Origin: Longimicrobiales bacterium
Lineage (GTDB): Bacteria; Gemmatimonadota; Gemmatimonadetes; Longimicrobiales; Gaopeijiaceae
Length of the DNA: 64,000 bases
Assembly (NCBI GenBank): GCA_041690395.1
Contig: JAWLHJ010000006.1
Coordinates: 6,530 to 70,529 of the forward strand
Direction of reading: 5' to 3'
Part shown: one piece after another, positions 1 to 64,000 of the stretch
Layout of the letters: each line of letters opens with the position of its first letter
How positions within the stretch are numbered: the first letter of the stretch is position 1
Made by a program: the position numbers and the translations under genes
The notes under the pieces: model-generated
Database searches by the model: none
Seen by the model: the letters and a program-made list of their open reading frames with translations, nothing else
What the model was told of the DNA's origin: nothing

Positions 1-2314
1 CGCCCGAGCACGCCGGCGTGCCCCCGGCGGCGGCGTCGAGGCCGGCCTCGACGCCCCACGCCTTCATCTGCCCGATGTTGTCGAGCTGGGTCGAGCGGAA
101 GCCTCCGGACGGCGCGAACTGCCGGTCCACGAGGAGGTCGTCGACGGTGCGGTTCCAGTAGGTGACCTCGAGACCCACCCGGTCATCGACCAGACCGACC
201 TCGGCTCCGACCTCCCACTCCGTGCTGACCTCCGGCCGGAGATCGGGATTGCCGAGGTTCGACGGCACGACGCCGGCACCGCTCTCGGATGCGAGCGGAC
301 TGAAGGTGGTGAGGCGGTCGAAGGCGCCGGGCTGTAGTCCTGACTGGCCGATGGCCGCCCGCACCCGGAACGACGACAGGCCGAGCGGCCGGTCCCAACT
401 CCGCCAGTCACTGGGCACGACGGAGAGGCTCGCCTTCGGATAGAACGCCCACCCCGTCTGTTCGGCGAAGGCACTGTGGCGGTCGTAGCGCCCGCCGAGG
501 GTGAGGAACGCCCAGTCGCCGAAGCCGAGTTGGCCCTGCGCGAAGACGCCACCGCTCACCTCGGCCAGGCGGGACTCGGTGAGGGTCTGGGCGGCGCCCG
601 CACCGGCCACGTCGAGCCCCGGGCCGCTGAAGTTCTCGCCGGTGCCGCCGAGCTCCCGCGTCTCGGCCCGCACCTGCTGCGCGCCGACGACCACCGAGGC
701 CGTCCAGGCCTCGGACAACGTCCTCGACCAACTCGACTTCAGGTCCACCGTCACGCGCCGCCGGTTCCGGTCGCTCACCCGCCGCTCACCGGTCGGGTCC
801 TGCTGCGAGACGCCGTCCACGTTCCATCCGAAGGGGATCGTGTGGCTGTCCTGCTGGCCGACCACGTCCAGCCCGACGGTCGCGTCGAAGGACAGCGCGT
901 CGATTGGCGTGTAGGTCGCGGACAAGCTTCCACCGAAGCGCCGTACGTCCTGCTCGCTGAAGCGGTGCAGGACCTCTCGCACGGTCGTGAACACCGGGTC
1001 ACCCGTCGGGTTCGTCTCGCTCGCGAGCTCCGGCTTGCTACGGATGACCGACGTCGTCGGCCCGAGCGTGTTGTTGTTGTTGTTCGGAATGCTCAGGTAG
1101 CTCTCGGTATAGAGCGAGGTCACCCGGAGCTGCAGATCATCGGCGGGCACGAACGACAGGTTGGCGTCGAATTGCCGCTTCCTGCCGATGTCCTCGGCAC
1201 GGGGCAGGCCGTAATCCCGCTTGAGGTAGCCGTCGCTCGTGAACGGGCCGTTCTCGCCCTGGACGCGCCCCGACACGTAGTAGGTCACGGCGTCGTTCCC
1301 GCCGGATACCGAGAGGGTCGTGCTGGTGCTCCGACCCGTCTCGAACAGCCTGGGCACGAGGTCGACCTCGAACACCTCCCATGGCCGGATGTCCTGGCCG
1401 AAGAACGCGCCCAGCTCGTCGGCCCGCTCCTGCGTGCGCGCGAAGCCTGCGTGAGGCCGGTACCGCCCCTCGGGATACCTGGAGAAGCCCTGCTCGACGT
1501 CGAGGTTCCAGCGGGTCTGGCCCGCGGTGCCGCGCTTCGTGAAGATCTGGATGACGCCGTTGGACGCCTCGGTTCCGTACAGCGTGGCGGCGGCGGCGCC
1601 CTTCAGGATCTCGACGCGCTCGATGGACGCCGGGTTGATGTCGTCGAGCCGCGACGGCGATCCGCCGCCTCCGCCGACGTTGCCGCTGAAACCGCCGCCG
1701 TTGTCGATGCGGACGCCGTCCACGTAGACGATGGGCTCGTTCGACTGGGACAGGCTCCCTGTTCCGCGAATGCGGATGCGGGCGCCCTCGCCGACGAGTC
1801 CGCCGGACGGCAGCCCCACAACGCCCGGATCGCGACCGAGCAGCGCCTCCGAGACGGTCGTGATCGGAGCCCGCTCGAGCGCCCGCCGGTCGATGGTCGA
1901 GACGGTGTTGCCGAGCTTCCGGCGCTCGGTGGCCACGCCGGTCCCCGTCACCACGATCTCGTCGAGCGCGATGGCGGACGAGCCGAGCGAGAAGTCGGCC
2001 CGGACGGTCTCACCGGCGACGATCTCGACCGTGCGCGACTCCGAGCCGAAGCCGAGGCTCTCGACCCGCAGCTCGACGGGGCCGACGGGTAGCCCGTCGA
2101 GGAGAAAGGTGCCGTCCCGGCTGGTCAGCACCCCGCGCTCGAGAGCCGGGGCGTAGATCTGGACGGAGGGCAAGGCGCGGAGCACGCCCGCCTCGCGGAC
2201 GGAGCCGCCTACGGCGCCGGTGTCCTGGCCGGCGAGAGCGCCGGCCGAAAGCGTGGACGCGAGGGTGAGGCCGACGGCCGCCGCCGCGCGTCGTAGTGTG
2301 GTCGATGTCGACAT
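1..2314 (-). CDS. SusC/RagA-like TonB-dependent outer-membrane receptor (3' part runs off the window)
   Basis: Manual translation from ATG at 2314: signal peptide MSTSTTLRRAAAAVGLTLAS..., N-terminal carboxypeptidase-like domain, TonB-box-like LDEIVVTGTG, plug motifs IRIRGTGS, EPIVYVDGVR, DINPASIERVEILKGAAAATLYGTEASNGVIQIFTKRG. Absent from the ORF track because it has no stop in the window. Confidence 0.93.
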   Translation of the reverse strand, partial: MSTSTTLRRAAAAVGLTLASTLSAGALAGQDTGAVGGSVREAGVLRALPSVQIYAPALERGVLTSRDGTFLLDGLPVGPVELRVESLGFGSESRTVEIVAGETVRADFSLGSSAIALDEIVVTGTGVATERRKLGNTVSTIDRRALERAPITTVSEALLGRDPGVVGLPSGGLVGEGARIRIRGTGSLSQSNEPIVYVDGVRIDNGGGFSGNVGGGGGSPSRLDDINPASIERVEILKGAAAATLYGTEASNGVIQIFTKRGTAGQTRWNLDVEQGFSRYPEGRYRPHAGFARTQERADELGAFFGQDIRPWEVFEVDLVPRLFETGRSTSTTLSVSGGNDAVTYYVSGRVQGENGPFTSDGYLKRDYGLPRAEDIGRKRQFDANLSFVPADDLQLRVTSLYTESYLSIPNNNNNTLGPTTSVIRSKPELASETNPTGDPVFTTVREVLHRFSEQDVRRFGGSLSATYTPIDALSFDATVGLDVVGQQDSHTIPFGWNVDGVSQQDPTGERRVSDRNRRRVTVDLKSSWSRTLSEAWTASVVVGAQQVRAETRELGGTGENFSGPGLDVAGAGAAQTLTESRLAEVSGGVFAQGQLGFGDWAFLTLGGRYDRHSAFAEQTGWAFYPKASLSVVPSDWRSWDRPLGLSSFRVRAAIGQSGLQPGAFDRLTTFSPLASESGAGVVPSNLGNPDLRPEVSTEWEVGAEVGLVDDRVGLEVTYWNRTVDDLLVDRQFAPSGGFRSTQLDNIGQMKAWGVEAGLDAAAGGTPACSG

Positions 2315-2410
2315 ATCTGGGTTCGTTCCGGTTGCGAAGTGATGTAGATGGGGAGCGTCGGGTCCTTCACCGGGGCATTCGACACATCGCGCTTCTCCTC
2401 ACGCAGGTAT

Positions 2411-2446
2411 GAAAAAAGGCCCCCTCTCCGCAGCGGAGAGGGGGCC
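2411..2446 (-). terminator. Intrinsic terminator (attenuator 3:4 hairpin) in the receptor leader
   Basis: Minus strand GGCCCCCTCTCCG-CTG-CGGAGAGGGGGCC-TTTTTT: perfect 13-bp stem plus U6, ~100 nt upstream of the receptor start. Confidence 0.9.
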
Positions 2447-2476
2447 GGTCGGGCTCCGTGATCTCGGTCGGTCACA

Positions 2477-2560
2477 TCATGACGATGTCCACGCGCGAGC
2501 ACGCCCGTCCGCCTCTCCGAGTGGAGAGCCGCACCGACACATGCAGCAGCACATCATCAT
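2477..2560 (-). CDS. Met/Cys-rich leader peptide MMMCCCMCRCGSPLGEADGRARAWTSS (alternative in-frame ATG at 2608)
   Basis: ATG ATG ATG TGC TGC TGC ATG TGT CGG TGC gives 4 Met + 5 Cys in 10 codons. It lies between a SAM riboswitch and an intrinsic terminator and overlaps an alternative hairpin. Confidence 0.72.
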   Translation of the reverse strand: MMMCCCMCRCGSPLGEADGRARAWTSS

Positions 2561-2615
2561 GGTGGACCCGATCACGCAGGTTACTCGCTTTTTCGATCCG
2601 TGGATCATGGGCAAC

Positions 2616-2651
2616 AAAAAAGCCCCTCGGCGACATTCCGCCTGGGGGCTT
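2616..2651 (-). terminator. Intrinsic terminator of the SAM riboswitch expression platform
   Basis: Minus strand AAGCCCC-CAGGCG-GAATGT-CGCCGA-GGGGCTT-TTTT directly after the aptamer. Confidence 0.82.
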
Positions 2652-2656
2652 GCCAG

Positions 2657-2708
2657 GGCGGATTTAGCAGTTGGTAACGCGGATGCAATCGCCACAAATC
2701 GCCGCGGA
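2657..2708 (-). ncRNA. SAM-II (SAM-alpha)-type riboswitch aptamer
   Basis: Minus strand UCCGCGGC-GAUUUG-UGGCGA-UUGCA-UCCGCG-UUACCAACU-GCUAAA-UCCGCC: P1 CGCGG/CCGCG, conserved GAUUU, UUGCA and GCUAAA blocks, pseudoknot GGCG/CGCC. Confidence 0.83.
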
Positions 2709-2714
2709 GCGAAG

Positions 2715-2743
2715 ACGCTAGTCGAAGCCTTCGGAGGTGTCAA
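2715..2743 (-). promoter_or_regulatory. Sigma70-type promoter for the riboswitch/receptor transcript
   Basis: TTGACA (2743-2738), 17-bp spacer, TAGCGT (2720-2715). The predicted start (~2708) coincides with the 5' end of the aptamer. Confidence 0.75.
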
Positions 2744-4272
2744 CCGCGGGGCGGCATGACTCCGGTAGCGGGAAGCTGGATTCGGAAGCGCGTGCCGTCC
2801 CCCGGCTCGCTCATCACGTCGATCTCTCCACCGAGCTGCGTCACGATGCCGTACACGGTCGCGAGTCCGAGCCCGGTGCCCCGCCCTTCCGCCTTCGTGG
2901 TGAAGAAGGGCTCGAAGATGCGCGTGCGGGTGGGCTCGTCCATCCCGGAACCCGTGTCCTCGACCTCGATCAAGACCCTCCGCCCCCTATCGCCGTTCGA
3001 TGCAGGCTCCCTGGACTCGGCCACCCGGCCGGCGTCGGGATGCCCCGATGACGGCACGCGCGTCCGGAACGTGAGCCGTCCCGGTCCCTCCATGGCGTCC
3101 CGCGCGTTGATCGCCAGATTCATGAGCACCTGCCGAATCTGACCCGGATCGGCCTCGACCAGCGGCAGGCGGGGCTCGAGCTCCGTCTCGACCCTTATGG
3201 ATCCGCCCAGGGTGCGCGAGAGGAGTCCGGACATCCCGCGGATAATCTCGTTGAGGTCCACCGGCTCCAGGTGCAGGTGATTGGGCGTCGCTCGGCTGAA
3301 GGTGAGCATCTGAGCCGCGACGTCGGCCGCCTGCCGGGCCGCCTCCCGGATGGCTTCCGCGTCGTCCCGGTGCGGAGAGCGCTCCTCGAGATCCGCCAGG
3401 AGCAGGTCGGCGTGCGCCAGGATGACCGTCAGGACGTTGTTGAAGTCATGCGCGACGCCGCCGGCCAGCCGGCCGATAGCTTCCATCTTCTGGGTCTGTT
3501 GAAGCGTCTCCTCTAGGTGCCGCTGATCGGTGACGTCTGAGAAGACCTCCAGAACTCCGTCGAACGCACCGTCCGGCGTACGAAGGGAGACCGTGGCCGA
3601 CGAGAGGAGGACGATCCGCCCGTCGGGCCGCATGTAGCGGCGGTCGGCCCGGTCGATGTCGCCGGCATGTGCCCGGGCGACGCACGACGCGAGCCATGTC
3701 TGCACGGCCGAAAGGTGACGGTCTGTGCGGTACGCGCCGTCGATGCCGAGGATCTCCAGCGCCGACCGGTTGAGGAAGCGCGCGTCGCCGTCCGGCGAGA
3801 GCACGGCGATACCGACGGGACTCGCCTCGAGGATCTCGGCCTTAAGCGTCCGTTCGCGCTCGAGCTCGAGCTCCACGAGCCGTCGTAGGCCCCGCTCGGA
3901 CGCCCTCCCGACGGTCTCCAGCAGCGACGGCGGATGGACCGGCTTCACCAGGTAGTCGACGGTCTCCGCCCGCACCGCGCCGATCGCCGACTCGACCGAC
4001 GCCTGGCCCGTGAGCATGATGACCTGCGTGCCGCAGCCGGAGTCGTGCAGCGCCTGCGCGATGGACAGCCCGGAAATGTCCGGCAGGCCGATGTCGACGA
4101 GCGCCACAAGAGGTGGGTCCGGACGGTCGAGCACGGCTTCGAGCGCGGCGCGTCCCTCGCTCGCGGTCACGACCTCGTAGCCTCTCAGCTCGAGAATGTC
4201 CCCCAGGGTGCGGAGGAACGACGAATCGTCGTCCACGACGAGCACCTTCACCCGCTCCTTCACATTAGTCAT
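2740..4272 (-). CDS. Hybrid sensor kinase (REC-PAS-HisKA-HATPase)
   Basis: N-terminal REC (VLVVDDD...ALVDIGLP), PAS, H-box GGVAHDFNN, N-box MNLAINARDAM, G-boxes DTGSGM and FFTTK...GTGLGL. Confidence 0.93.
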   Translation of the reverse strand: MTNVKERVKVLVVDDDSSFLRTLGDILELRGYEVVTASEGRAALEAVLDRPDPPLVALVDIGLPDISGLSIAQALHDSGCGTQVIMLTGQASVESAIGAVRAETVDYLVKPVHPPSLLETVGRASERGLRRLVELELERERTLKAEILEASPVGIAVLSPDGDARFLNRSALEILGIDGAYRTDRHLSAVQTWLASCVARAHAGDIDRADRRYMRPDGRIVLLSSATVSLRTPDGAFDGVLEVFSDVTDQRHLEETLQQTQKMEAIGRLAGGVAHDFNNVLTVILAHADLLLADLEERSPHRDDAEAIREAARQAADVAAQMLTFSRATPNHLHLEPVDLNEIIRGMSGLLSRTLGGSIRVETELEPRLPLVEADPGQIRQVLMNLAINARDAMEGPGRLTFRTRVPSSGHPDAGRVAESREPASNGDRGRRVLIEVEDTGSGMDEPTRTRIFEPFFTTKAEGRGTGLGLATVYGIVTQLGGEIDVMSEPGDGTRFRIQLPATGVMPPRG

Positions 4273-4984
4273 CGGCATCGAGCGCCTCGAGCAGGTCGGA
4301 TACCGCGAACGGTTTGTGGAGGCTGGCCTTCACCCAGGGAACGTCGAAGTCGGTCCTCGCGCGCCTGAGCACCTGCTCGTATCCGCTGAAGAAAACGAAG
4401 GCGGCGGTGGGGCTGGCACGACGGATGGCCACGATCGCGGCGTTGGGCTCGGTTCCGGGAAGCACCATGTCGAGCAGTACGGCGGCCACTCCGTTCGTCT
4501 CGAGCGCGCTCAGGGCCTGGTCCACCGACCGGGCCCTGAGCACCTCGTACCCGGATCTCTCCACGGCCTCGGCGAGCGTCGTGAGGAAGTCCGGGTCGTC
4601 GTCGACGACCAACACGCGCTTCGGGCGGTCGACCAACGAGCCCAGAAGGCGCACGACCTCGGTCGGGTCGAGGGGCTTCGCGAGGACGGCGACGGCCCCG
4701 GCCCTCACCGCTTCCTCCAGGAGCGACGAGGCCGAATACGCCGTCATGAGCACGACCTTCACGTCGGGGCGGAGCTCTCGCAGCGCACGCAGCGCATCGA
4801 CACCGTTCAAGCCGCTCATCTTGATGTCCATGAGAACGACGCCGGGACCGCCGGACCGCGCCACGGCGAGCGCCTCCTCTCCGGAGTACGCACGCTCGGG
4901 GGTCCACCCTTCGAGCTCCAGGATGTCGCAGAGCGTGTCGACCATCGCCCGGTCGTCGTCCACCACGAGGATGCGCCGGCTCAC
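4265..4984 (-). CDS. Response regulator with two tandem receiver domains
   Basis: RILVVDDD...MDIKM...KP followed by a second VLVVDDD...LDMVL...KP. GTG start overlaps the upstream stop (GTGA). Confidence 0.88.
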   Translation of the reverse strand: MSRRILVVDDDRAMVDTLCDILELEGWTPERAYSGEEALAVARSGGPGVVLMDIKMSGLNGVDALRALRELRPDVKVVLMTAYSASSLLEEAVRAGAVAVLAKPLDPTEVVRLLGSLVDRPKRVLVVDDDPDFLTTLAEAVERSGYEVLRARSVDQALSALETNGVAAVLLDMVLPGTEPNAAIVAIRRASPTAAFVFFSGYEQVLRRARTDFDVPWVKASLHKPFAVSDLLEALDADD

Positions 4985-6777
4985 GTGTCCGCCCCCGGGG
5001 CCCGGGCTGGGATCTCCAGAACGAAGCTCGCCCCACCCTCCGGCACTTGCTCCGCGGTCAGTTGGGCACCATTCGCGGAGACGAGCATCCGCGACACCGC
5101 GAGCCCGAGGCCGATGCCACGCGCCTTGGTGGTGACCAGGGGCTCGAACACGCGCTCGAGCTGATCTTGGGGGATTCCGGGACCGGAGTCCGTGACCCGG
5201 AGGACGACCCCCGCCCCGCCCGGTTCCGCGGTCAGATCGACCGCCCCCCCTCCGTTCATCGCCTGGGCCGCGTTGGTGAGCAGGTTCACGAGCACCTGGA
5301 CGAGCTGGGACCGGTCGGCATACACGGCCTCTGCGCCGGGCGCCACTTCGACCCGGACGTCGAGCCTGTTCCCGGGGTCCGCCCTGGCGACGCATTCCTC
5401 GATGAGCGGCCCGACTTCCACCCGGCCCTTTTCCGGCGCGCTGACCCGCCCGAAGTCCAGGAGGTCCGAGACGATCTTCTCCGACGTGGCCACCTGGGTC
5501 TTCAGGATGTTCAGATACTCGCGAACCTTCGGCGGGGCGTCGGGCTGGACGGTCTCGAGGTAGTAGACCGCGTTCGTCATCACGCCGAGCGGATTCCGGA
5601 GCTCATGCCCGACGCCGCCGGCCAGCTGGCCGAGCGTGGCCAGGCGCTCCTGCCGGAGGAGCTGATCCTGGGCCTCCTCGAGTCGGGCCATGGCTTCTTC
5701 GAGTGAGCGCGTCCGCTCTCTCACCTGCTCCTGGAGCGTCTGCTCACGGTCGTCGACCTTGGCCGCCATCGTGTTGAACGCCTCGGCCAGCCGTCCCACC
5801 TCGTCGCTGCGGCCGTTCGAAGTGGGGACGCGCAGGCCGTGCTGGCCCCCGGCGATGGCTTCTGCGCCCCGGGTCACCTCCACGAGGGGACCCGTGACCC
5901 CGCGGCTCGCGAGCCAGGCGCCGAACGACGCGAGCGCGGCGAGGAGAAGACCCGAGCCGAGCATCCAGTAGAGAAAGTTGCGCGCAGGAGCGAGCACCGT
6001 GGCCATGTCGCGATGAACGAGAATTCCCCATGGCGCGGTCGCGAGTGGGACCAGAATGCCCGTCCGCCGGGTTCCCGCCTCGTCGGTGAACGAGACCTGG
6101 CCGGCGCCACCGGGCTCCGGCGGCCCGTCCACGACCGACTCCAGGTCCGTCCACACCGTGCCGTCGAGGTTCCCTAGTAGGAAGGTGGAGCCCGGCGCGA
6201 TGAGGTCGGCGTAGAAAGAGCCGCTGGGCGTCAGCCGGAGTGACGATACACCGACGATCCAACCATTCCACGCGTCCGTGTCGGCGCGCGCCATCATGTT
6301 GGCCCGTGGCTCGTCATCCACGACCCGGAGGGGTCGGATGCCCGCGGCAGGCTGTTCAGTGAGCCATACCGGGCAGCCTGCCATGGCCTGCCAGTCTCCC
6401 GTAGCCCCCCGCACGAAACCGACGCACGGCCCATCGTCCGGTACGAAGGCGAGGGCCCGCATCCCTTCGGGAACCTCGAGCAGGTCGAGGGCACCGGCCG
6501 CGGCGGGTTCGTTCCAGTCGTCTCCCGTGGCCGTGAGCGCCCCGAGCGCCCGAACGCCCACCGCCCGGTACGCGGCCTCCGAGGCTTCGAGCTGTTGCGA
6601 GAGGAGGCCCGCGAAGAGGGTGGTCGCCGACGCCAAGCGCTCCTGATTCATGCGGAGCAGGAGGGCTCGGAACTCGGCGTACACCACGACCGAGCCCGCC
6701 CCGACCACCGTGAGGACGAGGATCGAGAGGAACAGCGGAACCCGGCGCGCGAGGCTCGGCGGCCGCTTCGGTGCCAT
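4981..6777 (-). CDS. Membrane sensor histidine kinase with HAMP domain
   Basis: Two TM segments, HAMP (DEVGRLAEAFNTM), H-box GHELRNPL, HATPase motifs. Confidence 0.93.
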   Translation of the reverse strand: MAPKRPPSLARRVPLFLSILVLTVVGAGSVVVYAEFRALLLRMNQERLASATTLFAGLLSQQLEASEAAYRAVGVRALGALTATGDDWNEPAAAGALDLLEVPEGMRALAFVPDDGPCVGFVRGATGDWQAMAGCPVWLTEQPAAGIRPLRVVDDEPRANMMARADTDAWNGWIVGVSSLRLTPSGSFYADLIAPGSTFLLGNLDGTVWTDLESVVDGPPEPGGAGQVSFTDEAGTRRTGILVPLATAPWGILVHRDMATVLAPARNFLYWMLGSGLLLAALASFGAWLASRGVTGPLVEVTRGAEAIAGGQHGLRVPTSNGRSDEVGRLAEAFNTMAAKVDDREQTLQEQVRERTRSLEEAMARLEEAQDQLLRQERLATLGQLAGGVGHELRNPLGVMTNAVYYLETVQPDAPPKVREYLNILKTQVATSEKIVSDLLDFGRVSAPEKGRVEVGPLIEECVARADPGNRLDVRVEVAPGAEAVYADRSQLVQVLVNLLTNAAQAMNGGGAVDLTAEPGGAGVVLRVTDSGPGIPQDQLERVFEPLVTTKARGIGLGLAVSRMLVSANGAQLTAEQVPEGGASFVLEIPARAPGADT

Positions 6778-7021
6778 CGGCTCCCTTCACCATTGGAGGA
6801 GGACGATCGGACCGGGGGAGGCCGGCCGGTCGTGTGGTGTTCGGGCGCGCCCCGGTCGCGCAAGCCATCGTCGGGGTCTTACAAGAGGCTAACACGCCAC
6901 GTCGATGCGGCGCAAAGGAATTCTGGCGGAAGCAGGAGGAGCTTGGCCGTGTCGCCCCCGCAGATGTACCGTCGAGGCATCACCCGCCTCCCCGCGCACC
7001 CCAACCGTCACCCACAGGCCC

Positions 7022-7244
7022 CTTCACGGTCAGCACGACCTCACGCTCGTCGCGCTCTCGTACGTCGTCGCCGTCGTCGCGTCGTTCGGCGCGCTGACAC
7101 TGGCGGAGCGTATCACCAAGGCACGCGGCAGTCGGCTACGACCTCCCGATGGTCTTCCTGTCGGGTATTCCGGCCGTCGTGGCGTCGGGCTTGGCGCTCT
7201 GGATCGCGAGCGGAGGGGTCATTCGTCGCGGCACGTACGTCTGA
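7022..7244 (+). pseudogene. MHYT-domain sensor gene remnant
   Basis: LHGQHDLTLVALSYVVAVVASFGALTLAERI in one frame, then VGYDLPMVFLSGIPAVVASGLALWIAS..stop in another frame. The intervening MHYT-motif helix is missing. Confidence 0.55.
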
Positions 7245-7369
7245 CGTGCGAGGCGACGATCTCCCCGGACGACGAAGAGGACGATGGGCCCTGATCGGGC
7301 GCCAGCTCGGTCGACTCGGCACCGCGGAGGACAGGGCACTCGCCGCGATCGAGGGGGTACCTTTCAAAT

Positions 7370-7957
7370 ATGAATCAACATCGTGAAGACCCGCGCCTCC
7401 GCACGGATCCCGGGGTCATCGAGTACGTCGTGAAGCCCGACGGCACCGTGGTCGAGATCCGGGGGATATGGGACGACTTCGCCCGGGCGAATGCCGCCGG
7501 TGACCTCCGCATGGCCGACGTGGTGGGTCGCGACCTGTGCGACTTCGTGAGCGGTCCGGCGACCCGCCAGATCTACGAGGCACTGATCGGGCGGGTCGTC
7601 CAGACCCGCACCCCCATCCAGTTCACCTTCCGATGTGACGCCCCCGAGGTTCGGCGGCACATGCACATGGAAGTGATGGGTGATGGAAGCGAGAACGTCC
7701 GGTTCACCAGCCGCATCGTCAGGGAGGAGCCCAGGCCCCCTCAACCCCTCTTGAGCACCGACGTCGATCGGAGCGACGAGACGATCGTCATGTGCAGCTG
7801 GTGCAAGCGCGTGAAGCTCGACGAACGTTGGGTCGAGGTCGAGGAGTACGTCGCGAGCACGGGCCTCATGGAGGAGGAGCGGCTTCCGCAGCTGAGCCAC
7901 GGCCTGTGCCCGGACTGCGCCACCGAGATGGAGGCTCTGGCGGACGCCGTGGCCTGA
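7370..7957 (+). CDS. PAS-like domain protein with C-terminal CxxC...HGxCPxC motif
   Basis: CSWCKRV...W...LSHGLCPDC C-terminal motif typical of signalling proteins; PAS-like N-terminus. Confidence 0.75.
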   Translation: MNQHREDPRLRTDPGVIEYVVKPDGTVVEIRGIWDDFARANAAGDLRMADVVGRDLCDFVSGPATRQIYEALIGRVVQTRTPIQFTFRCDAPEVRRHMHMEVMGDGSENVRFTSRIVREEPRPPQPLLSTDVDRSDETIVMCSWCKRVKLDERWVEVEEYVASTGLMEEERLPQLSHGLCPDCATEMEALADAVA

Positions 7958-8030
7958 GGTGTGCAAGAACGGGCCGTTGGATCGTTCTCTCCTACAGAGG
8001 GTTTCGACTCCCGAGCAGGAGGCATGGATC

Positions 8031-8465
8031 ATGAGATCGTTCCGTCGCATGTCGACACTCGCCTGGATTCCGGTCGCCCTGGTCGCAACGACCCCGGCGA
8101 TGTCGACCGCCCAGGACGAGCCGCCCGCCGAGACGACCGTCGAGGCCGCCGCGTCGCTCCCCGACCCGGTCGTGATCGTGGCGAACCACAACTGGCTCGA
8201 CGTCCACATGTACGCGAGTCGAACCGCTGGCGGGCGCGTGTCCCTCGGCGTCGTGACGTCCAACACGACCCGGAAGTTCGAGCTCCCCGACAGGTTCCTG
8301 GACGCGGGCGGGGACGTCTACCTGATCGCCGATCCCATCGGGAGCCTGGATCGCTACGTGACTCCGGCAGTCGTCGCGGAGCCCGGCACGAACGTGGTCG
8401 TCCACATCGAGAACGCGCTGAATCTGTCGTCGGCGAGCCTGCGGGCCGCGAAGGGGTCGGAGTAG
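8031..8465 (+). CDS. Secreted hypothetical protein
   Basis: AGGAGG upstream, signal-peptide-like N-terminus, good codon usage. Confidence 0.7.
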   Translation: MRSFRRMSTLAWIPVALVATTPAMSTAQDEPPAETTVEAAASLPDPVVIVANHNWLDVHMYASRTAGGRVSLGVVTSNTTRKFELPDRFLDAGGDVYLIADPIGSLDRYVTPAVVAEPGTNVVVHIENALNLSSASLRAAKGSE

Positions 8466-8595
8466 GGGGCGCTCGGGACCAAGGCACGTCGGCGATACGA
8501 GACCGACGTCGCGCGGCGCCGGTCCCTCCGTCGGAACCAGCGTTCCGGGAAGCGTGTCTCATCATGATCGACGACCCCAGTCCGAGGCCCCATCC

Positions 8596-8961
8596 ATGAC
8601 ACTTCCGGAATCCGACATCGCCGAACCGGTCCTGACGCCTCCTCGCATCCAGCTCACGCAGCCCGCGGTGGAGCAGATCCGCGAGATGTTGGCGGAGGAA
8701 GATCTGCTGGAGGAGGGCGGACTTCGGCTCACCGCCCACACGGGAGCCGGTTGTTCGGCGCCCCTGCAGTTCGGCATGGTCCTGGAGATGGCTCCCGGGG
8801 ACGACGACCTCGTCCTCCAGGGGCCGGGCCTCCGGATCTTCATGGATTCCGAAAGCGCTTGGGCGCTGGACGGCCTCCAGGTGGACTGGGTGGACTCCCC
8901 TACGCTCGGCGAAGGGTTCGCCTTCCGGCATCCGCGGGGGGCGGGGGGGCGCGCCTGCTAG
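8596..8961 (+). CDS. HesB/IscA/ErpA-family Fe-S assembly accessory protein
   Basis: IQLTQPAVEQI...GLRL...GCS...FGM...IFMDSES...LDGLQVDW...GFAFRHP. Confidence 0.85.
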   Translation: MTLPESDIAEPVLTPPRIQLTQPAVEQIREMLAEEDLLEEGGLRLTAHTGAGCSAPLQFGMVLEMAPGDDDLVLQGPGLRIFMDSESAWALDGLQVDWVDSPTLGEGFAFRHPRGAGGRAC

Positions 8962-9068
8962 GGGCACGCACCGCCCCGCTCGCGATGTCGGGCGTCGCGC
9001 TCCGCCTCCTCCCACTGCTCGTAGGGGCGTGTGACGCCCCTTCCTTCTTGCGGGTCGACGATCCCCCC

Positions 9069-9093
9069 ATTAAAGTCACAATGTTGCTTTAAT
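9069..9093. promoter_or_regulatory. AT-rich palindrome upstream of padR; candidate operator
   Basis: ATTAAAG-TCACAATGTTG-CTTTAAT inverted repeat ~30 bp before the padR start. Confidence 0.5.
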
Positions 9094-9121
9094 AAACACG
9101 GGATGACGTGGGGGGGGGACG

Positions 9122-9454
9122 ATGGGTAAGGAGACGCTGGGGGAGTTCGAGTTGATGGTCCTGCTCGCGGCCACACGCCTGGGCGAGGAGGAAGCCCATG
9201 CGCTGGCCATCGTGGATGACATCGCGGAGCGGACCGGCCGATCGGTCCGACGCTCCGCCGTCTACGTGACCCTCCGGCGCCTGGAGGAGAAGGGACACAT
9301 CTCGACCTGGCTCGGCGAGCCCCGGGCCGAGCGCGGCGGCAAGGCCCGGCGCCACGTGCGCGTGGAGTCCCAGGGTGCGCTGGCCATCCACGAGTCGCGC
9401 TCGGCGTTGGAGCGCATGTGGGGCGGTCTCGACACCGACCCGGAGACCGCCTGA
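9122..9454 (+). CDS. PadR-family transcriptional regulator
   Basis: LGEFELMVLLA...VYVTLRRLEEKG...RGGKARR; translationally coupled to an ADOP-type permease. Confidence 0.9.
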   Translation: MGKETLGEFELMVLLAATRLGEEEAHALAIVDDIAERTGRSVRRSAVYVTLRRLEEKGHISTWLGEPRAERGGKARRHVRVESQGALAIHESRSALERMWGGLDTDPETA

Positions 9455-12075
9455 TGGCCCCCCGGTGGCTGGTCTGGCTCTTGGAGCGGGTGGTGCCCGG
9501 GCCCAGAATCGACGACGTCGTGGGCGACCTCGAGGAGCTGCACCGCCGGCGGGTCGACCGACTCGGCCGGGGTCCGGCCACCCTGATCACCTTGGCCGAG
9601 GGCGCGTGGCTGGTGCTGGTTCACACGGCCGGTCGCGTCGGACGAGGCGCGTCACCCGCACGGTGGGTGTCCGGCCCCGAACTCCGTCTGGCCCTGCGCC
9701 TGATCCGCAAGCAGCCGGTCATGACGCTGACCTCGGTGGTGGCCCTGGGCGTAGGCATCGGCATCGTGGCGGGCGGGTACAGCGTCTTCCGTCAGGGGCT
9801 CTACGGTGAGCTGCCCTTCCCGAACGGCGACCGGTGGGTGAACGTCGAGTCGTACGCCGCGGAGTCGGGATCGCGGGCCCCGGTGGACCTGGAACGGCTG
9901 ATGTTGTTCCGCTCGTCGGCGCCGGCGCTGGCGTACCTGGCCGGCACCCGGACCGCCGAGCTCAACGTCGTCCACGACAACGGCGAGGTAGAACGCATCG
10001 CTGGGGCCCGGGTCACGCCGGGCACGTTCCGCCATCTGCCCTACCGCCCTCTCCTCGGCCGCCTCCTCCTGCCCACCGATGGCGCGCCGGGCGGCGAGCC
10101 GGTGGCGCTCATCCGGGAGAGCCTGTGGGAACGCCGCTTCTCACGGGACCCGGGCATCGTGGGTCGCACCGTGGACATCGCCGGCGCGGACCACCTCGTG
10201 GTGGGCATCCTGCCCGACGAGGCCGAGTACCCGTCCGAGGGCGAGATCTGGCTTCCGCTGGACGAGGCCACCCTCGGCGCCGACACCGGTGGGCCCGGGA
10301 GCCGCTTCATCGGAGTGCTGGCAGAGGGAGCCACGGTCGACCAGGCACTCGAACAGATCCAGGGCCTGTCCGACCGGAGGGCGGAGGAGGTTCGCGGCAC
10401 GGAGGCACTGCGCTTCCGGGTGGTACCGCTGACCCGAATACTCGTGGCCCCGGACATCCAGGTGGCAATGATCGTGTTCATGGTCGTGCTCCTGTCGGTC
10501 CTGGCGATCATCGCGGCCAACGTCGGCAACCTGGTGGTGGCCCGCACGTCGCGGCGCTCGGGCGAGCTGGCCGTGCGCACCGCTCTGGGCGCGTCGCGCT
10601 CGCGGATCGTAGGCCAGCTCTTCGTGGAGATGCTGGTCGTAGGCGGGCTCGCGTCGGCGCTGGGATTCGCGTCGGCCGGCGTGATCCTGGAGTTCTATGA
10701 CCGGGTGCTGGACGAGCTGCCCTTCTGGGTGGATCTGGCCCTGGAACCCGGCACGGCCGCGGTCGTGATGGTCCTCGCGGTGCTCGCCGCGGCCGTGACC
10801 GGGGTGGTCCCAGCACTGCGCGCCACGCGGAAGGCCCCTGGCGACGCGCTGCGTAAGGCGGGTCGCGGCGCCAACCTCGGGGTGGGCCGCGTCGGAGGCT
10901 TCATGATCGCCGCCGAGGTTGCCCTGTCCGTGGCCCTCCTGGGCAGCGCCACCGTGTTCGCCCAGGGCTTCCAGAGATACGTGGAGCCCTCCTTCGACCT
11001 CCCGGACGACCGGGTGCTGACGGCTCGCCTGGTCCTGGACCTCGACGAAGAGGAGCTGGTGCCGGGCGGATCGGCCACCGTGTCCGACTCGTTGGAACTG
11101 GTGCTACGCGATTTCCAGGCGCGGCTGGCCGCCCTTCCCGGGGTGTCCGCCGTCGGGGCTGCCTCTCACCTGCCCCGCACGAGCCCCTACCCGGAGCCCC
11201 TGGAGCTGGAAGACCGCCCCGACCTGGTCACGACGCCCATGGTAGCACTCGGCCCCGGGCTCCTCGACGTCCTCGAGGTCCGCCCCGTCCTGGGCCGGGA
11301 CCTGGACGAGGCGGATCTGCGACCCGGAGCCCCTGCGGTGGCGCTGGTCAACGAGTCGTTCGCGCTCGAGCAGTACGGGACGACTCAGGTGTTGGGCCGC
11401 CGGCTGCGCCTCGCTCCCACGTCCGAGCAGGACGAAGCCGAGCCTTGGCGGGAGATCGTCGGCGTGATTCCCGACGTCATGGAGGTAGCCGGCTCGAGGG
11501 ACGCCGGCGGTGTCTACATCCCTCTGACGCCGCGTAGGTTCGTCAGCGTGGCGCTGCGGGTGGACGCCGACCCTGTCGCCTACACGGGCCGCGTACGCCG
11601 GGCCGCGTTCGACGTGGATCCCAACCTGGACGTCTCGGACATCACGCGGCTGGACCAGGTCGGCGCCGAGAACCGCATGGCCCTCGGTGCCATGACGTCG
11701 GCGCTGTCGGGCATCGGCCTCGTGACCCTATTGCTGTCCCTGGCGGGCGTTTACTCCATCGTCTCGCTGTCGGTCACGCGGCGCACCCGCGAGATCGGCG
11801 TGCGGGTAGCTCTCGGCGAGAACCGGGGAGCGATCCTCCGCTCGTTGCTTCGGCGGTCGGGCCTCCTGGTCCTGGGCGGCGCGGCGGTGGGCGCCGTTCT
11901 CGGCCACCGCGTGGCCGGGCTCCGGCTGTTCGTGTTCGCCGTGCCCGAGCCCGGGTGGTGGCTCTTCCCGGGGCTCATGGCGCTCATGGGACTGGCCGGG
12001 CTCCTGGCCTGCTGGATCCCGGTGCGGCGCGCCCTGTCCATCCAGCCGGTGGAGGCGCTTCGTTACGACGGATGA
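9454..12075 (+). CDS. ABC transporter permease, duplicated MacB/FtsX type (ADOP-like)
   Basis: Two MacB-PCD/FtsX repeats (ELAVRTALGASR, REIGVRVALG), C-terminal PVEALR. Confidence 0.9.
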   Translation: MAPRWLVWLLERVVPGPRIDDVVGDLEELHRRRVDRLGRGPATLITLAEGAWLVLVHTAGRVGRGASPARWVSGPELRLALRLIRKQPVMTLTSVVALGVGIGIVAGGYSVFRQGLYGELPFPNGDRWVNVESYAAESGSRAPVDLERLMLFRSSAPALAYLAGTRTAELNVVHDNGEVERIAGARVTPGTFRHLPYRPLLGRLLLPTDGAPGGEPVALIRESLWERRFSRDPGIVGRTVDIAGADHLVVGILPDEAEYPSEGEIWLPLDEATLGADTGGPGSRFIGVLAEGATVDQALEQIQGLSDRRAEEVRGTEALRFRVVPLTRILVAPDIQVAMIVFMVVLLSVLAIIAANVGNLVVARTSRRSGELAVRTALGASRSRIVGQLFVEMLVVGGLASALGFASAGVILEFYDRVLDELPFWVDLALEPGTAAVVMVLAVLAAAVTGVVPALRATRKAPGDALRKAGRGANLGVGRVGGFMIAAEVALSVALLGSATVFAQGFQRYVEPSFDLPDDRVLTARLVLDLDEEELVPGGSATVSDSLELVLRDFQARLAALPGVSAVGAASHLPRTSPYPEPLELEDRPDLVTTPMVALGPGLLDVLEVRPVLGRDLDEADLRPGAPAVALVNESFALEQYGTTQVLGRRLRLAPTSEQDEAEPWREIVGVIPDVMEVAGSRDAGGVYIPLTPRRFVSVALRVDADPVAYTGRVRRAAFDVDPNLDVSDITRLDQVGAENRMALGAMTSALSGIGLVTLLLSLAGVYSIVSLSVTRRTREIGVRVALGENRGAILRSLLRRSGLLVLGGAAVGAVLGHRVAGLRLFVFAVPEPGWWLFPGLMALMGLAGLLACWIPVRRALSIQPVEALRYDG

Positions 12076-12130
12076 CTCCGCCTGCCCGACACACCCCCAC
12101 CGGACTGATCGTCTAGTACGTCTTGAACTG

Positions 12131-13816
<1,686 letters not shown>

Positions 13817-14016
13817 GACGGCCAGGAGCTGGAGGAAGAACCCGCGCACCGTCCGGCGATGTGCTTGCGGACGTGCACGACCGCGCCAAGTAGAAGGCGC
13901 GCACGGGTCTCCGTCAAGCACGATCGCACAGCCGCATCGCTTGCGCGGCGTTCCGGGGCTGGGCAGGTTGGGCTCGTCCTCGCCCGATGTCCCGCCCCCG
14001 AACCCCGACCATCTTC

Positions 14017-14469
14017 ATGAAGATCGAGCACATACTCGTCGCCACGGACCTCTCGGAGGCCGCGCTCGCTTGCTGCGCACCCATAGGCGGGCTCGCGCGC
14101 ACGCTCGGAGCGCGTATGACGCTTCTGCACGTCGTGGGCGGCAACGAGGCCATCCCCCACGGGGCGCCGCTCGCTCCCCCCCTCGAGGAGCCCGCTTCCG
14201 CCAAGGAAGTGGAAAAGGCGCGAGCCAAGCTCGATGAGCGGCTGCCGGCCTACGGCGAAGGCGTGGAGCTGACGCCGGTGGTGATCTCCGGTGGCGACAC
14301 CGCCGACGAGATCGTGGAGTATGCGGAGAAGCACGGCGCCGACCTGATCGCACTGGCGACCCACGGACGTACCGGCTTCCGGCACATGGTGCTGGGCAGC
14401 GTCGCCGAGGACGTGGTGCGGAAGAGCAAGATCCCGGTCATCGTGTTGCCCCGCCCGAAGAAGAAGTAG
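14017..14469 (+). CDS. Universal stress protein
   Basis: ILVATDLS...ADLIALATHGRTG...LGSVAEDVVR. Confidence 0.93.
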   Translation: MKIEHILVATDLSEAALACCAPIGGLARTLGARMTLLHVVGGNEAIPHGAPLAPPLEEPASAKEVEKARAKLDERLPAYGEGVELTPVVISGGDTADEIVEYAEKHGADLIALATHGRTGFRHMVLGSVAEDVVRKSKIPVIVLPRPKKK

Positions 14470-14480
14470 GAGGGACCGGA

Positions 14481-15263
14481 ATGGACGCGCTCCGCGACCG
14501 GGTCGCGCTCATCACCGGTGCCAGTCGTGGCATCGGTGCCGGGCTCGCCCGCCACTTCTACCGCAACGGTCTCAAGCTCGCCCTCTGCGCGAGATCGAAC
14601 CCGGACGCCGGCCAGGTCCCCGAGGACAGGGAGCGGATCCACTTCGGGAACGTGGACGTCACCGACTACGACGCCTTGAGCCGGTTCGCGTCCGACGCGG
14701 AGGAGCGTCTCGGGCCGATCGACCTCTGGGTGAACAACGCCGGCCTCCTCGACCCGATCGGCCCCCTGCGGCGGATCTCTCCGGACGACGTGCGCCGGCA
14801 CATCGACGTGAATCTGCTCGGCGTCTTCCATGGGACCCGCGTCTATCTCGAGCGCCTCCATGCGGCGAAACGGACCGGCACGATCGTCAACATCTCGTCG
14901 GGTGCCGCGGTACGGCCGGTGGCGGGGTGGGGCGCCTACTGCGCGGGCAAGGCCGCCGTCGACATGCTCACGCGCGTGACGTCGGTGGAGGAGCGTCCGC
15001 ATGGGATCCGCGCCTTCGCACTCGCGCCGGGCGTGATCGAGACGGGCATGCAGGAGCTCATCCGTCGCCAGGACGAAGCGGACTTCCCGGACGTCGACCG
15101 CTTCCGCGAGATGCATGCGTCGGGCGATCTGCTCGAGGCGGAGTCGCCCGGCCCGACGATCCTCCGGCTGGCCTTCGGCGACGCGCTCCCCGAGGATGCG
15201 GTGGTGCTGGATGTGCGGGATTCAGCCGAGCTCGAGGACCTGGGGGCGTTCGCGGGGTTGTGA
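14481..15263 (+). CDS. Short-chain dehydrogenase/reductase
   Basis: ITGASRGIG, NNAG, YxxxK (YCAGK). Confidence 0.93.
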   Translation: MDALRDRVALITGASRGIGAGLARHFYRNGLKLALCARSNPDAGQVPEDRERIHFGNVDVTDYDALSRFASDAEERLGPIDLWVNNAGLLDPIGPLRRISPDDVRRHIDVNLLGVFHGTRVYLERLHAAKRTGTIVNISSGAAVRPVAGWGAYCAGKAAVDMLTRVTSVEERPHGIRAFALAPGVIETGMQELIRRQDEADFPDVDRFREMHASGDLLEAESPGPTILRLAFGDALPEDAVVLDVRDSAELEDLGAFAGL

Positions 15264-15286
15264 GGGGGTGGGGGTGGGGCTGAGCC

Positions 15287-15673
15287 CTACCAGGTCGCCC
15301 GGTCGTAGTGATCGTGCAGCGTGCGATCCTTCGTTAGGAGCGGCGCCCGGGCCAGGGCGGCCTGGGCCACGATGATCCGATCGAAGGGGTCCCTCGTCCA
15401 GGTCTCCCCTTCCGCGGCCCTGGCCACCACCGGAAAGGGGGCGTCGCAGACGCGGAGGCCGAGCGATGCCTGGAGCGCATCGACCACGGGGCCGGCCGGC
15501 CCCGTCACCCGTCCGATCTCGTAGAGGTACTGGAGTTCGAGCCGGACCATGGGCGAGATGCGGATTTCCTCCGCCTCCTCCAGCCTCCGAATGGCTCCGG
15601 AGGACAGGTGTTCCAGGGCCGACGCATGCATCCACACCACGACGTGGGTGTCCAGGTAGATCAGGGCCGCCAT
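15287..15673 (-). CDS. vapC: PIN-domain (VapC-like) toxin
   Basis: YLDTHVVVW...E...RDPFDRIIVAQA...LLTKD. Confidence 0.9.
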   Translation of the reverse strand: MAALIYLDTHVVVWMHASALEHLSSGAIRRLEEAEEIRISPMVRLELQYLYEIGRVTGPAGPVVDALQASLGLRVCDAPFPVVARAAEGETWTRDPFDRIIVAQAALARAPLLTKDRTLHDHYDRATW

Positions 15674-15891
15674 TCGCCCGACCAATCGAGGTGCACGATG
15701 TCCTCCGGATCCCCCGGCAGGTAGTCCGGTTCGGGTGCCAGGGCTGCAAAACGGCTGGCCGGCTCCACGGGTACGATGCGCAGGTGCCGCCCGTCCCGAT
15801 CGATCTCGATGGGGACGCCGGTCTCGAGCACCTCATCGAGGAGGCGGTAGAGGTTGGCGCGTAGGAATGTGGGGGAAAGAATCCTGCTCAT
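15661..15891 (-). CDS. Phd/YefM-like antitoxin
   Basis: SPTFLRANLYRLLDEVLETGVPIEI; overlaps the toxin start. Confidence 0.85.
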   Translation of the reverse strand: MSRILSPTFLRANLYRLLDEVLETGVPIEIDRDGRHLRIVPVEPASRFAALAPEPDYLPGDPEDIVHLDWSGEWRP

Positions 15892-15972
15892 GGCCTTATC
15901 TCCGGAAGCGTACGGTACGGCATCCATGATACGTACGCGTACACCCCACGACAAGAGACCGTCAGCCGGCCC

Positions 15973-18363
15973 TCACCCGGTCGGCTGCTCTCCCAGGATC
16001 TCCTCGAAGGTCACGTTCTGAATGGGATACTCCCGCCAGAGCTCGTGATCGAAGTGCCACCACTCGGCCTCGTACACGGTGAACCCCTCCGCCTCCATCG
16101 TCTCCCGAAGCAGTGCCCTGAACCAGCGCTGGAGCGAGGTCCCGCCGGGGTAGTCCGGATAGGACCGGGGCGAGAACTCGTCATAGCCGCCCACGGCCTC
16201 CACCACCTGCCCGGTGGCCAGGTCGTACAGCGTCAGATCGACGGCGGCGCCCCGGTTGTGCCGCGACCCCTGTGCCGGGTCGGCGACGAACACCTTCATG
16301 GACTCCGGCGTGGCATCCCAGAAGGTCCGGGTGACGTACCACGGACGGTAGGCATCGTGGATCAGGAGCCCGTAGCCTCTCGCCTCCAGCGCCTGCCGGA
16401 CCCGCCCCAGCGCCTCGGCCGCCGGCCTCTGCAGGAAGGCCTTCTCGAGCCCGTAGAAGACCGAGTTCATGAAGTTGTTCGTGGACGCGTAGCGGATGTC
16501 GAAGCGGATGTCCGGATGCACGGTGGCCAGATCCACCAGGTCGGGCTCCCGGAACGTGCCCTCCTCCGCGGGGGGGGTGGCCGCCAGCGCGACCTCCAGC
16601 AGCTCGGATACCGGCCGGACCGGGGTGATGCGGAAGGTCTCGCCGTCCACCGTTCCCAGGTCCCGGCGGGGGAACACCACGCTGGCCGCCTCCACCTGCG
16701 TCGCCTCACCCCCGGGGCCCCGGGTGAAGATCAGGCTCTCCCCGTCGTACAGGCCCCGGTCGGGAAACCGGAAGACATCCTCCGACACCTCCTCCAGCGG
16801 GTACTCGAAGAACCACTCGATGAGGGCATGCAGCCGGCCATCGCGCTCCAGGATGTAGAGCACGTTGTGGTCCCACCCGTACTCCCCGATGAGGCCGGTC
16901 CAGCGGGCGGGGGCGGGGGGTGTCCGCCGGGATGCGGTCCGGGGCAGGACCCGATCTCCCACCTGGAGCGAGCCATCCGACAGCGGCAGCACCCGAGGCC
17001 CCCGGGCCAGGGCGTCGTCCACGACCAGGGTGTCTCCCGCCAGCGTCCGAAGGACGCCCGGAACGCCGCCCCGGATGAGCACGAGCCCGCCATCCCGCCG
17101 GGCCAGTTCCACACGAGCCTCCCCCTCGCCGTAGTGACCCACCAGCCGCTCCACCACGTCGGGCGATACCGGTCCGGTGGTGGCCATCCGCGGCAGCTCG
17201 TCCCCGTTCCTGGCCGCCAACATCAGGCGCAGGGCCTGGTCGGCCAGTCGATCGGTCACCGTGTTCGCGATGTCCTTGCTGGTCACCACCACCACCCCGA
17301 GGCCGACCTCGGGGAGCGCCTCAAGCGCGGTGGCGAACCCGTAGATGGCCCCACCGTGGCCGATGCGGCGGTGTCCCTCCAGCTCGGAGAGCCCGAACCC
17401 GATGCCGTACCCCGTGGTCGCCTCGGGGGGAGCGAACTGCGGGGTCCACATCGACTCCAGGGTCTCGGGCTCCAGGATCCGCCCCCGCACCCCTTCCCCC
17501 CCGGCGAAGAGGGCGCTCAGGAACCGTCCCAGGTCCGTGACGGTGGAGTACATGCTGCCGGCGGGCGCCATACCCAGCTGGAAGGTGGGCGCCCGGCTGG
17601 TCCTGCCGTCCACGGTCCACATCTCCGCCACGGCCAGATCCTCCACTAGGTCGGGACGGGGGACGAACGCCGTCCGGTCCATACCGAGGGGACGGAGGAC
17701 CTCCTGGTCGAGGATCTCGTGGAAGGGTCGTCCCCGCACCACCTCGAGGGCGTACCCGACCGTGGCGATGGCCGCGTTGGAGTACTTCGAGCGGCTCTCG
17801 GGAGGGTAGACCAGCTCGGTGGCGTTGAGGCTGGCCACGGTGGCCGCCAGGGTGGGCTCGTCGTCGTGGAAGTAGCTTCCCACGGGGGGCTCCCGAACCA
17901 ACCCGGACCGGTGCGACATGAGCTGCCGCAGCGTGATCTCGCCTCCGAAGGGATTCCGGGGCGCGAAGTCCGGGAGATAGCGGGTCACCGGCACATCCAG
18001 CTCCAACTCCCCCCGCTCCATGGCCTGCATCACGGCGATGTCGGTGAAGAGCTTCGACACCGACCCCACCCGGTGCACCGTGGACGCCGAAGCGGGCGTG
18101 CCGTCCTCCGGGTCCTGGACCCCGAAGCCCTCCGCCCAGACGACGTCCGGCCCGTCCACCAGGGCGATGGACACCGCCGGCAGGGCCTTGTCCTCCATCT
18201 CGTGCCGGATCAGGCGGCGGAGCTCCTCGGCGACCGGGGCATAGATCGCCGTCGGGGCCACGGCCGATGTCGCGGAGGTCGGGTCCTGATCCGCCGGTGC
18301 GCAGGAGGCCATCAGTGCGCCCGCCAGCATGGCCGCGAGCGTCCGGTGGGGAGACAGCATCAT
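15973..18363 (-). CDS. Serine hydrolase (beta-lactamase/PBP family) fused to a VanX-like D-Ala-D-Ala dipeptidase; probable lipoprotein
   Basis: Lipobox-like LMASC; SxxK (SVSK), YSN, HGG; C-terminal DAYRP, SRHNRGAAVDLT, EWWHF. Confidence 0.9.
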   Translation of the reverse strand: MMLSPHRTLAAMLAGALMASCAPADQDPTSATSAVAPTAIYAPVAEELRRLIRHEMEDKALPAVSIALVDGPDVVWAEGFGVQDPEDGTPASASTVHRVGSVSKLFTDIAVMQAMERGELELDVPVTRYLPDFAPRNPFGGEITLRQLMSHRSGLVREPPVGSYFHDDEPTLAATVASLNATELVYPPESRSKYSNAAIATVGYALEVVRGRPFHEILDQEVLRPLGMDRTAFVPRPDLVEDLAVAEMWTVDGRTSRAPTFQLGMAPAGSMYSTVTDLGRFLSALFAGGEGVRGRILEPETLESMWTPQFAPPEATTGYGIGFGLSELEGHRRIGHGGAIYGFATALEALPEVGLGVVVVTSKDIANTVTDRLADQALRLMLAARNGDELPRMATTGPVSPDVVERLVGHYGEGEARVELARRDGGLVLIRGGVPGVLRTLAGDTLVVDDALARGPRVLPLSDGSLQVGDRVLPRTASRRTPPAPARWTGLIGEYGWDHNVLYILERDGRLHALIEWFFEYPLEEVSEDVFRFPDRGLYDGESLIFTRGPGGEATQVEAASVVFPRRDLGTVDGETFRITPVRPVSELLEVALAATPPAEEGTFREPDLVDLATVHPDIRFDIRYASTNNFMNSVFYGLEKAFLQRPAAEALGRVRQALEARGYGLLIHDAYRPWYVTRTFWDATPESMKVFVADPAQGSRHNRGAAVDLTLYDLATGQVVEAVGGYDEFSPRSYPDYPGGTSLQRWFRALLRETMEAEGFTVYEAEWWHFDHELWREYPIQNVTFEEILGEQPTG

Positions 18364-18546
18364 GGACCACTCCCGGGAACGGGGGAAGGACAGAACGTCG
18401 ACCGGGGTCGAGTCGGCTTCAGGGAGAAGCTGGGATGCGTAATCGGCGCGCGTCAAACGCCTGGTCCGAGCGGTCGTCTCCCATGGCTGATCTCCGAGGG
18501 CATGCGGTAGGTTGCAGGTCACACGTACGCGTACCGGGAGGCCACC

Positions 18547-19368
18547 ATGCGCTGCCATCAACGGCTCGTCCTTTCACTGCCATTCCTTCTCATGTTCGCC
18601 TGTGGCGGTAGCGAGCCGCCTGAGGAGCAACCCGGCGCGGACGCCACGACTGAGCCCGTGGAGGGCACTGTCGCTCCGGACGGCCACTCCAGCCGCATCG
18701 CGCTCGACTGGGCCGGCAGCTACTCGGGCGTCCTGCCCTGCGCCAGCTGCCCTGGCATCGAAACGGTCATCACGCTGAACGAGGACGGCACGTTCGAACG
18801 CTCCATGCTCTACATCGACGAGTCGCCCGTTCCGGAGACCGACAGCGGCGCGTTCACCTGGAACGACGCCGGCAGCACGGTCATCCTCGACACCGCCGAT
18901 GCCGAAGCACAGCACTACCAGGTGGGTGAGAACGTGCTGTTCCACCTCGATCGGGAGGGCCAGCGAGTTACCGGCGATCTCGCCGCCCAGTACATGTTGC
19001 ACAAGCACCTGCGAGATCCCGAAATCGAGGGCCGACGCTGGAAGCTCGTGGAGTTGCGCGGCAACCCGGTGGAGGCCGGTCAGGCCGAACGCGAGGCTGT
19101 GCTCGAGCTACGCGCGGACGATGCGATCGCCGCCGGCAATACGTCCTGCAACTCTTTCTCGGGGCCGTACGCCATCAAGGCCGGGCAGCGCATCAGCTTC
19201 GGCCGAAACATGGCCGTCACGAGAATGGCGTGCCCGGACATGAGTCTCGAGTCGGGGTTCCTCGAGATGCTGCAGCAGGTCGACAACTACACCGTCAGCG
19301 ATGAGGGCATGCTCAGCCTGAACCGTGCGCGGATGGCGCCGATGGCGAGGTTCGAGCCGGGGGGGTGA
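18547..19368 (+). CDS. NlpE-N (CutF-like) + META domain lipoprotein
   Basis: LDWAGSYSGVLPCASCPGIET; C-terminal GNTSCNSFSG...TRMAC. Confidence 0.88.
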   Translation: MRCHQRLVLSLPFLLMFACGGSEPPEEQPGADATTEPVEGTVAPDGHSSRIALDWAGSYSGVLPCASCPGIETVITLNEDGTFERSMLYIDESPVPETDSGAFTWNDAGSTVILDTADAEAQHYQVGENVLFHLDREGQRVTGDLAAQYMLHKHLRDPEIEGRRWKLVELRGNPVEAGQAEREAVLELRADDAIAAGNTSCNSFSGPYAIKAGQRISFGRNMAVTRMACPDMSLESGFLEMLQQVDNYTVSDEGMLSLNRARMAPMARFEPGG

Positions 19369-19377
19369 CCAAGGGTC

Positions 19378-19974
19378 CTACGAGCGAGCGAACGCCACCA
19401 ATGGGTCCATGTCACCACCGTCGGCCGCTCTCAACGCATCAATGTATGCTTTGCGGAGCTCGGAAGTCTGTACCAGGCTAGCCCCGCCCCACGAGAATGC
19501 CGATCTTCCGGCTTGCTGAACGAGGAGGTCGGCCATCAACCGTGCGTGACGACCGTTGCCGTTCGGGAAGGGGTGGATCCAGACAAGTCGATGATGGAAA
19601 CGAACCGCTAGTTCATCGGGTTCGAAGACTTCATGCTCTCTCCAGTGACGAGCGTCCTCGACCAGCTTTCGGACCTCGGAGCGAACCAGGAACTTGTCCA
19701 CTCCGATGTTCTTATCTGTCTTCCGCACGTGGCCTGCCCAGCGCCAGACTGCGCCGAACATCCGCTTGTGCAAGGCATAGAGGAACTCCTCCGTGAGTAC
19801 GTCGACAGACCGACGGCCGAGGACGGCTCGGTCGAGCGCCCACTCCAGACCTGATTGGATATTCGCCTCCTCCAGTTCGTCCAACTCAGAACGGGTGGAT
19901 ACGTGCGCATGGAGTAGACCATCGGCTTCATCGGGGTCGATTGGCGTAGCCCCGTAGGGCAGCTCACTCGTCAA
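19378..19974 (-). CDS. Fic-domain protein (mobile mystery protein B type)
   Basis: GATPIDPDE N-terminus, Fic motif HPFPNGNGRHAR; paired with the upstream HTH gene. Start (TTG) approximate. Confidence 0.88.
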   Translation of the reverse strand: MTSELPYGATPIDPDEADGLLHAHVSTRSELDELEEANIQSGLEWALDRAVLGRRSVDVLTEEFLYALHKRMFGAVWRWAGHVRKTDKNIGVDKFLVRSEVRKLVEDARHWREHEVFEPDELAVRFHHRLVWIHPFPNGNGRHARLMADLLVQQAGRSAFSWGGASLVQTSELRKAYIDALRAADGGDMDPLVAFARS

Positions 19975-20443
19975 GCGATGCAGCCCAGAGGCGGTCGGGG
20001 GAGGCCAACAGTTCCTTTGCCAGGGCTGCCGTCCGCTCCTCAAGCCCTGTTTGAGGTTCCTGATCTTCCAGGCGCATCGAGTGGCGGACCGATCCGAGCA
20101 TCTGTTGTGCAAGGCGCAGGGCTCGGACCTCCAACGTCTCTTGGATTGCGCGTCTGGGTACGAGGGCATATACGAACTCGCAATCAAGCGCGTGAGCAGC
20201 TTCCTCCAAGGCATTCAAAGTGGCCGACCCGACCGCTTCGCGTCGCTCTAGCTGACTGACTGCCTGTTGTGAAACGTCCATCCGGCGGGCCAGGTCCCCT
20301 TGGCTCATAGCATGAGCTGTTCTGATGGCGTTGACCCATCCGCCCTCCGGGACCCGGAGGGCGGGAGCGACCTCGCGTGCAGTCTTCAGGCGGCGGTCCA
20401 GCTGCTGTCGCGCCAGTTCTCGGATTCGTCTGTCGGTATTCAT
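19964..20443 (-). CDS. XRE-HTH protein (mobile mystery protein A type)
   Basis: PEGGWVNAIRTA..MSQ..LARRM...LDCEFVYALVP...HSMRLEDQ. Confidence 0.88.
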   Translation of the reverse strand: MNTDRRIRELARQQLDRRLKTAREVAPALRVPEGGWVNAIRTAHAMSQGDLARRMDVSQQAVSQLERREAVGSATLNALEEAAHALDCEFVYALVPRRAIQETLEVRALRLAQQMLGSVRHSMRLEDQEPQTGLEERTAALAKELLASPDRLWAASLDE

Positions 20444-20601
20444 TCCGCTCGTTCCAACAAGTTATGACTTGTGTCGTTGTGCTCGTGGCACAAGCTAAAA
20501 ATAGTACCATGGCAATTAGGGCACAATCCTTACCTTGTTGACAAGCTACGGACACACCAGCCATGCCTTGTGGGCGAGGGCCGAGAAAAAGAATCTGCAC
20601 G

Positions 20602-20666
20602 ACGCTGAAAGGACATGCAGGTCGGAGCGAACGCAGTGAGCGGAGCCGGAAACATTCTTGTTATAC
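20602..20666 (-). repeat. Intergenic repeat copy 1 (attC-like)
   Basis: Shares an exact 18-mer (ccggaaacattcttgtta) and ~60 bp of similarity with 22076-22154. Confidence 0.6.
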
Positions 20667-20707
20667 GCAGTGGCGCAGCGCCCTTCGGCCCCCTCTCACC
20701 AACCCCA

Positions 20708-21898
20708 TTATTCAGAGCGAGTCAAGGCGTACCGTTCGACTCGCTCCACCTCCAACTCGTCCCTGGACAAGACGAGGAGATAGTCGTTCCCCACCTCCAA
20801 CAGATCCTGCCCCGGCGGGAGTAGTAGGTCCCCGAGGTAACCCTCCTCTTGATCCAACAACGACCATGCTTCGCCCGTCAGCGGGTCAACAGAGTACGCT
20901 CGGGCCCACACCACACCTTCGGAGTCGACCTGGAGGGCGGTATAGGCGGGGACGGATTCCGGCCAGTCCCACTCGGCTACGGAGGTCCGAATGTTGGGCT
21001 GGCGAGCGGCCTCCACACCTCGGAGCATGACCTCAAGGTTCCGAGCCTTCAAGGAGTCGGTGACATCGAGGCTGAGGCGAGGACCGCGGAGCAGGGCTTG
21101 GAGCGTCCCGTCGAGTCCACGGACCTCCACCTCGAACTGCTCCCCGGAGCCAACGAACACCTGGTCGTCGTGCAGATCGAAGACCGTGGCCCGTCCAGCC
21201 GGATGCGGTCGTGAACCATTCGGAGTGCCGATCCGCTCGCTGACCAACCACACGCCGAGCTCCGCGTCATCCTCACCCTCTAGTGAGGTCAGGAGCAGCC
21301 GGTCGCGAACGGCGTGGAAACCCAACTGAGGACCTGCTGACCAGTCCATCCCCCAACCGAGAACCAGGATCCGCCCTTCGGGATCGCATGCGAGGTTGTA
21401 CGGCGCGATCCCGTCCGGCGTCCTCAGAACTTCACGACCAAGGAAAGCGCCCTCCGATGAGAAGCGGGCCACCTGCCAGTTCAGGTCGAAGGCGGTGAAT
21501 CCGTCGTCCTGGCATCGTCCTATCGCCCGCAGGTACTGAAACTCCCCGGGGCCTTCACCTTCGCGGCCGAACGTCTCTACGAGCCTGCCCTCTGAGTCGT
21601 AGGCTCTGATCTCGTTCGTGCCGCCATTGGCCACCAAGATTCGCCCGTCAGGGAGTTGCATGGCTCCCACGACCCGACTCAGCAGATACTCCGGGGCGCC
21701 TTGGGTCTCTCCGACGCTCCAGTCGGGTGCTTCTGCGATCTGCCAAGGAGCCAGAAACCGAGCTGTGGCTTGGGTCTCCACGATCCGCACGCCGCTGCTG
21801 TCCCGGACGATTATGCTATTCGACGGAGCTTCCGACCCGCCACATGATACGGCTGCTGACAGTAGCGTCAGCGTAAGGCTCCGTGCCCAACGGCTCAT
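20708..21898 (-). CDS. 6-bladed beta-propeller-type lipoprotein
   Basis: Lipobox AVSC, VRDSSGVRIVE, GREGEGPGEF motif. Confidence 0.82.
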   Translation of the reverse strand: MSRWARSLTLTLLSAAVSCGGSEAPSNSIIVRDSSGVRIVETQATARFLAPWQIAEAPDWSVGETQGAPEYLLSRVVGAMQLPDGRILVANGGTNEIRAYDSEGRLVETFGREGEGPGEFQYLRAIGRCQDDGFTAFDLNWQVARFSSEGAFLGREVLRTPDGIAPYNLACDPEGRILVLGWGMDWSAGPQLGFHAVRDRLLLTSLEGEDDAELGVWLVSERIGTPNGSRPHPAGRATVFDLHDDQVFVGSGEQFEVEVRGLDGTLQALLRGPRLSLDVTDSLKARNLEVMLRGVEAARQPNIRTSVAEWDWPESVPAYTALQVDSEGVVWARAYSVDPLTGEAWSLLDQEEGYLGDLLLPPGQDLLEVGNDYLLVLSRDELEVERVERYALTRSE

Positions 21899-22075
21899 CC
21901 TCTCTCTCCTGTTCTGGAACGACCAGGGCGAGACCGAAAAGCGCCTACCGTGTACCTATTTCTGAAGTCATCTCGCTTCCCGCTGCGTCATTGCGGATAG
22001 CGTTCAGATGTTTCCGACGTGGCCCACCACCGACTCCGTCCGGAACTGGCCACTCGTCATGAATACGGCTTAGAC

Positions 22076-22154
22076 GCTCAACCCGCCACACACGCTCCAG
22101 GCCATGTAGAGGGAGTGAGCGAAGCAAACGGACCCGGAAACATTCTTGTTAACT
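22076..22154 (-). repeat. Intergenic repeat copy 2 (attC-like)
   Basis: Minus strand AGTTAAC...GCTTCGCTCACTCC...GTTGAGC; homologous to 20602-20666. Confidence 0.6.
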
Positions 22155-22215
22155 GACGTCGCAACACCCGCCCGTTCCCTCCCAACCTTGTGTCGTTCCA
22201 AGCAGTCCTTACGGG

Positions 22216-23598
22216 TCATGCAGCGGGCTCTTCTGCGTACCTGAGCTGCCGGTCGATCTGCCCCATCCACTTACGAGCGAGAGCCCGCTGCCGTGAGTAG
22301 TCGTCGGGATCGTTCTGGGCCAGAAAGGCTTCGAAGTCACGTCGAGCCGAAGCCGCGTCCTTTTTGGCCTTATGGTTGATCACACCCAGTAGGAAGTAGA
22401 GTTGGGCGCGATCTGGCTCTGCCTCCAGGACCCGGTGAATGAATTCCTCGGATTGGATGGGCACAGTGGAATCATTTGGTGGATTCCTTACCGCGTGTCT
22501 GAGTTGCTCGGATGCTTCATCCATCCGCCCATCGTAGGCCAGTAGGAAGGCCTTGCTGTAGCGCCAGGTTGTGTCGGGATTCCCATTGCAGGAGTCGAGC
22601 ACCTCCAGCGCTCCATCGACATCCCTTTCGAGCTCGAAAAGGCAAATGGCCCGATGTAGCTTGCCCGAATAGTAGTTCGGATCGTAGCCATCCAGCCGGT
22701 CCAGCACCTCCACCGATGTCCTCAGGTGTTCGATGTCTCGCTTCAGATAGTACTGGTGGTACAGTCCATTCAGCCGCGACTTGAGGACCTCGGCGATCCG
22801 TAACGGAACCCGGTTCTTAATCTTTGCCAGGTTCGGCGGAAGATCCCCGTCCTGATTCAGCCGCCCCTCAAGGTTCACGAGGATAGATTCCGCGTAGTCG
22901 AGATCCCCGGAGATCATCGATGCCAGGGCAACAACGTATCGGGCGGCCACGTCAATCCACCCGGCTGTGATCTCGAGGGAGAACAAGTCGTTCTCTTTCG
23001 CGACGATCAGCCTACGGGGAAATACTTCGACAAACTCCTTTCGCAGTTGGTCATGGATCTCCTCTTGAACCCGCTTATGGACTACGAGTCCTTCTAACTC
23101 AAGAACGTGGCTATCCTCGCCGCCGACGTGCCGCTCCCGTGCGCGTCCATAGATGACGAAGTGACCGCGGGTCTTCCTAACGAACTCTGTCGCTGCGGCT
23201 TCATCCTTCAGCGTAGCGTAGCGGTGGCCGGGGTGAATTCGGAGGTGGAGGGGGTGCCTCCCCACACCCTTGCCGAGAAGCTTCTCCAACTGATGGACGA
23301 AGTCCTCACGCAACCGCTTCGCATAGTCGACATCTTCCACGGCGATCACCACGTCGATGCCGACCGAGTCCTTGGGATGTCGGGGCACCCGGTTCGACCA
23401 CATCCAGAGGATGGCTACGGCGGCCAAGGTCGCCACGAGGAAGAGTGACTCGTTGCGCGAGATGTTCTCGAAGTTGAGTTGTCCGAATACCGGCACGAGG
23501 ACCAGGACCACGAGAACAAGTGCCGCGATCAGGCCGGAGACTCTCGTCCAATGGTTCTTGGCCAGATCCGTGAAGAAGGAGGTGATCTCGCTCATCAA
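22216..23598 (-). CDS. Membrane-anchored protein with C-terminal TPR-like repeats
   Basis: Two N-terminal TM helices; helical repeats such as AQLYFLLGVINHKAKKDAASARRDFEAFL. Confidence 0.75.
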   Translation of the reverse strand: MMSEITSFFTDLAKNHWTRVSGLIAALVLVVLVLVPVFGQLNFENISRNESLFLVATLAAVAILWMWSNRVPRHPKDSVGIDVVIAVEDVDYAKRLREDFVHQLEKLLGKGVGRHPLHLRIHPGHRYATLKDEAAATEFVRKTRGHFVIYGRARERHVGGEDSHVLELEGLVVHKRVQEEIHDQLRKEFVEVFPRRLIVAKENDLFSLEITAGWIDVAARYVVALASMISGDLDYAESILVNLEGRLNQDGDLPPNLAKIKNRVPLRIAEVLKSRLNGLYHQYYLKRDIEHLRTSVEVLDRLDGYDPNYYSGKLHRAICLFELERDVDGALEVLDSCNGNPDTTWRYSKAFLLAYDGRMDEASEQLRHAVRNPPNDSTVPIQSEEFIHRVLEAEPDRAQLYFLLGVINHKAKKDAASARRDFEAFLAQNDPDDYSRQRALARKWMGQIDRQLRYAEEPAA

Positions 23599-23857
23599 GC
23601 ACGACCTTGTTTCACGCGGATCACTCCATGTACTTGGCAGTGCACGAGAGTGGGATAGACGCCACGCCTAAGCGATGTCAGTTGACTGTTCGTTTGCGAA
23701 CTCATTGGTCGCGAACGTGGCGGAGTGAGGCCAGGATCTCAACCTGGCCCCATCCTCGGGCGACCCAACCTATGGGACCCGGTGGGATTGCGCATTACTA
23801 CCGATTACCTGAGGGACATGGGGCCAACAAGTCCCCATGGCTCCAACGCCCTGGCCA

Positions 23858-23950
23858 GCAGCCCGAGCCCCAGCCCAACTTCCGCGAGTGGCTCACCGCG
23901 ACCCTGGACACCGAGCTGCTCGCGGACTTGGCCCGCCACGGGACAGACAC
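23858..23950 (+). pseudogene. Truncated paralogue of the acidic protein at 43140-43700
   Basis: QPEPQPNFREWLTATLDTELLADLARHGTDT versus QEPEPPATFREWLTGTLDAEQIEDLARHGADT; similarity breaks down thereafter. Confidence 0.8.
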
Positions 23951-23958
23951 GGATGGCC

Positions 23959-24225
23959 TCACCGGCGCCTCCGGTCCAGCCACCCCAGAAGCCGAAGCAC
24001 GAGATCCGCAGCCATCGCACCCCCGAGAAACAGCAACGCGTATACGACGAAGCCGGCATTCGGGAGGACGATGCTGAGAGCCAGATGCACGGCATACCCA
24101 GGAGCAGCCAGAATCCGTGCGAGGCCAACCGGTACGATGCCGCTGCCCGCGATCACGAGGGCGAGCTCCACGAGGAGGGAAGTCACGGTCAAGGGCCACC
24201 GGATCATGCTCCGCCTCCCGATCAC
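23959..24225 (-). CDS. Small membrane protein
   Basis: 88-aa hydrophobic ORF with a basic tail. Confidence 0.45.
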   Translation of the reverse strand: MIGRRSMIRWPLTVTSLLVELALVIAGSGIVPVGLARILAAPGYAVHLALSIVLPNAGFVVYALLFLGGAMAADLVLRLLGWLDRRRR

Positions 24226-24364
24226 GACTGCGATTCCGACGCCGACGCTGGCTGGGGACGGCGCCCGGCGACCAACCTATAGGACCGATGCCGGATGCGC
24301 ATTGATAGGTAATGTCGGCAAGGTGGGGCGGGGCGGGTTCGAGCCGCGCCAGGGGTTCCACAAA

Positions 24365-24401
24365 GGAAAACGCCCCGGGGCCTGACGGCCCCGTGGCGTT
24401 C
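24365..24401. terminator. GC-rich hairpin between two convergent tRNA-like 3' fragments
   Basis: aacgcc-ccggggcc-tgac-ggccccgt-ggcgtt stem with A-rich left flank. Confidence 0.6.
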
Positions 24402-24542
24402 CTCTTGCGCCCGGCAGGATGGAGCTGCGGTCGCCTGCGGCGATCCTCGCTCGTCTCGCGGAAGGCCACTCGGCCCCAACGGGGAACACCTTTCCCGGCC
24501 GCTCGGCTCGAACCTCAGAGTCCGCCTCCTCGACGAACACAA

Positions 24543-24579
24543 GAAAGCGGGGGCCCCCGAACTGGGGACCCCCGCTTTC
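24543..24579 (-). terminator. Terminator following the duplicated tRNA 3' end
   Basis: gaaagcggggg...cccccgctttc inverted repeat adjoining the att repeat. Confidence 0.75.
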
Positions 24580-24625
24580 ATGCGCCCGGCTGGATTCGAA
24601 CCAGCGACCTCATGCTCCGGAGGCA
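24580..24625 (-). repeat. att site: 46-bp direct repeat of the tRNA-Arg(CCG) 3' half
   Basis: atgcgcccggctggattcgaaccagcgacctcatgctccggaggca is identical to 48941-48986. Confidence 0.97.
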
Positions 24626-24725
24626 GTCAGGAGCAACCGTGGATCACGGCAAGAAATCGTCTAAACCCTTGATGGGCTGCACGATCTGCCGTTCTTGCTG
24701 ATCCACGATGCCGGACCGTGTCGGG

Positions 24726-24775
24726 CCTGAACAGCGGGAATAACGGAGGGAACGGCGGGAATTAGAGCGGGAACT
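24726..24775 (+). promoter_or_regulatory. Candidate integrase arm-type binding sites (left arm)
   Basis: Tandem aacagcgggaat / aacggagggaac / aacggcgggaat / agagcgggaact; the same motif occurs twice at 48848-48872. Confidence 0.65.
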
Positions 24776-25013
24776 GAGAGGATGCATGCCCCCCAGTGGC
24801 CCCCTTCGCGGATAGGGTGGTGGGACTCCTCTCCAGGTCTACGCTCGACGTCGGAAGCTGACTTTAATTCAGTCGTCATGAGGCGGGTGGGGACGGATAT
24901 CGCGTTGCGAGCCTCGCAGTCCAGTCGCATACTCGGACGCACATTAGACGCCGTAGGTGAATACGGCTGGTCCGTGGAACCAGAGTTAGCTGGCGCGTGA
25001 TGGGAGCAGGCCT

Positions 25014-25775
25014 GTGAGCATAGATGAGTCCCTTCTTGAGGAGGCCGAGGCGCTCCAGAACCTCCTCGTCAGCTACGCCACAGGTGGGGGGGAGGAGGGA
25101 GACGAAGCCGAGTACCTGAGACTTCGCCAGCTCTTCACGCAGGATGCCCGCGTCGCGGACTACGTTCCCCGATTCGTTCGCACGTCCCGGAGTCTGCACC
25201 AGTTTTGGGGCTTCATTAAGCCGAAATTCGGTACCTACGCTGAGCGTCGCAGCTACTTGTGGGAGGAGTTCAATCCACTTCTCACGGCCCTTGAGAAGGG
25301 GGTAGTGGGAAGCCCGGCCGACGCCGAGGTCGAGGACGTGCTTGCCCAAGTCGACGCCGAGCACATCCAAGCCGCTTGGTCCAAGGCGTTGGATCGCCGC
25401 AAGTCAGACCCGGAGGGCGCTATAACGATGGCGCGCACTCTTCTTGAGGGCGTCTGCAAATACATCCTCGATGATGGAGGAGTTCAGTACGGGAAGAAGG
25501 ACGATCTCCCCAAGCTCTACAGGAAGACGTCCGATTCGCTGAACCTGTCGCCATCCCAGCACACAGAGGGAGTGTTCAAACAGATCCTCGGCGGTTGCAC
25601 ATCGGTCGTCCAAGGGCTCGGTGCGCTTCGGAACGAACTCAGTGATGCTCACGGCAAGGGGGCCGGGGCTCCGAAGCCGGCTGCTAGGCATGCAGAGCTG
25701 GCCGTCAACCTCGCGGGAGCCATGGCCGCATACCTACTGGCAACTTGGGAGTCTCGAAATGAAGAGCCCACCTAG
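25014..25775 (+). CDS. Abortive infection family protein (Abi_C/HEPN-like C-terminus)
   Basis: DPEGAITMARTLLEGVCK...LRNELSDAHGKG...HAELAVNLAG. Confidence 0.85.
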   Translation: MSIDESLLEEAEALQNLLVSYATGGGEEGDEAEYLRLRQLFTQDARVADYVPRFVRTSRSLHQFWGFIKPKFGTYAERRSYLWEEFNPLLTALEKGVVGSPADAEVEDVLAQVDAEHIQAAWSKALDRRKSDPEGAITMARTLLEGVCKYILDDGGVQYGKKDDLPKLYRKTSDSLNLSPSQHTEGVFKQILGGCTSVVQGLGALRNELSDAHGKGAGAPKPAARHAELAVNLAGAMAAYLLATWESRNEEPT

Positions 25776-25952
25776 CGGGTGGGCCAGCTAAAAGGGAATT
25801 GCTACTGTCACGGGTTACCGGATGGTACGCTTCGCTTGTCATCGGGCGGGCCGTGCAGCAGAGTTCCGAGACGTTCGGTGGTGGCTTTCCCGGGGAACCT
25901 GTAGCGTGAAGATGCAAGGCGAGTCCAGCACCACCTCTAACTTGGAGGCGAC

Positions 25953-26234
25953 TTGATCCGCATCCTCATGTTGTGGTTCGGGTGGTTCCTTATCCTTGTG
26001 CCCTCGGCCCTGGTCCTAGTCGCGGCGGTTGTCATCGGCCTCGGGTTCATCGGTGCGGAAGAGATGGGGGTAGGCGCTGGAGTCGCCATCTCGGCCACGA
26101 TCTTCGGTATCGGTGTCTTCCAAGCCGCGGCACCCATCGTCGCTGGGATGCTCCTGGTGGCCCTGGCCAAGATGATGAAGCCAGAGCAACCGAAATCCCG
26201 CCCCCGCCGCCGCCGCCGCCGGAGGGGCCTATGA
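25953..26234 (+). CDS. Small membrane protein
   Basis: GGAGG RBS, hydrophobic segments, Arg-rich tail. Confidence 0.55.
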   Translation: MIRILMLWFGWFLILVPSALVLVAAVVIGLGFIGAEEMGVGAGVAISATIFGIGVFQAAAPIVAGMLLVALAKMMKPEQPKSRPRRRRRRRGL

Positions 26235-26432
26235 AGCGGACCGACGCAGCTCGGTAGGTCTGGTAGCGCCCGTGGTTTGTGTACGGGCCGGTGCGGCAGC
26301 AGAACTCCGATCCGTTAGAGCGCACCCACACCCTGCGTGCGCGCTCCCTCCAACCTCATGGCCGTGAGGTTTTTCAGCACTCGCTGCGATGCAAACGCTG
26401 GCTCCGAATCGACCGCGAACATAGCATTGAGC

Positions 26433-27212
26433 ATGCGTTTGACCGCCATTGCTGCAGCCTACCTGCTGCTGCTCCTACCTCTGGGAGCGGCGGCCCAAGT
26501 GGGATTTGTCGAGGTCCAGGGGATTCAGAGCGGCACTGCGTCCGTCGTGGTGTCCTCAACACGTTGGCCTGAGGCCCGCCGATTCGAACTCTCGGAAGAT
26601 CCAGTCCTTCTGGAGCTCTCGCCGGGCACGTACTCGCTTGAGGCGCACCAAGAGGGATTCGAGAGTTCTTCCCACGCCGTAACGGTCGCCCTCGATGAAG
26701 TGGAGATCGTTCGGCTCAACCTACTGCCGATCCGAACCGAGGTCCGGCTCATTCACCTCCTTCCCGCAGAGGTGCCTTTCGAGGTTGCCGACGCCCGGGG
26801 TGTGACCCCCGCAACCGTGCGAGTGCCGGTGGGCGAGCAACTGTTGCTGGTCGACGCGACCCCTTTTTGCGTGCGATTCACGGCTGACTCCGCAGCCTAC
26901 GTTCGTATCCGCGCCGGGGCCCTTGAGGAGCTCCGCGGCGCTAGTGCCTGCTTCCGGCCCGAACCGCCGTCCCCGCGTGGCATGACCATCCCTCCTACCA
27001 GCCGGGATCTGAGAGGTACGGAGGTCCAGGTCTGGGTCCTCGTAGACGAGACGGGGCGGGTCGTGGCCGACTCGACCTGGCTGGAACCACCTACTAGTGA
27101 CGATGGGTTCAATCGTCGACTGATTCGCGAGGCCGCAACGTGGCTTTTTCGTCCTGCCCGGCAGAACGGGCGGCCGGTCGCAGCTTGGTTCCCGTACCGC
27201 CTAATAATGTGA
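26433..27212 (+). CDS. Secreted PEGA-like + TonB C-terminal domain protein
   Basis: Signal peptide, LSPGTYSLEA..EGF (PEGA-like), C-terminal VQVWVLVDETGRV...WLFRPARQNGRPVAAW. Confidence 0.7.
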   Translation: MRLTAIAAAYLLLLLPLGAAAQVGFVEVQGIQSGTASVVVSSTRWPEARRFELSEDPVLLELSPGTYSLEAHQEGFESSSHAVTVALDEVEIVRLNLLPIRTEVRLIHLLPAEVPFEVADARGVTPATVRVPVGEQLLLVDATPFCVRFTADSAAYVRIRAGALEELRGASACFRPEPPSPRGMTIPPTSRDLRGTEVQVWVLVDETGRVVADSTWLEPPTSDDGFNRRLIREAATWLFRPARQNGRPVAAWFPYRLIM

Positions 27213-27277
27213 GTTACCGAGACCTGAGACACGTTGCTGGGGTCGGATGAGCAGCTATACCCCGCTTCCGACGGAGA

Positions 27278-27712
27278 TTGTCTGTGAATAAGCCTGGACT
27301 CTTGGGGCTAGTCGTTCTGATGGGCGTCACTTCGGCCTGCGCGGGCGCCCGGCCGAGCGACTCTCCCGCTCCCGTAGCTGATGTGCCGGACCAGAAGGTC
27401 CTCAACAGCGTGATCGACGACCTTCGGACGTTGGATCAAGGCTACTATGAGAACATCATCCGTCAGATCGCGCGGTGTTTTCGACCGCCAACCGACTCAA
27501 GTGATCATGAGGCCACAGTGTTCTTCTCGATCCGAGCGGACGGATCGGTGACGGATCCGCGGGTGCAGGAGACCTCGGGATCACGCGAGTTTGACGCCGC
27601 GGCATTGGGGTCCATCAGGGACTGCGCCGGCAGGGGACCGTTCGGACCGCTTCCCAAGGCTCTCAAACACGTACCGCTCCCGATCCTCTTCTCATTCCGG
27701 CCCTCGGGTTAG
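27278..27712 (+). CDS. Lipoprotein with TonB/TolA C-terminal domain
   Basis: Lipobox TSAC; ATVFFSIRADGSV...ETSGSREFDAAALGSI...PFGPLP. Confidence 0.72.
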   Translation: MSVNKPGLLGLVVLMGVTSACAGARPSDSPAPVADVPDQKVLNSVIDDLRTLDQGYYENIIRQIARCFRPPTDSSDHEATVFFSIRADGSVTDPRVQETSGSREFDAAALGSIRDCAGRGPFGPLPKALKHVPLPILFSFRPSG

Positions 27713-27936
27713 AACAAGGAATTCGGCCGGGCGCCGCCCCCCAGACTAGACGCCCCTCACTCCTTTCGTCACCCCTCCCAAACCGCCACCACCCGCACCG
27801 TCTCCGAGTTGAGGGGGATGAGCGCAGGTTAGCCGACGATCCGTTGGCCCCACGAAGCGTGAGCCATGCCTGGATCTCCGCATCCAAGCTGCGAGGCGCT
27901 GGCATGGGCGGCATTTTCCTCGCATCTTGCCGCCCC

Positions 27937-30900
27937 ATGTCTACGTCTACCGAATCACGGCTTCGCGCGCTGGCGGGACGTTGGGCCAATGCGACGCCGG
28001 CCGAGCGATCCAACGCGCAGCTCTATCTCACGGAACTGACCGAAGCCCTCGGCGTGGAACGCCCACGACCGAGCGGAACCGGCTACCAGTTCGAGTATGC
28101 CGTCCGCGTCGTCACCCGCGACGGATCGGAGACCGTGAAGTACGCAGACGTCTTCAAAGACGGCTGCTTCATCCTTGAGGCCAAGGACGAGGAACCGTCT
28201 AGGTCCACGGACCTGCTGCTGAGGCGAGCGTTCGGGCAAGCCGTCGAATACGCGGCCTCCGTCCCAGGTGGCCATCCACCATACCTAATGGTCCTTGACG
28301 TAGGTACGCGGCTACTCGTCTGGGATCGCTGGCACGGAACCTATGGCGGCTTCCAGGCGGGACACCGGATCGACCTTCCGACTCTAGCTGAGCGACCCCA
28401 GGACATCGAGCTTTTGCGGGACTTATGGGAGCGTCCCAAGGCACGAGACCCGCGAAGCCGTGCAGCCGCCGTCACTAGGGAAATCGCCGAGCATCTCGCT
28501 GAGCTCGCCTCCACACTGGAGGAGCGGGGGCACGAGTCAGAGCGTGTCGCACGATTCCTGATCCGCACGGTCTTTACCCTCTTCGCCGAAGACGTGGACC
28601 TTCTGCACGATCGCCCTTTCGAGGAGCTCGTACGGCTCGGGATCAAGAATCCGGAGGAGTTCGCCGACGGCGCGCGCGAGCTTTGGAAGGCGATGGATAT
28701 CGGGGGGCGCTTCGGCGTACGGAAGCTCCTCCGCTATAACGGCCACTTCTTCCAAGAGGCGGATGTCCTCCCGCTGACCAAGGAGGATCTCGCGATCCTC
28801 CTTGAGGCGTCGCGAGCGGATTGGGCGGAGGTGGAACCGAGCATCTTCGGCACACTCTTCACACGGGCTCTAGACCCGGAAGAGCGCCACCGGCTCGGCG
28901 CGGAGTTCACTCCTCCGGCCTACGTCGAGCGCCTCGTACGCGTGACGATCGAAGAACCAGTTCGCGATCGATGGACGCTCGTACAGGCCGAGGTCCTCCA
29001 GCTCAAGGAGCGCGGAAAGAAGACTGACCTGCGCTCGGCTGAGAAGCGACTCCGAGAGTTCCATGGGGAGCTGCGGTCCCTCCGGGTACTCGACCCCGCG
29101 TGCGGAAGCGGCAACTTTCTCTACGTGTCGATGGCCGCGCTCAAGAGGATCGAGCTAGAGGTGACGCGGGAAGTGGAGGCCATCACGGGCGCGCCTGAGT
29201 TCAGTATCGAGCAGGTGGACCCGTCACAGTTCTACGGCATCGAACTAGAGCCGTGGGCCCGGGAGATCGCGGAGCTGACGCTTTGGATCGGCTATCACCA
29301 ATGGTGGAGACAGACGCACGGGCATGCGCAACCCCCCGAGCCGATCTTGAGAGATACCGGGACCTTGGACTGCCGAGACGCCGTCCTGAGCTGGATGGAG
29401 GTCCGGGAGGATCCCGCACGCGCGCGGCCCGACCCGACTCCTAGGATCAAGAGCCCTGTCACCGGGGAACTGATACCCGATCCAGAGAGACAGCTGCCCT
29501 ACCTCGAACACCTAGGAGCCACGCCGGCTGCATGGCCGGAAGCCGACTTCATTGTAGGCAACCCTCCTTACATGGGTCGCGGTCGTCAAAGGGAGGCCTT
29601 CGGAGACGGCTACATCGACGCCCTGCGCGCCGCCTACCCAGAGGTGCCGGACAACGCGGACTACGTGATGTACTGGTGGTATCGAGCAGCGAAGGAGGTC
29701 ACCACTGGCCGCGTGATCCGAGCGGGGCTCATTACTACCAACACGATTCGCCAGCAGCACAACCGCCAAGTCGTCGCCGAAGCGGCCGAAGCAGGGGCCC
29801 GGGTTCTATGGTCCGTCCCTGACCACCCTTGGGTGGACGAGACCGGCAGCGCTGCGGTTCGGGTTTCGATGACAGTCATCGGCCGGGGCACCACCGAGGC
29901 GATGCTGGTCCAGGTCGACGATGAAGCCAAGGTCCTCAGTGAACGACGGGTCTCGCGGCTGAACGCAGACTTGACCGCCCATGCGGATGTACCGCGTGCG
30001 GCGGCCGAGCCGCTCTTGGCCAACGAAGGAATCTCGTCGCAGGGCTTCATCCTGGTCGGGGCCGGATTCGTCCTAGATGCAGACGAAGGACGCCGCCTGC
30101 GCTCAACGAGCGACGGCGAGGGGATCGTGAAACGGTATCTCACGGGACGCGATCTGACCAAGCGACCCCGCGAGCAGTACGTGATCGATTTTGGGCTTCG
30201 TGGTCTCGGACAGGTGAAGGAGCACCCGGTCCCTTACGACATCGTGCGCGACCGGGTCAAGCCCACGCGCGAAGCAAACGCCCGGCGAAGCTACCGTGAC
30301 TATTGGTGGCGTTTCGGTGAACCACGAAGCTCCTTCCGCCCGGCCCTTGACGGCCTCCCGCGATTCATCGCAACGGTGGAGACTTCCAAGCATCGCTTCT
30401 TCGTCTTTCTGGAGGCCGACACGACGCCCAGTCATACAATTGTTTGCATCGCCTTGGACGATTTCTACCACCTGGGAATCCTCTCGTCAGCCCTTCACTC
30501 GGCATGGGCTTTGGCTGCCGGGGGCCGGCTCGGCGTAGGAAATGATCCCCGTTATCAGAAAGGAAAGTGCTTCGATGCCTTCCCTTTCCCCGACCCGCGT
30601 CCCGACGCGCGGGAGCGTGTGTCCGCGATCATGGAGCGGATTCATCGCCATAGGGAGAAGGGGTTGGCCCGCGGCGAGGAGGTGACCATGACCCACCTCT
30701 ATAACGTCGTCGAGAAGCTTCGGGAGGGGACGGAGCTGACTCCCAGCGAGCGGCGGGTGCATGAACTTGGAGCCTGTGGATCGCTAAAGGACCTTCACGA
30801 CGAGCTGGATGCCGAGGTCGCAGCATGCTACGAATGGTCTTGGCCCCTGGAAGAGTCGGACATGCTGGATCACCTCGTACGGCTCCGCGACGACCGACAG

Positions 30901-31260
30901 GCCGAGGAAGCGAATGGGCACATCCGGTGGCTTCGGCCCGAGTATCAGATCCCTCGCTTCGCGCCTGAGGAGACTGTCGAACAGTTGGCCACTTTGGATG
31001 AAGAGCCCAAACGACGGAAGGCCCCTCCTGACCGTTTTCCCTGGCCCGACGTCGCAGTCGATCAGCTCGGCGCGGTCAAGGCGGCGGTTGACGAAGAACC
31101 CGGGACGGTGGAGGAGATCGCCACCCGATTCCGCAACGCCCGCCGAGCGATTGTAGAACGCCACTTAGAGACCCTCCACATCCTCGCAGAGGTGCAGAAG
31201 ATGGACGACGGTCGCTATCACGCGCCTGGGGCCCTGCGGGCCGCCGAACTACCAGGATGA
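27937..31260 (+). CDS. MmeI-like (Type IIL/IIG) restriction-modification enzyme
   Basis: N-terminal nuclease (AD...ILEAK), YNGHFF, IFGTLFTRAL, MTase motif I VLDPACGSGNFL, motif IV IVGNPPY, TRD region ETSKHRFF, C-terminal WLRPEYQ. Confidence 0.92.
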   Translation: MSTSTESRLRALAGRWANATPAERSNAQLYLTELTEALGVERPRPSGTGYQFEYAVRVVTRDGSETVKYADVFKDGCFILEAKDEEPSRSTDLLLRRAFGQAVEYAASVPGGHPPYLMVLDVGTRLLVWDRWHGTYGGFQAGHRIDLPTLAERPQDIELLRDLWERPKARDPRSRAAAVTREIAEHLAELASTLEERGHESERVARFLIRTVFTLFAEDVDLLHDRPFEELVRLGIKNPEEFADGARELWKAMDIGGRFGVRKLLRYNGHFFQEADVLPLTKEDLAILLEASRADWAEVEPSIFGTLFTRALDPEERHRLGAEFTPPAYVERLVRVTIEEPVRDRWTLVQAEVLQLKERGKKTDLRSAEKRLREFHGELRSLRVLDPACGSGNFLYVSMAALKRIELEVTREVEAITGAPEFSIEQVDPSQFYGIELEPWAREIAELTLWIGYHQWWRQTHGHAQPPEPILRDTGTLDCRDAVLSWMEVREDPARARPDPTPRIKSPVTGELIPDPERQLPYLEHLGATPAAWPEADFIVGNPPYMGRGRQREAFGDGYIDALRAAYPEVPDNADYVMYWWYRAAKEVTTGRVIRAGLITTNTIRQQHNRQVVAEAAEAGARVLWSVPDHPWVDETGSAAVRVSMTVIGRGTTEAMLVQVDDEAKVLSERRVSRLNADLTAHADVPRAAAEPLLANEGISSQGFILVGAGFVLDADEGRRLRSTSDGEGIVKRYLTGRDLTKRPREQYVIDFGLRGLGQVKEHPVPYDIVRDRVKPTREANARRSYRDYWWRFGEPRSSFRPALDGLPRFIATVETSKHRFFVFLEADTTPSHTIVCIALDDFYHLGILSSALHSAWALAAGGRLGVGNDPRYQKGKCFDAFPFPDPRPDARERVSAIMERIHRHREKGLARGEEVTMTHLYNVVEKLREGTELTPSERRVHELGACGSLKDLHDELDAEVAACYEWSWPLEESDMLDHLVRLRDDRQAEEANGHIRWLRPEYQIPRFAPEETVEQLATLDEEPKRRKAPPDRFPWPDVAVDQLGAVKAAVDEEPGTVEEIATRFRNARRAIVERHLETLHILAEVQKMDDGRYHAPGALRAAELPG

Positions 31261-31352
31261 ACCCAGGGCTCCTCCGAAAGCACGACTGGCTCGGGGTGCC
31301 GGACGCAGGCTCCCGCGCTTAGAACTGTCTTCCGCAGACCAGGAACTATCCC

Positions 31353-33104
31353 ATGTCTTTTGAGGCACCGATCACGGTCCGTCAGGCCACCGACCGAATC
31401 CACCGCCGTGAGTACGTCCTTCCGGCTATCCAACGTGAGTTTGTGTGGAAGCCGGATCAGATCATCGGTCTCTTCGACTCGCTACTCAGGGGCTTCCCGA
31501 TCGGGTCGTTCCTCTTCTGGAAAGTTCAGCCGGAAAGACGCGCCGACTACCAGTTCTACAACTTTCTACAGAACTACCACGAGCGGGACCTAAGGCACAA
31601 TCCGAAAGCTGATCTGAGTGGAGAGGGGGCGGTGACCGCCACGCTGGATGGCCAGCAGCGGCTCACCTCGCTCTATATCGGCCTTCGAGGAAGCTACGCG
31701 GTCAAGAAGCCCTACGCCCGACGGACCAACGATGCGGCCTTCGTTCCGAAGCGTCTGTACCTGAACCTGACCGCGGGTTCGGCCGACAACGAGATGGTGT
31801 ACGATCTGCGGTTCCGGCCCGACACAGGCGATTTCGTTCGCGACGACCATGGCGGCTGGATGCGCGTTGGTAAGGTTCTCGATTTCGAGAGGCTGACGGA
31901 CGTCATCAACTTTCTTCGGGCGAATCATCTCCTAGCGGAGCAGTTCCCCCAGGACGCACTCACCGCCCTCTACAACAGCGTCAATGACCGACCAATCGTC
32001 TCGAGCTACCTCGAGGAGTCCCAGAGCCTCGACAAGGTCCTGACCATCTTCATCCGTGTGAACAGCGCGGGTACCGAACTCAGCTACTCGGACCTAATCC
32101 TCTCTATCGCGACAGCGAAATGGGACACGCTAGACGCCCGCGAGGAGATCCACAGGATCGTCGACGACATCAACCGCATCGGCGACGGCTTCAAGTTCAA
32201 CAAAGACTTCGTGCTCAAGACCTGCCTCATGCTCGGTGAGTATGAGACGCGATTCGCTGCGGAGAACTTCAAAGCAGAGAACATGCACGTGATCGAGGGG
32301 CTGTGGCCTCAGATCTCGAACGCCATCCGCGGCACCGCCCGACTCCTTGATACGTTCGGCTTCACGGGAGACACGCTGCCGTCTCTCAATGCGGTGATCC
32401 CCATCACCTACTACCTCTTCAGAGCCGAGAAGCCGGAGAACTTCCACAATGCAAACGGTTGGGCCGACGACCGGGAGCGGATCCGCAGATGGCTCGCCAT
32501 CGCGCTCCTCAAGCGCACCTTCACTGGACAGCCGGATAGCGTCCTCCGACTCGTTCGAGACACGATCCGGGAGCACTCAGACGATGGCTTCCCCGCGGAA
32601 GAGATCGTGAAGGCCCTTCGGTCATCCCCCAGGTCAATGACGTTCGGAGACGAGGAACTCGACGCGGTCCTAGAGAGCAGGTTCACGAACCGGTACACGT
32701 TCTCCACACTGGCTTTGCTGTATCCGGATCTGGACTTCCGGAACGCCTTCCATATGGACCACATCCATCCACGGAGCCACTTCACCAAAGCGCAGCTTAC
32801 CCGACGCAGCATTACCGACGCCGAGCAGGTAATCGAATACCAGGATCGATTTGACCTCATCCCGAATCTGCAACTCCTAGAGGGCACCACTAACACGGAG
32901 AAGTCAAACAAGCCGTTCGCTGTCTGGCTTGAAGAAGCGTTTCCCAACGAAGTCGCCCGCGAGGCGTATCGTCGCAGGCACTACATCCCTGCTGACGCCG
33001 CGACCGACTTCGAAAACTTCATCGAGTTCTATGAAGCTCGCCGAGACCTTATGCGCGATGCCCTGAATAATGTCGTTGGCCTGACACGGACGCCGGAGGG
33101 CTGA
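31353..33104 (+). CDS. GmrSD-like Type IV restriction endonuclease (DUF262 + DUF1524/HNH)
   Basis: LPAIQREFVW, LDGQQRLTSL, IFIRVNSAGT, C-terminal DHIHP...NLQLL...N..KSNK. Confidence 0.9.
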   Translation: MSFEAPITVRQATDRIHRREYVLPAIQREFVWKPDQIIGLFDSLLRGFPIGSFLFWKVQPERRADYQFYNFLQNYHERDLRHNPKADLSGEGAVTATLDGQQRLTSLYIGLRGSYAVKKPYARRTNDAAFVPKRLYLNLTAGSADNEMVYDLRFRPDTGDFVRDDHGGWMRVGKVLDFERLTDVINFLRANHLLAEQFPQDALTALYNSVNDRPIVSSYLEESQSLDKVLTIFIRVNSAGTELSYSDLILSIATAKWDTLDAREEIHRIVDDINRIGDGFKFNKDFVLKTCLMLGEYETRFAAENFKAENMHVIEGLWPQISNAIRGTARLLDTFGFTGDTLPSLNAVIPITYYLFRAEKPENFHNANGWADDRERIRRWLAIALLKRTFTGQPDSVLRLVRDTIREHSDDGFPAEEIVKALRSSPRSMTFGDEELDAVLESRFTNRYTFSTLALLYPDLDFRNAFHMDHIHPRSHFTKAQLTRRSITDAEQVIEYQDRFDLIPNLQLLEGTTNTEKSNKPFAVWLEEAFPNEVAREAYRRRHYIPADAATDFENFIEFYEARRDLMRDALNNVVGLTRTPEG

Positions 33105-33301
33105 ATCATGTCCTACATCGCCTGCTGGCGCCCAAGATGATTGGTGAGTAGGTGAACCTCTTCGAGGTCGCCCACTCACGGCCACGGATGCAGCTCACGC
33201 CCCTTGGAGGGGAACACTTCCGCCTGGAGCCCTGGCGCCTTGGACAGCACGGACGGCGTGGACACCGGCTTTCCCAACTTCTCATCTCCCGGTAGTAGCT
33301 C

Positions 33302-33925
33302 ATGAAGCCTGAACGCCTCATCCGTTACCGTCCCTGGCTCTACCACCTCACCAGTCGGGAGAACCTCACAGCGATCAGGAAGGAGCGACGCTTGGAGTCA
33401 GCGGCTCGGTTGCTCGAAGCCGCGGAGCGAAGTGGGGACATCCGAGAGAAGCGACCCGCCCATCAGGTCATCGAGGTCAGGGGCAAGCAGCGCCTCCTCC
33501 GCGACCAGCAGCCTCTCTACGCTGGTAATATCGAGTTCGAGGACAGCCACAAGTTCGAGGATGTTGTGGCCATGTTGAATCGATACGTGTTCTTCTGGCC
33601 TGGCAAGGAGGATGGACCCTCCGACTACGGGGTGCGGCACTTCCAGCGGTATCAGAGTGAGAGACCCGTGGTGATCAGGATTCGCACCAAGGACGCGCTT
33701 AAGGGGAGCCGTCGAGATGGCTTGCGGCTATGTGCATATAATTCGGGAGCGCCGAGGTGCAGTGCCGGGCGGAAGAGCCCCAGGGGCCCCGAGACGTTCC
33801 TGCCTCTCTCCGAATTCCCTCATGGAGTCAGCCGGGTAGTCGAGGTCGTCGTGGAGCATGAGGTAGAGCTGCCGACCGGAGCAGAGGTAGGGCATCACCC
33901 CCAAGGACCCTACAGCCCGATGTAG
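33302..33925 (+). CDS. DUF7002-like protein, predicted ADP-ribosyltransferase (DarT-related) fold
   Basis: LYHLTSRENL..I, LRDQQPL, LN..VFFWP, YNSGA, late acidic VEVVV strand. Confidence 0.6.
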   Translation: MKPERLIRYRPWLYHLTSRENLTAIRKERRLESAARLLEAAERSGDIREKRPAHQVIEVRGKQRLLRDQQPLYAGNIEFEDSHKFEDVVAMLNRYVFFWPGKEDGPSDYGVRHFQRYQSERPVVIRIRTKDALKGSRRDGLRLCAYNSGAPRCSAGRKSPRGPETFLPLSEFPHGVSRVVEVVVEHEVELPTGAEVGHHPQGPYSPM

Positions 33926-34121
33926 GAATCTTCCGGAACCGCCGTCCGCGCTGTCCAGGTCGTCCATTTCGACGTATCGTCGAAACAGGCGGCTACCCCT
34001 CGCGCTTGCAGATCCTGCGATCTCGCGCGTAAGCTGGCGTAGCCCCGATGCCTCGAAGTTCGGCTTGAAAATGGTGACTGCTGCGATTAGAGCGCCTTCG
34101 GATCTTTCCAAAGGACCCAGC

Positions 34122-35819
34122 GTGAAGATCGACCCCGATGCAATCCGTGAGCTGCTCGAAGACCTCAAATCTACCCCGAGCGAAGAGCTTGAGTCCGAAA
34201 CGATGGAGTTCAAGGGTTATCGGGATGAGCAGGCTCTACACAACGCCAAGGATCTAGCCGAGGAGATCTCAGCGCTAGCCAATCACCGAGGCGGACAGAT
34301 CGTCGTCGGGGTCAAGGACTCCAGCAACGTGCCTGCTGGCGAGTGGGCGGAACAGCTTGTTGGCTTTCCCGGCCTGGACCTGGACAGATGTCGCGAGAGG
34401 ATCGCCGGTCGAATCCGTCCCGCGGTCGCCCTTGAGCTCTCCCTGATATCCTTCGAAGGCCGAGACTACCTGGTTATCGGCATTCCCGTGTCTCGGAGCA
34501 GTCTCGTCCAGACCTCATCTGGGAAGGTCTGCATCCGCGAAGGCCGATCGAGCCGCCCGATGAGTCCTGAGGAGGTCAGTGCGGCGGTGAAGCAGCTGAC
34601 GTCGTTCGACTGGAGTGCTGACCCGGTCGAGGGCACGATCGAGGATCTTCTGGACGACTCCTCGCTCGACGAGGCCGGTAGGGACTTCTCTCACAAGAGG
34701 GCTTTGGAGACCCCACCCTCGTCCACCGAATATCTGGAGGCAATCGGCGCCACTCGGAACGGTGTTCTCACGAGAGGGGGGCTCTTATTCCTTGGCACGT
34801 CGGACGCCATCCAACGTCGCCTCGGCACTTACGAGTTCCGGTTCACATGGAAGCTACCAAACGGCCAATTGAAGGTGAACGAGGTGTGGAGCGGCAACCT
34901 GTGGCAAGCGGTCGTTCGTGCCCGCAACCTATTCGACCAAGTGAACGAGGAGCGCCGATACAGCTACGATGGTCGAGAGTTCTCAGTCCCGTTGATGGAC
35001 CCAAGCGCCTTCCATGAGGGCTACCTGAATGCATTGGTGCATCGGGACTATGCCATGGACGGTATGGTGACCGTGACGTTTACGGGGAATGAGATGACGA
35101 TCTCCAGCCCGGGGGCCTTCTATGGTGGGATCACGAGCGAGAACATCGGTGTGCACGATCCGCGTCATCGGAACAAGGCCCTGGCGAAGATCCTGATGAC
35201 GCATGCGCTTGTGGATCGGGCCGGGATGGGCGTCCTCAGGATGAGCCTCAATTCCCTAAAGTACGGGCGATCATTCCCGGCCTTCACAGAGACTGCCGAC
35301 TCGGTCGAAGTGACGATGGAGGCCCGCTACTTGAGGCCCGTGATCACCGTGCTGACTTCCGACAATGAGGATTGGGGTGTGCCCGAGATGCTCATCTTGA
35401 ACAGCGTGTACCAGACGGGACATGTCGATGTGCGGACCATAGAAAAACAACTAGGTCGCGTCCGGGGAAACTCATGGAAGCTAATCAACAGCGCCCTTGA
35501 AAGCCTCCCGATGGTGGAGCTGTGTGGCACGCGAGCAGGCGTCTTCATCCGGCTGACGTCACAGTGGCGGAAAGCATTCAACGTCGACAAGACGTTCCGG
35601 GCATCCACGGCGTCGAAGAAATACGTAGACCTCTACGACTACCTGCGTCGGCACGGCGACGCATCGAATAGCGACCTTACGCCGCTGCTAGGGCACAATC
35701 ACAGCTCCCAGACCAGTCGCTTCCTGCGAGATACGGCCTTCGTGAAGCGTGAGGGACACGGACCGGCGGCGAAGTGGAAGTTGGTGCCCTGGGAGTGGAA
35801 TCGCGCTGACGAGGGATGA
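34122..35819 (+). CDS. Schlafen/AlbA_2 domain protein with HATPase_c_4-like and C-terminal HTH regions
   Basis: ESETMEFK...ISALANHRGGQIVVGVKD; EGYLNALVHRDY, ISSPG, RNKALA, DRAGMG. Confidence 0.85.
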   Translation: MKIDPDAIRELLEDLKSTPSEELESETMEFKGYRDEQALHNAKDLAEEISALANHRGGQIVVGVKDSSNVPAGEWAEQLVGFPGLDLDRCRERIAGRIRPAVALELSLISFEGRDYLVIGIPVSRSSLVQTSSGKVCIREGRSSRPMSPEEVSAAVKQLTSFDWSADPVEGTIEDLLDDSSLDEAGRDFSHKRALETPPSSTEYLEAIGATRNGVLTRGGLLFLGTSDAIQRRLGTYEFRFTWKLPNGQLKVNEVWSGNLWQAVVRARNLFDQVNEERRYSYDGREFSVPLMDPSAFHEGYLNALVHRDYAMDGMVTVTFTGNEMTISSPGAFYGGITSENIGVHDPRHRNKALAKILMTHALVDRAGMGVLRMSLNSLKYGRSFPAFTETADSVEVTMEARYLRPVITVLTSDNEDWGVPEMLILNSVYQTGHVDVRTIEKQLGRVRGNSWKLINSALESLPMVELCGTRAGVFIRLTSQWRKAFNVDKTFRASTASKKYVDLYDYLRRHGDASNSDLTPLLGHNHSSQTSRFLRDTAFVKREGHGPAAKWKLVPWEWNRADEG

Positions 35820-35945
35820 CCCCACGGCTAGGGTAATCCGCCTCGGTCGCCAGGTATTCGGCTAGCCCTCGCCCTCCGCCCTCTCCCGCTCCGCCCTCTT
35901 CACAGTCTGCATGATCACCATCCGAGCTCGTGTCGAGGTGATCTC

Positions 35946-36188
35946 CTACTTGGTCACCAGTCCCTCAGCAATCTCCCATAGCGCACTCGGCTGCGTCTCC
36001 AGCGCGTCAGCCAGCTTCCAGATGACCTTCACCGTTGGGTTACGGGCACCCCGCTCGACATCGCTCACGTACGTCCGGTGGACCTTCGCGCGGTAGCCCA
36101 GAGCCTCCTGGGATAGACCCAGCTCTTCGCGCCTCGCGCGCACTGCGGCGCCGAACGCCTGGACTCTCTGGTCGGGGGTGCTTGCCAT
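35946..36188 (-). CDS. XRE-HTH protein, RM controller (C-protein)-like
   Basis: FGAAVRARREELGLSQEALG...VHRTYVSDVERGARNPT, plus an upstream C-box. Confidence 0.85.
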   Translation of the reverse strand: MASTPDQRVQAFGAAVRARREELGLSQEALGYRAKVHRTYVSDVERGARNPTVKVIWKLADALETQPSALWEIAEGLVTK

Positions 36189-36212
36189 GGCGACGCACCC
36201 TGCCAGACCTTA

Positions 36213-36238
36213 GGCTATGGGTCTACAGACTATGAGTG
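36213..36238 (-). promoter_or_regulatory. C-box-like double operator
   Basis: Minus strand cACTCATAGTC-TGTA-GACCCATAGCC, matching the GACT-nnn-AGTC-TGTA-GACT-nnn-AGTC pattern of C.PvuII-type operators. Confidence 0.75.
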
Positions 36239-36255
36239 ACGTTGCCGGAATGAGG

Positions 36256-36903
36256 ATGGTGAATGTGAGCCGGACGATCCGGAGCAGACAGTCATTGTGC
36301 TGGCTGTGCTTTGCCGCATTCGGCATCGCGGGCTGCGCATCGGACTCTCGGCAGAGCTACGAGGAGTGCGTAGTGGAACTCGGGCAGACGCTCGAGGCGA
36401 ACGACGTAGTCCGGCTATGTCGCGAGGCCTTCCCCGAGCCGCCGGAGCCAGAGCCCGACCTGCCGTTCTACGCTGGAGAGTTCTTCTACCCGACGACGGG
36501 GTCACAATGTGGCACCATTGGCTTCCGGACGGGTGGCTTAATCAGCCCGTCTGCGACCGGGTATTGCGGTACTAGCTCGCGAATCGAGTGCGGTACCGAC
36601 CGCTGTTGGTTCACCTGTAGGAACTACAACCAGTCCGACACGGCGGTGGTGCAGATCGCCGCCCCGAACGAGTCGGGGATCGAACTCCATCGAGTCCCGT
36701 TCGACTCGACATCGACGCCATCTCAGCAGCTATGGCGCAGGATGGCGGAGTGCGAGATGGCCATGAGGGTGGCGCAGCGGTCGCCTCGTGGGTGGTACTC
36801 AGAGTTTCTTGAAGGCCTGAACCTACCCACCCCAGACAGAGAACGCCTCATCAACCGCCCGTCTTACCTCACTCTCCCACGCCCCGATTCGCTTCGGCGG
36901 TGA
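36256..36903 (+). CDS. Cys-rich lipoprotein of unknown function
   Basis: Lipobox IAGC; paralogous to 37579-38024. Confidence 0.65.
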   Translation: MVNVSRTIRSRQSLCWLCFAAFGIAGCASDSRQSYEECVVELGQTLEANDVVRLCREAFPEPPEPEPDLPFYAGEFFYPTTGSQCGTIGFRTGGLISPSATGYCGTSSRIECGTDRCWFTCRNYNQSDTAVVQIAAPNESGIELHRVPFDSTSTPSQQLWRRMAECEMAMRVAQRSPRGWYSEFLEGLNLPTPDRERLINRPSYLTLPRPDSLRR

Positions 36904-37010
36904 TCTCTCTTGGGGCGAGTTCTCGGACTCCGGGCCTGATTCCCGGGACCGTTCTCCCCACCACCTTTAACGTCGCGCCCCTCACTCCATTCGAGCCTAG
37001 GGACACTGTG

Positions 37011-37586
37011 ATGAAGCGCCGTCACGTACTGTCGCCCAGCATCGCCATGCTCGGGGCCGCTCTGGCCCTCTTGGCGGCCTGTGAGGCGCCACCAGGCGAC
37101 GAGGCCGAGAGTCCCTGCGACGGGTTGGTAGAGCCCGTCCGCCAGCCGCTCACGGCGGATGAGCGCGAGTTCCTACGCCAGGGACTGAGGGAGGCCAGGG
37201 AGAGGTGGCGCGAAGCCTCGATCGATGACTACATCTTCGATAGGCGTCGGACCTTGGCGACTTATGGATGGACGCCAGTCATGACAGTCACTGTAAGGGC
37301 GGGCGAGGTACAGCTCGTCACCTTGACCTCCCGCGGAGACACGATCTTCTCGGCAGAGGACGAGAGTGGGGTGGCGGAATGGTGGAGATGGGTGCTCGTA
37401 GAGCAGCATTTCGACCTCATCGCCGAGGACCTGGACGAGGCCCAATGGGTGGACGTCACGTTCGACCCGGAGCTGGGCTACCCGACGGACATCGCCATAG
37501 ACAACGACGTCTGCGGTTTCGGTGGTGAGTACAGATCCGAGGCGCGCGACCTGCGTGCCCTCTCAGAGGACCCCGTCGATGGCTGA
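37011..37586 (+). CDS. DUF6174-like lipoprotein
   Basis: Lipobox LAAC; ARERWREASIDDY...VTVRAGEV...VTFDPELGYPTDIAID. Confidence 0.7.
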   Translation: MKRRHVLSPSIAMLGAALALLAACEAPPGDEAESPCDGLVEPVRQPLTADEREFLRQGLREARERWREASIDDYIFDRRRTLATYGWTPVMTVTVRAGEVQLVTLTSRGDTIFSAEDESGVAEWWRWVLVEQHFDLIAEDLDEAQWVDVTFDPELGYPTDIAIDNDVCGFGGEYRSEARDLRALSEDPVDG

Positions 37587-38024
37587 AGCAGGACGGACGA
37601 GGTGGCTGACCATAGCGTGCCTGTGTTGCCTGTCGTTCTCGACGGTTGTGGAGCCGATTCACCCCAATCATATCGAGAGTGCCTCTTGGATCTCGGACGC
37701 ACCGTCGACCGTGACGCGGCCATCGGACTCTGCCGGGAGGCGTTTCCAGAGCCCGAGCCCCGAGCCACCTTTCTGGGCGGGGGGGGGTTCTATCGGACCG
37801 CTGAGTCACGATGCGGTAGGATTCTCTTCGATTCCGATGTAGTCGTGAACCCAAGTGTCTCGGGGTACTGCCGCTCCGCCTCCCGGATAGAATGCAACCA
37901 AGAGCAGTGCTGGTTCACCTGCCTCAAGTACAACGTTCGGATGAGGCCCGCGCCGAGTTGGAGCGCGTCGAGAAGCAACATTGACCCTTCAAGGCCCGCG
38001 AGCGTAAGCTGTTGGGCGGAATGA
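37579..38024 (+). pseudogene. Probably frameshifted paralogue of the Cys-rich lipoprotein
   Basis: The signal-like MAEAGRTRWLTIACLCCLSFS is in a different frame from GCGADSPQSYRECLLDLG...LCREAFPEPEP...SRIEC...CWFTC. Confidence 0.55.
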
Positions 38025-38267
38025 ATGAACAACGCCCCCGCGAAGTTGAGCGGGACCCTAACCTTGTCAAACGGAGGGCCCGCCTTGGGCTGCACAGCCG
38101 CCGCCGTAGCCGCCGCCATCGCCTCCTTCGTCGCGCTGGTGCTCGTCGGGATCGTCCTCGAAAGCGCGGAACCCTACATGAGTGCCATCGTCATCCTGCT
38201 CACGCTCATCTTCATCTGCGTCTTCATTATCATGCTGATCGAACTCTTCCGCCCCCGATCGTGGTGA
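38025..38267 (+). CDS. Small membrane protein
   Basis: Two hydrophobic helices. Confidence 0.5.
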   Translation: MNNAPAKLSGTLTLSNGGPALGCTAAAVAAAIASFVALVLVGIVLESAEPYMSAIVILLTLIFICVFIIMLIELFRPRSW

Positions 38268-38647
38268 TGCTTGCGTAAATCAGCATTATGACAAGCGAGA
38301 GAGTAGCACGGACTCCGACGAGCGCGACCGCTTCGCCACCGCTGTCGAACGCCTTGGCGAGATGCTCGAAGCGCGCGAGCGACACGTCCCCGATTGGGTC
38401 GGACGGGCTGTCCTCGATCACATGAGCTTCGGCGTGGAGAACCTGTCGCACTGCATCGAACACCCCGAGGGCCGCGTCTCGTGGGACTTCCCCTTCGTGG
38501 AGCTGAGCGGCTCACGATGTTCGATGCGGCGGGCCTGGGTCAACTGAAGGGTCTGAACCTTCCTCCACTATCGATGGAGATGAGGTGGAGTCGGCGGGGA
38601 ATGGGAGCCGAGCAGGTCGCAATTGGCGTGGGCGAACGGAGGGCTAG

Positions 38648-39427
38648 ATGACCAACTCGCCGCCTGATGGACTGACACCTGCCGAGGTGGCCGAGCTGAA
38701 AGAGCTAGCTCGTCAGGGAATCTTACCTGCACTCCGATCAGCAGCGAAAGAGAGCACCTCCCCCTATTACTGGTATGACAGCCGGGCGGAGCAGGGCGCG
38801 AGGATGCTTGGCGGGGGAACGATGTGTGTGGTCGACACTGGTGAGCGATTGATCGGCGTGACGAACCAGCACATTCATAGCCAAGCGCTTGCCGCATGGG
38901 TTGACCCGGATCTGGCTCTTCAAGTGGGGAGCCATAGCTTCGATCCGACGGCCAGACTCATCGATGTGGACGGGTCAGTCGACCTGGCGACCTGCGCGCT
39001 CTCTGACGTTCAAATTGCGGCGATGCGAGTATTTCCACACCACGCACTCCAATGGCCTCCGCCTCAACCGGCTCTCGGTGACCTGCTCCTGGTGGGAGGT
39101 TGGCCGTGGCGGATGGTCGAAGAAGACGTACACAAGTCACACCACGATTTCCTGAACTTCATTGGGAGAGCGAACGTCGTCTCGGAGCGCCATGTCGGTA
39201 TGAGGACCTATACCTCCTCGAGCGTTCCCTGGGGCGGGCGGGCGTTGCCGCCTGGGACGAACCTCGGGGGCATGAGCGGTGGCCCAGTCTATCGAATCGA
39301 CTTGGACTCGATGGTGCCACTGACATTCGTGGGTATCATCTATGAATACTCGCCTGGTTTCGAGCAGGTATTCTCTGTTCCGCTTCGGCGCGTCCGCGCT
39401 GACGGGTCGATTGAGCGCTCTCTTTGA
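38648..39427 (+). CDS. Trypsin-like serine protease domain protein
   Basis: Catalytic-triad-like motifs GVTNQHI (His), VDLA (Asp), GGMSGGPVY (Ser); no signal peptide. Confidence 0.75.
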   Translation: MTNSPPDGLTPAEVAELKELARQGILPALRSAAKESTSPYYWYDSRAEQGARMLGGGTMCVVDTGERLIGVTNQHIHSQALAAWVDPDLALQVGSHSFDPTARLIDVDGSVDLATCALSDVQIAAMRVFPHHALQWPPPQPALGDLLLVGGWPWRMVEEDVHKSHHDFLNFIGRANVVSERHVGMRTYTSSSVPWGGRALPPGTNLGGMSGGPVYRIDLDSMVPLTFVGIIYEYSPGFEQVFSVPLRRVRADGSIERSL

Positions 39428-39480
39428 ATATCGGTGACAGGCCAAGAGGATGCGGTCTTTAAGCCTCCAACCTGATACCT

Positions 39481-40659
39481 ATGGAAAAGAAGGAGACAAC
39501 GAGGGAGCGGATCCTCAAGGCCAGGCTTCCTGAGACTGAGATCGGAATCGAAGGGCACGGGCGATCACGATTCGCGGTTCTCTCAGCTGCGGATGTCGCT
39601 TACATGCGCACCCAGCTGGACGAACTCGCACCGGTAGACTTTGCGATTCAGTTGCTTGCGCACCAAGCCCGAGGTCGACTGGGTCCAGAGGCCTTGGGTG
39701 TTCTCCCTCGACCGACGTTGCTCCGCATCGCTCGAACGTGGGGGAGTCACCCGGGGACCCTGGCCGCCGACCCCTCTGCGATCCGCCGATTCTCGGATTT
39801 CCAGGCTGTAGCGAAAGCTTGGCTTAAGGACTGGGACACGAAGATCCTCCGTCTTGAGCAACGGTTCAGGGTGGCCGTGGCTCCTATCCTAGGCACGCAA
39901 GTGCTATCGGACGGCATCCGGCAGCAGATGCGAGCAATCGAGGTGGCAGGGCGGACGCTTAGGGCTCTGAGCCAACCACTGACTCACATTACCGACTCCA
40001 TTGCCGAGTCCTTCACTGCGTCGCTCCCCGACTGGGGACAGGTCCAGCGCGCCTTGCGCGAGGCGGACCGTGGGAAGGAGCACCTCGACGAGATTGGCTA
40101 CGGCTTCGTCGTCTCGGATTGGGGTATCCCCGCTCTACGGGAAATCGCCAAGGAGCGCCCAACTGCTCGCGAAGTACACAGAGCGTTCCTTGCGCAGACG
40201 CGCAGTGCCGAGTTTGCATCCGCTCTCCTCCAGCGTGTCGAAGGATCGCGCACCCTGCAACGTCGGGCCCCGATTCTCCAGCCCGCCTACAACGCACACT
40301 GTGAACGTGAATACGCCCTCTCCGTGCCAGTCTTCTACGCTCAGTTGGAGGGGATACTCACGGACCTCCTGGTCTTGGAGGGGCTAGCGCGAAGGCGAGG
40401 ACACCGGGCCCATAAGCGGACCGGTGGTGAGCTCCGTGGCCTAGGCCCCAAGGCGAGGCACTACAGCAAGGGCGAGTCCGTGATGCGGCAGTTCCTCACC
40501 CAGGAACTGCTCGAGGGGCTCGTTCCGGACCGCAACGGGGTCCTCCACGGATCAAAGACCAGCTACCGGCAGGCCCGGCGTTCTTCGCACCTGCTGCTCC
40601 TCATCGACGTCTTGACCAAGATTACGGTCGCCACAGAACGTGGCTCAAGCCGGAAATGA
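39481..40659 (+). CDS. Hypothetical protein with C-terminal HEPN-like RxxxxH motif
   Basis: YALSVPVFYAQLEGIL...DRNGVLHG. Confidence 0.6.
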   Translation: MEKKETTRERILKARLPETEIGIEGHGRSRFAVLSAADVAYMRTQLDELAPVDFAIQLLAHQARGRLGPEALGVLPRPTLLRIARTWGSHPGTLAADPSAIRRFSDFQAVAKAWLKDWDTKILRLEQRFRVAVAPILGTQVLSDGIRQQMRAIEVAGRTLRALSQPLTHITDSIAESFTASLPDWGQVQRALREADRGKEHLDEIGYGFVVSDWGIPALREIAKERPTAREVHRAFLAQTRSAEFASALLQRVEGSRTLQRRAPILQPAYNAHCEREYALSVPVFYAQLEGILTDLLVLEGLARRRGHRAHKRTGGELRGLGPKARHYSKGESVMRQFLTQELLEGLVPDRNGVLHGSKTSYRQARRSSHLLLLIDVLTKITVATERGSSRK

Positions 40660-40677
40660 GCGATCCAGTCCCACCTG

Positions 40678-41301
40678 TCAATCGGCTAGGTCGTTCAACG
40701 GCCTGAATGCCATGACCTCCTCAGGATCGGCTGTCACGATCCAGAGTGCGTGCTGCTCTTGGACAGCTGACTTGCTGGAGCGAGCAAGGGCTCGGAGATA
40801 CCCCGCGCGCCGGTGGCCCTCCAGCAGATTAAACGGCTGGCCCAGTCGAGTACCCGAGGGAGTCTGAAACCCGACGCGGTTATCCAGCACGACGGGGGGC
40901 GTGGGCCACGTCCCCTCGCGCGTCATATAGGATCCCAGCCACCCGGATCGGATGGATTCCTCGGCCAAGAAGCTCTCGGCGTATCCATCGAGGGGGTCAT
41001 CTTCCTCCGGCCAACTCTTCACGTGTTCGAGAATGCGCCGAGTGACCCACACTTCTCGCGCGAATGAGAATCCGCGGTAGCCAAGCCATGCGTACTCGTG
41101 CGCGTGCACTCCGTGTCTAAGGAACCACTCGACAAGTACCTCGTCTGGGAAGGCGGGAAGCAGAGGCCGCACCCTCCGCAGATAGTCTGCTTCAGGCTCC
41201 GTCGCGAAGGCCCGGCCCTGGTCGATCGGGTAGAGCGACTCCACGAAGTCATGCTCCGATCGATGCCGCTCTTGTGAGTATCGGGCTCCCACGATGGTCA
41301 T
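40678..41301 (-). CDS. Hypothetical protein with ParB/Srx-like LLEGHRR motif
   Basis: GTWPTPPVVL...LLEGHRRAGYL. Confidence 0.6.
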   Translation of the reverse strand: MTIVGARYSQERHRSEHDFVESLYPIDQGRAFATEPEADYLRRVRPLLPAFPDEVLVEWFLRHGVHAHEYAWLGYRGFSFAREVWVTRRILEHVKSWPEEDDPLDGYAESFLAEESIRSGWLGSYMTREGTWPTPPVVLDNRVGFQTPSGTRLGQPFNLLEGHRRAGYLRALARSSKSAVQEQHALWIVTADPEEVMAFRPLNDLAD

Positions 41302-41325
41302 GTCTGTCACCCCACCCTTCACCGC

Positions 41326-42084
41326 TCAGGACCTGGACCGCCAGTATTCTGTGAATCGGGCCCGGTCCTCCCAGAAATAGACGTCCGACTTGTAGGACAG
41401 TTGCTCGAACGTCTCATTGCTGTATCCACTCTTGGCATCGTCAACGAACGAGATAGGCACGATATCGGGATGCGCTTCCAAGACGTCATAGAAGACGTTT
41501 AGAGACCGACGCATGGACGGTTCCGAGGCAATGGCCTGGACCAGGTGGAGGTGTCCGTTTTGTAGGGCGAAGTCGATCCGGTGGGGGACCTGGCTGACTC
41601 CGACGACCTTCTTGTTCCGCTCATACGGAATTCTGCTGTCGTCGAAGAACAGGCGGACCTCTTCCCAGAAACGAACCTTCACCTCCGAAACGAAGCGCCC
41701 CGAAGTTTGAATCGACATAAGGATGGCCTCGGCGAGCCGTAGGATCACCTCGCCTAGCTGGTCCTCAGCATCCACGCCCGTCCATAGCTGCCCTCCGCCC
41801 CAGTTAAGGTCGAATCCATTCGCCGCAACCTGAACTTCCTCCCAAACTCGCTCCTCCGAATCCTCAACCCCGGTGCGGAGGGCGACCTCTCGATGAACCA
41901 GTCCGCTATCTGAGACAATCCACTGGTTGTTGTGGCGCCAAAGATCAACCTCAATCCGGTCGTTCAGGTCGTCCACCAGAGGTAAGACGATACTCCACCG
42001 ATCTCGGCCCGGTCGGACCTCCACCGACGCGCTGAAATGCCCACACAACAGCTCTGCCACATGGTGTTGGGTCAATTCAGTCAT
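41326..42084 (-). CDS. DUF1828/DUF1829-like protein (C-terminal PD-(D/E)xK-like region)
   Basis: IVLPLVDDLNDRIEV...VSDSG; F.EEV..FF...GVSQVPHRIDF. Confidence 0.72.
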   Translation of the reverse strand: MTELTQHHVAELLCGHFSASVEVRPGRDRWSIVLPLVDDLNDRIEVDLWRHNNQWIVSDSGLVHREVALRTGVEDSEERVWEEVQVAANGFDLNWGGGQLWTGVDAEDQLGEVILRLAEAILMSIQTSGRFVSEVKVRFWEEVRLFFDDSRIPYERNKKVVGVSQVPHRIDFALQNGHLHLVQAIASEPSMRRSLNVFYDVLEAHPDIVPISFVDDAKSGYSNETFEQLSYKSDVYFWEDRARFTEYWRSRS

Positions 42085-42563
42085 ATCAGGTCCAACATCT
42101 CCTGAAGCGGCGGTATACCCGTCACCCCACAGAGCTCCAAGAAAAAGGAAAGCGCGCCGTTGACATCGTCATGAGAATAGCGATCGGTAGCGACCGCGTA
42201 CTTCTCTCCGAAACCAGGTCGATGGTAGTGCACGTGTGGTCCCTTGACCGTGCCGCCGCCCAAGCGCCTGGGAATGCGGTGAACCCGGGAACAGCAGAGC
42301 CTCGCCAGCTGAACGTCCCGGTATTTCAAGGTCATTGAAAACTTGTCATTCGAGGTCGCAACTAGCTCGAACGTCTCACGTCCGCCGACCGCGATGAGGC
42401 GGATCCGCATGATCTTGTGGTGACTACGACTAGTATCGCCAGGAGGGCCGCCGTCCGCTCCCGGGTTCCCTAACGGCCGCCATGCGAACTCGGTGGCCCG
42501 TACGACCCTCTTCGGGAGGGCGACCAACTCGTCCACCCGTTCCGCTGTCAGTAGTTCGCGCAA
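42081..42563 (-). CDS. DUF6978-like protein
   Basis: LTAERVDELVALPK N-terminus, LARL...H...GPHVHYHRPGFGEKYA, FFLELCGV; ATGA overlap with the next gene. Confidence 0.68.
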   Translation of the reverse strand: MRELLTAERVDELVALPKRVVRATEFAWRPLGNPGADGGPPGDTSRSHHKIMRIRLIAVGGRETFELVATSNDKFSMTLKYRDVQLARLCCSRVHRIPRRLGGGTVKGPHVHYHRPGFGEKYAVATDRYSHDDVNGALSFFLELCGVTGIPPLQEMLDLI

Positions 42564-43139
42564 GAATCACTCCGGCTGAGTCGCGCGGAAAGTAGGTTCG
42601 AGTCGCCGATGCGGCATCAGCTCGGCTCAACCAGGAGGTTCGGCCCTATCCAGCCTTCGATGACTCATAACTGCGTGCTTGCGACCCCATCCCTCGCAAA
42701 CCTGACGGATCTGACCAAGGTTCCCGACTCCCACCTCATACGCGCCTATGGTGCGCTTCCCCTTCCGAGGAGCCAAGCACGACTCCCTGACCTTCCCTAG
42801 GCCGAAGGCCGACCCGCTCCATCTGTGCGACCAACCTATGGGACCCACGCCGGATGCGCATTAGTACCGATTTTCGGGGTAATCACCCTTCCCCCTCCCG
42901 TACGTTGTGGATGAGTACCGGAAAGAGGGAAAAGCGGTAGCCCGGGCGTTCCAGCCCACCCGCGCGGCGACTTCCGCCGCGCCCCCACGAACACAACACG
43001 GTTGATTGAATCGCCTCGCCTCGGGGCGTGCGTCCTACACGCACGTCCCTGGGCGGCGTGCGTCCATCCGTCACGTGAGCGTGGGCTCGGCTGCGGCTGC
43101 CTCCGACCGGCATGCATCCCCATACCGGAGGACAGACCC

Positions 43140-43700
43140 ATGAAGCTGCACACCAACCCCCAGAGCGCGTTCGTAACGGTCGAGTTCGAGCCCCAGGACG
43201 TGGAGGCCTTCGCGAGCCGCTGGCCGTGCTTCAGCGGCCCCGAGAGCGTCTCATTCACCTTCCAGCGCTCCAGCGGCGACCTGGTGGACATGGAGCCGAG
43301 CGAGTTCGACGGCTCCGAGGCCCTCGCGATGTCCGAGGACGCCTGGGCCTACTACGAGGAGCACCAGGAGCCCGAGCCGCCGGCCACCTTCCGCGAGTGG
43401 CTCACCGGGACCCTGGACGCGGAGCAGATCGAGGACCTGGCCCGCCACGGTGCGGACACGGGATGGCCTGGCATCACCTACACCTCGGAGTGCGTCGAGC
43501 TGTTCGACCGCTACAGCGACGAGATCCGGGAGGCCCTGAACGAGGACGCCGAGGCGTTCGGCTATGAGAGCCCCGAGGCGTTCGTGGCCACCTTCAACCG
43601 CCGCGACATGCTCTGGAGCGAGGACGGCAGGAAGAATCTGCTCGTCTGGTACATGTCGGAAAGGGTGGCCCACGACGTGGTCGAGGGGGTGGAGCGATGA
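43140..43700 (+). CDS. Highly acidic phage/MGE-type protein
   Basis: GGAGG RBS; Glu/Asp-rich; DLARHGADTGWPGITYTSECVELFDRY motif resembling uncharacterised phage proteins. Confidence 0.75.
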   Translation: MKLHTNPQSAFVTVEFEPQDVEAFASRWPCFSGPESVSFTFQRSSGDLVDMEPSEFDGSEALAMSEDAWAYYEEHQEPEPPATFREWLTGTLDAEQIEDLARHGADTGWPGITYTSECVELFDRYSDEIREALNEDAEAFGYESPEAFVATFNRRDMLWSEDGRKNLLVWYMSERVAHDVVEGVER

Positions 43701-43864
43701 GCCGCCTTGTTGAGTGGATCGGTGCGGTCCTCCTGCTCTTGTTTCACCTGTTCCTGGCCGTGGGCAGCCTGATCGTGGGCCTTGTGACCACGGTCCTGAC
43801 CATCGCGCTGATCCTCGCCCCCTTCGTATGGGTGTTCCGTGCGTGCGTGGGGGCGGGACAATGA
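43697..43864 (+). CDS. 55-aa membrane peptide (not in the ORF track)
   Basis: MSRLVEWIGAVLLLLFHLFLAVGSLIVGLVTTVLTIALILAPFVWVFRACVGAGQ; ATGA overlaps at both ends. Confidence 0.7.
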   Translation: MSRLVEWIGAVLLLLFHLFLAVGSLIVGLVTTVLTIALILAPFVWVFRACVGAGQ

Positions 43865-44433
43865 GCCGCGCGCGGAAGCTCCCGAAGGTGCTTAGCCGGG
43901 AGGAGCAAAATGACTTTCTGTCCCAGTTCAACACACGCTACCCCACCCCTCACCGGAACCTCTGCCTGGTCCGCCTCATGCTTGAGGCGGGCCTCCGGGT
44001 GGGGGAGGCGGTGGCCCTGAAGCCGGAGCACCTGGACATGAGGACGTGCCGTCTGATGGTACGGGAGGGTAAGGGGGCGAAGGATCGGGTGCTGTGGATC
44101 GCCGATGGGCTCCGGGACCTGGTGGGCGCCTGGCTGGAGCGCCGCCCCGAGTCCCCCTGGCTCTTCCCCACGCGAGACGGCGAGCGGCTGAGCACCCGCT
44201 ACATGCGCGAGATGGTGAAGCGGATGGCTCGGAAGGCGGGCGTGGCCGAAGCGGAGCGAGTCAGCCCGCACACCCTGCGGCACACGTTCGCGACCGACCT
44301 CTACGCGGAGACGACGAACCTCAGGCTCGTACAGAAGGCGCTAGGACACGAGGACGTCTCCACCACGCAGATCTACACCCACGTGCACGACGGGGAGCTG
44401 GAGGCCGTGTTGAGGGGGGCAAGGCACTGTTAA
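43861..44433 (+). CDS. Short XerC/D-like tyrosine recombinase (catalytic domain only)
   Basis: KLPKVLS, AGLRVGE, GKGAKDR, PHTLRHTFAT, LGHEDVSTTQIYTH. Confidence 0.93.
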   Translation: MSRARKLPKVLSREEQNDFLSQFNTRYPTPHRNLCLVRLMLEAGLRVGEAVALKPEHLDMRTCRLMVREGKGAKDRVLWIADGLRDLVGAWLERRPESPWLFPTRDGERLSTRYMREMVKRMARKAGVAEAERVSPHTLRHTFATDLYAETTNLRLVQKALGHEDVSTTQIYTHVHDGELEAVLRGARHC

Positions 44434-44555
44434 TTGGACGGCTTCGGACTGCGAGAAGAGGCGAGATCCGCGGTTGCGAGAGCGGCGAAAGCCATATTCT
44501 CTAAGACAAGCCGGACGGCGCGGACGGCCCGGACACCATTTCCCCGGAAGAAACA

Positions 44556-45530
44556 TTGGCTCTGACCGAAGAACAGATCGCCGAAGCGACGACGCTTCTA
44601 CGCGGCGCCATCGAGCGTCCCTTCGTCATGTTGGACGAGTACCCGAGGGCGATCGGGGCATGGTTTCGTTTCATGCGGGACCACTTCCCCCTCAGCACCT
44701 TCCAGACCAGAGCGTTCGAAGCGCTCGCTCCCGGAGACCTCCCGACCACCCTTCCACTCGAATCCCTCTTACTCTCTGTCCTGGCGGACGAGGGATGGCA
44801 GGGGTGGCAGTTCGGAGGTGACGCCGACTCTCCCTTTCCGCTCGTCGAGAATCTGACCGCCAGAAGACGGGAGCTTGGCGAGGCCACTGACAGGTTCTTC
44901 GCTAGCACGGTGATTCGTAAGGAAGGGGACGGGTGGCAGATCAGGCACGCGGCGAATCTTCGCGGCCTTACAGAACCCGAAGTGATCGTGGACTGGGACG
45001 ATGACGGTCCGGTGGGTGCCCACACGGTCTACGAAGAGATCGGAAGGGAGTTGGTGGCCCTGATCGAACATCGTGAAGGGCAGCGACCCGGCACCGATCA
45101 GCGGGAGGCAGCCCAACAAGACATCAAGGACTTCCTAGCACGCATATCCGCCCGGGTTGGACGAGGGCGGCCGCCCAGGGTCACGACTGACGAGGTGCTT
45201 CGGGTCTTGTACGAGGAGACCACCGACTTCCTGACGGTCCTGTGGGCCATCGACCAGACTCCCCCGCTCGGTGACGACGTCGTCGAGTTGCTCACCGCGC
45301 TCGGAGCGATGGAGGACCACGAGGGATGGGCTGTACGACTCGCGGTTCCGGGGCTCTCATCCCGCGAGCTTCGATGGGTGTCCGCGTCCCGAGGGCAGCG
45401 TTGGTTCACGCCGCGACGTCTGTCGATTCTCGTCCTGGCTCACCGTCTTGGACTAGAGCCTCCGCATGTCGCCCGTCGGCTCGTCGGCGCGGACGAAGAG
45501 CAGGAGTTTCTCGGCCGCGCCCACCTCTAG
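44556..45530 (+). CDS. Hypothetical protein
   Basis: 324-aa ORF co-oriented with the element backbone; no recognisable motif. Confidence 0.6.
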   Translation: MALTEEQIAEATTLLRGAIERPFVMLDEYPRAIGAWFRFMRDHFPLSTFQTRAFEALAPGDLPTTLPLESLLLSVLADEGWQGWQFGGDADSPFPLVENLTARRRELGEATDRFFASTVIRKEGDGWQIRHAANLRGLTEPEVIVDWDDDGPVGAHTVYEEIGRELVALIEHREGQRPGTDQREAAQQDIKDFLARISARVGRGRPPRVTTDEVLRVLYEETTDFLTVLWAIDQTPPLGDDVVELLTALGAMEDHEGWAVRLAVPGLSSRELRWVSASRGQRWFTPRRLSILVLAHRLGLEPPHVARRLVGADEEQEFLGRAHL

Positions 45531-45660
45531 AAATAGTAGACAGGGGGCAGTAAATCGCCGATTTCCTGACCTCTTTTCTGGCGTCCTCACTGGGCACCTT
45601 CCATGTGCGTACCAACGCCCACACCGGGCTCGGACGTTCATCGAACATGGAGGGCACAGC

Positions 45661-47115
45661 ATGCCCAGCTGCAATATCAACCACACCGACACCCTCATCG
45701 AGATCGGTCGCGAGGCCGACCTCTGGCATACACCGGACCACCGAGCGTTCGCGACCCTCGAAGTCGGAGGAGTACGGCAGAACCTGGAGGTAGAGGGGAA
45801 GCAGTTCCACCAACGCCTCGCCCGGGCGTTCTACGAAAGGGAGGGCACGGCAGCATCCTCCGACGCTCTGAAGCGAGCGATAGAGGTGCTCAGCGCGGAT
45901 GCCGTGTTCCAGGGCTCCCAACATGAGGTCCACGTCCGGGTGGGGGGGCAGGACGGGAAGGTCTACATCGACCTCGGAGACCCCGAATGGCGAGCCGTCG
46001 AGATCAAGAGCGACGGCTGGAAGGTCATCAAGAACCCACCCGTGCGGTTCTGTCGCTCCCCGGGGATGCGTCCGTTTCCGGAGCCACAACACGGCGGCGA
46101 TCTCAACGAACTCCGACCCTTCGTCAACGTCCGCGGAGAGGACGACTTCATCCTCACGGTTGCGTGGCTCCTCGGTGCGCTACGCACGTCCGGACCATAC
46201 CCCGTGGCACTCATCCAGGGGGAGCAGGGATCAGCCAAGAGCACACTTACAAAGGTGCTCCGAGCCTTGACCGATCCGGCCACCCCAACGCACGGCACGA
46301 CCCCGAGAAGCGAGCGGGACCTGGCGATCTCGGCCCACAACTCGTGGGTCCAGGCATTTGATAACCTCTCCGGAGTCAGCGACTGGCTGTCCGACGCGTT
46401 CTGCCGGCTGGCCACGGGCGGGGGCTTCAGAACCAGGAAGCTCTACTCAGACACTGATGAAACCATCCTCCAGCTCTGTAGGCCGCAGATCCTGAACGGC
46501 ATCGAAGACCTCGCGACACGGGACGACCTGCGTGACCGAGGTCTCCTCTTCGACCTCCCGGTCATTCCCAGCACCAAGCGTCAGAGAGAGAAGACGTTCT
46601 GGGCGGAATTTGACCTCGTGCGCCCACGGCTCCTCGGTGCTCTTCTCGATGCAGTCAGCCAGGCGCTTCGTGGGGAGTCGAGTGTCCACGTTGACCGCCT
46701 TCCCAGGATGGCGGACTTCGCTGCATGGATCATCGCGGCGGAGCCAGTCCTTCCTTGGGAACGTGGGGATTTCCTCCGTGCGTATGAACGCAACCGGAAG
46801 GAGGCGCTCTCGCTGGTCCTTGATCACGAGCCGCTCGCGCGGTGCATGCAGCAGTTTGCACAGCACCACAGGGAGTGGGCGGGGACCGCCACTCAGCTGC
46901 TCGAGGCTGTCCGGCGGGAGCCGGGAGGCGAACGGCTGCCCGATGGTCCAGCAGCCCTGTCCCAGACGCTGAAGAGGTTGGCCCCGGCCCTCCGGGAGGT
47001 GGGAGTTCACGTCACCTGGCATCGAGACAACACACCCGCGAGGACCCGGAAGATCGTCGTCCAGGCCGTCCATGTCGTCCATGAAGCTGAGGCGACTGAG
47101 GGGGTGACAGTCTGA
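45661..47115 (+). CDS. Replication-associated P-loop ATPase/helicase of integrative elements
   Basis: Walker A GEQGSAKS, FDNLS, LATGGGFRTRKLYSD, ILNGI, DLRDR, LPRMADFA. Confidence 0.8.
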   Translation: MPSCNINHTDTLIEIGREADLWHTPDHRAFATLEVGGVRQNLEVEGKQFHQRLARAFYEREGTAASSDALKRAIEVLSADAVFQGSQHEVHVRVGGQDGKVYIDLGDPEWRAVEIKSDGWKVIKNPPVRFCRSPGMRPFPEPQHGGDLNELRPFVNVRGEDDFILTVAWLLGALRTSGPYPVALIQGEQGSAKSTLTKVLRALTDPATPTHGTTPRSERDLAISAHNSWVQAFDNLSGVSDWLSDAFCRLATGGGFRTRKLYSDTDETILQLCRPQILNGIEDLATRDDLRDRGLLFDLPVIPSTKRQREKTFWAEFDLVRPRLLGALLDAVSQALRGESSVHVDRLPRMADFAAWIIAAEPVLPWERGDFLRAYERNRKEALSLVLDHEPLARCMQQFAQHHREWAGTATQLLEAVRREPGGERLPDGPAALSQTLKRLAPALREVGVHVTWHRDNTPARTRKIVVQAVHVVHEAEATEGVTV

Positions 47116-47330
47116 TGAGCTACTTCTACCCCAAGCCTGGCGGACTCTCCTTCGAAGAGCGGGTCTCCGCCGCGGCGAAGGACCAACGGGCCGTCATCCA
47201 GGCCCTCGGCCGAGAGCACATGACGAACATCTGCCTGCTCCACCGGGAGTGGTGCGGATGGGATCGAGGCGAAAGCTGCTCCTGCGACGTGATCACGATC
47301 ATTCACCCACCGACCCATGCTTCCCGCTGA
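47115..47330 (+). CDS. Small Cys/His protein
   Basis: Coupled start/stop; HREWC...CSC motif. Confidence 0.5.
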   Translation: MSYFYPKPGGLSFEERVSAAAKDQRAVIQALGREHMTNICLLHREWCGWDRGESCSCDVITIIHPPTHASR

Positions 47331-47691
47331 CCTGCCTCCGTCCTGGTTCCAGCTCGCCGAGCAGCAGGAGAAGCTCGGTGCCCCCGCGCAGGCGTGTACA
47401 CTGCGCTTCTGTGCGGGGGAGTTGGAGCGGGCTTTAGAAGACCACCGGGGAGAGACGCTCAACCTCCAACAAGCCGCCGAGGAGTCCGGCTACTCCGCCG
47501 ACCACCTGGGCAGGCTCGTGCGTGAGGGAACGATCCCCAACGCAGGACGACACGGCGCACCACGCATCGCTCGCCGCGACCTCCCGATAAAGCCGCCCTC
47601 ACCTGAGCCCCCGGTGGCGAAGCGGGAGCCACGTCGCGAGACTACGAATGAGCAGATCGTGCAGTGCATCATAGCCGAAGGAGTTGGCTGA
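47317..47691 (+). CDS. HTH DNA-binding protein, excisionase-like
   Basis: TLNLQQAAEESGYSADHLGRLVREGTIP; immediately upstream of the integrase. Confidence 0.75.
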   Translation: MLPADLPPSWFQLAEQQEKLGAPAQACTLRFCAGELERALEDHRGETLNLQQAAEESGYSADHLGRLVREGTIPNAGRHGAPRIARRDLPIKPPSPEPPVAKREPRRETTNEQIVQCIIAEGVG

Positions 47692-48848
47692 TGGCACGCA
47701 CGAAGAAGAAGGACCCGCAGAGTTACTCAGCGGGCGAGAAGGGCCGGAACCGGGTGCGGGTGTTCCCCGATCCCAAGACCGGCATCCACCAGATCGAGTG
47801 GCGGGAGCACGGCAAGCGACGCACGAAGTCGCTGAAGCACCGTGACTGGGATAAGGCGAAGGCGCAGGCGGATGATTTCGCCGCCAACTACGTCGAGCCC
47901 GACCCCGAAGCGGAGGCCGAACCCGAGCCGCTCACGCTGGGCCAGCTGTTTGAGATGTACCTGGAAGAGGTGACGCCGACGAAGAGCACAGGCGTGCAGA
48001 AGTTCGACCGGGCCGCCGCGAAGAGACTACTACAATCACTCGGGTCCGAAGCTCTACCGAGCCGACTCACTCGAACAGAGTGGGACCTGTTCATCAGGCA
48101 GCGCAGCTCCGGCAAGATTACGGGGCACAAGGTCGGGCCCAGAACGGTCGCGAGGGACCTCAAGTTCCTACACGCGGTGCTGAACTGGGCGACGTTGTCC
48201 ACCGACGGTGACGGCGGGCTCCTGATGGACCGCAACCCTTTGCGTGGACTTCCGATGCCCGCGGAGAGGAACCCCAAGCGTCCCATGGTGAGTGACGCGG
48301 AGTATCAGGCACTCCTGGACGTAGCAGACGAGATCGACCCGATGCTCCGGACCCTGTTCATCGTGGCAAGTGAGACTGGCCACCGGATCGGCGCCGTTCG
48401 ACAGCTTCGGTGGTCGGACGTGGACCTGCGAGCGAAGAGCATCCGGTGGCGCGCGGAGTGTGACAAGCTCGGCCACGAGCATGTGACGCCGCTCACTGAG
48501 GCAGCCCGTAATGCCTTGGAAGCCCGCAGGAGAGACGCGCCGGGTATCGGAAACTCCTACGTGTTCGGGGCGCCCCAGGACCCGTCCAAGCCTGTTTCCA
48601 GGCATCTGGTCAGGGACTGGTGGCGCAAGGCCGAGGAGCTTGCTGGCCTGGAGCGAATCGAAGGCCGGGGGTGGCACTCGCTGCGAAGAAAGTTCGCCTC
48701 GGACCTCATGGAGATGCCGCTCAAAGTCCTGTGCCAGCTGGGTGGCTGGAACGGCACCGACACCGTCGTCGAGTGCTACCAGCACGCAGACCAGGAGCGG
48801 CTCCGGGAAGCCCTGGCGGCACGCAGAAAGGGCCGCACAGGGTCCTGA
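47691..48848 (+). CDS. Tyrosine integrase
   Basis: ETGHRIGAVRQLRWSDVD (R), WHSLRR (HxxR), LGGW, ECYQH (Y); adjacent to the tRNA att site. Confidence 0.93.
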   Translation: MARTKKKDPQSYSAGEKGRNRVRVFPDPKTGIHQIEWREHGKRRTKSLKHRDWDKAKAQADDFAANYVEPDPEAEAEPEPLTLGQLFEMYLEEVTPTKSTGVQKFDRAAAKRLLQSLGSEALPSRLTRTEWDLFIRQRSSGKITGHKVGPRTVARDLKFLHAVLNWATLSTDGDGGLLMDRNPLRGLPMPAERNPKRPMVSDAEYQALLDVADEIDPMLRTLFIVASETGHRIGAVRQLRWSDVDLRAKSIRWRAECDKLGHEHVTPLTEAARNALEARRRDAPGIGNSYVFGAPQDPSKPVSRHLVRDWWRKAEELAGLERIEGRGWHSLRRKFASDLMEMPLKVLCQLGGWNGTDTVVECYQHADQERLREALAARRKGRTGS

Positions 48849-48941
48849 ACAGCGGGAATGAACAGCGGGAATCACTGCCACCCCGAACGCACGAAGCCCC
48901 GCCCAAGGTCGTAACCTCAAGCGGGGCCATGCTTTACTGAA

Positions 48942-49015
48942 TGCGCCCGGCTGGATTCGAACCAGCGACCTCATGCTCCGGAGGCATGCGCTCTATCCAA
49001 CTGAGCTACGGGCGC
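48942..49015 (-). tRNA. tRNA-Arg (CCG)
   Basis: GCGCCCG-TA-GCTC-AGTTGGATA-GAGC-G-CATGC-CTCCGGA-GCATG-AGGTC-GCTGG-TTCGAAT-CCAGC-CGGGCGC-A cloverleaf; CCA not encoded. Confidence 0.98.
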
Positions 49016-49139
49016 GGCGCTGTGAAGAGGGGTAAGGTAACGTCGGGGGGACTTGGGCTCCACCACCCGGGCGGCTGTCATATACGTGGGCCCGAGACGA
49101 CACTCATTCCCGAAGCGCAGGACCTCCGACCACGTCCGC

Positions 49140-49685
49140 ATGGCACAGCCACCAACCGACAGCGATGATCTGGAGGCTCGGCTCGCCGGCCTGCACGTGG
49201 CCAGCTTCGGCTGGGCGTGTTCCTGCTGTGCATGGAACGAAGCGGATGCGGAGGATGTCTTGCAGGACGTGTATCTGAAGGTGATCTCGGGAAAGGCGTC
49301 GTTCGATGGACGCTCGGGCTTTCGGACCTGGCTCTTCGGGGTGATCCGGTACACGGCGCTGGAGCGTCGGAGGCGAGTCCGGTCCTTGGATGCCTTCCGG
49401 GAGCGGCTGGCGACCGAGGTCGCGGCCGAGGCGGAGACCGGGGTCCCGCCGGAGGACGGCACGGAGGAGGAAGATCGGGCACGGGCGCTCCGGTCGGCGT
49501 TGCGGTCGCTGGCGGCCCGGCAGCGCGAGGTCGTGCATCTGGTGTTCTACGAGGGGATGACCATCGGTGAGGCGGCAGAGGTGATGGCGATATCGATCGG
49601 GTCGGCGCGGGTGCATTACGACCGGGCCAAGAAGCGACTGAGGGCCCTGCTTCTGGAAGAAGCCATGGGTGGAGGCGCGCGATGA
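49140..49685 (+). CDS. ECF RNA polymerase sigma factor
   Basis: DAEDVLQDVY...FDGRSGFRTWLF; region 4 RQREVVHL...EAAEVM...GSARVHYDRAK. Confidence 0.92.
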   Translation: MAQPPTDSDDLEARLAGLHVASFGWACSCCAWNEADAEDVLQDVYLKVISGKASFDGRSGFRTWLFGVIRYTALERRRRVRSLDAFRERLATEVAAEAETGVPPEDGTEEEDRARALRSALRSLAARQREVVHLVFYEGMTIGEAAEVMAISIGSARVHYDRAKKRLRALLLEEAMGGGAR

Positions 49686-50140
49686 CTCAGGGCGGGAACG
49701 ACCGGGATCTTCAACGGGACTTCGAGGCGCTTCGGGAACGGGTAGAGGGTTCGGGGAGGATCCCGGATTTCGCGGCCATGATGGCCCGCGCCCGTGCGGA
49801 CGCCGCAGGCCTCGGGGAGGACGCAGCCCCGGCACCGGAATCCGGGCGATCGGGCTCGGGAGTCGGGACCCGGCGGAGTCCCTGGGTCCGGTGGGCGCCT
49901 CTGGCGGCGGCCGCCGTCGCGGCGGGGGTGCTCCTGATCGGAGGGCCGGGAACGAGCGCCGACGCCGAATTCGAGCGGCTGGTCGCGGACTACAGCTCCA
50001 CGATCGCGCCCACGGCACGACAGTCGCCTACCGCATCCCTGATGAACATTCCGGGCATCGACCTCGGTGCCGTGCCATCCTTCGGCGCATACTCGAGGGG
50101 TGTCCCCAGCTCCAATGAAGCTCAGGAGAGGAATCGATGA
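49682..50140 (+). CDS. Putative anti-sigma/membrane protein
   Basis: Single TM, coupled to the ECF gene. Confidence 0.65.
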   Translation: MTQGGNDRDLQRDFEALRERVEGSGRIPDFAAMMARARADAAGLGEDAAPAPESGRSGSGVGTRRSPWVRWAPLAAAAVAAGVLLIGGPGTSADAEFERLVADYSSTIAPTARQSPTASLMNIPGIDLGAVPSFGAYSRGVPSSNEAQERNR

Positions 50141-50577
50141 CGACCCTGCGGACCCTCGTGCTCTGCGGAGCGATCCTGGGCCTCGCGGCGCCCGCCTCGG
50201 CTCAGGAGCGGCCGGCGGCCGTCCAGGAAGACCCCCTGTTCCAGACGCTCTTCCCGCCCGAGCTGATCATGCAGCACCGGCGAGCGATCGGGTTGAACGA
50301 CGAGCAGCGCGACGCGATCAGTCGGCTGATCTCCGACCTCCAGGGTCGGGTGCTCGGCCTCCAGTGGGAGCTGATGGCGGAGGTGGAGGAGCTGGCGGCG
50401 GTCACCAGTCCCCCGCGCGTCGACCTGGACCGCGCGGCGGATCAGATGAACGCGGTGCTCGACACCGAACGTGCGGTGAAGCAGGCCCATCTGGAGATGC
50501 TGGTGCGCATCAAGAATCTCCTCACGCGGGAACAGCAGGAGATCCTCACGTCCCTGCGGGCAGGCGGAGAGGGCTGA
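50137..50577 (+). CDS. Periplasmic Spy/CpxP-like (heavy-metal sensor-like) protein
   Basis: Signal peptide, IGLNDEQR...LLTREQ motifs. Confidence 0.8.
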   Translation: MTTLRTLVLCGAILGLAAPASAQERPAAVQEDPLFQTLFPPELIMQHRRAIGLNDEQRDAISRLISDLQGRVLGLQWELMAEVEELAAVTSPPRVDLDRAADQMNAVLDTERAVKQAHLEMLVRIKNLLTREQQEILTSLRAGGEG

Positions 50578-50598
50578 ACCCCGCCGCCGCGCCGCGCC

Positions 50599-51240
50599 TC
50601 AATTCATGCGGGGCCACCACGCCACGCCGAGGTTGAAACGCGCGGACGTGGCATCGACGTCGAATCCGGATGCGGACACGTTGTCCACCCGCAGCGTCGT
50701 GAACTCGCCGCCCGTCCAGAGGAGCTGGGCGTCGAGCGAGAACGCCTCCGAAAGGTGGACCGCCAACCCGCCTCCCAGGGTGAGCCCGCCGCCCGACAGC
50801 TCGACCTCGTTCCTCTGGACCCCATCGACCATGGGATCTTCGACCGTGACCGCGCGGAAGGTGAACGCCGCCTGCGCATAAGGCACCCAACGCCGCAGCG
50901 TGCTCGCGAAGTGATACCGGACACCGAGATCCACGTGCCCCAGCCGCCAGTCGCCCTCGACGTCCCCGGACACCTGGTCGTCGAACTGGGCGCCGTCCAA
51001 CTGGGCGAACAGCATGAAGTTTCGGTTGAAGCCGTACCCGACCGAGAGACCACCGCCAGCGGCCCCGTTGCTGTCCTCCCCCTCGACCGTGAGCGATGCG
51101 CCCGAGAGGTGGAAGCCGAGGCTGAGTCCGCGCGTCGTGGAAGACTGGGCCAGCGCCCCGGCCGGCACCGTCAGGAGGACGAGGACCGCGGCAAGATGGA
51201 GCGCATGGATGGGTCTCAAGGTGTGCCTCCGACCGCGCAA
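50599..51240 (-). CDS. Outer-membrane beta-barrel protein
   Basis: Signal peptide, alternating beta-strands, C-terminal aromatic strand RFNLGVAWW. Confidence 0.8.
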   Translation of the reverse strand: MRGRRHTLRPIHALHLAAVLVLLTVPAGALAQSSTTRGLSLGFHLSGASLTVEGEDSNGAAGGGLSVGYGFNRNFMLFAQLDGAQFDDQVSGDVEGDWRLGHVDLGVRYHFASTLRRWVPYAQAAFTFRAVTVEDPMVDGVQRNEVELSGGGLTLGGGLAVHLSEAFSLDAQLLWTGGEFTTLRVDNVSASGFDVDATSARFNLGVAWWPRMN

Positions 51241-51332
51241 ACGGCGGTTCGATGTTCGATACGTGGGAAGGCAGGGCCGCGGCAGCGCGCCGCGACCCCG
51301 CCCGTGAGCTTACTGGACTCTACCCGCGACTG

Positions 51333-52439
51333 CTACAGGACGAAGCCCAGGAGGACGATCGCTCCGACCGGTCTCACCAGGTCCTCGACCAGGTGGAAAA
51401 CGTCTTCCACCACCTTCACGATGCCGTGGAGGAGCGCGATCTCGGTCAGGGTCAGCGCCTCGCCGGAGGAATCCGTGACGACGGGATCAGCCGCCGGCCC
51501 CCGCACGAGCGCGAACGGGGCCCCGTTCACCAGGACGACCCCGTCGAGCACGCCGTCCGCACCGCTCATCTCCACGCCGATGTGGTCGGCGCCGCTCCGG
51601 ATATCCAGCTCGACGTCGCCCTGACCCTCCTCGTCCTCCTCGACCCCGCGCACGTGACCCACGACGGTGAGATCGTGGTCGGGCACCCCGAGCTCGAAGT
51701 CGAGGTCGATCTGTCCCCCTGCGTCGGAGCCCTCCGCCGCCAGCGCGATATCGAACTCGAGCCTCGTCCCGTCACCGATGAGGAAGCCCGCGACCGTCAA
51801 CGCCGCGCTGGTCGCGTCGTGGTCGAGCGTCGTCCTGTAGTCGAGCAGGGTCTCCGCGTGTTGCACTACCTGCAACCGCAGGACGATGTCCTCCACGCTC
51901 CCGTCGCCCTCGTCCACCAGGTCCGCGTACCCGACCTCCTGGCCGGGGATGGGCTTCCCGTAGGCGTCCACCTCGTACAGGATGAACCGGACCCCGGTGG
52001 CGGGCGCGCCCTCGAGCGTCAGGTCCGGCCGGTACTCGTCCACTTCGGGGTCGTAGACGAACGTCGAACCGCGGTGCCATCCCGAGATGATCGGTCCCGC
52101 AGCGGGGGCCGCCGAAGCAGCGGACGCGGCCGCACCCATCCGGCGCGCCAGGTCCAGCGCGAATGCGCGGCCCCCGAGGTCCGCTTCGGCCGGCGTCATC
52201 GCCGCCACCGTCCCGATCACGGCCTCCGATGCTCCGAACGGCGTCCGGCCGGCGAGAGCGCGGAAGCCCGACAGGTCGTCGCTTCCCATCGCGGAGCGCA
52301 TCGCCTCGATTCCCTCACGGGCCGCTTCACCGTCGAGCTCTGCGGACATCTCCGGACTCATGCCCGGGTCGCACGCCGCGGCGGTCAGCGTGAGCGCGGC
52401 GACCGCGATCGCGCGCGCCGGGGTATTCCTGCGCATCAT
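51333..52439 (-). CDS. Lipoprotein of unknown function
   Basis: GGAGG RBS, lipobox AAAC. Confidence 0.72.
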   Translation of the reverse strand: MMRRNTPARAIAVAALTLTAAACDPGMSPEMSAELDGEAAREGIEAMRSAMGSDDLSGFRALAGRTPFGASEAVIGTVAAMTPAEADLGGRAFALDLARRMGAAASAASAAPAAGPIISGWHRGSTFVYDPEVDEYRPDLTLEGAPATGVRFILYEVDAYGKPIPGQEVGYADLVDEGDGSVEDIVLRLQVVQHAETLLDYRTTLDHDATSAALTVAGFLIGDGTRLEFDIALAAEGSDAGGQIDLDFELGVPDHDLTVVGHVRGVEEDEEGQGDVELDIRSGADHIGVEMSGADGVLDGVVLVNGAPFALVRGPAADPVVTDSSGEALTLTEIALLHGIVKVVEDVFHLVEDLVRPVGAIVLLGFVL

Positions 52440-52571
52440 CCTCCCCTCCAGTCTCGGTTGTCTGCCCATACTTCGTTCGCAGATGGGTGACATGAGGACG
52501 CGATTCATATGACGCGCCGGGGGTGGACATGCTTCGGCGCCCGCCGCGGTATCGCGGACGGGCGCCGAATG

Positions 52572-52937
<366 letters not shown>

Positions 52938-53066
52938 TTTTGATAGAACCCCCGGGAGTGGCGCGAAGGTCCCGGGAGGACGCTACCTTGGGAGCGGCCG
53001 CGCCGGGTGGAGCCGATCCGGCCGACCGTCGACGTCTTCCGGCCCGTGACTCGCGCCCCCGACCCG

Positions 53067-53786
53067 ATGCCCCAGTCCCCGCCCCAGCAGGCCTCTGCGA
53101 TGGGTGTGCTCGCGCGGGTCGTCAGCACCGGCGCATTCCTGATCGTCGGGCTGTGGGCCGCCCTCTTCTGGATGGAGGCCGAGAAGGAGATCCGGGTGCT
53201 CTGTGACACATTCACGCCGGGCACGCCGCTCGAGTCCGTGCGCGCCACGCTGGAGACCGGACGCTACCTCCGATCCCGTCTCGTCCTCGACGATGCGGGA
53301 GACCGGCTGGTCATCGACAGCGCCCGGAACCTCGGGCAGGCGACGTGCGTGTTGAGGCTGGACGGGGAGCGTGTGCTGGAGAGCCGGTATGCGAGGGCGT
53401 TCGACCTGCCGCGAATGGCCATGCTCACGGCCGTCCCGTTGCTCCTCGGGATGGCACTACTGCAGCTGGCGCTCGCCCTGGGCGCCCCGTTCGGGATGTT
53501 CGCATGGGGCGGAAAGCACGCGAGGCTCCCGACGCGCCTCCGCCGAACGAGCGCGGTGGCGGTCGTCGTCTTCGCCGCGGCCACCGTGGTGGTCCTGGGG
53601 GCGCGGGGGATCGTAGGTTCCATCGATCCCGGCACATTGGAAGCCCTGCTCTGGGGGCTGGTCGCCCTCTTCGGCCTCAGCACGCTCGCCAACAGCGCCT
53701 CCGGACGTCTCGTCGAGCGCTTGACCGGAACGCCGGTCGCCTTCCTCCTGTGTATCTCCTGCGCCGTGCTGGCGCTCTCGTTCTGA
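53067..53786 (+). CDS. Membrane protein of unknown function
   Basis: Several TM helices; QLALALGAPFG..AWGG motif. Confidence 0.7.
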   Translation: MPQSPPQQASAMGVLARVVSTGAFLIVGLWAALFWMEAEKEIRVLCDTFTPGTPLESVRATLETGRYLRSRLVLDDAGDRLVIDSARNLGQATCVLRLDGERVLESRYARAFDLPRMAMLTAVPLLLGMALLQLALALGAPFGMFAWGGKHARLPTRLRRTSAVAVVVFAAATVVVLGARGIVGSIDPGTLEALLWGLVALFGLSTLANSASGRLVERLTGTPVAFLLCISCAVLALSF

Positions 53787-53799
53787 AGGAGCTCCGTCC

Positions 53800-54366
53800 A
53801 TGCTGTTGGTCCGTCGCGCTCTCGCCGCCTTCGTCGTCCTGCTCGCCCTGGGCGGGCCCGTGGTCCTCGCCGAGCCCGCCGCCGGGCAGACCGCGCACTC
53901 CGCGCACCCGGACCACTCCGAGCCCACGGTCGTCTACCTCGTGCGGCACGCCGAGCGCGCGGAGGACGGCACGAACGACCCACCGATCTCCGACGCCGGC
54001 GAGGCCAGGGCACACCTCCTCGCGGAGATACTGCGGGACACCGGGATCGAGCGGGTTCATTCGACCGACTACAAGCGCACCCGGGCCACGGCCGCACCGT
54101 TGGCCCGGCGGCTCGGGCTCCCGGTGGAGACGTACGAAGGGAGCGACCTCGCTGGGCTCGCGGAGCGGATCCGCGCCGACGGAGGGCGTCACCTCGTCGT
54201 GGGCCACAGCAACACGACGCCGGACGCGGTCGCCGCGCTGGGGGGCGAGCCCGGCCCGCCCATCGACGAGATGGAGTACGACCGCCTCTATGTGGTCACG
54301 CTGACCCGGGACGGGGCGTCGACGGTCCTCCTGCGGTTCGGCGCCCTCTCCTCCCCGCCCGGCTGA
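53800..54366 (+). CDS. Histidine phosphatase (phosphoglycerate mutase/SixA family), secreted
   Basis: YLVRHAE, RTRATA, VVGHSNT. Confidence 0.9.
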   Translation: MLLVRRALAAFVVLLALGGPVVLAEPAAGQTAHSAHPDHSEPTVVYLVRHAERAEDGTNDPPISDAGEARAHLLAEILRDTGIERVHSTDYKRTRATAAPLARRLGLPVETYEGSDLAGLAERIRADGGRHLVVGHSNTTPDAVAALGGEPGPPIDEMEYDRLYVVTLTRDGASTVLLRFGALSSPPG

Positions 54367-54399
54367 GCGGAAGAGGCGCTCGATGACCGGCGGGACGGC

Positions 54400-55866
54400 A
54401 TGAGCTGGGACGTGGTCGTGGTCGGCGCCGGGCCCAACGGTCTGGCCGCCGCGATCACGCTGGCGCGTGAGGGGCTCCGGACGCTGCTCCTCGAGGCGAA
54501 CGATCAGGTGGGCGGCGCCGCCCGCACGGAGCGGCTCACGCTTCCGGGCTTCCACCACGACGTTGGATCGGCGGTGTATCCCATGGGCGTGGCGTCGCCC
54601 TTCTTCCGGAGCCTGGCCCTGGAGGAGCACGGACTCGAATGGGTCCATCCGGACATCACGCTGGCACACCCGCTGGAAGGGGCCCGCGCGGTCACGCTGC
54701 ACCGCGACCTGGAGGAGACCGCGCGACGCCTCGAGGGGGCGGGGCCGGACTATCTCCGGCTCATGAAGCCGATCGTGGAGCGTTGGCCGACGCTCGCCGA
54801 GCATGTGCTCGACACCCCGTTCCGGATCCCGAGCGCGCCGGTCCTGATGGCCCGCTTCGGGTTGCGGGCGCTCAGGCCGACGGTAGCGCTCGCCGACCGT
54901 CTCCCGGGGGAGGAGGCCAAGGCGCTTCTCGCCGGTAACGCCGCGCACTCCGGCGCGCCGCTCGACACCATTCCACCCTCGGGCGTGGGGCTGGTCCTGA
55001 TGGCCGCGGGGCACGCGGTCGGTTGGCCCATGCCACGCGGCGGCGCCGGACGCATCACCGGCGCGATGGAACGCTGCTTCCTGGAGCTGGGCGGCACCGT
55101 CGAGACCGGCCACCGGGTGGCCCGGCTCGAGGAGCTTCCCCCGGCCCGAGCGGTCGTCCTCGCGTTGACCCCGGCCCAGATCGCTCGGATCGGCGGCGAC
55201 GCTCTTCCGGCCCGCTACCGGCAGCGCCTCACGCGCTGGAGCTACGGGCCAGGCGCGTTCAAGGTCGACTGGGCGCTGGACGCGCCGATCCCCTGGGCGG
55301 CCGAAGCCTGCCGTCGGGCGGGGACGATCCACGTCGGTGGCGGGCTCGACGAGATCGCCCGAGCGGAGCGGACGGTGTGGGATGGGCAGCCGTCCGAGCG
55401 GCCCTTCGTGCTGGTCGCCCAGCCGTCGCTCCACGACGAGACGAGGGCCCCGCGCGGCCGCCACACGGCCTGGGCGTACTGCCACGTCCCGAACGGATGG
55501 CCCGGCGACGCCACCCAGGCGATCGAGGCCCAGATCGAGCGGTTCGCCCCGGGCTTCCGCGACGTCGTTCTCGACCGGGTCGCGCACGGGCCCCGGGCGC
55601 TCGAGACATGGAACGCGAACCTCGTCGGCGGAGACGTGAACGGCGGCGCCATGACACCCTCGCAGTGGTTCGGGCCAGACCGCTGGAAGGGTCCGTGGTC
55701 GACCCCCGTCGAGGCTCTGTACGTGTGCTCGGCGGCCACTCCTCCCGGTGGCGGTGTACACGGCATGTGCGGATACCACGCGGCGCGGACGGCCCTCCGT
55801 GACACGTTCGGCATTCGGGTTCCGCGCGTGCCCGCCCCGCGGGACGTTTCCGGATCGGGTGCGTGA
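54400..55866 (+). CDS. FAD-dependent oxidoreductase, phytoene desaturase-like
   Basis: VVVGAGPNGL...VGGA; C-terminal TPPGGGVHGMCG. Confidence 0.9.
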   Translation: MSWDVVVVGAGPNGLAAAITLAREGLRTLLLEANDQVGGAARTERLTLPGFHHDVGSAVYPMGVASPFFRSLALEEHGLEWVHPDITLAHPLEGARAVTLHRDLEETARRLEGAGPDYLRLMKPIVERWPTLAEHVLDTPFRIPSAPVLMARFGLRALRPTVALADRLPGEEAKALLAGNAAHSGAPLDTIPPSGVGLVLMAAGHAVGWPMPRGGAGRITGAMERCFLELGGTVETGHRVARLEELPPARAVVLALTPAQIARIGGDALPARYRQRLTRWSYGPGAFKVDWALDAPIPWAAEACRRAGTIHVGGGLDEIARAERTVWDGQPSERPFVLVAQPSLHDETRAPRGRHTAWAYCHVPNGWPGDATQAIEAQIERFAPGFRDVVLDRVAHGPRALETWNANLVGGDVNGGAMTPSQWFGPDRWKGPWSTPVEALYVCSAATPPGGGVHGMCGYHAARTALRDTFGIRVPRVPAPRDVSGSGA

Positions 55867-55925
55867 CCCTACCGTAGTGCGCCCCCCGATGCGCCATCCT
55901 GACCCATAGCCACACGCTCGACCCT

Positions 55926-58265
55926 GTGGAGGCATTCATCGATACCAGCGAGACGTCCCCGGCCCGGAGTGCCCTGACGCTGGCCCTCTTCACGGCGGCG
56001 ATCGGGGTGGCGGCCGCGCTGCTCTTCGTCGTCCAGCCTATGGTCGGCAAGATGATCCTGCCGCGCGGCGGCGGGAGCCCGCAGGTCTGGATCACGGCGA
56101 TGGTGTTCTTCCAGGCGGCCCTGTTGGCGGGGTACGCCTACGCCCACTTCAGCGTCAGGCTGCTCGGCCCACGGCGGCAGATCGTCGCACACGCGGTGGT
56201 CCTGGCGCTCCCGGTGCTCGTCCTGCCGATCGCGCTCCCGGACCTGCCGCGCCCGGACGGCTCGGGCCCGTCGCTCTGGATCCTCACCCTCCTCACGCTC
56301 GGCGTGGGCGGACCGTTCTTCGTGCTCGCCTCGGCCAGCCCGCTCCTCCAGAGCTGGTTTTCGTCGACCAGCCATCACTCGGCGCGAGATCCGTACTTCC
56401 TGTACGCGAGCAGCAACGCGGGCAGCCTGCTCGGCCTGCTCGTGTACCCGTTCCTGGTCGAGCCGCTCCTGCCGCTGAGCGTCCAGTCGCGCTCGTGGGC
56501 CGTGGGGTACGGTATCTTCGCGCTGCTGGCGATCGGGTGCGCGGCCGTGGCGCTGCGCGCGGAGCGCTTCCGCTCGAGGGAGGACGCGCCACCCCCGCCC
56601 CCGCCGGACGCCGCCGCGCTCGACCCGACGACATCCACCGCGGTCGCGCCCGACGGACGCGACCGGCTGTTCTGGGTGGCCGCGGCCGCCATCCCGTCCG
56701 CCCTCCTCATGGGCGTGACCCATTTCCTCACCAGCCGGATCGCGCCCGTCCCGCTTCTCTGGGTCCTCCCGCTCGCGCTCTACCTGGTCACCTTCATCGT
56801 GGCCTTCGCGCGCTACCGGACGGTGTCGACCGAGCGCGTGTCGCGGATCGTCGCGATCCTGGGCGTCTTCCTGGCACTGGCGCTGCTGGCCCGTCTGGGC
56901 GAGCCGACATGGCTCATCGTCCTCCTGCACCTGAGCATGCTGACGGCGGGCGCGCTCCTCTGCCACCAGCGTCTGGCCGAGCGGCGACCGGACCCGGCGC
57001 ACCTCACCGAGTTCTATCTCCTGATCTCGCTCGGAGGCGTGATCGGCGGAGCGTTCAGCGCGCTGGTGGCGCCGGTGGCGTTCAACGACATCGCCGAGTA
57101 TCCCATCGCGGTGGCGCTCGTGGCGCTCCTCCGGCTCCCGATGCGGAGCGGGCGCACGCGGGCCGGACAGGCACCGGACGACGAGGCGGGCGAGGGAAGT
57201 CGCGGCCGCGCGAGCCGTGCCGCGATCCCGGCCCCGTCGCGCCGCAAGAAGCTCCTCGACCTGGCGCTCCCGGCCGCCCTCGGCCTCTACCTGCTGCTCG
57301 GCGACCGCTTCCTGGCGCCGCTCGAGGAGATCCCGGACGGGCTCGTGGTCGTGCTGCTCGCGTTCGTCCCGGCGGTGATCGTGTTCACGTTCGCCACCCG
57401 GCCCATCCGCTACGCCCTCGGCCTCTCGCTCCTCTTCCTGTCGGCCAACTCGGGGCAGATGTACCGCGGCAGCGTGCTGCACCAGGACCGCACGTTCTTC
57501 GGGGTGTACAGCGTGACCACGGATCCCCAGGAAACGCTGGTCATGCTCTACCACGGAGCCACCGCGCACGGGATCCAGAGCCGGGACCCGGCGCTCGCCG
57601 GGGAGCCGCTGGCCTACTACCACCGGAGCGGGCCCGCCGGAAGCATCGTCGCGGCCCTCGCCCAGCGCCCGGACAAGCGGGAGATCGCCCTCGTGGGCGC
57701 GGGCACCGGGGCGCTGACGGCGCTCGCCGGTCCGCACCAGAGGGTCACCCTGTACGAGATCGACCCGGTCGTGATCGAGATCGCCGAGGACCCGCGCTAC
57801 TTCACGTTCCTCCGGGATGCCCGGGCGGAGTACGAGACGGTCATCGCCGACGGCCGGATCGCGCTGCAGGAGACGGACCGCCGCTTCGACCTGATCGTGC
57901 TCGACGCGTTCACGGGCGGCTCGATCCCGGTGCACCTGATGACACGCGAGGCAGTCCAGCTGTACCTCGAGCGGCTCCAGCCCCGGGGGGCGCTCCTGTT
58001 CCACGTCTCGAACCGGCATCTCGCGCTCGCGCCGGTGCTGGCCGGCCACGCACGCGATCTGGGGCTGATGGCGTACGAGCGGGTCGACGCCCGCACGGAC
58101 GTGGAGGAGGGCGTGTTCGGATCGCACTGGGTGATCCTGGTGCGGAGCCCGGAAGACCTGGCGGGCATCCCCGACACGGGGTGGCGCGAGCTCCGGGCCG
58201 GCCCGGACACGCCGACCTGGACCGACGACTTCTCGAACCTGCTGTCGGTACAGCGCTGGTTCTAG
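55926..58265 (+). CDS. Fused MFS-like/spermidine synthase-like membrane methyltransferase
   Basis: Many TM helices, DPYFLYASSNAGSL; C-terminal VGAGTG, EIDP, DLIVLDAF, HLMTREA. Confidence 0.9.
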   Translation: MEAFIDTSETSPARSALTLALFTAAIGVAAALLFVVQPMVGKMILPRGGGSPQVWITAMVFFQAALLAGYAYAHFSVRLLGPRRQIVAHAVVLALPVLVLPIALPDLPRPDGSGPSLWILTLLTLGVGGPFFVLASASPLLQSWFSSTSHHSARDPYFLYASSNAGSLLGLLVYPFLVEPLLPLSVQSRSWAVGYGIFALLAIGCAAVALRAERFRSREDAPPPPPPDAAALDPTTSTAVAPDGRDRLFWVAAAAIPSALLMGVTHFLTSRIAPVPLLWVLPLALYLVTFIVAFARYRTVSTERVSRIVAILGVFLALALLARLGEPTWLIVLLHLSMLTAGALLCHQRLAERRPDPAHLTEFYLLISLGGVIGGAFSALVAPVAFNDIAEYPIAVALVALLRLPMRSGRTRAGQAPDDEAGEGSRGRASRAAIPAPSRRKKLLDLALPAALGLYLLLGDRFLAPLEEIPDGLVVVLLAFVPAVIVFTFATRPIRYALGLSLLFLSANSGQMYRGSVLHQDRTFFGVYSVTTDPQETLVMLYHGATAHGIQSRDPALAGEPLAYYHRSGPAGSIVAALAQRPDKREIALVGAGTGALTALAGPHQRVTLYEIDPVVIEIAEDPRYFTFLRDARAEYETVIADGRIALQETDRRFDLIVLDAFTGGSIPVHLMTREAVQLYLERLQPRGALLFHVSNRHLALAPVLAGHARDLGLMAYERVDARTDVEEGVFGSHWVILVRSPEDLAGIPDTGWRELRAGPDTPTWTDDFSNLLSVQRWF

Positions 58266-59272
58266 AACCGCGCGCTCGCGTGGACGGCCCCGTCCTTCCC
58301 CACCAGCAGCCCCTCGGCGCCGGGCACCCGGTCCAACAGCTCCAGACCCGCCTCCGGTCCCAGCACAAGCAGGGCCGTCGACAGCGCGTCGGCGTCCATG
58401 GCGGTTTCGGCCACGACGGTCACCGCACTCGTATGGGTCGGGGAGCGCCCGGTCCTCGGGTCGAGGATGTGGTGATGACGGCGATCCAGCGTGAACGCCT
58501 GCATGTAGTCACCCGACGTCGCCACCGCCTGGCCCGCGAGCCGGACGCGACCGACCGGGCGCGCGGGGTCGTCGGGGTGCTGGACGGCGATGCTCCACGG
58601 CTCGTCCGCCACGCCCGCGCCGCCCGACGCGATGTCCCCCCCGGCGTCGACCATGACGCGCTCGGCGTCGGTCGCCGCCAGGACCGCCACCGTCCGGTCC
58701 ACCACGTATCCCTTGGCGATGCCGTCGAGGGTCAGCGCGCTGCCGGGCCGGGTCAGTCGGACCGCGCGCCCCTCGATCTCGACCGCGTCGAGCCCGACCA
58801 GGGCGACGGCCCGGGCCACGTCGGCATCCGTGGGAAGCGCGCCCCGTTCCGCGTGCCGCTCGAACAGGCGCAGCAGCGGGAGCACGGTCGGGTCGAACGC
58901 GCCGCCGCTGAGGTCGTGGATCTCGAGGGCGCGAGCCAGGACCTCGAGGAGCTCGCCGGGCGCGTCGTCGAGCGTCCCGAGTGTGTTCAGGCGCGCCATG
59001 GGCGTCCCGGATGCGTGCCGGCTCAGGACCGCCTCGAGCCGCTCGATCTCGGCGAACGCCCCGCTTACCATGCCGCGCGCCGCCTCGGCGTCCGCGTGCA
59101 CGGCCGTGATGGTGACGAGCGTCCCCAGGCGCGGCCGCGTGTCGGTCACCCGGTGCAGCCCCGCGCGTCGGAGCACCTCCCGCGTCAGCACACCCCCGAG
59201 GGCGAGCGCCGCCCCACCCACCGCGGTGATCCGGAGGGCCTCCCTCCGCGTGATCTTCCTGGGCTCAGACAC
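58262..59272 (-). CDS. apbE: FAD:protein FMN transferase
   Basis: Tat-like TRREAL; GAFDPTV, DGIAKGY, ATSGDY, HHILDPRTG, ADALST. Confidence 0.92.
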   Translation of the reverse strand: MSEPRKITRREALRITAVGGAALALGGVLTREVLRRAGLHRVTDTRPRLGTLVTITAVHADAEAARGMVSGAFAEIERLEAVLSRHASGTPMARLNTLGTLDDAPGELLEVLARALEIHDLSGGAFDPTVLPLLRLFERHAERGALPTDADVARAVALVGLDAVEIEGRAVRLTRPGSALTLDGIAKGYVVDRTVAVLAATDAERVMVDAGGDIASGGAGVADEPWSIAVQHPDDPARPVGRVRLAGQAVATSGDYMQAFTLDRRHHHILDPRTGRSPTHTSAVTVVAETAMDADALSTALLVLGPEAGLELLDRVPGAEGLLVGKDGAVHASARF

Positions 59273-61490
59273 CGGCGCCCGCCTGCTTCGGCGGCACCCG
59301 GAGCTGCACCAGCCGGGGCCGGATCTTCTCCATGTCGTGCCGGCAGGCGCCGACCCGCTCGATGAGGTTCGTCTCGCAGACGTTACAGCGGACGCACTCC
59401 TTGAAGTCGATGTGCGGCCCGTCGATGGCGCCCGTCGGGCAGTCCTGCTCGCACACCTTGCAGACGTCGCACTGCTCCACCCGCCCAATCCTGCGGAGCG
59501 ACACGAGCGAAGCGACGGCGAGGCCCGCCCCGAGCGGGCACGCGTATCTGCAGTAGAACCGTGGAATGAACGCGGAGGCCAAGAGGAACGCGACCGCGAT
59601 CGACCAGAGGAGGAACGAGGGGCTCAGGAAGAAGACCGTCCCGAACGGCTCGAAGTACTGGTAGAGGCTCACGCGGCTTCCCATGAGCGCGGGCACGAGC
59701 ACGACGAGCAGGATCAGGTACTTCACCTTGAGCGCCGGCACGTGGATGCGCCGCGGCACGGTCACCTTGAACCGCTTCGGCACCACCCGGTCGATCATGT
59801 CCTGCAGCGCGCCGAACGGGCACAGGACGCCGCAGAAGACCCGCCCCCACAGTAGCGTAGTCGCGATCGTGACGACGACCATCATCAGCAGGGGCAGGTC
59901 GCGCACGAACACGACCGGGCCCACCCAGATGCCCGCCGTCACGTGCGAGATGGAGAGGAAGCTCCCGTCGAGGAAGCCCAGGAAGACGATCGTGGCTCCG
60001 AGCGCGGCGTAGCGGAGTCCGGTCTTCTTGCGGAAGAACGCGACCAGGGCGAGTCCGAGCACCAGCGCCAGCCCGACGACCCTCGTCCAGTCGGTGGTGT
60101 CGATCGTGCGCTGGAGCTCGGATTCCTCCTCGACGGTGGAGAAATCGAAGGGGGCCTGGCGGACCGGGGCGGGCGTCGTCGACTCGGCGGCGGGGGGCGT
60201 CGCGTTAGGCACGGTGGCGCCGGGCACCGTGGCCCCGGCAGCAGAGTCGGCCGCGGAGTCGACGGTCGATCCGGCCGCGCCCCGGGCCGAGTCCTCGGGG
60301 GGTGGGAGCGGCTCCTCGACCACGGGTTCCTCTGCTACGGGCGCCTCCGCCACCGGGGCGTCGACGACCGGGGCCTCAGCCTCCGGCTCCTCGACGACGG
60401 CCGGCTCCGGCGTCGCGCCTTCGGCCACGACGGCCCGCTCGGGCGCCTCCAGCGCGTCGAAGTACGCCAGGTAGTGCCCTTCGTGTCCGTCGACCTCGTA
60501 CATCATGGTGAAGGGCTGCGTCACGTCGATCCGGTCATCGAGCATGAACACGCCCACCATGACGGCCTCGCCGTCGACGCGCCCCCCGCGGGTCAGCCCG
60601 AGCGAGTAGACCTGACTCTCGGGAAGCTCGAGCGTGTCGCCGGCCTGCTCGACGTACCATCCCTCCCGCAGGAAGAGCCGGAGCCGCGGGCCTTCGAGCG
60701 CGTACATCACGTAGGTCGGGTCCTCGAGGTCCCAGCGCTCCGCGGCGGCGTAGATTCGCGGCAGATGCTCCGGCCCGAGGAAGAACTCGGCGATCGAGTC
60801 GTTGGGCAGATGGGTCATCGAGATGTCGAGATACCCTTCGCGGTCCTCGATCAGCATGCGCTTCAGGACCCCGCGGGTGCGCATGTCGAACCACGACATC
60901 TCCTCGAGCACGATGGGCCCCTGCTCCACCACCCCGAGGATGTCGTCCGAATAACTCTCGGCCACCCGCCGGGCTGCGTTACGGATCCCTCGCGCGAAGG
61001 CGCGCGTGCTGAGCGTCGCCCGCGAGACCCCGTCGACGTCGGCGTTCACCTCGAACGGATCGGCGATGCTCTTGCCGGCGAACTGCTCCTGGATGCCCCG
61101 GCGCCGCAGGAAGTCCCCCATGCTGCTCATGTAGGACTCGTAGTAGTCCGTGACCCGGGCCCCGGTGATCAGGCCGTCGATGCCGAGCCCCACGATGGCG
61201 CGCACCGGTCCGCTGTAGCCGAGCTGCTCGGGCGGGATGTCCTGGGTGAGGAAGACGAAGCCCAGGAAGAGATCCCCCTTGTAGGCGCGGATCACCGGCG
61301 GGTCGCCGGACTTGCTTTCGAAGCGATCCGCGGCCGGCATGACCTCGAGCAAGAGGTCCCGGGAAACACCGGAGACCGATTGAGCGGCCGCGTCCGTCGC
61401 GAACGCCGCGCTCAGGCACCACAAGACGAGCGCCGCCCATGCGAACGCGGGCGGGCGACGGCTACGGGCGGCTCTCGAGGGTGGGGTCAT
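59265..61490 (-). CDS. NosR/NirI-like FMN-binding, 4Fe-4S membrane protein
   Basis: GYSGP, VDGVSRATLS flavinylation-like motif, two CxxxCP motifs, C-terminal CxxCxxCxxxCP ferredoxin motifs. Confidence 0.85.
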   Translation of the reverse strand: MTPPSRAARSRRPPAFAWAALVLWCLSAAFATDAAAQSVSGVSRDLLLEVMPAADRFESKSGDPPVIRAYKGDLFLGFVFLTQDIPPEQLGYSGPVRAIVGLGIDGLITGARVTDYYESYMSSMGDFLRRRGIQEQFAGKSIADPFEVNADVDGVSRATLSTRAFARGIRNAARRVAESYSDDILGVVEQGPIVLEEMSWFDMRTRGVLKRMLIEDREGYLDISMTHLPNDSIAEFFLGPEHLPRIYAAAERWDLEDPTYVMYALEGPRLRLFLREGWYVEQAGDTLELPESQVYSLGLTRGGRVDGEAVMVGVFMLDDRIDVTQPFTMMYEVDGHEGHYLAYFDALEAPERAVVAEGATPEPAVVEEPEAEAPVVDAPVAEAPVAEEPVVEEPLPPPEDSARGAAGSTVDSAADSAAGATVPGATVPNATPPAAESTTPAPVRQAPFDFSTVEEESELQRTIDTTDWTRVVGLALVLGLALVAFFRKKTGLRYAALGATIVFLGFLDGSFLSISHVTAGIWVGPVVFVRDLPLLMMVVVTIATTLLWGRVFCGVLCPFGALQDMIDRVVPKRFKVTVPRRIHVPALKVKYLILLVVLVPALMGSRVSLYQYFEPFGTVFFLSPSFLLWSIAVAFLLASAFIPRFYCRYACPLGAGLAVASLVSLRRIGRVEQCDVCKVCEQDCPTGAIDGPHIDFKECVRCNVCETNLIERVGACRHDMEKIRPRLVQLRVPPKQAGAGV

Positions 61491-61688
61491 CGACGCAACA
61501 TGGGGACGTGGGACCATTCAGGGACACGGCGGGCGGGTGCGCTGCTGAGTATGGGGCGCGCCGGCCGGACGGCAACCGGACGCGGCGCGGGGGGTAGACC
61601 TGTCGCACGACGCCTCGGTTGGACATTATCCGGGCCTTCGTCCGCCGGTGGCTTCCGGTGGGACGGGACATAGACTCCAGGAGGACGC

Positions 61689-62540
61689 ATGAGGAAGGGT
61701 TTCCGCGCGCTGAGCGCTCTGGTCGTGGCCACGGGAATGGCCGTCGCACCCGCCGCCGCCCAGCAGCAAGAGCGGCACGACATGACGACGTACGAGCGGC
61801 CGATCGAGATGGCCGACAACGTCTGGATCGAGGAGCTCACGGCGCTGGAAGTCCGGGACCTCCTGGCCGGCGGCACGAACACCGCGCTCATCCTCGTGGG
61901 TGGCATCGAGGAGAATGGCCCGTACCTGACGACCGGCAAGCACAACCACGTACTCCGGGTCATGGGCGACGCCATCGCGCGTAAGCTCGGCAACACGCTC
62001 GTGGCGCCGATCATCGCGGTCGAGCCCGGTAATCCGGAGCGGGTGAGCGCGCTCGGTCAGATTCGCTACTCGCAGGAGACGTACCGGGCGGTGCTCCGCG
62101 ACTACGCGGTCAGCCTGAAGTCCCAGGGTTTCACGCGCATCTTCATGATGGGTGACAGCGGCGGGAACCTCCGCGGCATGGAAGAAATCGCCGCCGAGCT
62201 GTCCGAGGCCTGGGCCGGTGAGGGCGTGATCATCGACCACATCGAGGAGTTCTACAACTACGCGGACGTGCTCGCCTACCAGAACGAGGTCCTCGGCGTG
62301 CCCGAGGTCCAGTACGACGACGGCTTCCACGACAACTACTACATCACGTCGATCATCATGAACGACGACCCGCGCTATGTGCGCTTCGAGGAGCGCCTGA
62401 ACGCGGGCAAAGCGTCGATCAACGGGGTTTCGATCACGCCCATCGGCGAGACGCTCGAGCACGGCCGGAGGCTCATCGACTTCCGGGCGGGCGTGACCGT
62501 GGACGCCATCCGCAAGACGATCGCCGACCACACGCACTGA
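61689..62540 (+). CDS. Creatininase-family protein, secreted
   Basis: WIEELT..EVRD, GGIEENGPYL..GKHN, GDSGGN, DGFHD. Confidence 0.85.
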   Translation: MRKGFRALSALVVATGMAVAPAAAQQQERHDMTTYERPIEMADNVWIEELTALEVRDLLAGGTNTALILVGGIEENGPYLTTGKHNHVLRVMGDAIARKLGNTLVAPIIAVEPGNPERVSALGQIRYSQETYRAVLRDYAVSLKSQGFTRIFMMGDSGGNLRGMEEIAAELSEAWAGEGVIIDHIEEFYNYADVLAYQNEVLGVPEVQYDDGFHDNYYITSIIMNDDPRYVRFEERLNAGKASINGVSITPIGETLEHGRRLIDFRAGVTVDAIRKTIADHTH

Positions 62541-62621
62541 GGTCGGTCCGGCGCGACAGGGCTGGCGCCGGGGTCCGCCCCGGCGCCGAGCCCGGCCGCG
62601 TGAGCCGCAGCCGGCCGGCGC

Positions 62622-64000
62622 TCAGCCGATCCGGTCGGGCTCGATGCGCAGGCGGGCCCGGCCGAGTGCGGCGGGCCACAGGGGCGTGAGCGAAACGCCC
62701 TGGACCGATGACTCGGGTCCCTGCTCGGACTTGGACATCGTGCGGATCTCGTAGCGCTGGAGCTCGGCCGGCTCCGGGTCGAGGACGAGGTCCACGTCAT
62801 GGGACAGCGACAGCTCGGGCGCGAACCAGGCGTCCGGCGGGAAGTCGGCCGCGTCCCATCGGTAGGTGATCTCGAGGGTCCCGTCCTCCTCGAATACGAT
62901 CTCCTTCGTCAGCCCTCCGAGCCCGTCGAAGGACAGGCCGACGCCGAAGCGTCCCTCGCCCCGGCTCACCGCGACGTCGGGTCGTTCCCGCGCCCAGGAC
63001 CGCAGCGGATCGTAGTCGGCCGCGGCGTAGGCCTCGCTCGAGAGCCCGCCGTGCAGCACCCGATCCACGGTGAGCGCCCGGTCCTCGAGGTCGTACGGAG
63101 GGAGCTCCTCGAAGCCCAGCCGCTCCTCCAGCGCGTGGATGGACGGCATCCCGTCGGCGTCGGCGGCGTGCGTGCCGTCCTCGTGGGCGGTCCCATGCGC
63201 AGTCTCATGGCTGCCCGCGCGGTGATAGCTCTCCCAGCGGCGCGTGAGCACGTCCGCGAGGTTGCGCCGCGCCGCGAAGTCCACGAGCTCCGTGACCGCG
63301 CCTCCCCGGGTGAGGTCGATCATCGCCGAGAAGGCGCCGGAGTGGACCCACAACTCGTCTCCGGCCGGGCCGCGCAGCATCTCTCCGTCGAGCCCCTCCC
63401 CGGCACGCAGCAATCCTTCCGCCTCGGCGAGGTTCGCCCAGATGGCCTCCCTGAGATGGCGGAGGTACAGCCCGCCGAACACGCCGTGCCAGTACGCGTC
63501 GTTGCAGCGGGCGCGGCCGAGGGCGTGGCTGGCCTCCGGGCCGGCGTCGCGCTCGGCGCAGAGGCCGGCGAGCCGGGCCGCCTTCCGGTGCATCCGCCCC
63601 GACTCGGCGTAGATCGCCATGAAGTTGCGCCAGTGCCCTCCCCGCACGAACCGGGACGCCACGTGCGCCGCACCCGTGTGGCCGAGCGCCTCCTCGACCT
63701 GCTCGAGGGCGACCGCCGAGGCCGGCGGCAGCGACCACCCTTCCATCTCGCTGTACGACGCGGACGGCAGGTACGACGGGCCGGCCGCAGGCACACGCTC
63801 CACGGCATCCGAGGCGCGCACCATTTCCACCACGCCGTCCTCGATGAGGCCGCCCATCGTTCGCACGAAGTCCTCGATCCAGCCGGAGCCCCACACCCAC
63901 TCCGCGGTGCCCGGCCACCCTCCGAACTTCTCGCCGTCGTCCGCGAGGATCGCGAGCGCCCGGTCTTCGGCACGCAGCCCCCGCAGATACCGCTCCAGCT
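62622..64000 (-). CDS. GH57-family alpha-amylase/4-alpha-glucanotransferase (5' part off the window)
   Basis: LADDGEKFGGWPGT, YLPSASYSEMEGW, CNDAYWHGVFGGLYL, DVLTRRWESYH. Confidence 0.9.
   Translation of the reverse strand, partial: LERYLRGLRAEDRALAILADDGEKFGGWPGTAEWVWGSGWIEDFVRTMGGLIEDGVVEMVRASDAVERVPAAGPSYLPSASYSEMEGWSLPPASAVALEQVEEALGHTGAAHVASRFVRGGHWRNFMAIYAESGRMHRKAARLAGLCAERDAGPEASHALGRARCNDAYWHGVFGGLYLRHLREAIWANLAEAEGLLRAGEGLDGEMLRGPAGDELWVHSGAFSAMIDLTRGGAVTELVDFAARRNLADVLTRRWESYHRAGSHETAHGTAHEDGTHAADADGMPSIHALEERLGFEELPPYDLEDRALTVDRVLHGGLSSEAYAAADYDPLRSWARERPDVAVSRGEGRFGVGLSFDGLGGLTKEIVFEEDGTLEITYRWDAADFPPDAWFAPELSLSHDVDLVLDPEPAELQRYEIRTMSKSEQGPESSVQGVSLTPLWPAALGRARLRIEPDRIG

Follow-up and report, generated by a model that had tools for sequence, protein, structure and literature searches.

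The leader in front of a SusC/RagA-type receptor gene described here probably works as a two-stage switch, with a SAM-II riboswitch in front and a leader-peptide attenuator behind it; this function is predicted from sequence comparison and folding. The combination of these two known kinds of switch was not found in print, and here it stands before a sulfur-depleted SusC/SusD pair. Outside this locus, 27 other genomes of Gemmatimonadota contain the same tandem at 28 loci in total, most of which lie in front of methionine, cysteine or sulfur genes.

Organization of the leader

The window, i.e. the whole 64-kb stretch of DNA that was analysed, corresponds to C6:6530-70529 of a 4.33 Mb genome, which belongs to the order Longimicrobiales of Gemmatimonadota judging by how its homologues are named. 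The elements of the locus are listed in the order of the minus strand; positions without a contig prefix are those of the window.

2740..4278, minus strand: hybrid histidine kinase (REC-PAS-HisKA-HATPase), upstream of the leader
2715..2743, minus strand: putative sigma70-type promoter (-35 box TTGACA at 2743-2738, 17-nt spacer, -10 box TAGCGT at 2720-2715)
Near 2708, minus strand: predicted transcription start, from the promoter boxes
2657..2706, minus strand: candidate SAM-II aptamer, from scores with Rfam RF00521 and model R1
2706-2702/2682-2678, minus strand: aptamer P1, 5 bp
2700-2696, minus strand: third strand of the aptamer
2693-2690/2660-2657, minus strand: aptamer P2a, 4 bp
2688-2684/2669-2664, minus strand: aptamer P2
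2637..2662, minus strand: predicted T1 antiterminator (2662-2653 pairs with 2645-2637), from folding
2616..2649, minus strand: terminator T1, the riboswitch expression platform (stem 2649-2622, U tract 2621-2616)
2477..2560, minus strand: leader ORF (uORF) with ATG at 2560 and stop TGA at 2479-2477, 27 codons, starting MMMCCCMCRC
2560-2531, minus strand: control codons of the uORF
2531..2539, minus strand: Cys8-Arg9-Cys10, modelled sensing codons, a prediction from ribosome-walk folding
2509..2530, minus strand: attenuator regions 1 (2530-2523) and 2 (2518-2509)
2412..2446, minus strand: terminator T2, regions 3:4 (stem 2446-2418, 13 bp, -29.2 kcal/mol; six-U tract 2417-2412)
2..2314, minus strand: SusC/RagA-type TonB-dependent receptor (ATG at 2314), from Pfam domains
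C6:5577-4243, after the SusC gene: SusD-like lipoprotein, with 53% identity to a protein that matches SusD in Pfam

An earlier note on this DNA had given the minus-strand order as promoter, aptamer, first terminator, uORF, second terminator and receptor ATG, and every one of these elements was found in its place. The -35 box is overlapped by the stop codon of the upstream kinase, and no terminator was found between the kinase gene and the leader. The promoter scanner called neither the leader promoter, whose -10 box fits three of six positions, nor T1. TTGAC precedes the aptamer core by 35-65 nt at 57 of 149 aptamer loci, versus 4 of 149 in a control stretch; the -35 box here lies about 10 nt nearer to the aptamer than the mode across loci, which counts against it.

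Two other arrangements were considered and rejected. Translational coupling from the kinase across the aptamer into the leader, for which an open frame exists here from 2743 on, is not a general feature, as it would be possible in 7 of 22 loci, which is chance level. An internal promoter between both switches is not indicated either, as TTGAC is absent between the aptamer and the control codons in all 22 loci.

Recurrence of the tandem in relatives

At least five Met/Cys codons within ten were found downstream of the aptamer at 16 of 150 loci, versus 2 of 150 in antisense, 0 of 149 upstream and 9 of 3,000 random windows. Altogether, the tandem was counted at 29 loci in 28 genomes, 20 genera and four families, the window included; this total consists of the scored cases, of weaker or filtered ones added by inspection and of six loci with variant aptamers found from the T2 side. 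Two loci, L071 (G037) and L013 (G056), were counted among the aptamer-only and homologue sets. The tandems contain either of both aptamer subtypes. Their target genes include metY-metX, hom (homoserine dehydrogenase), metX, aspartate kinase, a ferredoxin (Fdx)-cysI-cysH-rhodanese cluster, rhodanese alone, a thrC-like gene with MoaD and MoeB, a RimK-like ligase with an SfnG-like monooxygenase, and panB. The proposal that both modules are linked to sulfur and act in series gains support, as both are conserved, covary and precede sulfur genes in many relatives.

It is conceivable that the Met/Cys run and the hairpins are a mere by-product of a GC-rich intergenic region, because alternating ATG and TGC is near-palindromic and four to five Met/Cys codons also appear antisense at 11 of 150 loci. 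We regard this as extremely improbable, since it is contradicted by the comparative data: 29 loci in four families, fixed spacing and a match between codons and pathway.

The SAM-II aptamer and the first terminator

Scanning of the leader against Rfam at gathering level gave no match. In an Rfam scan by E-value, SAM_alpha (RF00521) was matched at 27.3 bits (E 3.5e-4), short of its gathering cut-off of 36 bits, and the SAM-II long-loop family at 23.7 bits, while SAM_V and the T-box (stem I with specifier loop, antiterminator) were absent among the 11 matches at E<=10. Regarding the two families that had been put forward for this element, SAM_alpha is therefore recovered at a sub-threshold score and SAM_V is not. 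The leader aptamer is the best of three matches in its own genome, and five tandem relatives lie above the RF00521 threshold (L092 52.0, L095 46.9, L099 42.6, L065 40.9 and L098 36.3 bits). Model R1, built from 39 other loci with the leader aptamer itself excluded, scores the latter at 63.8 bits (E 5.5e-16); seven other real aptamer copies score lower with the same model, at 54-60 bits.

The core pattern was found in 70 of 401 genomes of the order, with 2 matches in the reversed control, and in 106 of 401 genomes of the phylum, with 5 matches in the control. From a longer list, 163 distinct pattern matches were taken up, 150 of them with a P1 of at least 5 bp and enough flank; the 13 dropped for P1 or length include the real tandems L036 and L066. 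In the 40-sequence alignment A3, the double changes at two pairs of P1 comprise 10 of the G-C/C-G and 15 of the C-G/U-A type, and three of the five pairs covary when relatedness is left uncorrected. P2 is paired in 97% of the aligned copies. The corresponding value for P2a is only 67.5% in the unguided alignment, which counts against this helix and is due to registers that shift between the aptamer subtypes. The leader copy keeps every invariant core position of the alignment, an invariance that is partly by construction, as the sequences were chosen by the core pattern. It contains the U-rich third strand, the bulged SAM-pairing U at 2666 and the following A tract. Additionally, it has the features separating SAM-II from SAM-V, namely a readable 4-bp P2a, T1 directly behind and no P3. 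SAM-II-like relatives overall precede metH, metK, metY, metX and hom, and the aptamer-only copies stand before metH, metK, thrC-like PLP enzymes and panB. The leader element is therefore likely a SAM-II aptamer of a Gemmatimonadota subtype, with SAM sensing as the predicted function. As a side observation, a minority of the family f1 aptamers precede unrelated genes.

A T1 hairpin with a U-rich tail follows the aptamer at 138 of 149 loci. According to folding of the leader, P2a shares its 3' strand with a second pairing, made with the 5' half of T1, and such a shared strand would be in line with an OFF switch acting on transcription, as far as the available parts of the SAM-II descriptions go (PMC1273637, PMC6061858). 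The ligand-free fold of this first stage is antiterminated by 2.7 kcal/mol if the 5' end is set to 2713. From a 5' end at 2708, P(T1) is 0.93, which counts against the switch; the 'bound' model was made by simply deleting the aptamer. Because the ligand-free fold varies with the assumed 5' end, stage 1 is deduced from the family and the layout and not from energies.

The leader ORF and its control codons

Nine of the first ten codons of the uORF encode Met or Cys. None of 3,000 random 230-nt windows exceeds six Met/Cys per ten codons, and ATG-led runs of at least five such codons occur only twice in the genome. The Met/Cys run as originally described is thus confirmed. The same does not apply to its beginning at MMM, as the frame is open 5' of 2560 and offers other in-frame starts, i.e. 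GTG at 2575, ATG at 2608 and TTG at 2614/2617. The best anti-SD pairing belongs to TTG 2617/2614 (-7.2), followed by ATG 2608 (-4.7). No clear ribosome-binding site was found near 2560 or 2575, a point that counts against the model. The best start lies 5-13 codons before the control codons in 18 of the 22 tandem loci. Speculatively, the pairing at TTG 2617/2614 would use the 3' strand of T1, which is free only in the read-through state.

Among the control codons of these loci, Met and Cys swap freely, and Cys is written 36 times as TGC and 17 times as TGT. Arg accounts for 18 of about 190 control codons.

Geometry and folding of the attenuator

The geometry was compared in 22 tandem loci, a set that excludes L066 and includes L068 (G127, an unpublished genome). 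The distance from the last control codon to the stop codon is 48-66 nt in 21 of them, region 2 begins 10-16 nt past the last control codon in 17, and all 22 have T2 at 21-39 nt from the stop codon. By folding, the region 1:2 hairpin and the pairing of region 2 with the 5' strand of T2 are mutually exclusive.

To describe the effect of a ribosome on these structures, a ribosome walk was calculated, in which the footprint was masked, the RNA was folded up to the T2 loop and the opening cost of the T2 5' strand was computed. The median opening cost was 16.2 kcal/mol with the ribosome at the last control codon, compared to 6.9 in free RNA, 5.8 five codons later and 3.6 at the stop codon; the peak holds for footprints of 9-17 nt. 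Cognate 2:3 pairing also beats swapped partners (residual -2.38 kcal/mol, permutation p 5e-5, with kin not independent). In L094, L097 and L178, an altered region 2 is matched by an altered region 3, and these pairs rank first among partners. What counts against the 2:3 duplex is the comparison with shuffled sequences, in which no more than 11 of 22 loci reach p<=0.05, the individual values being 0.047 at this locus, 0.80 at L036 and 0.72 at L098. Equilibrium folding was discarded as a model of switching, because it failed to reproduce it, and the opening energy at the moment of the T2 loop was used instead: even with a stalled ribosome T2 still forms at equilibrium, with P 0.98 here and above 0.85 in 20 of 22 loci. 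Antitermination must consequently be kinetic.

In the case of the present leader, freeing the T2 5' strand costs 11-16 kcal/mol when the ribosome stalls at Cys8, Arg9 or Cys10 and 5-9 kcal/mol when it stalls from Met1 to Met7 (footprint 13); at footprints of at least 15 nt, Met7 joins the sensing codons in the folding model. As only stalls at Cys8-Arg9-Cys10 are modelled to block T2, the second input at this locus is likely to be mainly Cys-tRNA and would not be read from the MMMCCC codons. Of the combined Met- and Cys-tRNA input that the earlier note had assumed, the Cys part would therefore carry most of the weight, as far as this locus is concerned.

One attenuator scaffold with different codons

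When the T2 hairpin pattern was searched alone, it was found in 51 of 401 genomes and not once in the control. The 46 loci selected in this way comprise seven Leu-rich uORFs before leuA, 35 Met/Cys-rich uORFs, one locus before chorismate mutase with an ambiguous uORF and three plain terminators with no uORF of this kind. At the modelled switch position, i.e. the three codons ending there, the leuA leaders have Leu in seven of seven cases and Met/Cys in none. In the other leaders, Met/Cys occupies this position in 32 of 33 cases at footprint 13, 28 of 33 at footprint 10 and 33 of 33 at footprint 16. The frames for this comparison were picked for their richness in Met/Cys or Leu and five of the 46 loci were omitted (L234, L237, L239, L241, L249), so that the result speaks of the position of the codons and not of their presence. 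Altogether, a single scaffold that appears to be equipped with pathway-matched codons argues for the behavior of a classical tRNA-sensing attenuator.

An alternative reading of the leader peptide is that of a sequence-specific arrest peptide or a thiol or metal sensor responding to SAM, redox or metal, instead of a reader of tRNA charging. Metal binding is a known ability of peptides rich in Cys, and plant CGS1 provides an example of an arrest peptide that depends on SAM. Arg is moreover recurrent among the control codons, with Arg9 at the modelled peak here. We nevertheless consider such a sensor quite improbable, given that Met and Cys are interchangeable with both Cys codons in use, that the same scaffold has Leu codons before leuA, and that the tail of the peptide follows the RNA helix rather than a residue motif.

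Eight of the 35 Met/Cys attenuators found via T2 have an aptamer and 27 have none, seven of the latter being also blank with model R1. Two aptamer-less examples occur in the same genome as the window, before a pair of RimK-like and SfnG-like genes and before an SDF-family symporter; this genome has a His attenuator before hisG as well. Met/Cys attenuators also stand before SusC genes of other subfamilies in two other genomes (L226, L230).

That attenuators occur without an aptamer, and most aptamers without a uORF, indicates that each part suffices elsewhere. Only one stage might thus work here, either with an active attenuator behind an aptamer and T1 that are a leaky constitutive relic, or the reverse. 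The Rfam score below the cut-off and the ambiguous stage-1 fold would fit, as would locus L070, which resembles a tandem whose control codons were lost. This is unlikely in our view, as the leader aptamer retains its invariant core and surpasses seven real copies under R1, antiterminator and T1 are both intact, and the stretch between aptamer and control codons is devoid of TTGAC at all 22 loci.

Proposed mechanism

In the two-stage switch that we favor, SAM would close the pseudoknot including P2a and thereby remove the strand that would otherwise pair with T1. At high SAM, T1 would end transcription near 2616, and without SAM the polymerase would continue. At the second stage, a ribosome running through the uORF would cover region 2, so that T2 could fold and transcription would stop near 2412. 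A ribosome stalled at Cys8-Cys10 would cover region 1 only; region 2 could then capture the 5' strand of T2 while the 3' strand of T2 is still to be transcribed, and the polymerase would enter susC. Two terminators in series would give a NOR-like output, with SusC/SusD made only if SAM is low and Cys-tRNA is short. In relatives, a shortage of Met-tRNA would possibly be read by the second stage as well. The output would be a sulfur-cheap outer-membrane importer for scavenging during sulfur shortage, and peptides or organosulfur compounds are our guess for its substrate.

On a larger scale, there is perhaps an even chance that Gemmatimonadota have a sulfur regulon built on modular, ribosome-read Met/Cys attenuators, alone or behind SAM-II as a two-input gate that links a metabolite aptamer to the speed of translation, and that this gate here deploys a dedicated sulfur-depleted SusC/SusD clade, by which a bacterium would save sulfur in its outer membrane under the sole control of RNA.

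Sulfur depletion of the SusC/SusD pair

The receptor gene leaves the window into a gap of 10 N (C6:6520-6529) and continues to C6:5593; a 94% identical full-length protein suggests a gap of the assembly rather than a broken gene. The protein has the N-terminal extension, plug and barrel domains by Pfam, and TIGR04056 gives 324 bits on the 771-aa part, to be read against a cut-off of 368 that is meant for the whole protein. Solved structures gave distant SusC/RagA matches only, with no hint at a substrate.

Of the 1,038 residues of SusC, only 2 are Met or Cys (binomial p 7e-5 at 1.37%), and its SusD-like partner of 405 residues has 2 Cys and no Met. The sole Cys of SusC sits at the edge of the assembly gap. 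For comparison, Met+Cys amount to 1.26-2.35% in ten paralogues, and 90 homologues of greater distance have a median of 1.37%. When set against the level in the distant homologues, Met reaches 0.19 and Cys 0, and every other residue is at 0.73 or above. The Met+Cys content is the fourth lowest of 560 long ORFs, as called by a rough filter. In a quick search tree with SH-aLRT as the only support measure, SusC belongs to a sulfur-poor clade (SH-aLRT 100), whose 13 proteins have 1-7 Met+Cys each, next to a sister clade with 6-23; no members of the sulfur-poor clade were found in the 401 class and 314 family genomes searched. The depletion fits a possible sulfur-sparing signature that is independent of the RNA evidence. 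It is also the depletion of the receptor, and not a known substrate, from which the match between control codons and pathway at this locus derives.

The aptamer and uORF leader was absent at 29 relative receptor loci and two paralogues, and again at 89 homologous receptor loci in genome and metagenome scans. It was absent on the nine closest family homologues too, which are sulfur-normal with 0.88-2.07% Met+Cys. None of the receptor homologues whose DNA was examined exceeds about 61% identity and the nine closest are sulfur-normal, so these absences speak neither for nor against conservation on true orthologues.

With the regulation as proposed, the receptor could be a sulfur-cheap stand-in for the C5 paralogue, taking up the same general substrate. 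The C5 paralogue, 53% identical to SusC, is richer in sulfur (11 Met + 2 Cys), the nine closest homologues combine normal Met+Cys with the lack of the leader, and no sulfur-specific gene was found beside the SusC/SusD pair. Sulfur-poor isoenzymes under limitation have been described, but in the available part of the same source the proteins of sulfur acquisition are themselves sulfur-poor (PMC8557817). Against a stand-in also speaks that queries with cysI, cysH and metX gave no tblastn match in this genome, which makes sulfur scavenging plausible, and that the L226 and L230 SusC proteins behind Met/Cys attenuators are only mildly depleted (1.23% and 0.87%). We therefore see the stand-in as a serious possibility with somewhat less than an even chance; it bears on nothing but the output and would leave the two-stage switch as it is.

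Comparison with known systems and implications

The following comparisons refer to the available parts of the cited papers. The closest known systems are tandems of the types SAM-I/T-box(Met) and T-box(Met)/SAM-I before metX/metY, with nine predicted examples (Sherlock et al. 2022, PMC9481103). They share the SAM and tRNA-charging inputs, two platforms per leader and the metX/metY targets, and differ in that our leader uses SAM-II and a ribosome on a leader ORF, responds to Cys as well as Met by prediction and belongs to another phylum. Since the logic of low SAM and uncharged tRNA already exists in these tandems, the parts are new and not the logic; the earlier note knew of no description of such an architecture, and this would hold for the combination of parts only. 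In the available text of PMC9481103, 'uORF', 'leader peptide' and 'attenuat' have 0 occurrences. The SAM-II/SAM-V and double SAM-II tandems of the same paper likewise begin a sulfur-gene leader with SAM-II and a terminator, but their second element reads the same ligand, whereas here it is predicted to read tRNA charging.

With described SAM-II riboswitches (RF00521/RF01726; Corbino 2005, PMC1273637; Huang and Lilley 2018, PMC6061858), the leader copy shares P1 and the pseudoknot, a promoter a few nt before P1, a downstream intrinsic terminator and a 4-bp G-C-rich P2a. It differs by its sub-threshold score, its Gemmatimonadota subtype and the second switch behind it. Classical attenuators of the hisL type (PMC4046918) have the same control codons, 1:2, 2:3 and 3:4 helices and U-tailed terminator, and in hisL, too, stalls matter most at particular codons (His5). 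A Cys attenuator with a terminator has been predicted for uORFC-8-2 before cysS (PMC8632094). The present leader differs from both in that its control codons are a mixture of Met and Cys and that a riboswitch precedes them.

In the mycobacterial polycysteine leaderless sORFs, stalling at Cys codons controls several sulfur operons in one genome (10.1101/834739; PMC1262725), a trait that may be shared here. These sORFs act on the downstream ribosome-binding site without terminators; in the present leader, about 100 nt separate the end of T2 from the ATG. Salmonella mgtA/mgtCBR (PMC3641672) similarly combine a Pro-codon uORF with a second sensor (a Mg2+-responsive leader; an ATP attenuator), but have no intrinsic terminators, no defined metabolite aptamer and unrelated signals. 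A pairing of SAM-II with a leader-peptide attenuator is not described in the available part of PMC2965389. In the open literature, with subscription papers and supplements outside the scope, neither this pairing nor a classical Met/Cys attenuator was found. Met codons in the thr leaders of Pasteurellales were reportedly noted by Vitreschak in 2004.

Catalogues of tandem switches pair covariance-model hits, so a riboswitch joined to a leader-peptide attenuator is invisible to them. The tandem would be a case that is common in nature and offers many variants for testing, and would add a methionine/cysteine member to the classical attenuators. One leader could distinguish a low level of the methyl donor from a limitation of translation by sulfur amino acids. 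It would also help to annotate orphan SusC/SusD pairs, the SDF symporter and the RimK-like ligase with its SfnG-like monooxygenase as sulfur-starvation genes, in a phylum that has been little studied. Because a natural Leu version of the scaffold exists, the mechanism can be tested directly by codon swap. An unexplained terminator behind a SAM-II switch has also been described for metA of S. meliloti, according to the available part of PMC9373788.

Additional RNA elements behind SAM-II

Comparison of relative loci (L-numbers denote fetched loci) showed 11 cases in which the SAM-sensing aptamer SAM-II and its terminator hairpin T1 are followed by another conserved RNA motif, which carries its own hairpin and often has metK downstream. 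Two copies were located:

L045:1291-1413 (-), second RNA motif
L120:1102-1223, second RNA motif

The other loci are L051, L052, L057, L060, L073, L077, L078, L102 and L241. Long stretches of this motif are invariant and its 5' helix covaries. No Rfam match was obtained at E<=0.5 for the five loci scanned, and a pattern search did not find the motif in the own genome (G000). The motif is a candidate for an unknown riboswitch in tandem with SAM-II.

At three further loci, SAM-I lies behind SAM-II within one leader:

L049:1627-1734 (+), SAM-I, 65.3 bits, above cut-off
L050:1312-1414 (-), SAM-I, 64.6 bits, above cut-off
L093:362-491 (+), SAM-I, 27 bits

In the case of L081, L085, L086, L087 and L089, SAM-II and T1 are followed after ~100 nt by a second terminator-like hairpin and a metX/metY-type gene, before which Met/Cys codons were not found. 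A RimK-like gene (L070:912-1261, minus strand) is preceded by SAM-II and T1; the second hairpin is shortened there and a Met/Cys run is absent, so that this leader may be a degenerate form of the tandem of SAM-II and Met/Cys attenuator.

Many SAM-II copies, mostly of family f1, precede genes unrelated to sulfur, e.g. AAA ATPase, SNF2 helicase, WD40, AsmA and hypothetical genes (L035, L039, L041, L042, L045, L046, L051, L053, L054, L057, L058, L060, L088, L093, L101, L102), and look as if they had spread via mobile DNA.

Stand-alone attenuators and origin of the tandem

At L248, L250, L253, L256, L257, L259 and L260, metK ends upstream of a stand-alone Met/Cys attenuator, which is followed by metY, and in the same genus SAM-II precedes metK (L073-L079). 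One way in which the tandem may have arisen is loss of the metK that separated the two elements. After metK, L241 and L249 retain only the terminator.

The RNA scaffold of the Met/Cys attenuators recurs in Leu attenuators preceding leuA (L221-L225, L228, L229) and, with no obvious control codons, upstream of chorismate mutase (L227). The own genome contains:

C1:597396 (-), stand-alone Met/Cys attenuator (L350), before RimK-like ATP-grasp and SfnG-like monooxygenase
C1:871337 (+), stand-alone Met/Cys attenuator (L349), before an SDF-family symporter, at a guess a cystine transporter
C2:747086 (+), His-rich leader peptide and terminator (L352), before hisG

By its sequence features, the last is a classical His attenuator, here in Gemmatimonadota.

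Other features in and beside the window

A scaffold gap of 10 N (C6:6520-6529) lies within susC, the SusC-type receptor gene, directly before the window start, and a few codons flanking it appear unreliable. Two RNAs were detected by Rfam at gathering level:

window 52568-52937 (-), RNase P RNA (class A)
window 48942-49015 (-), tRNA, anticodon CCG
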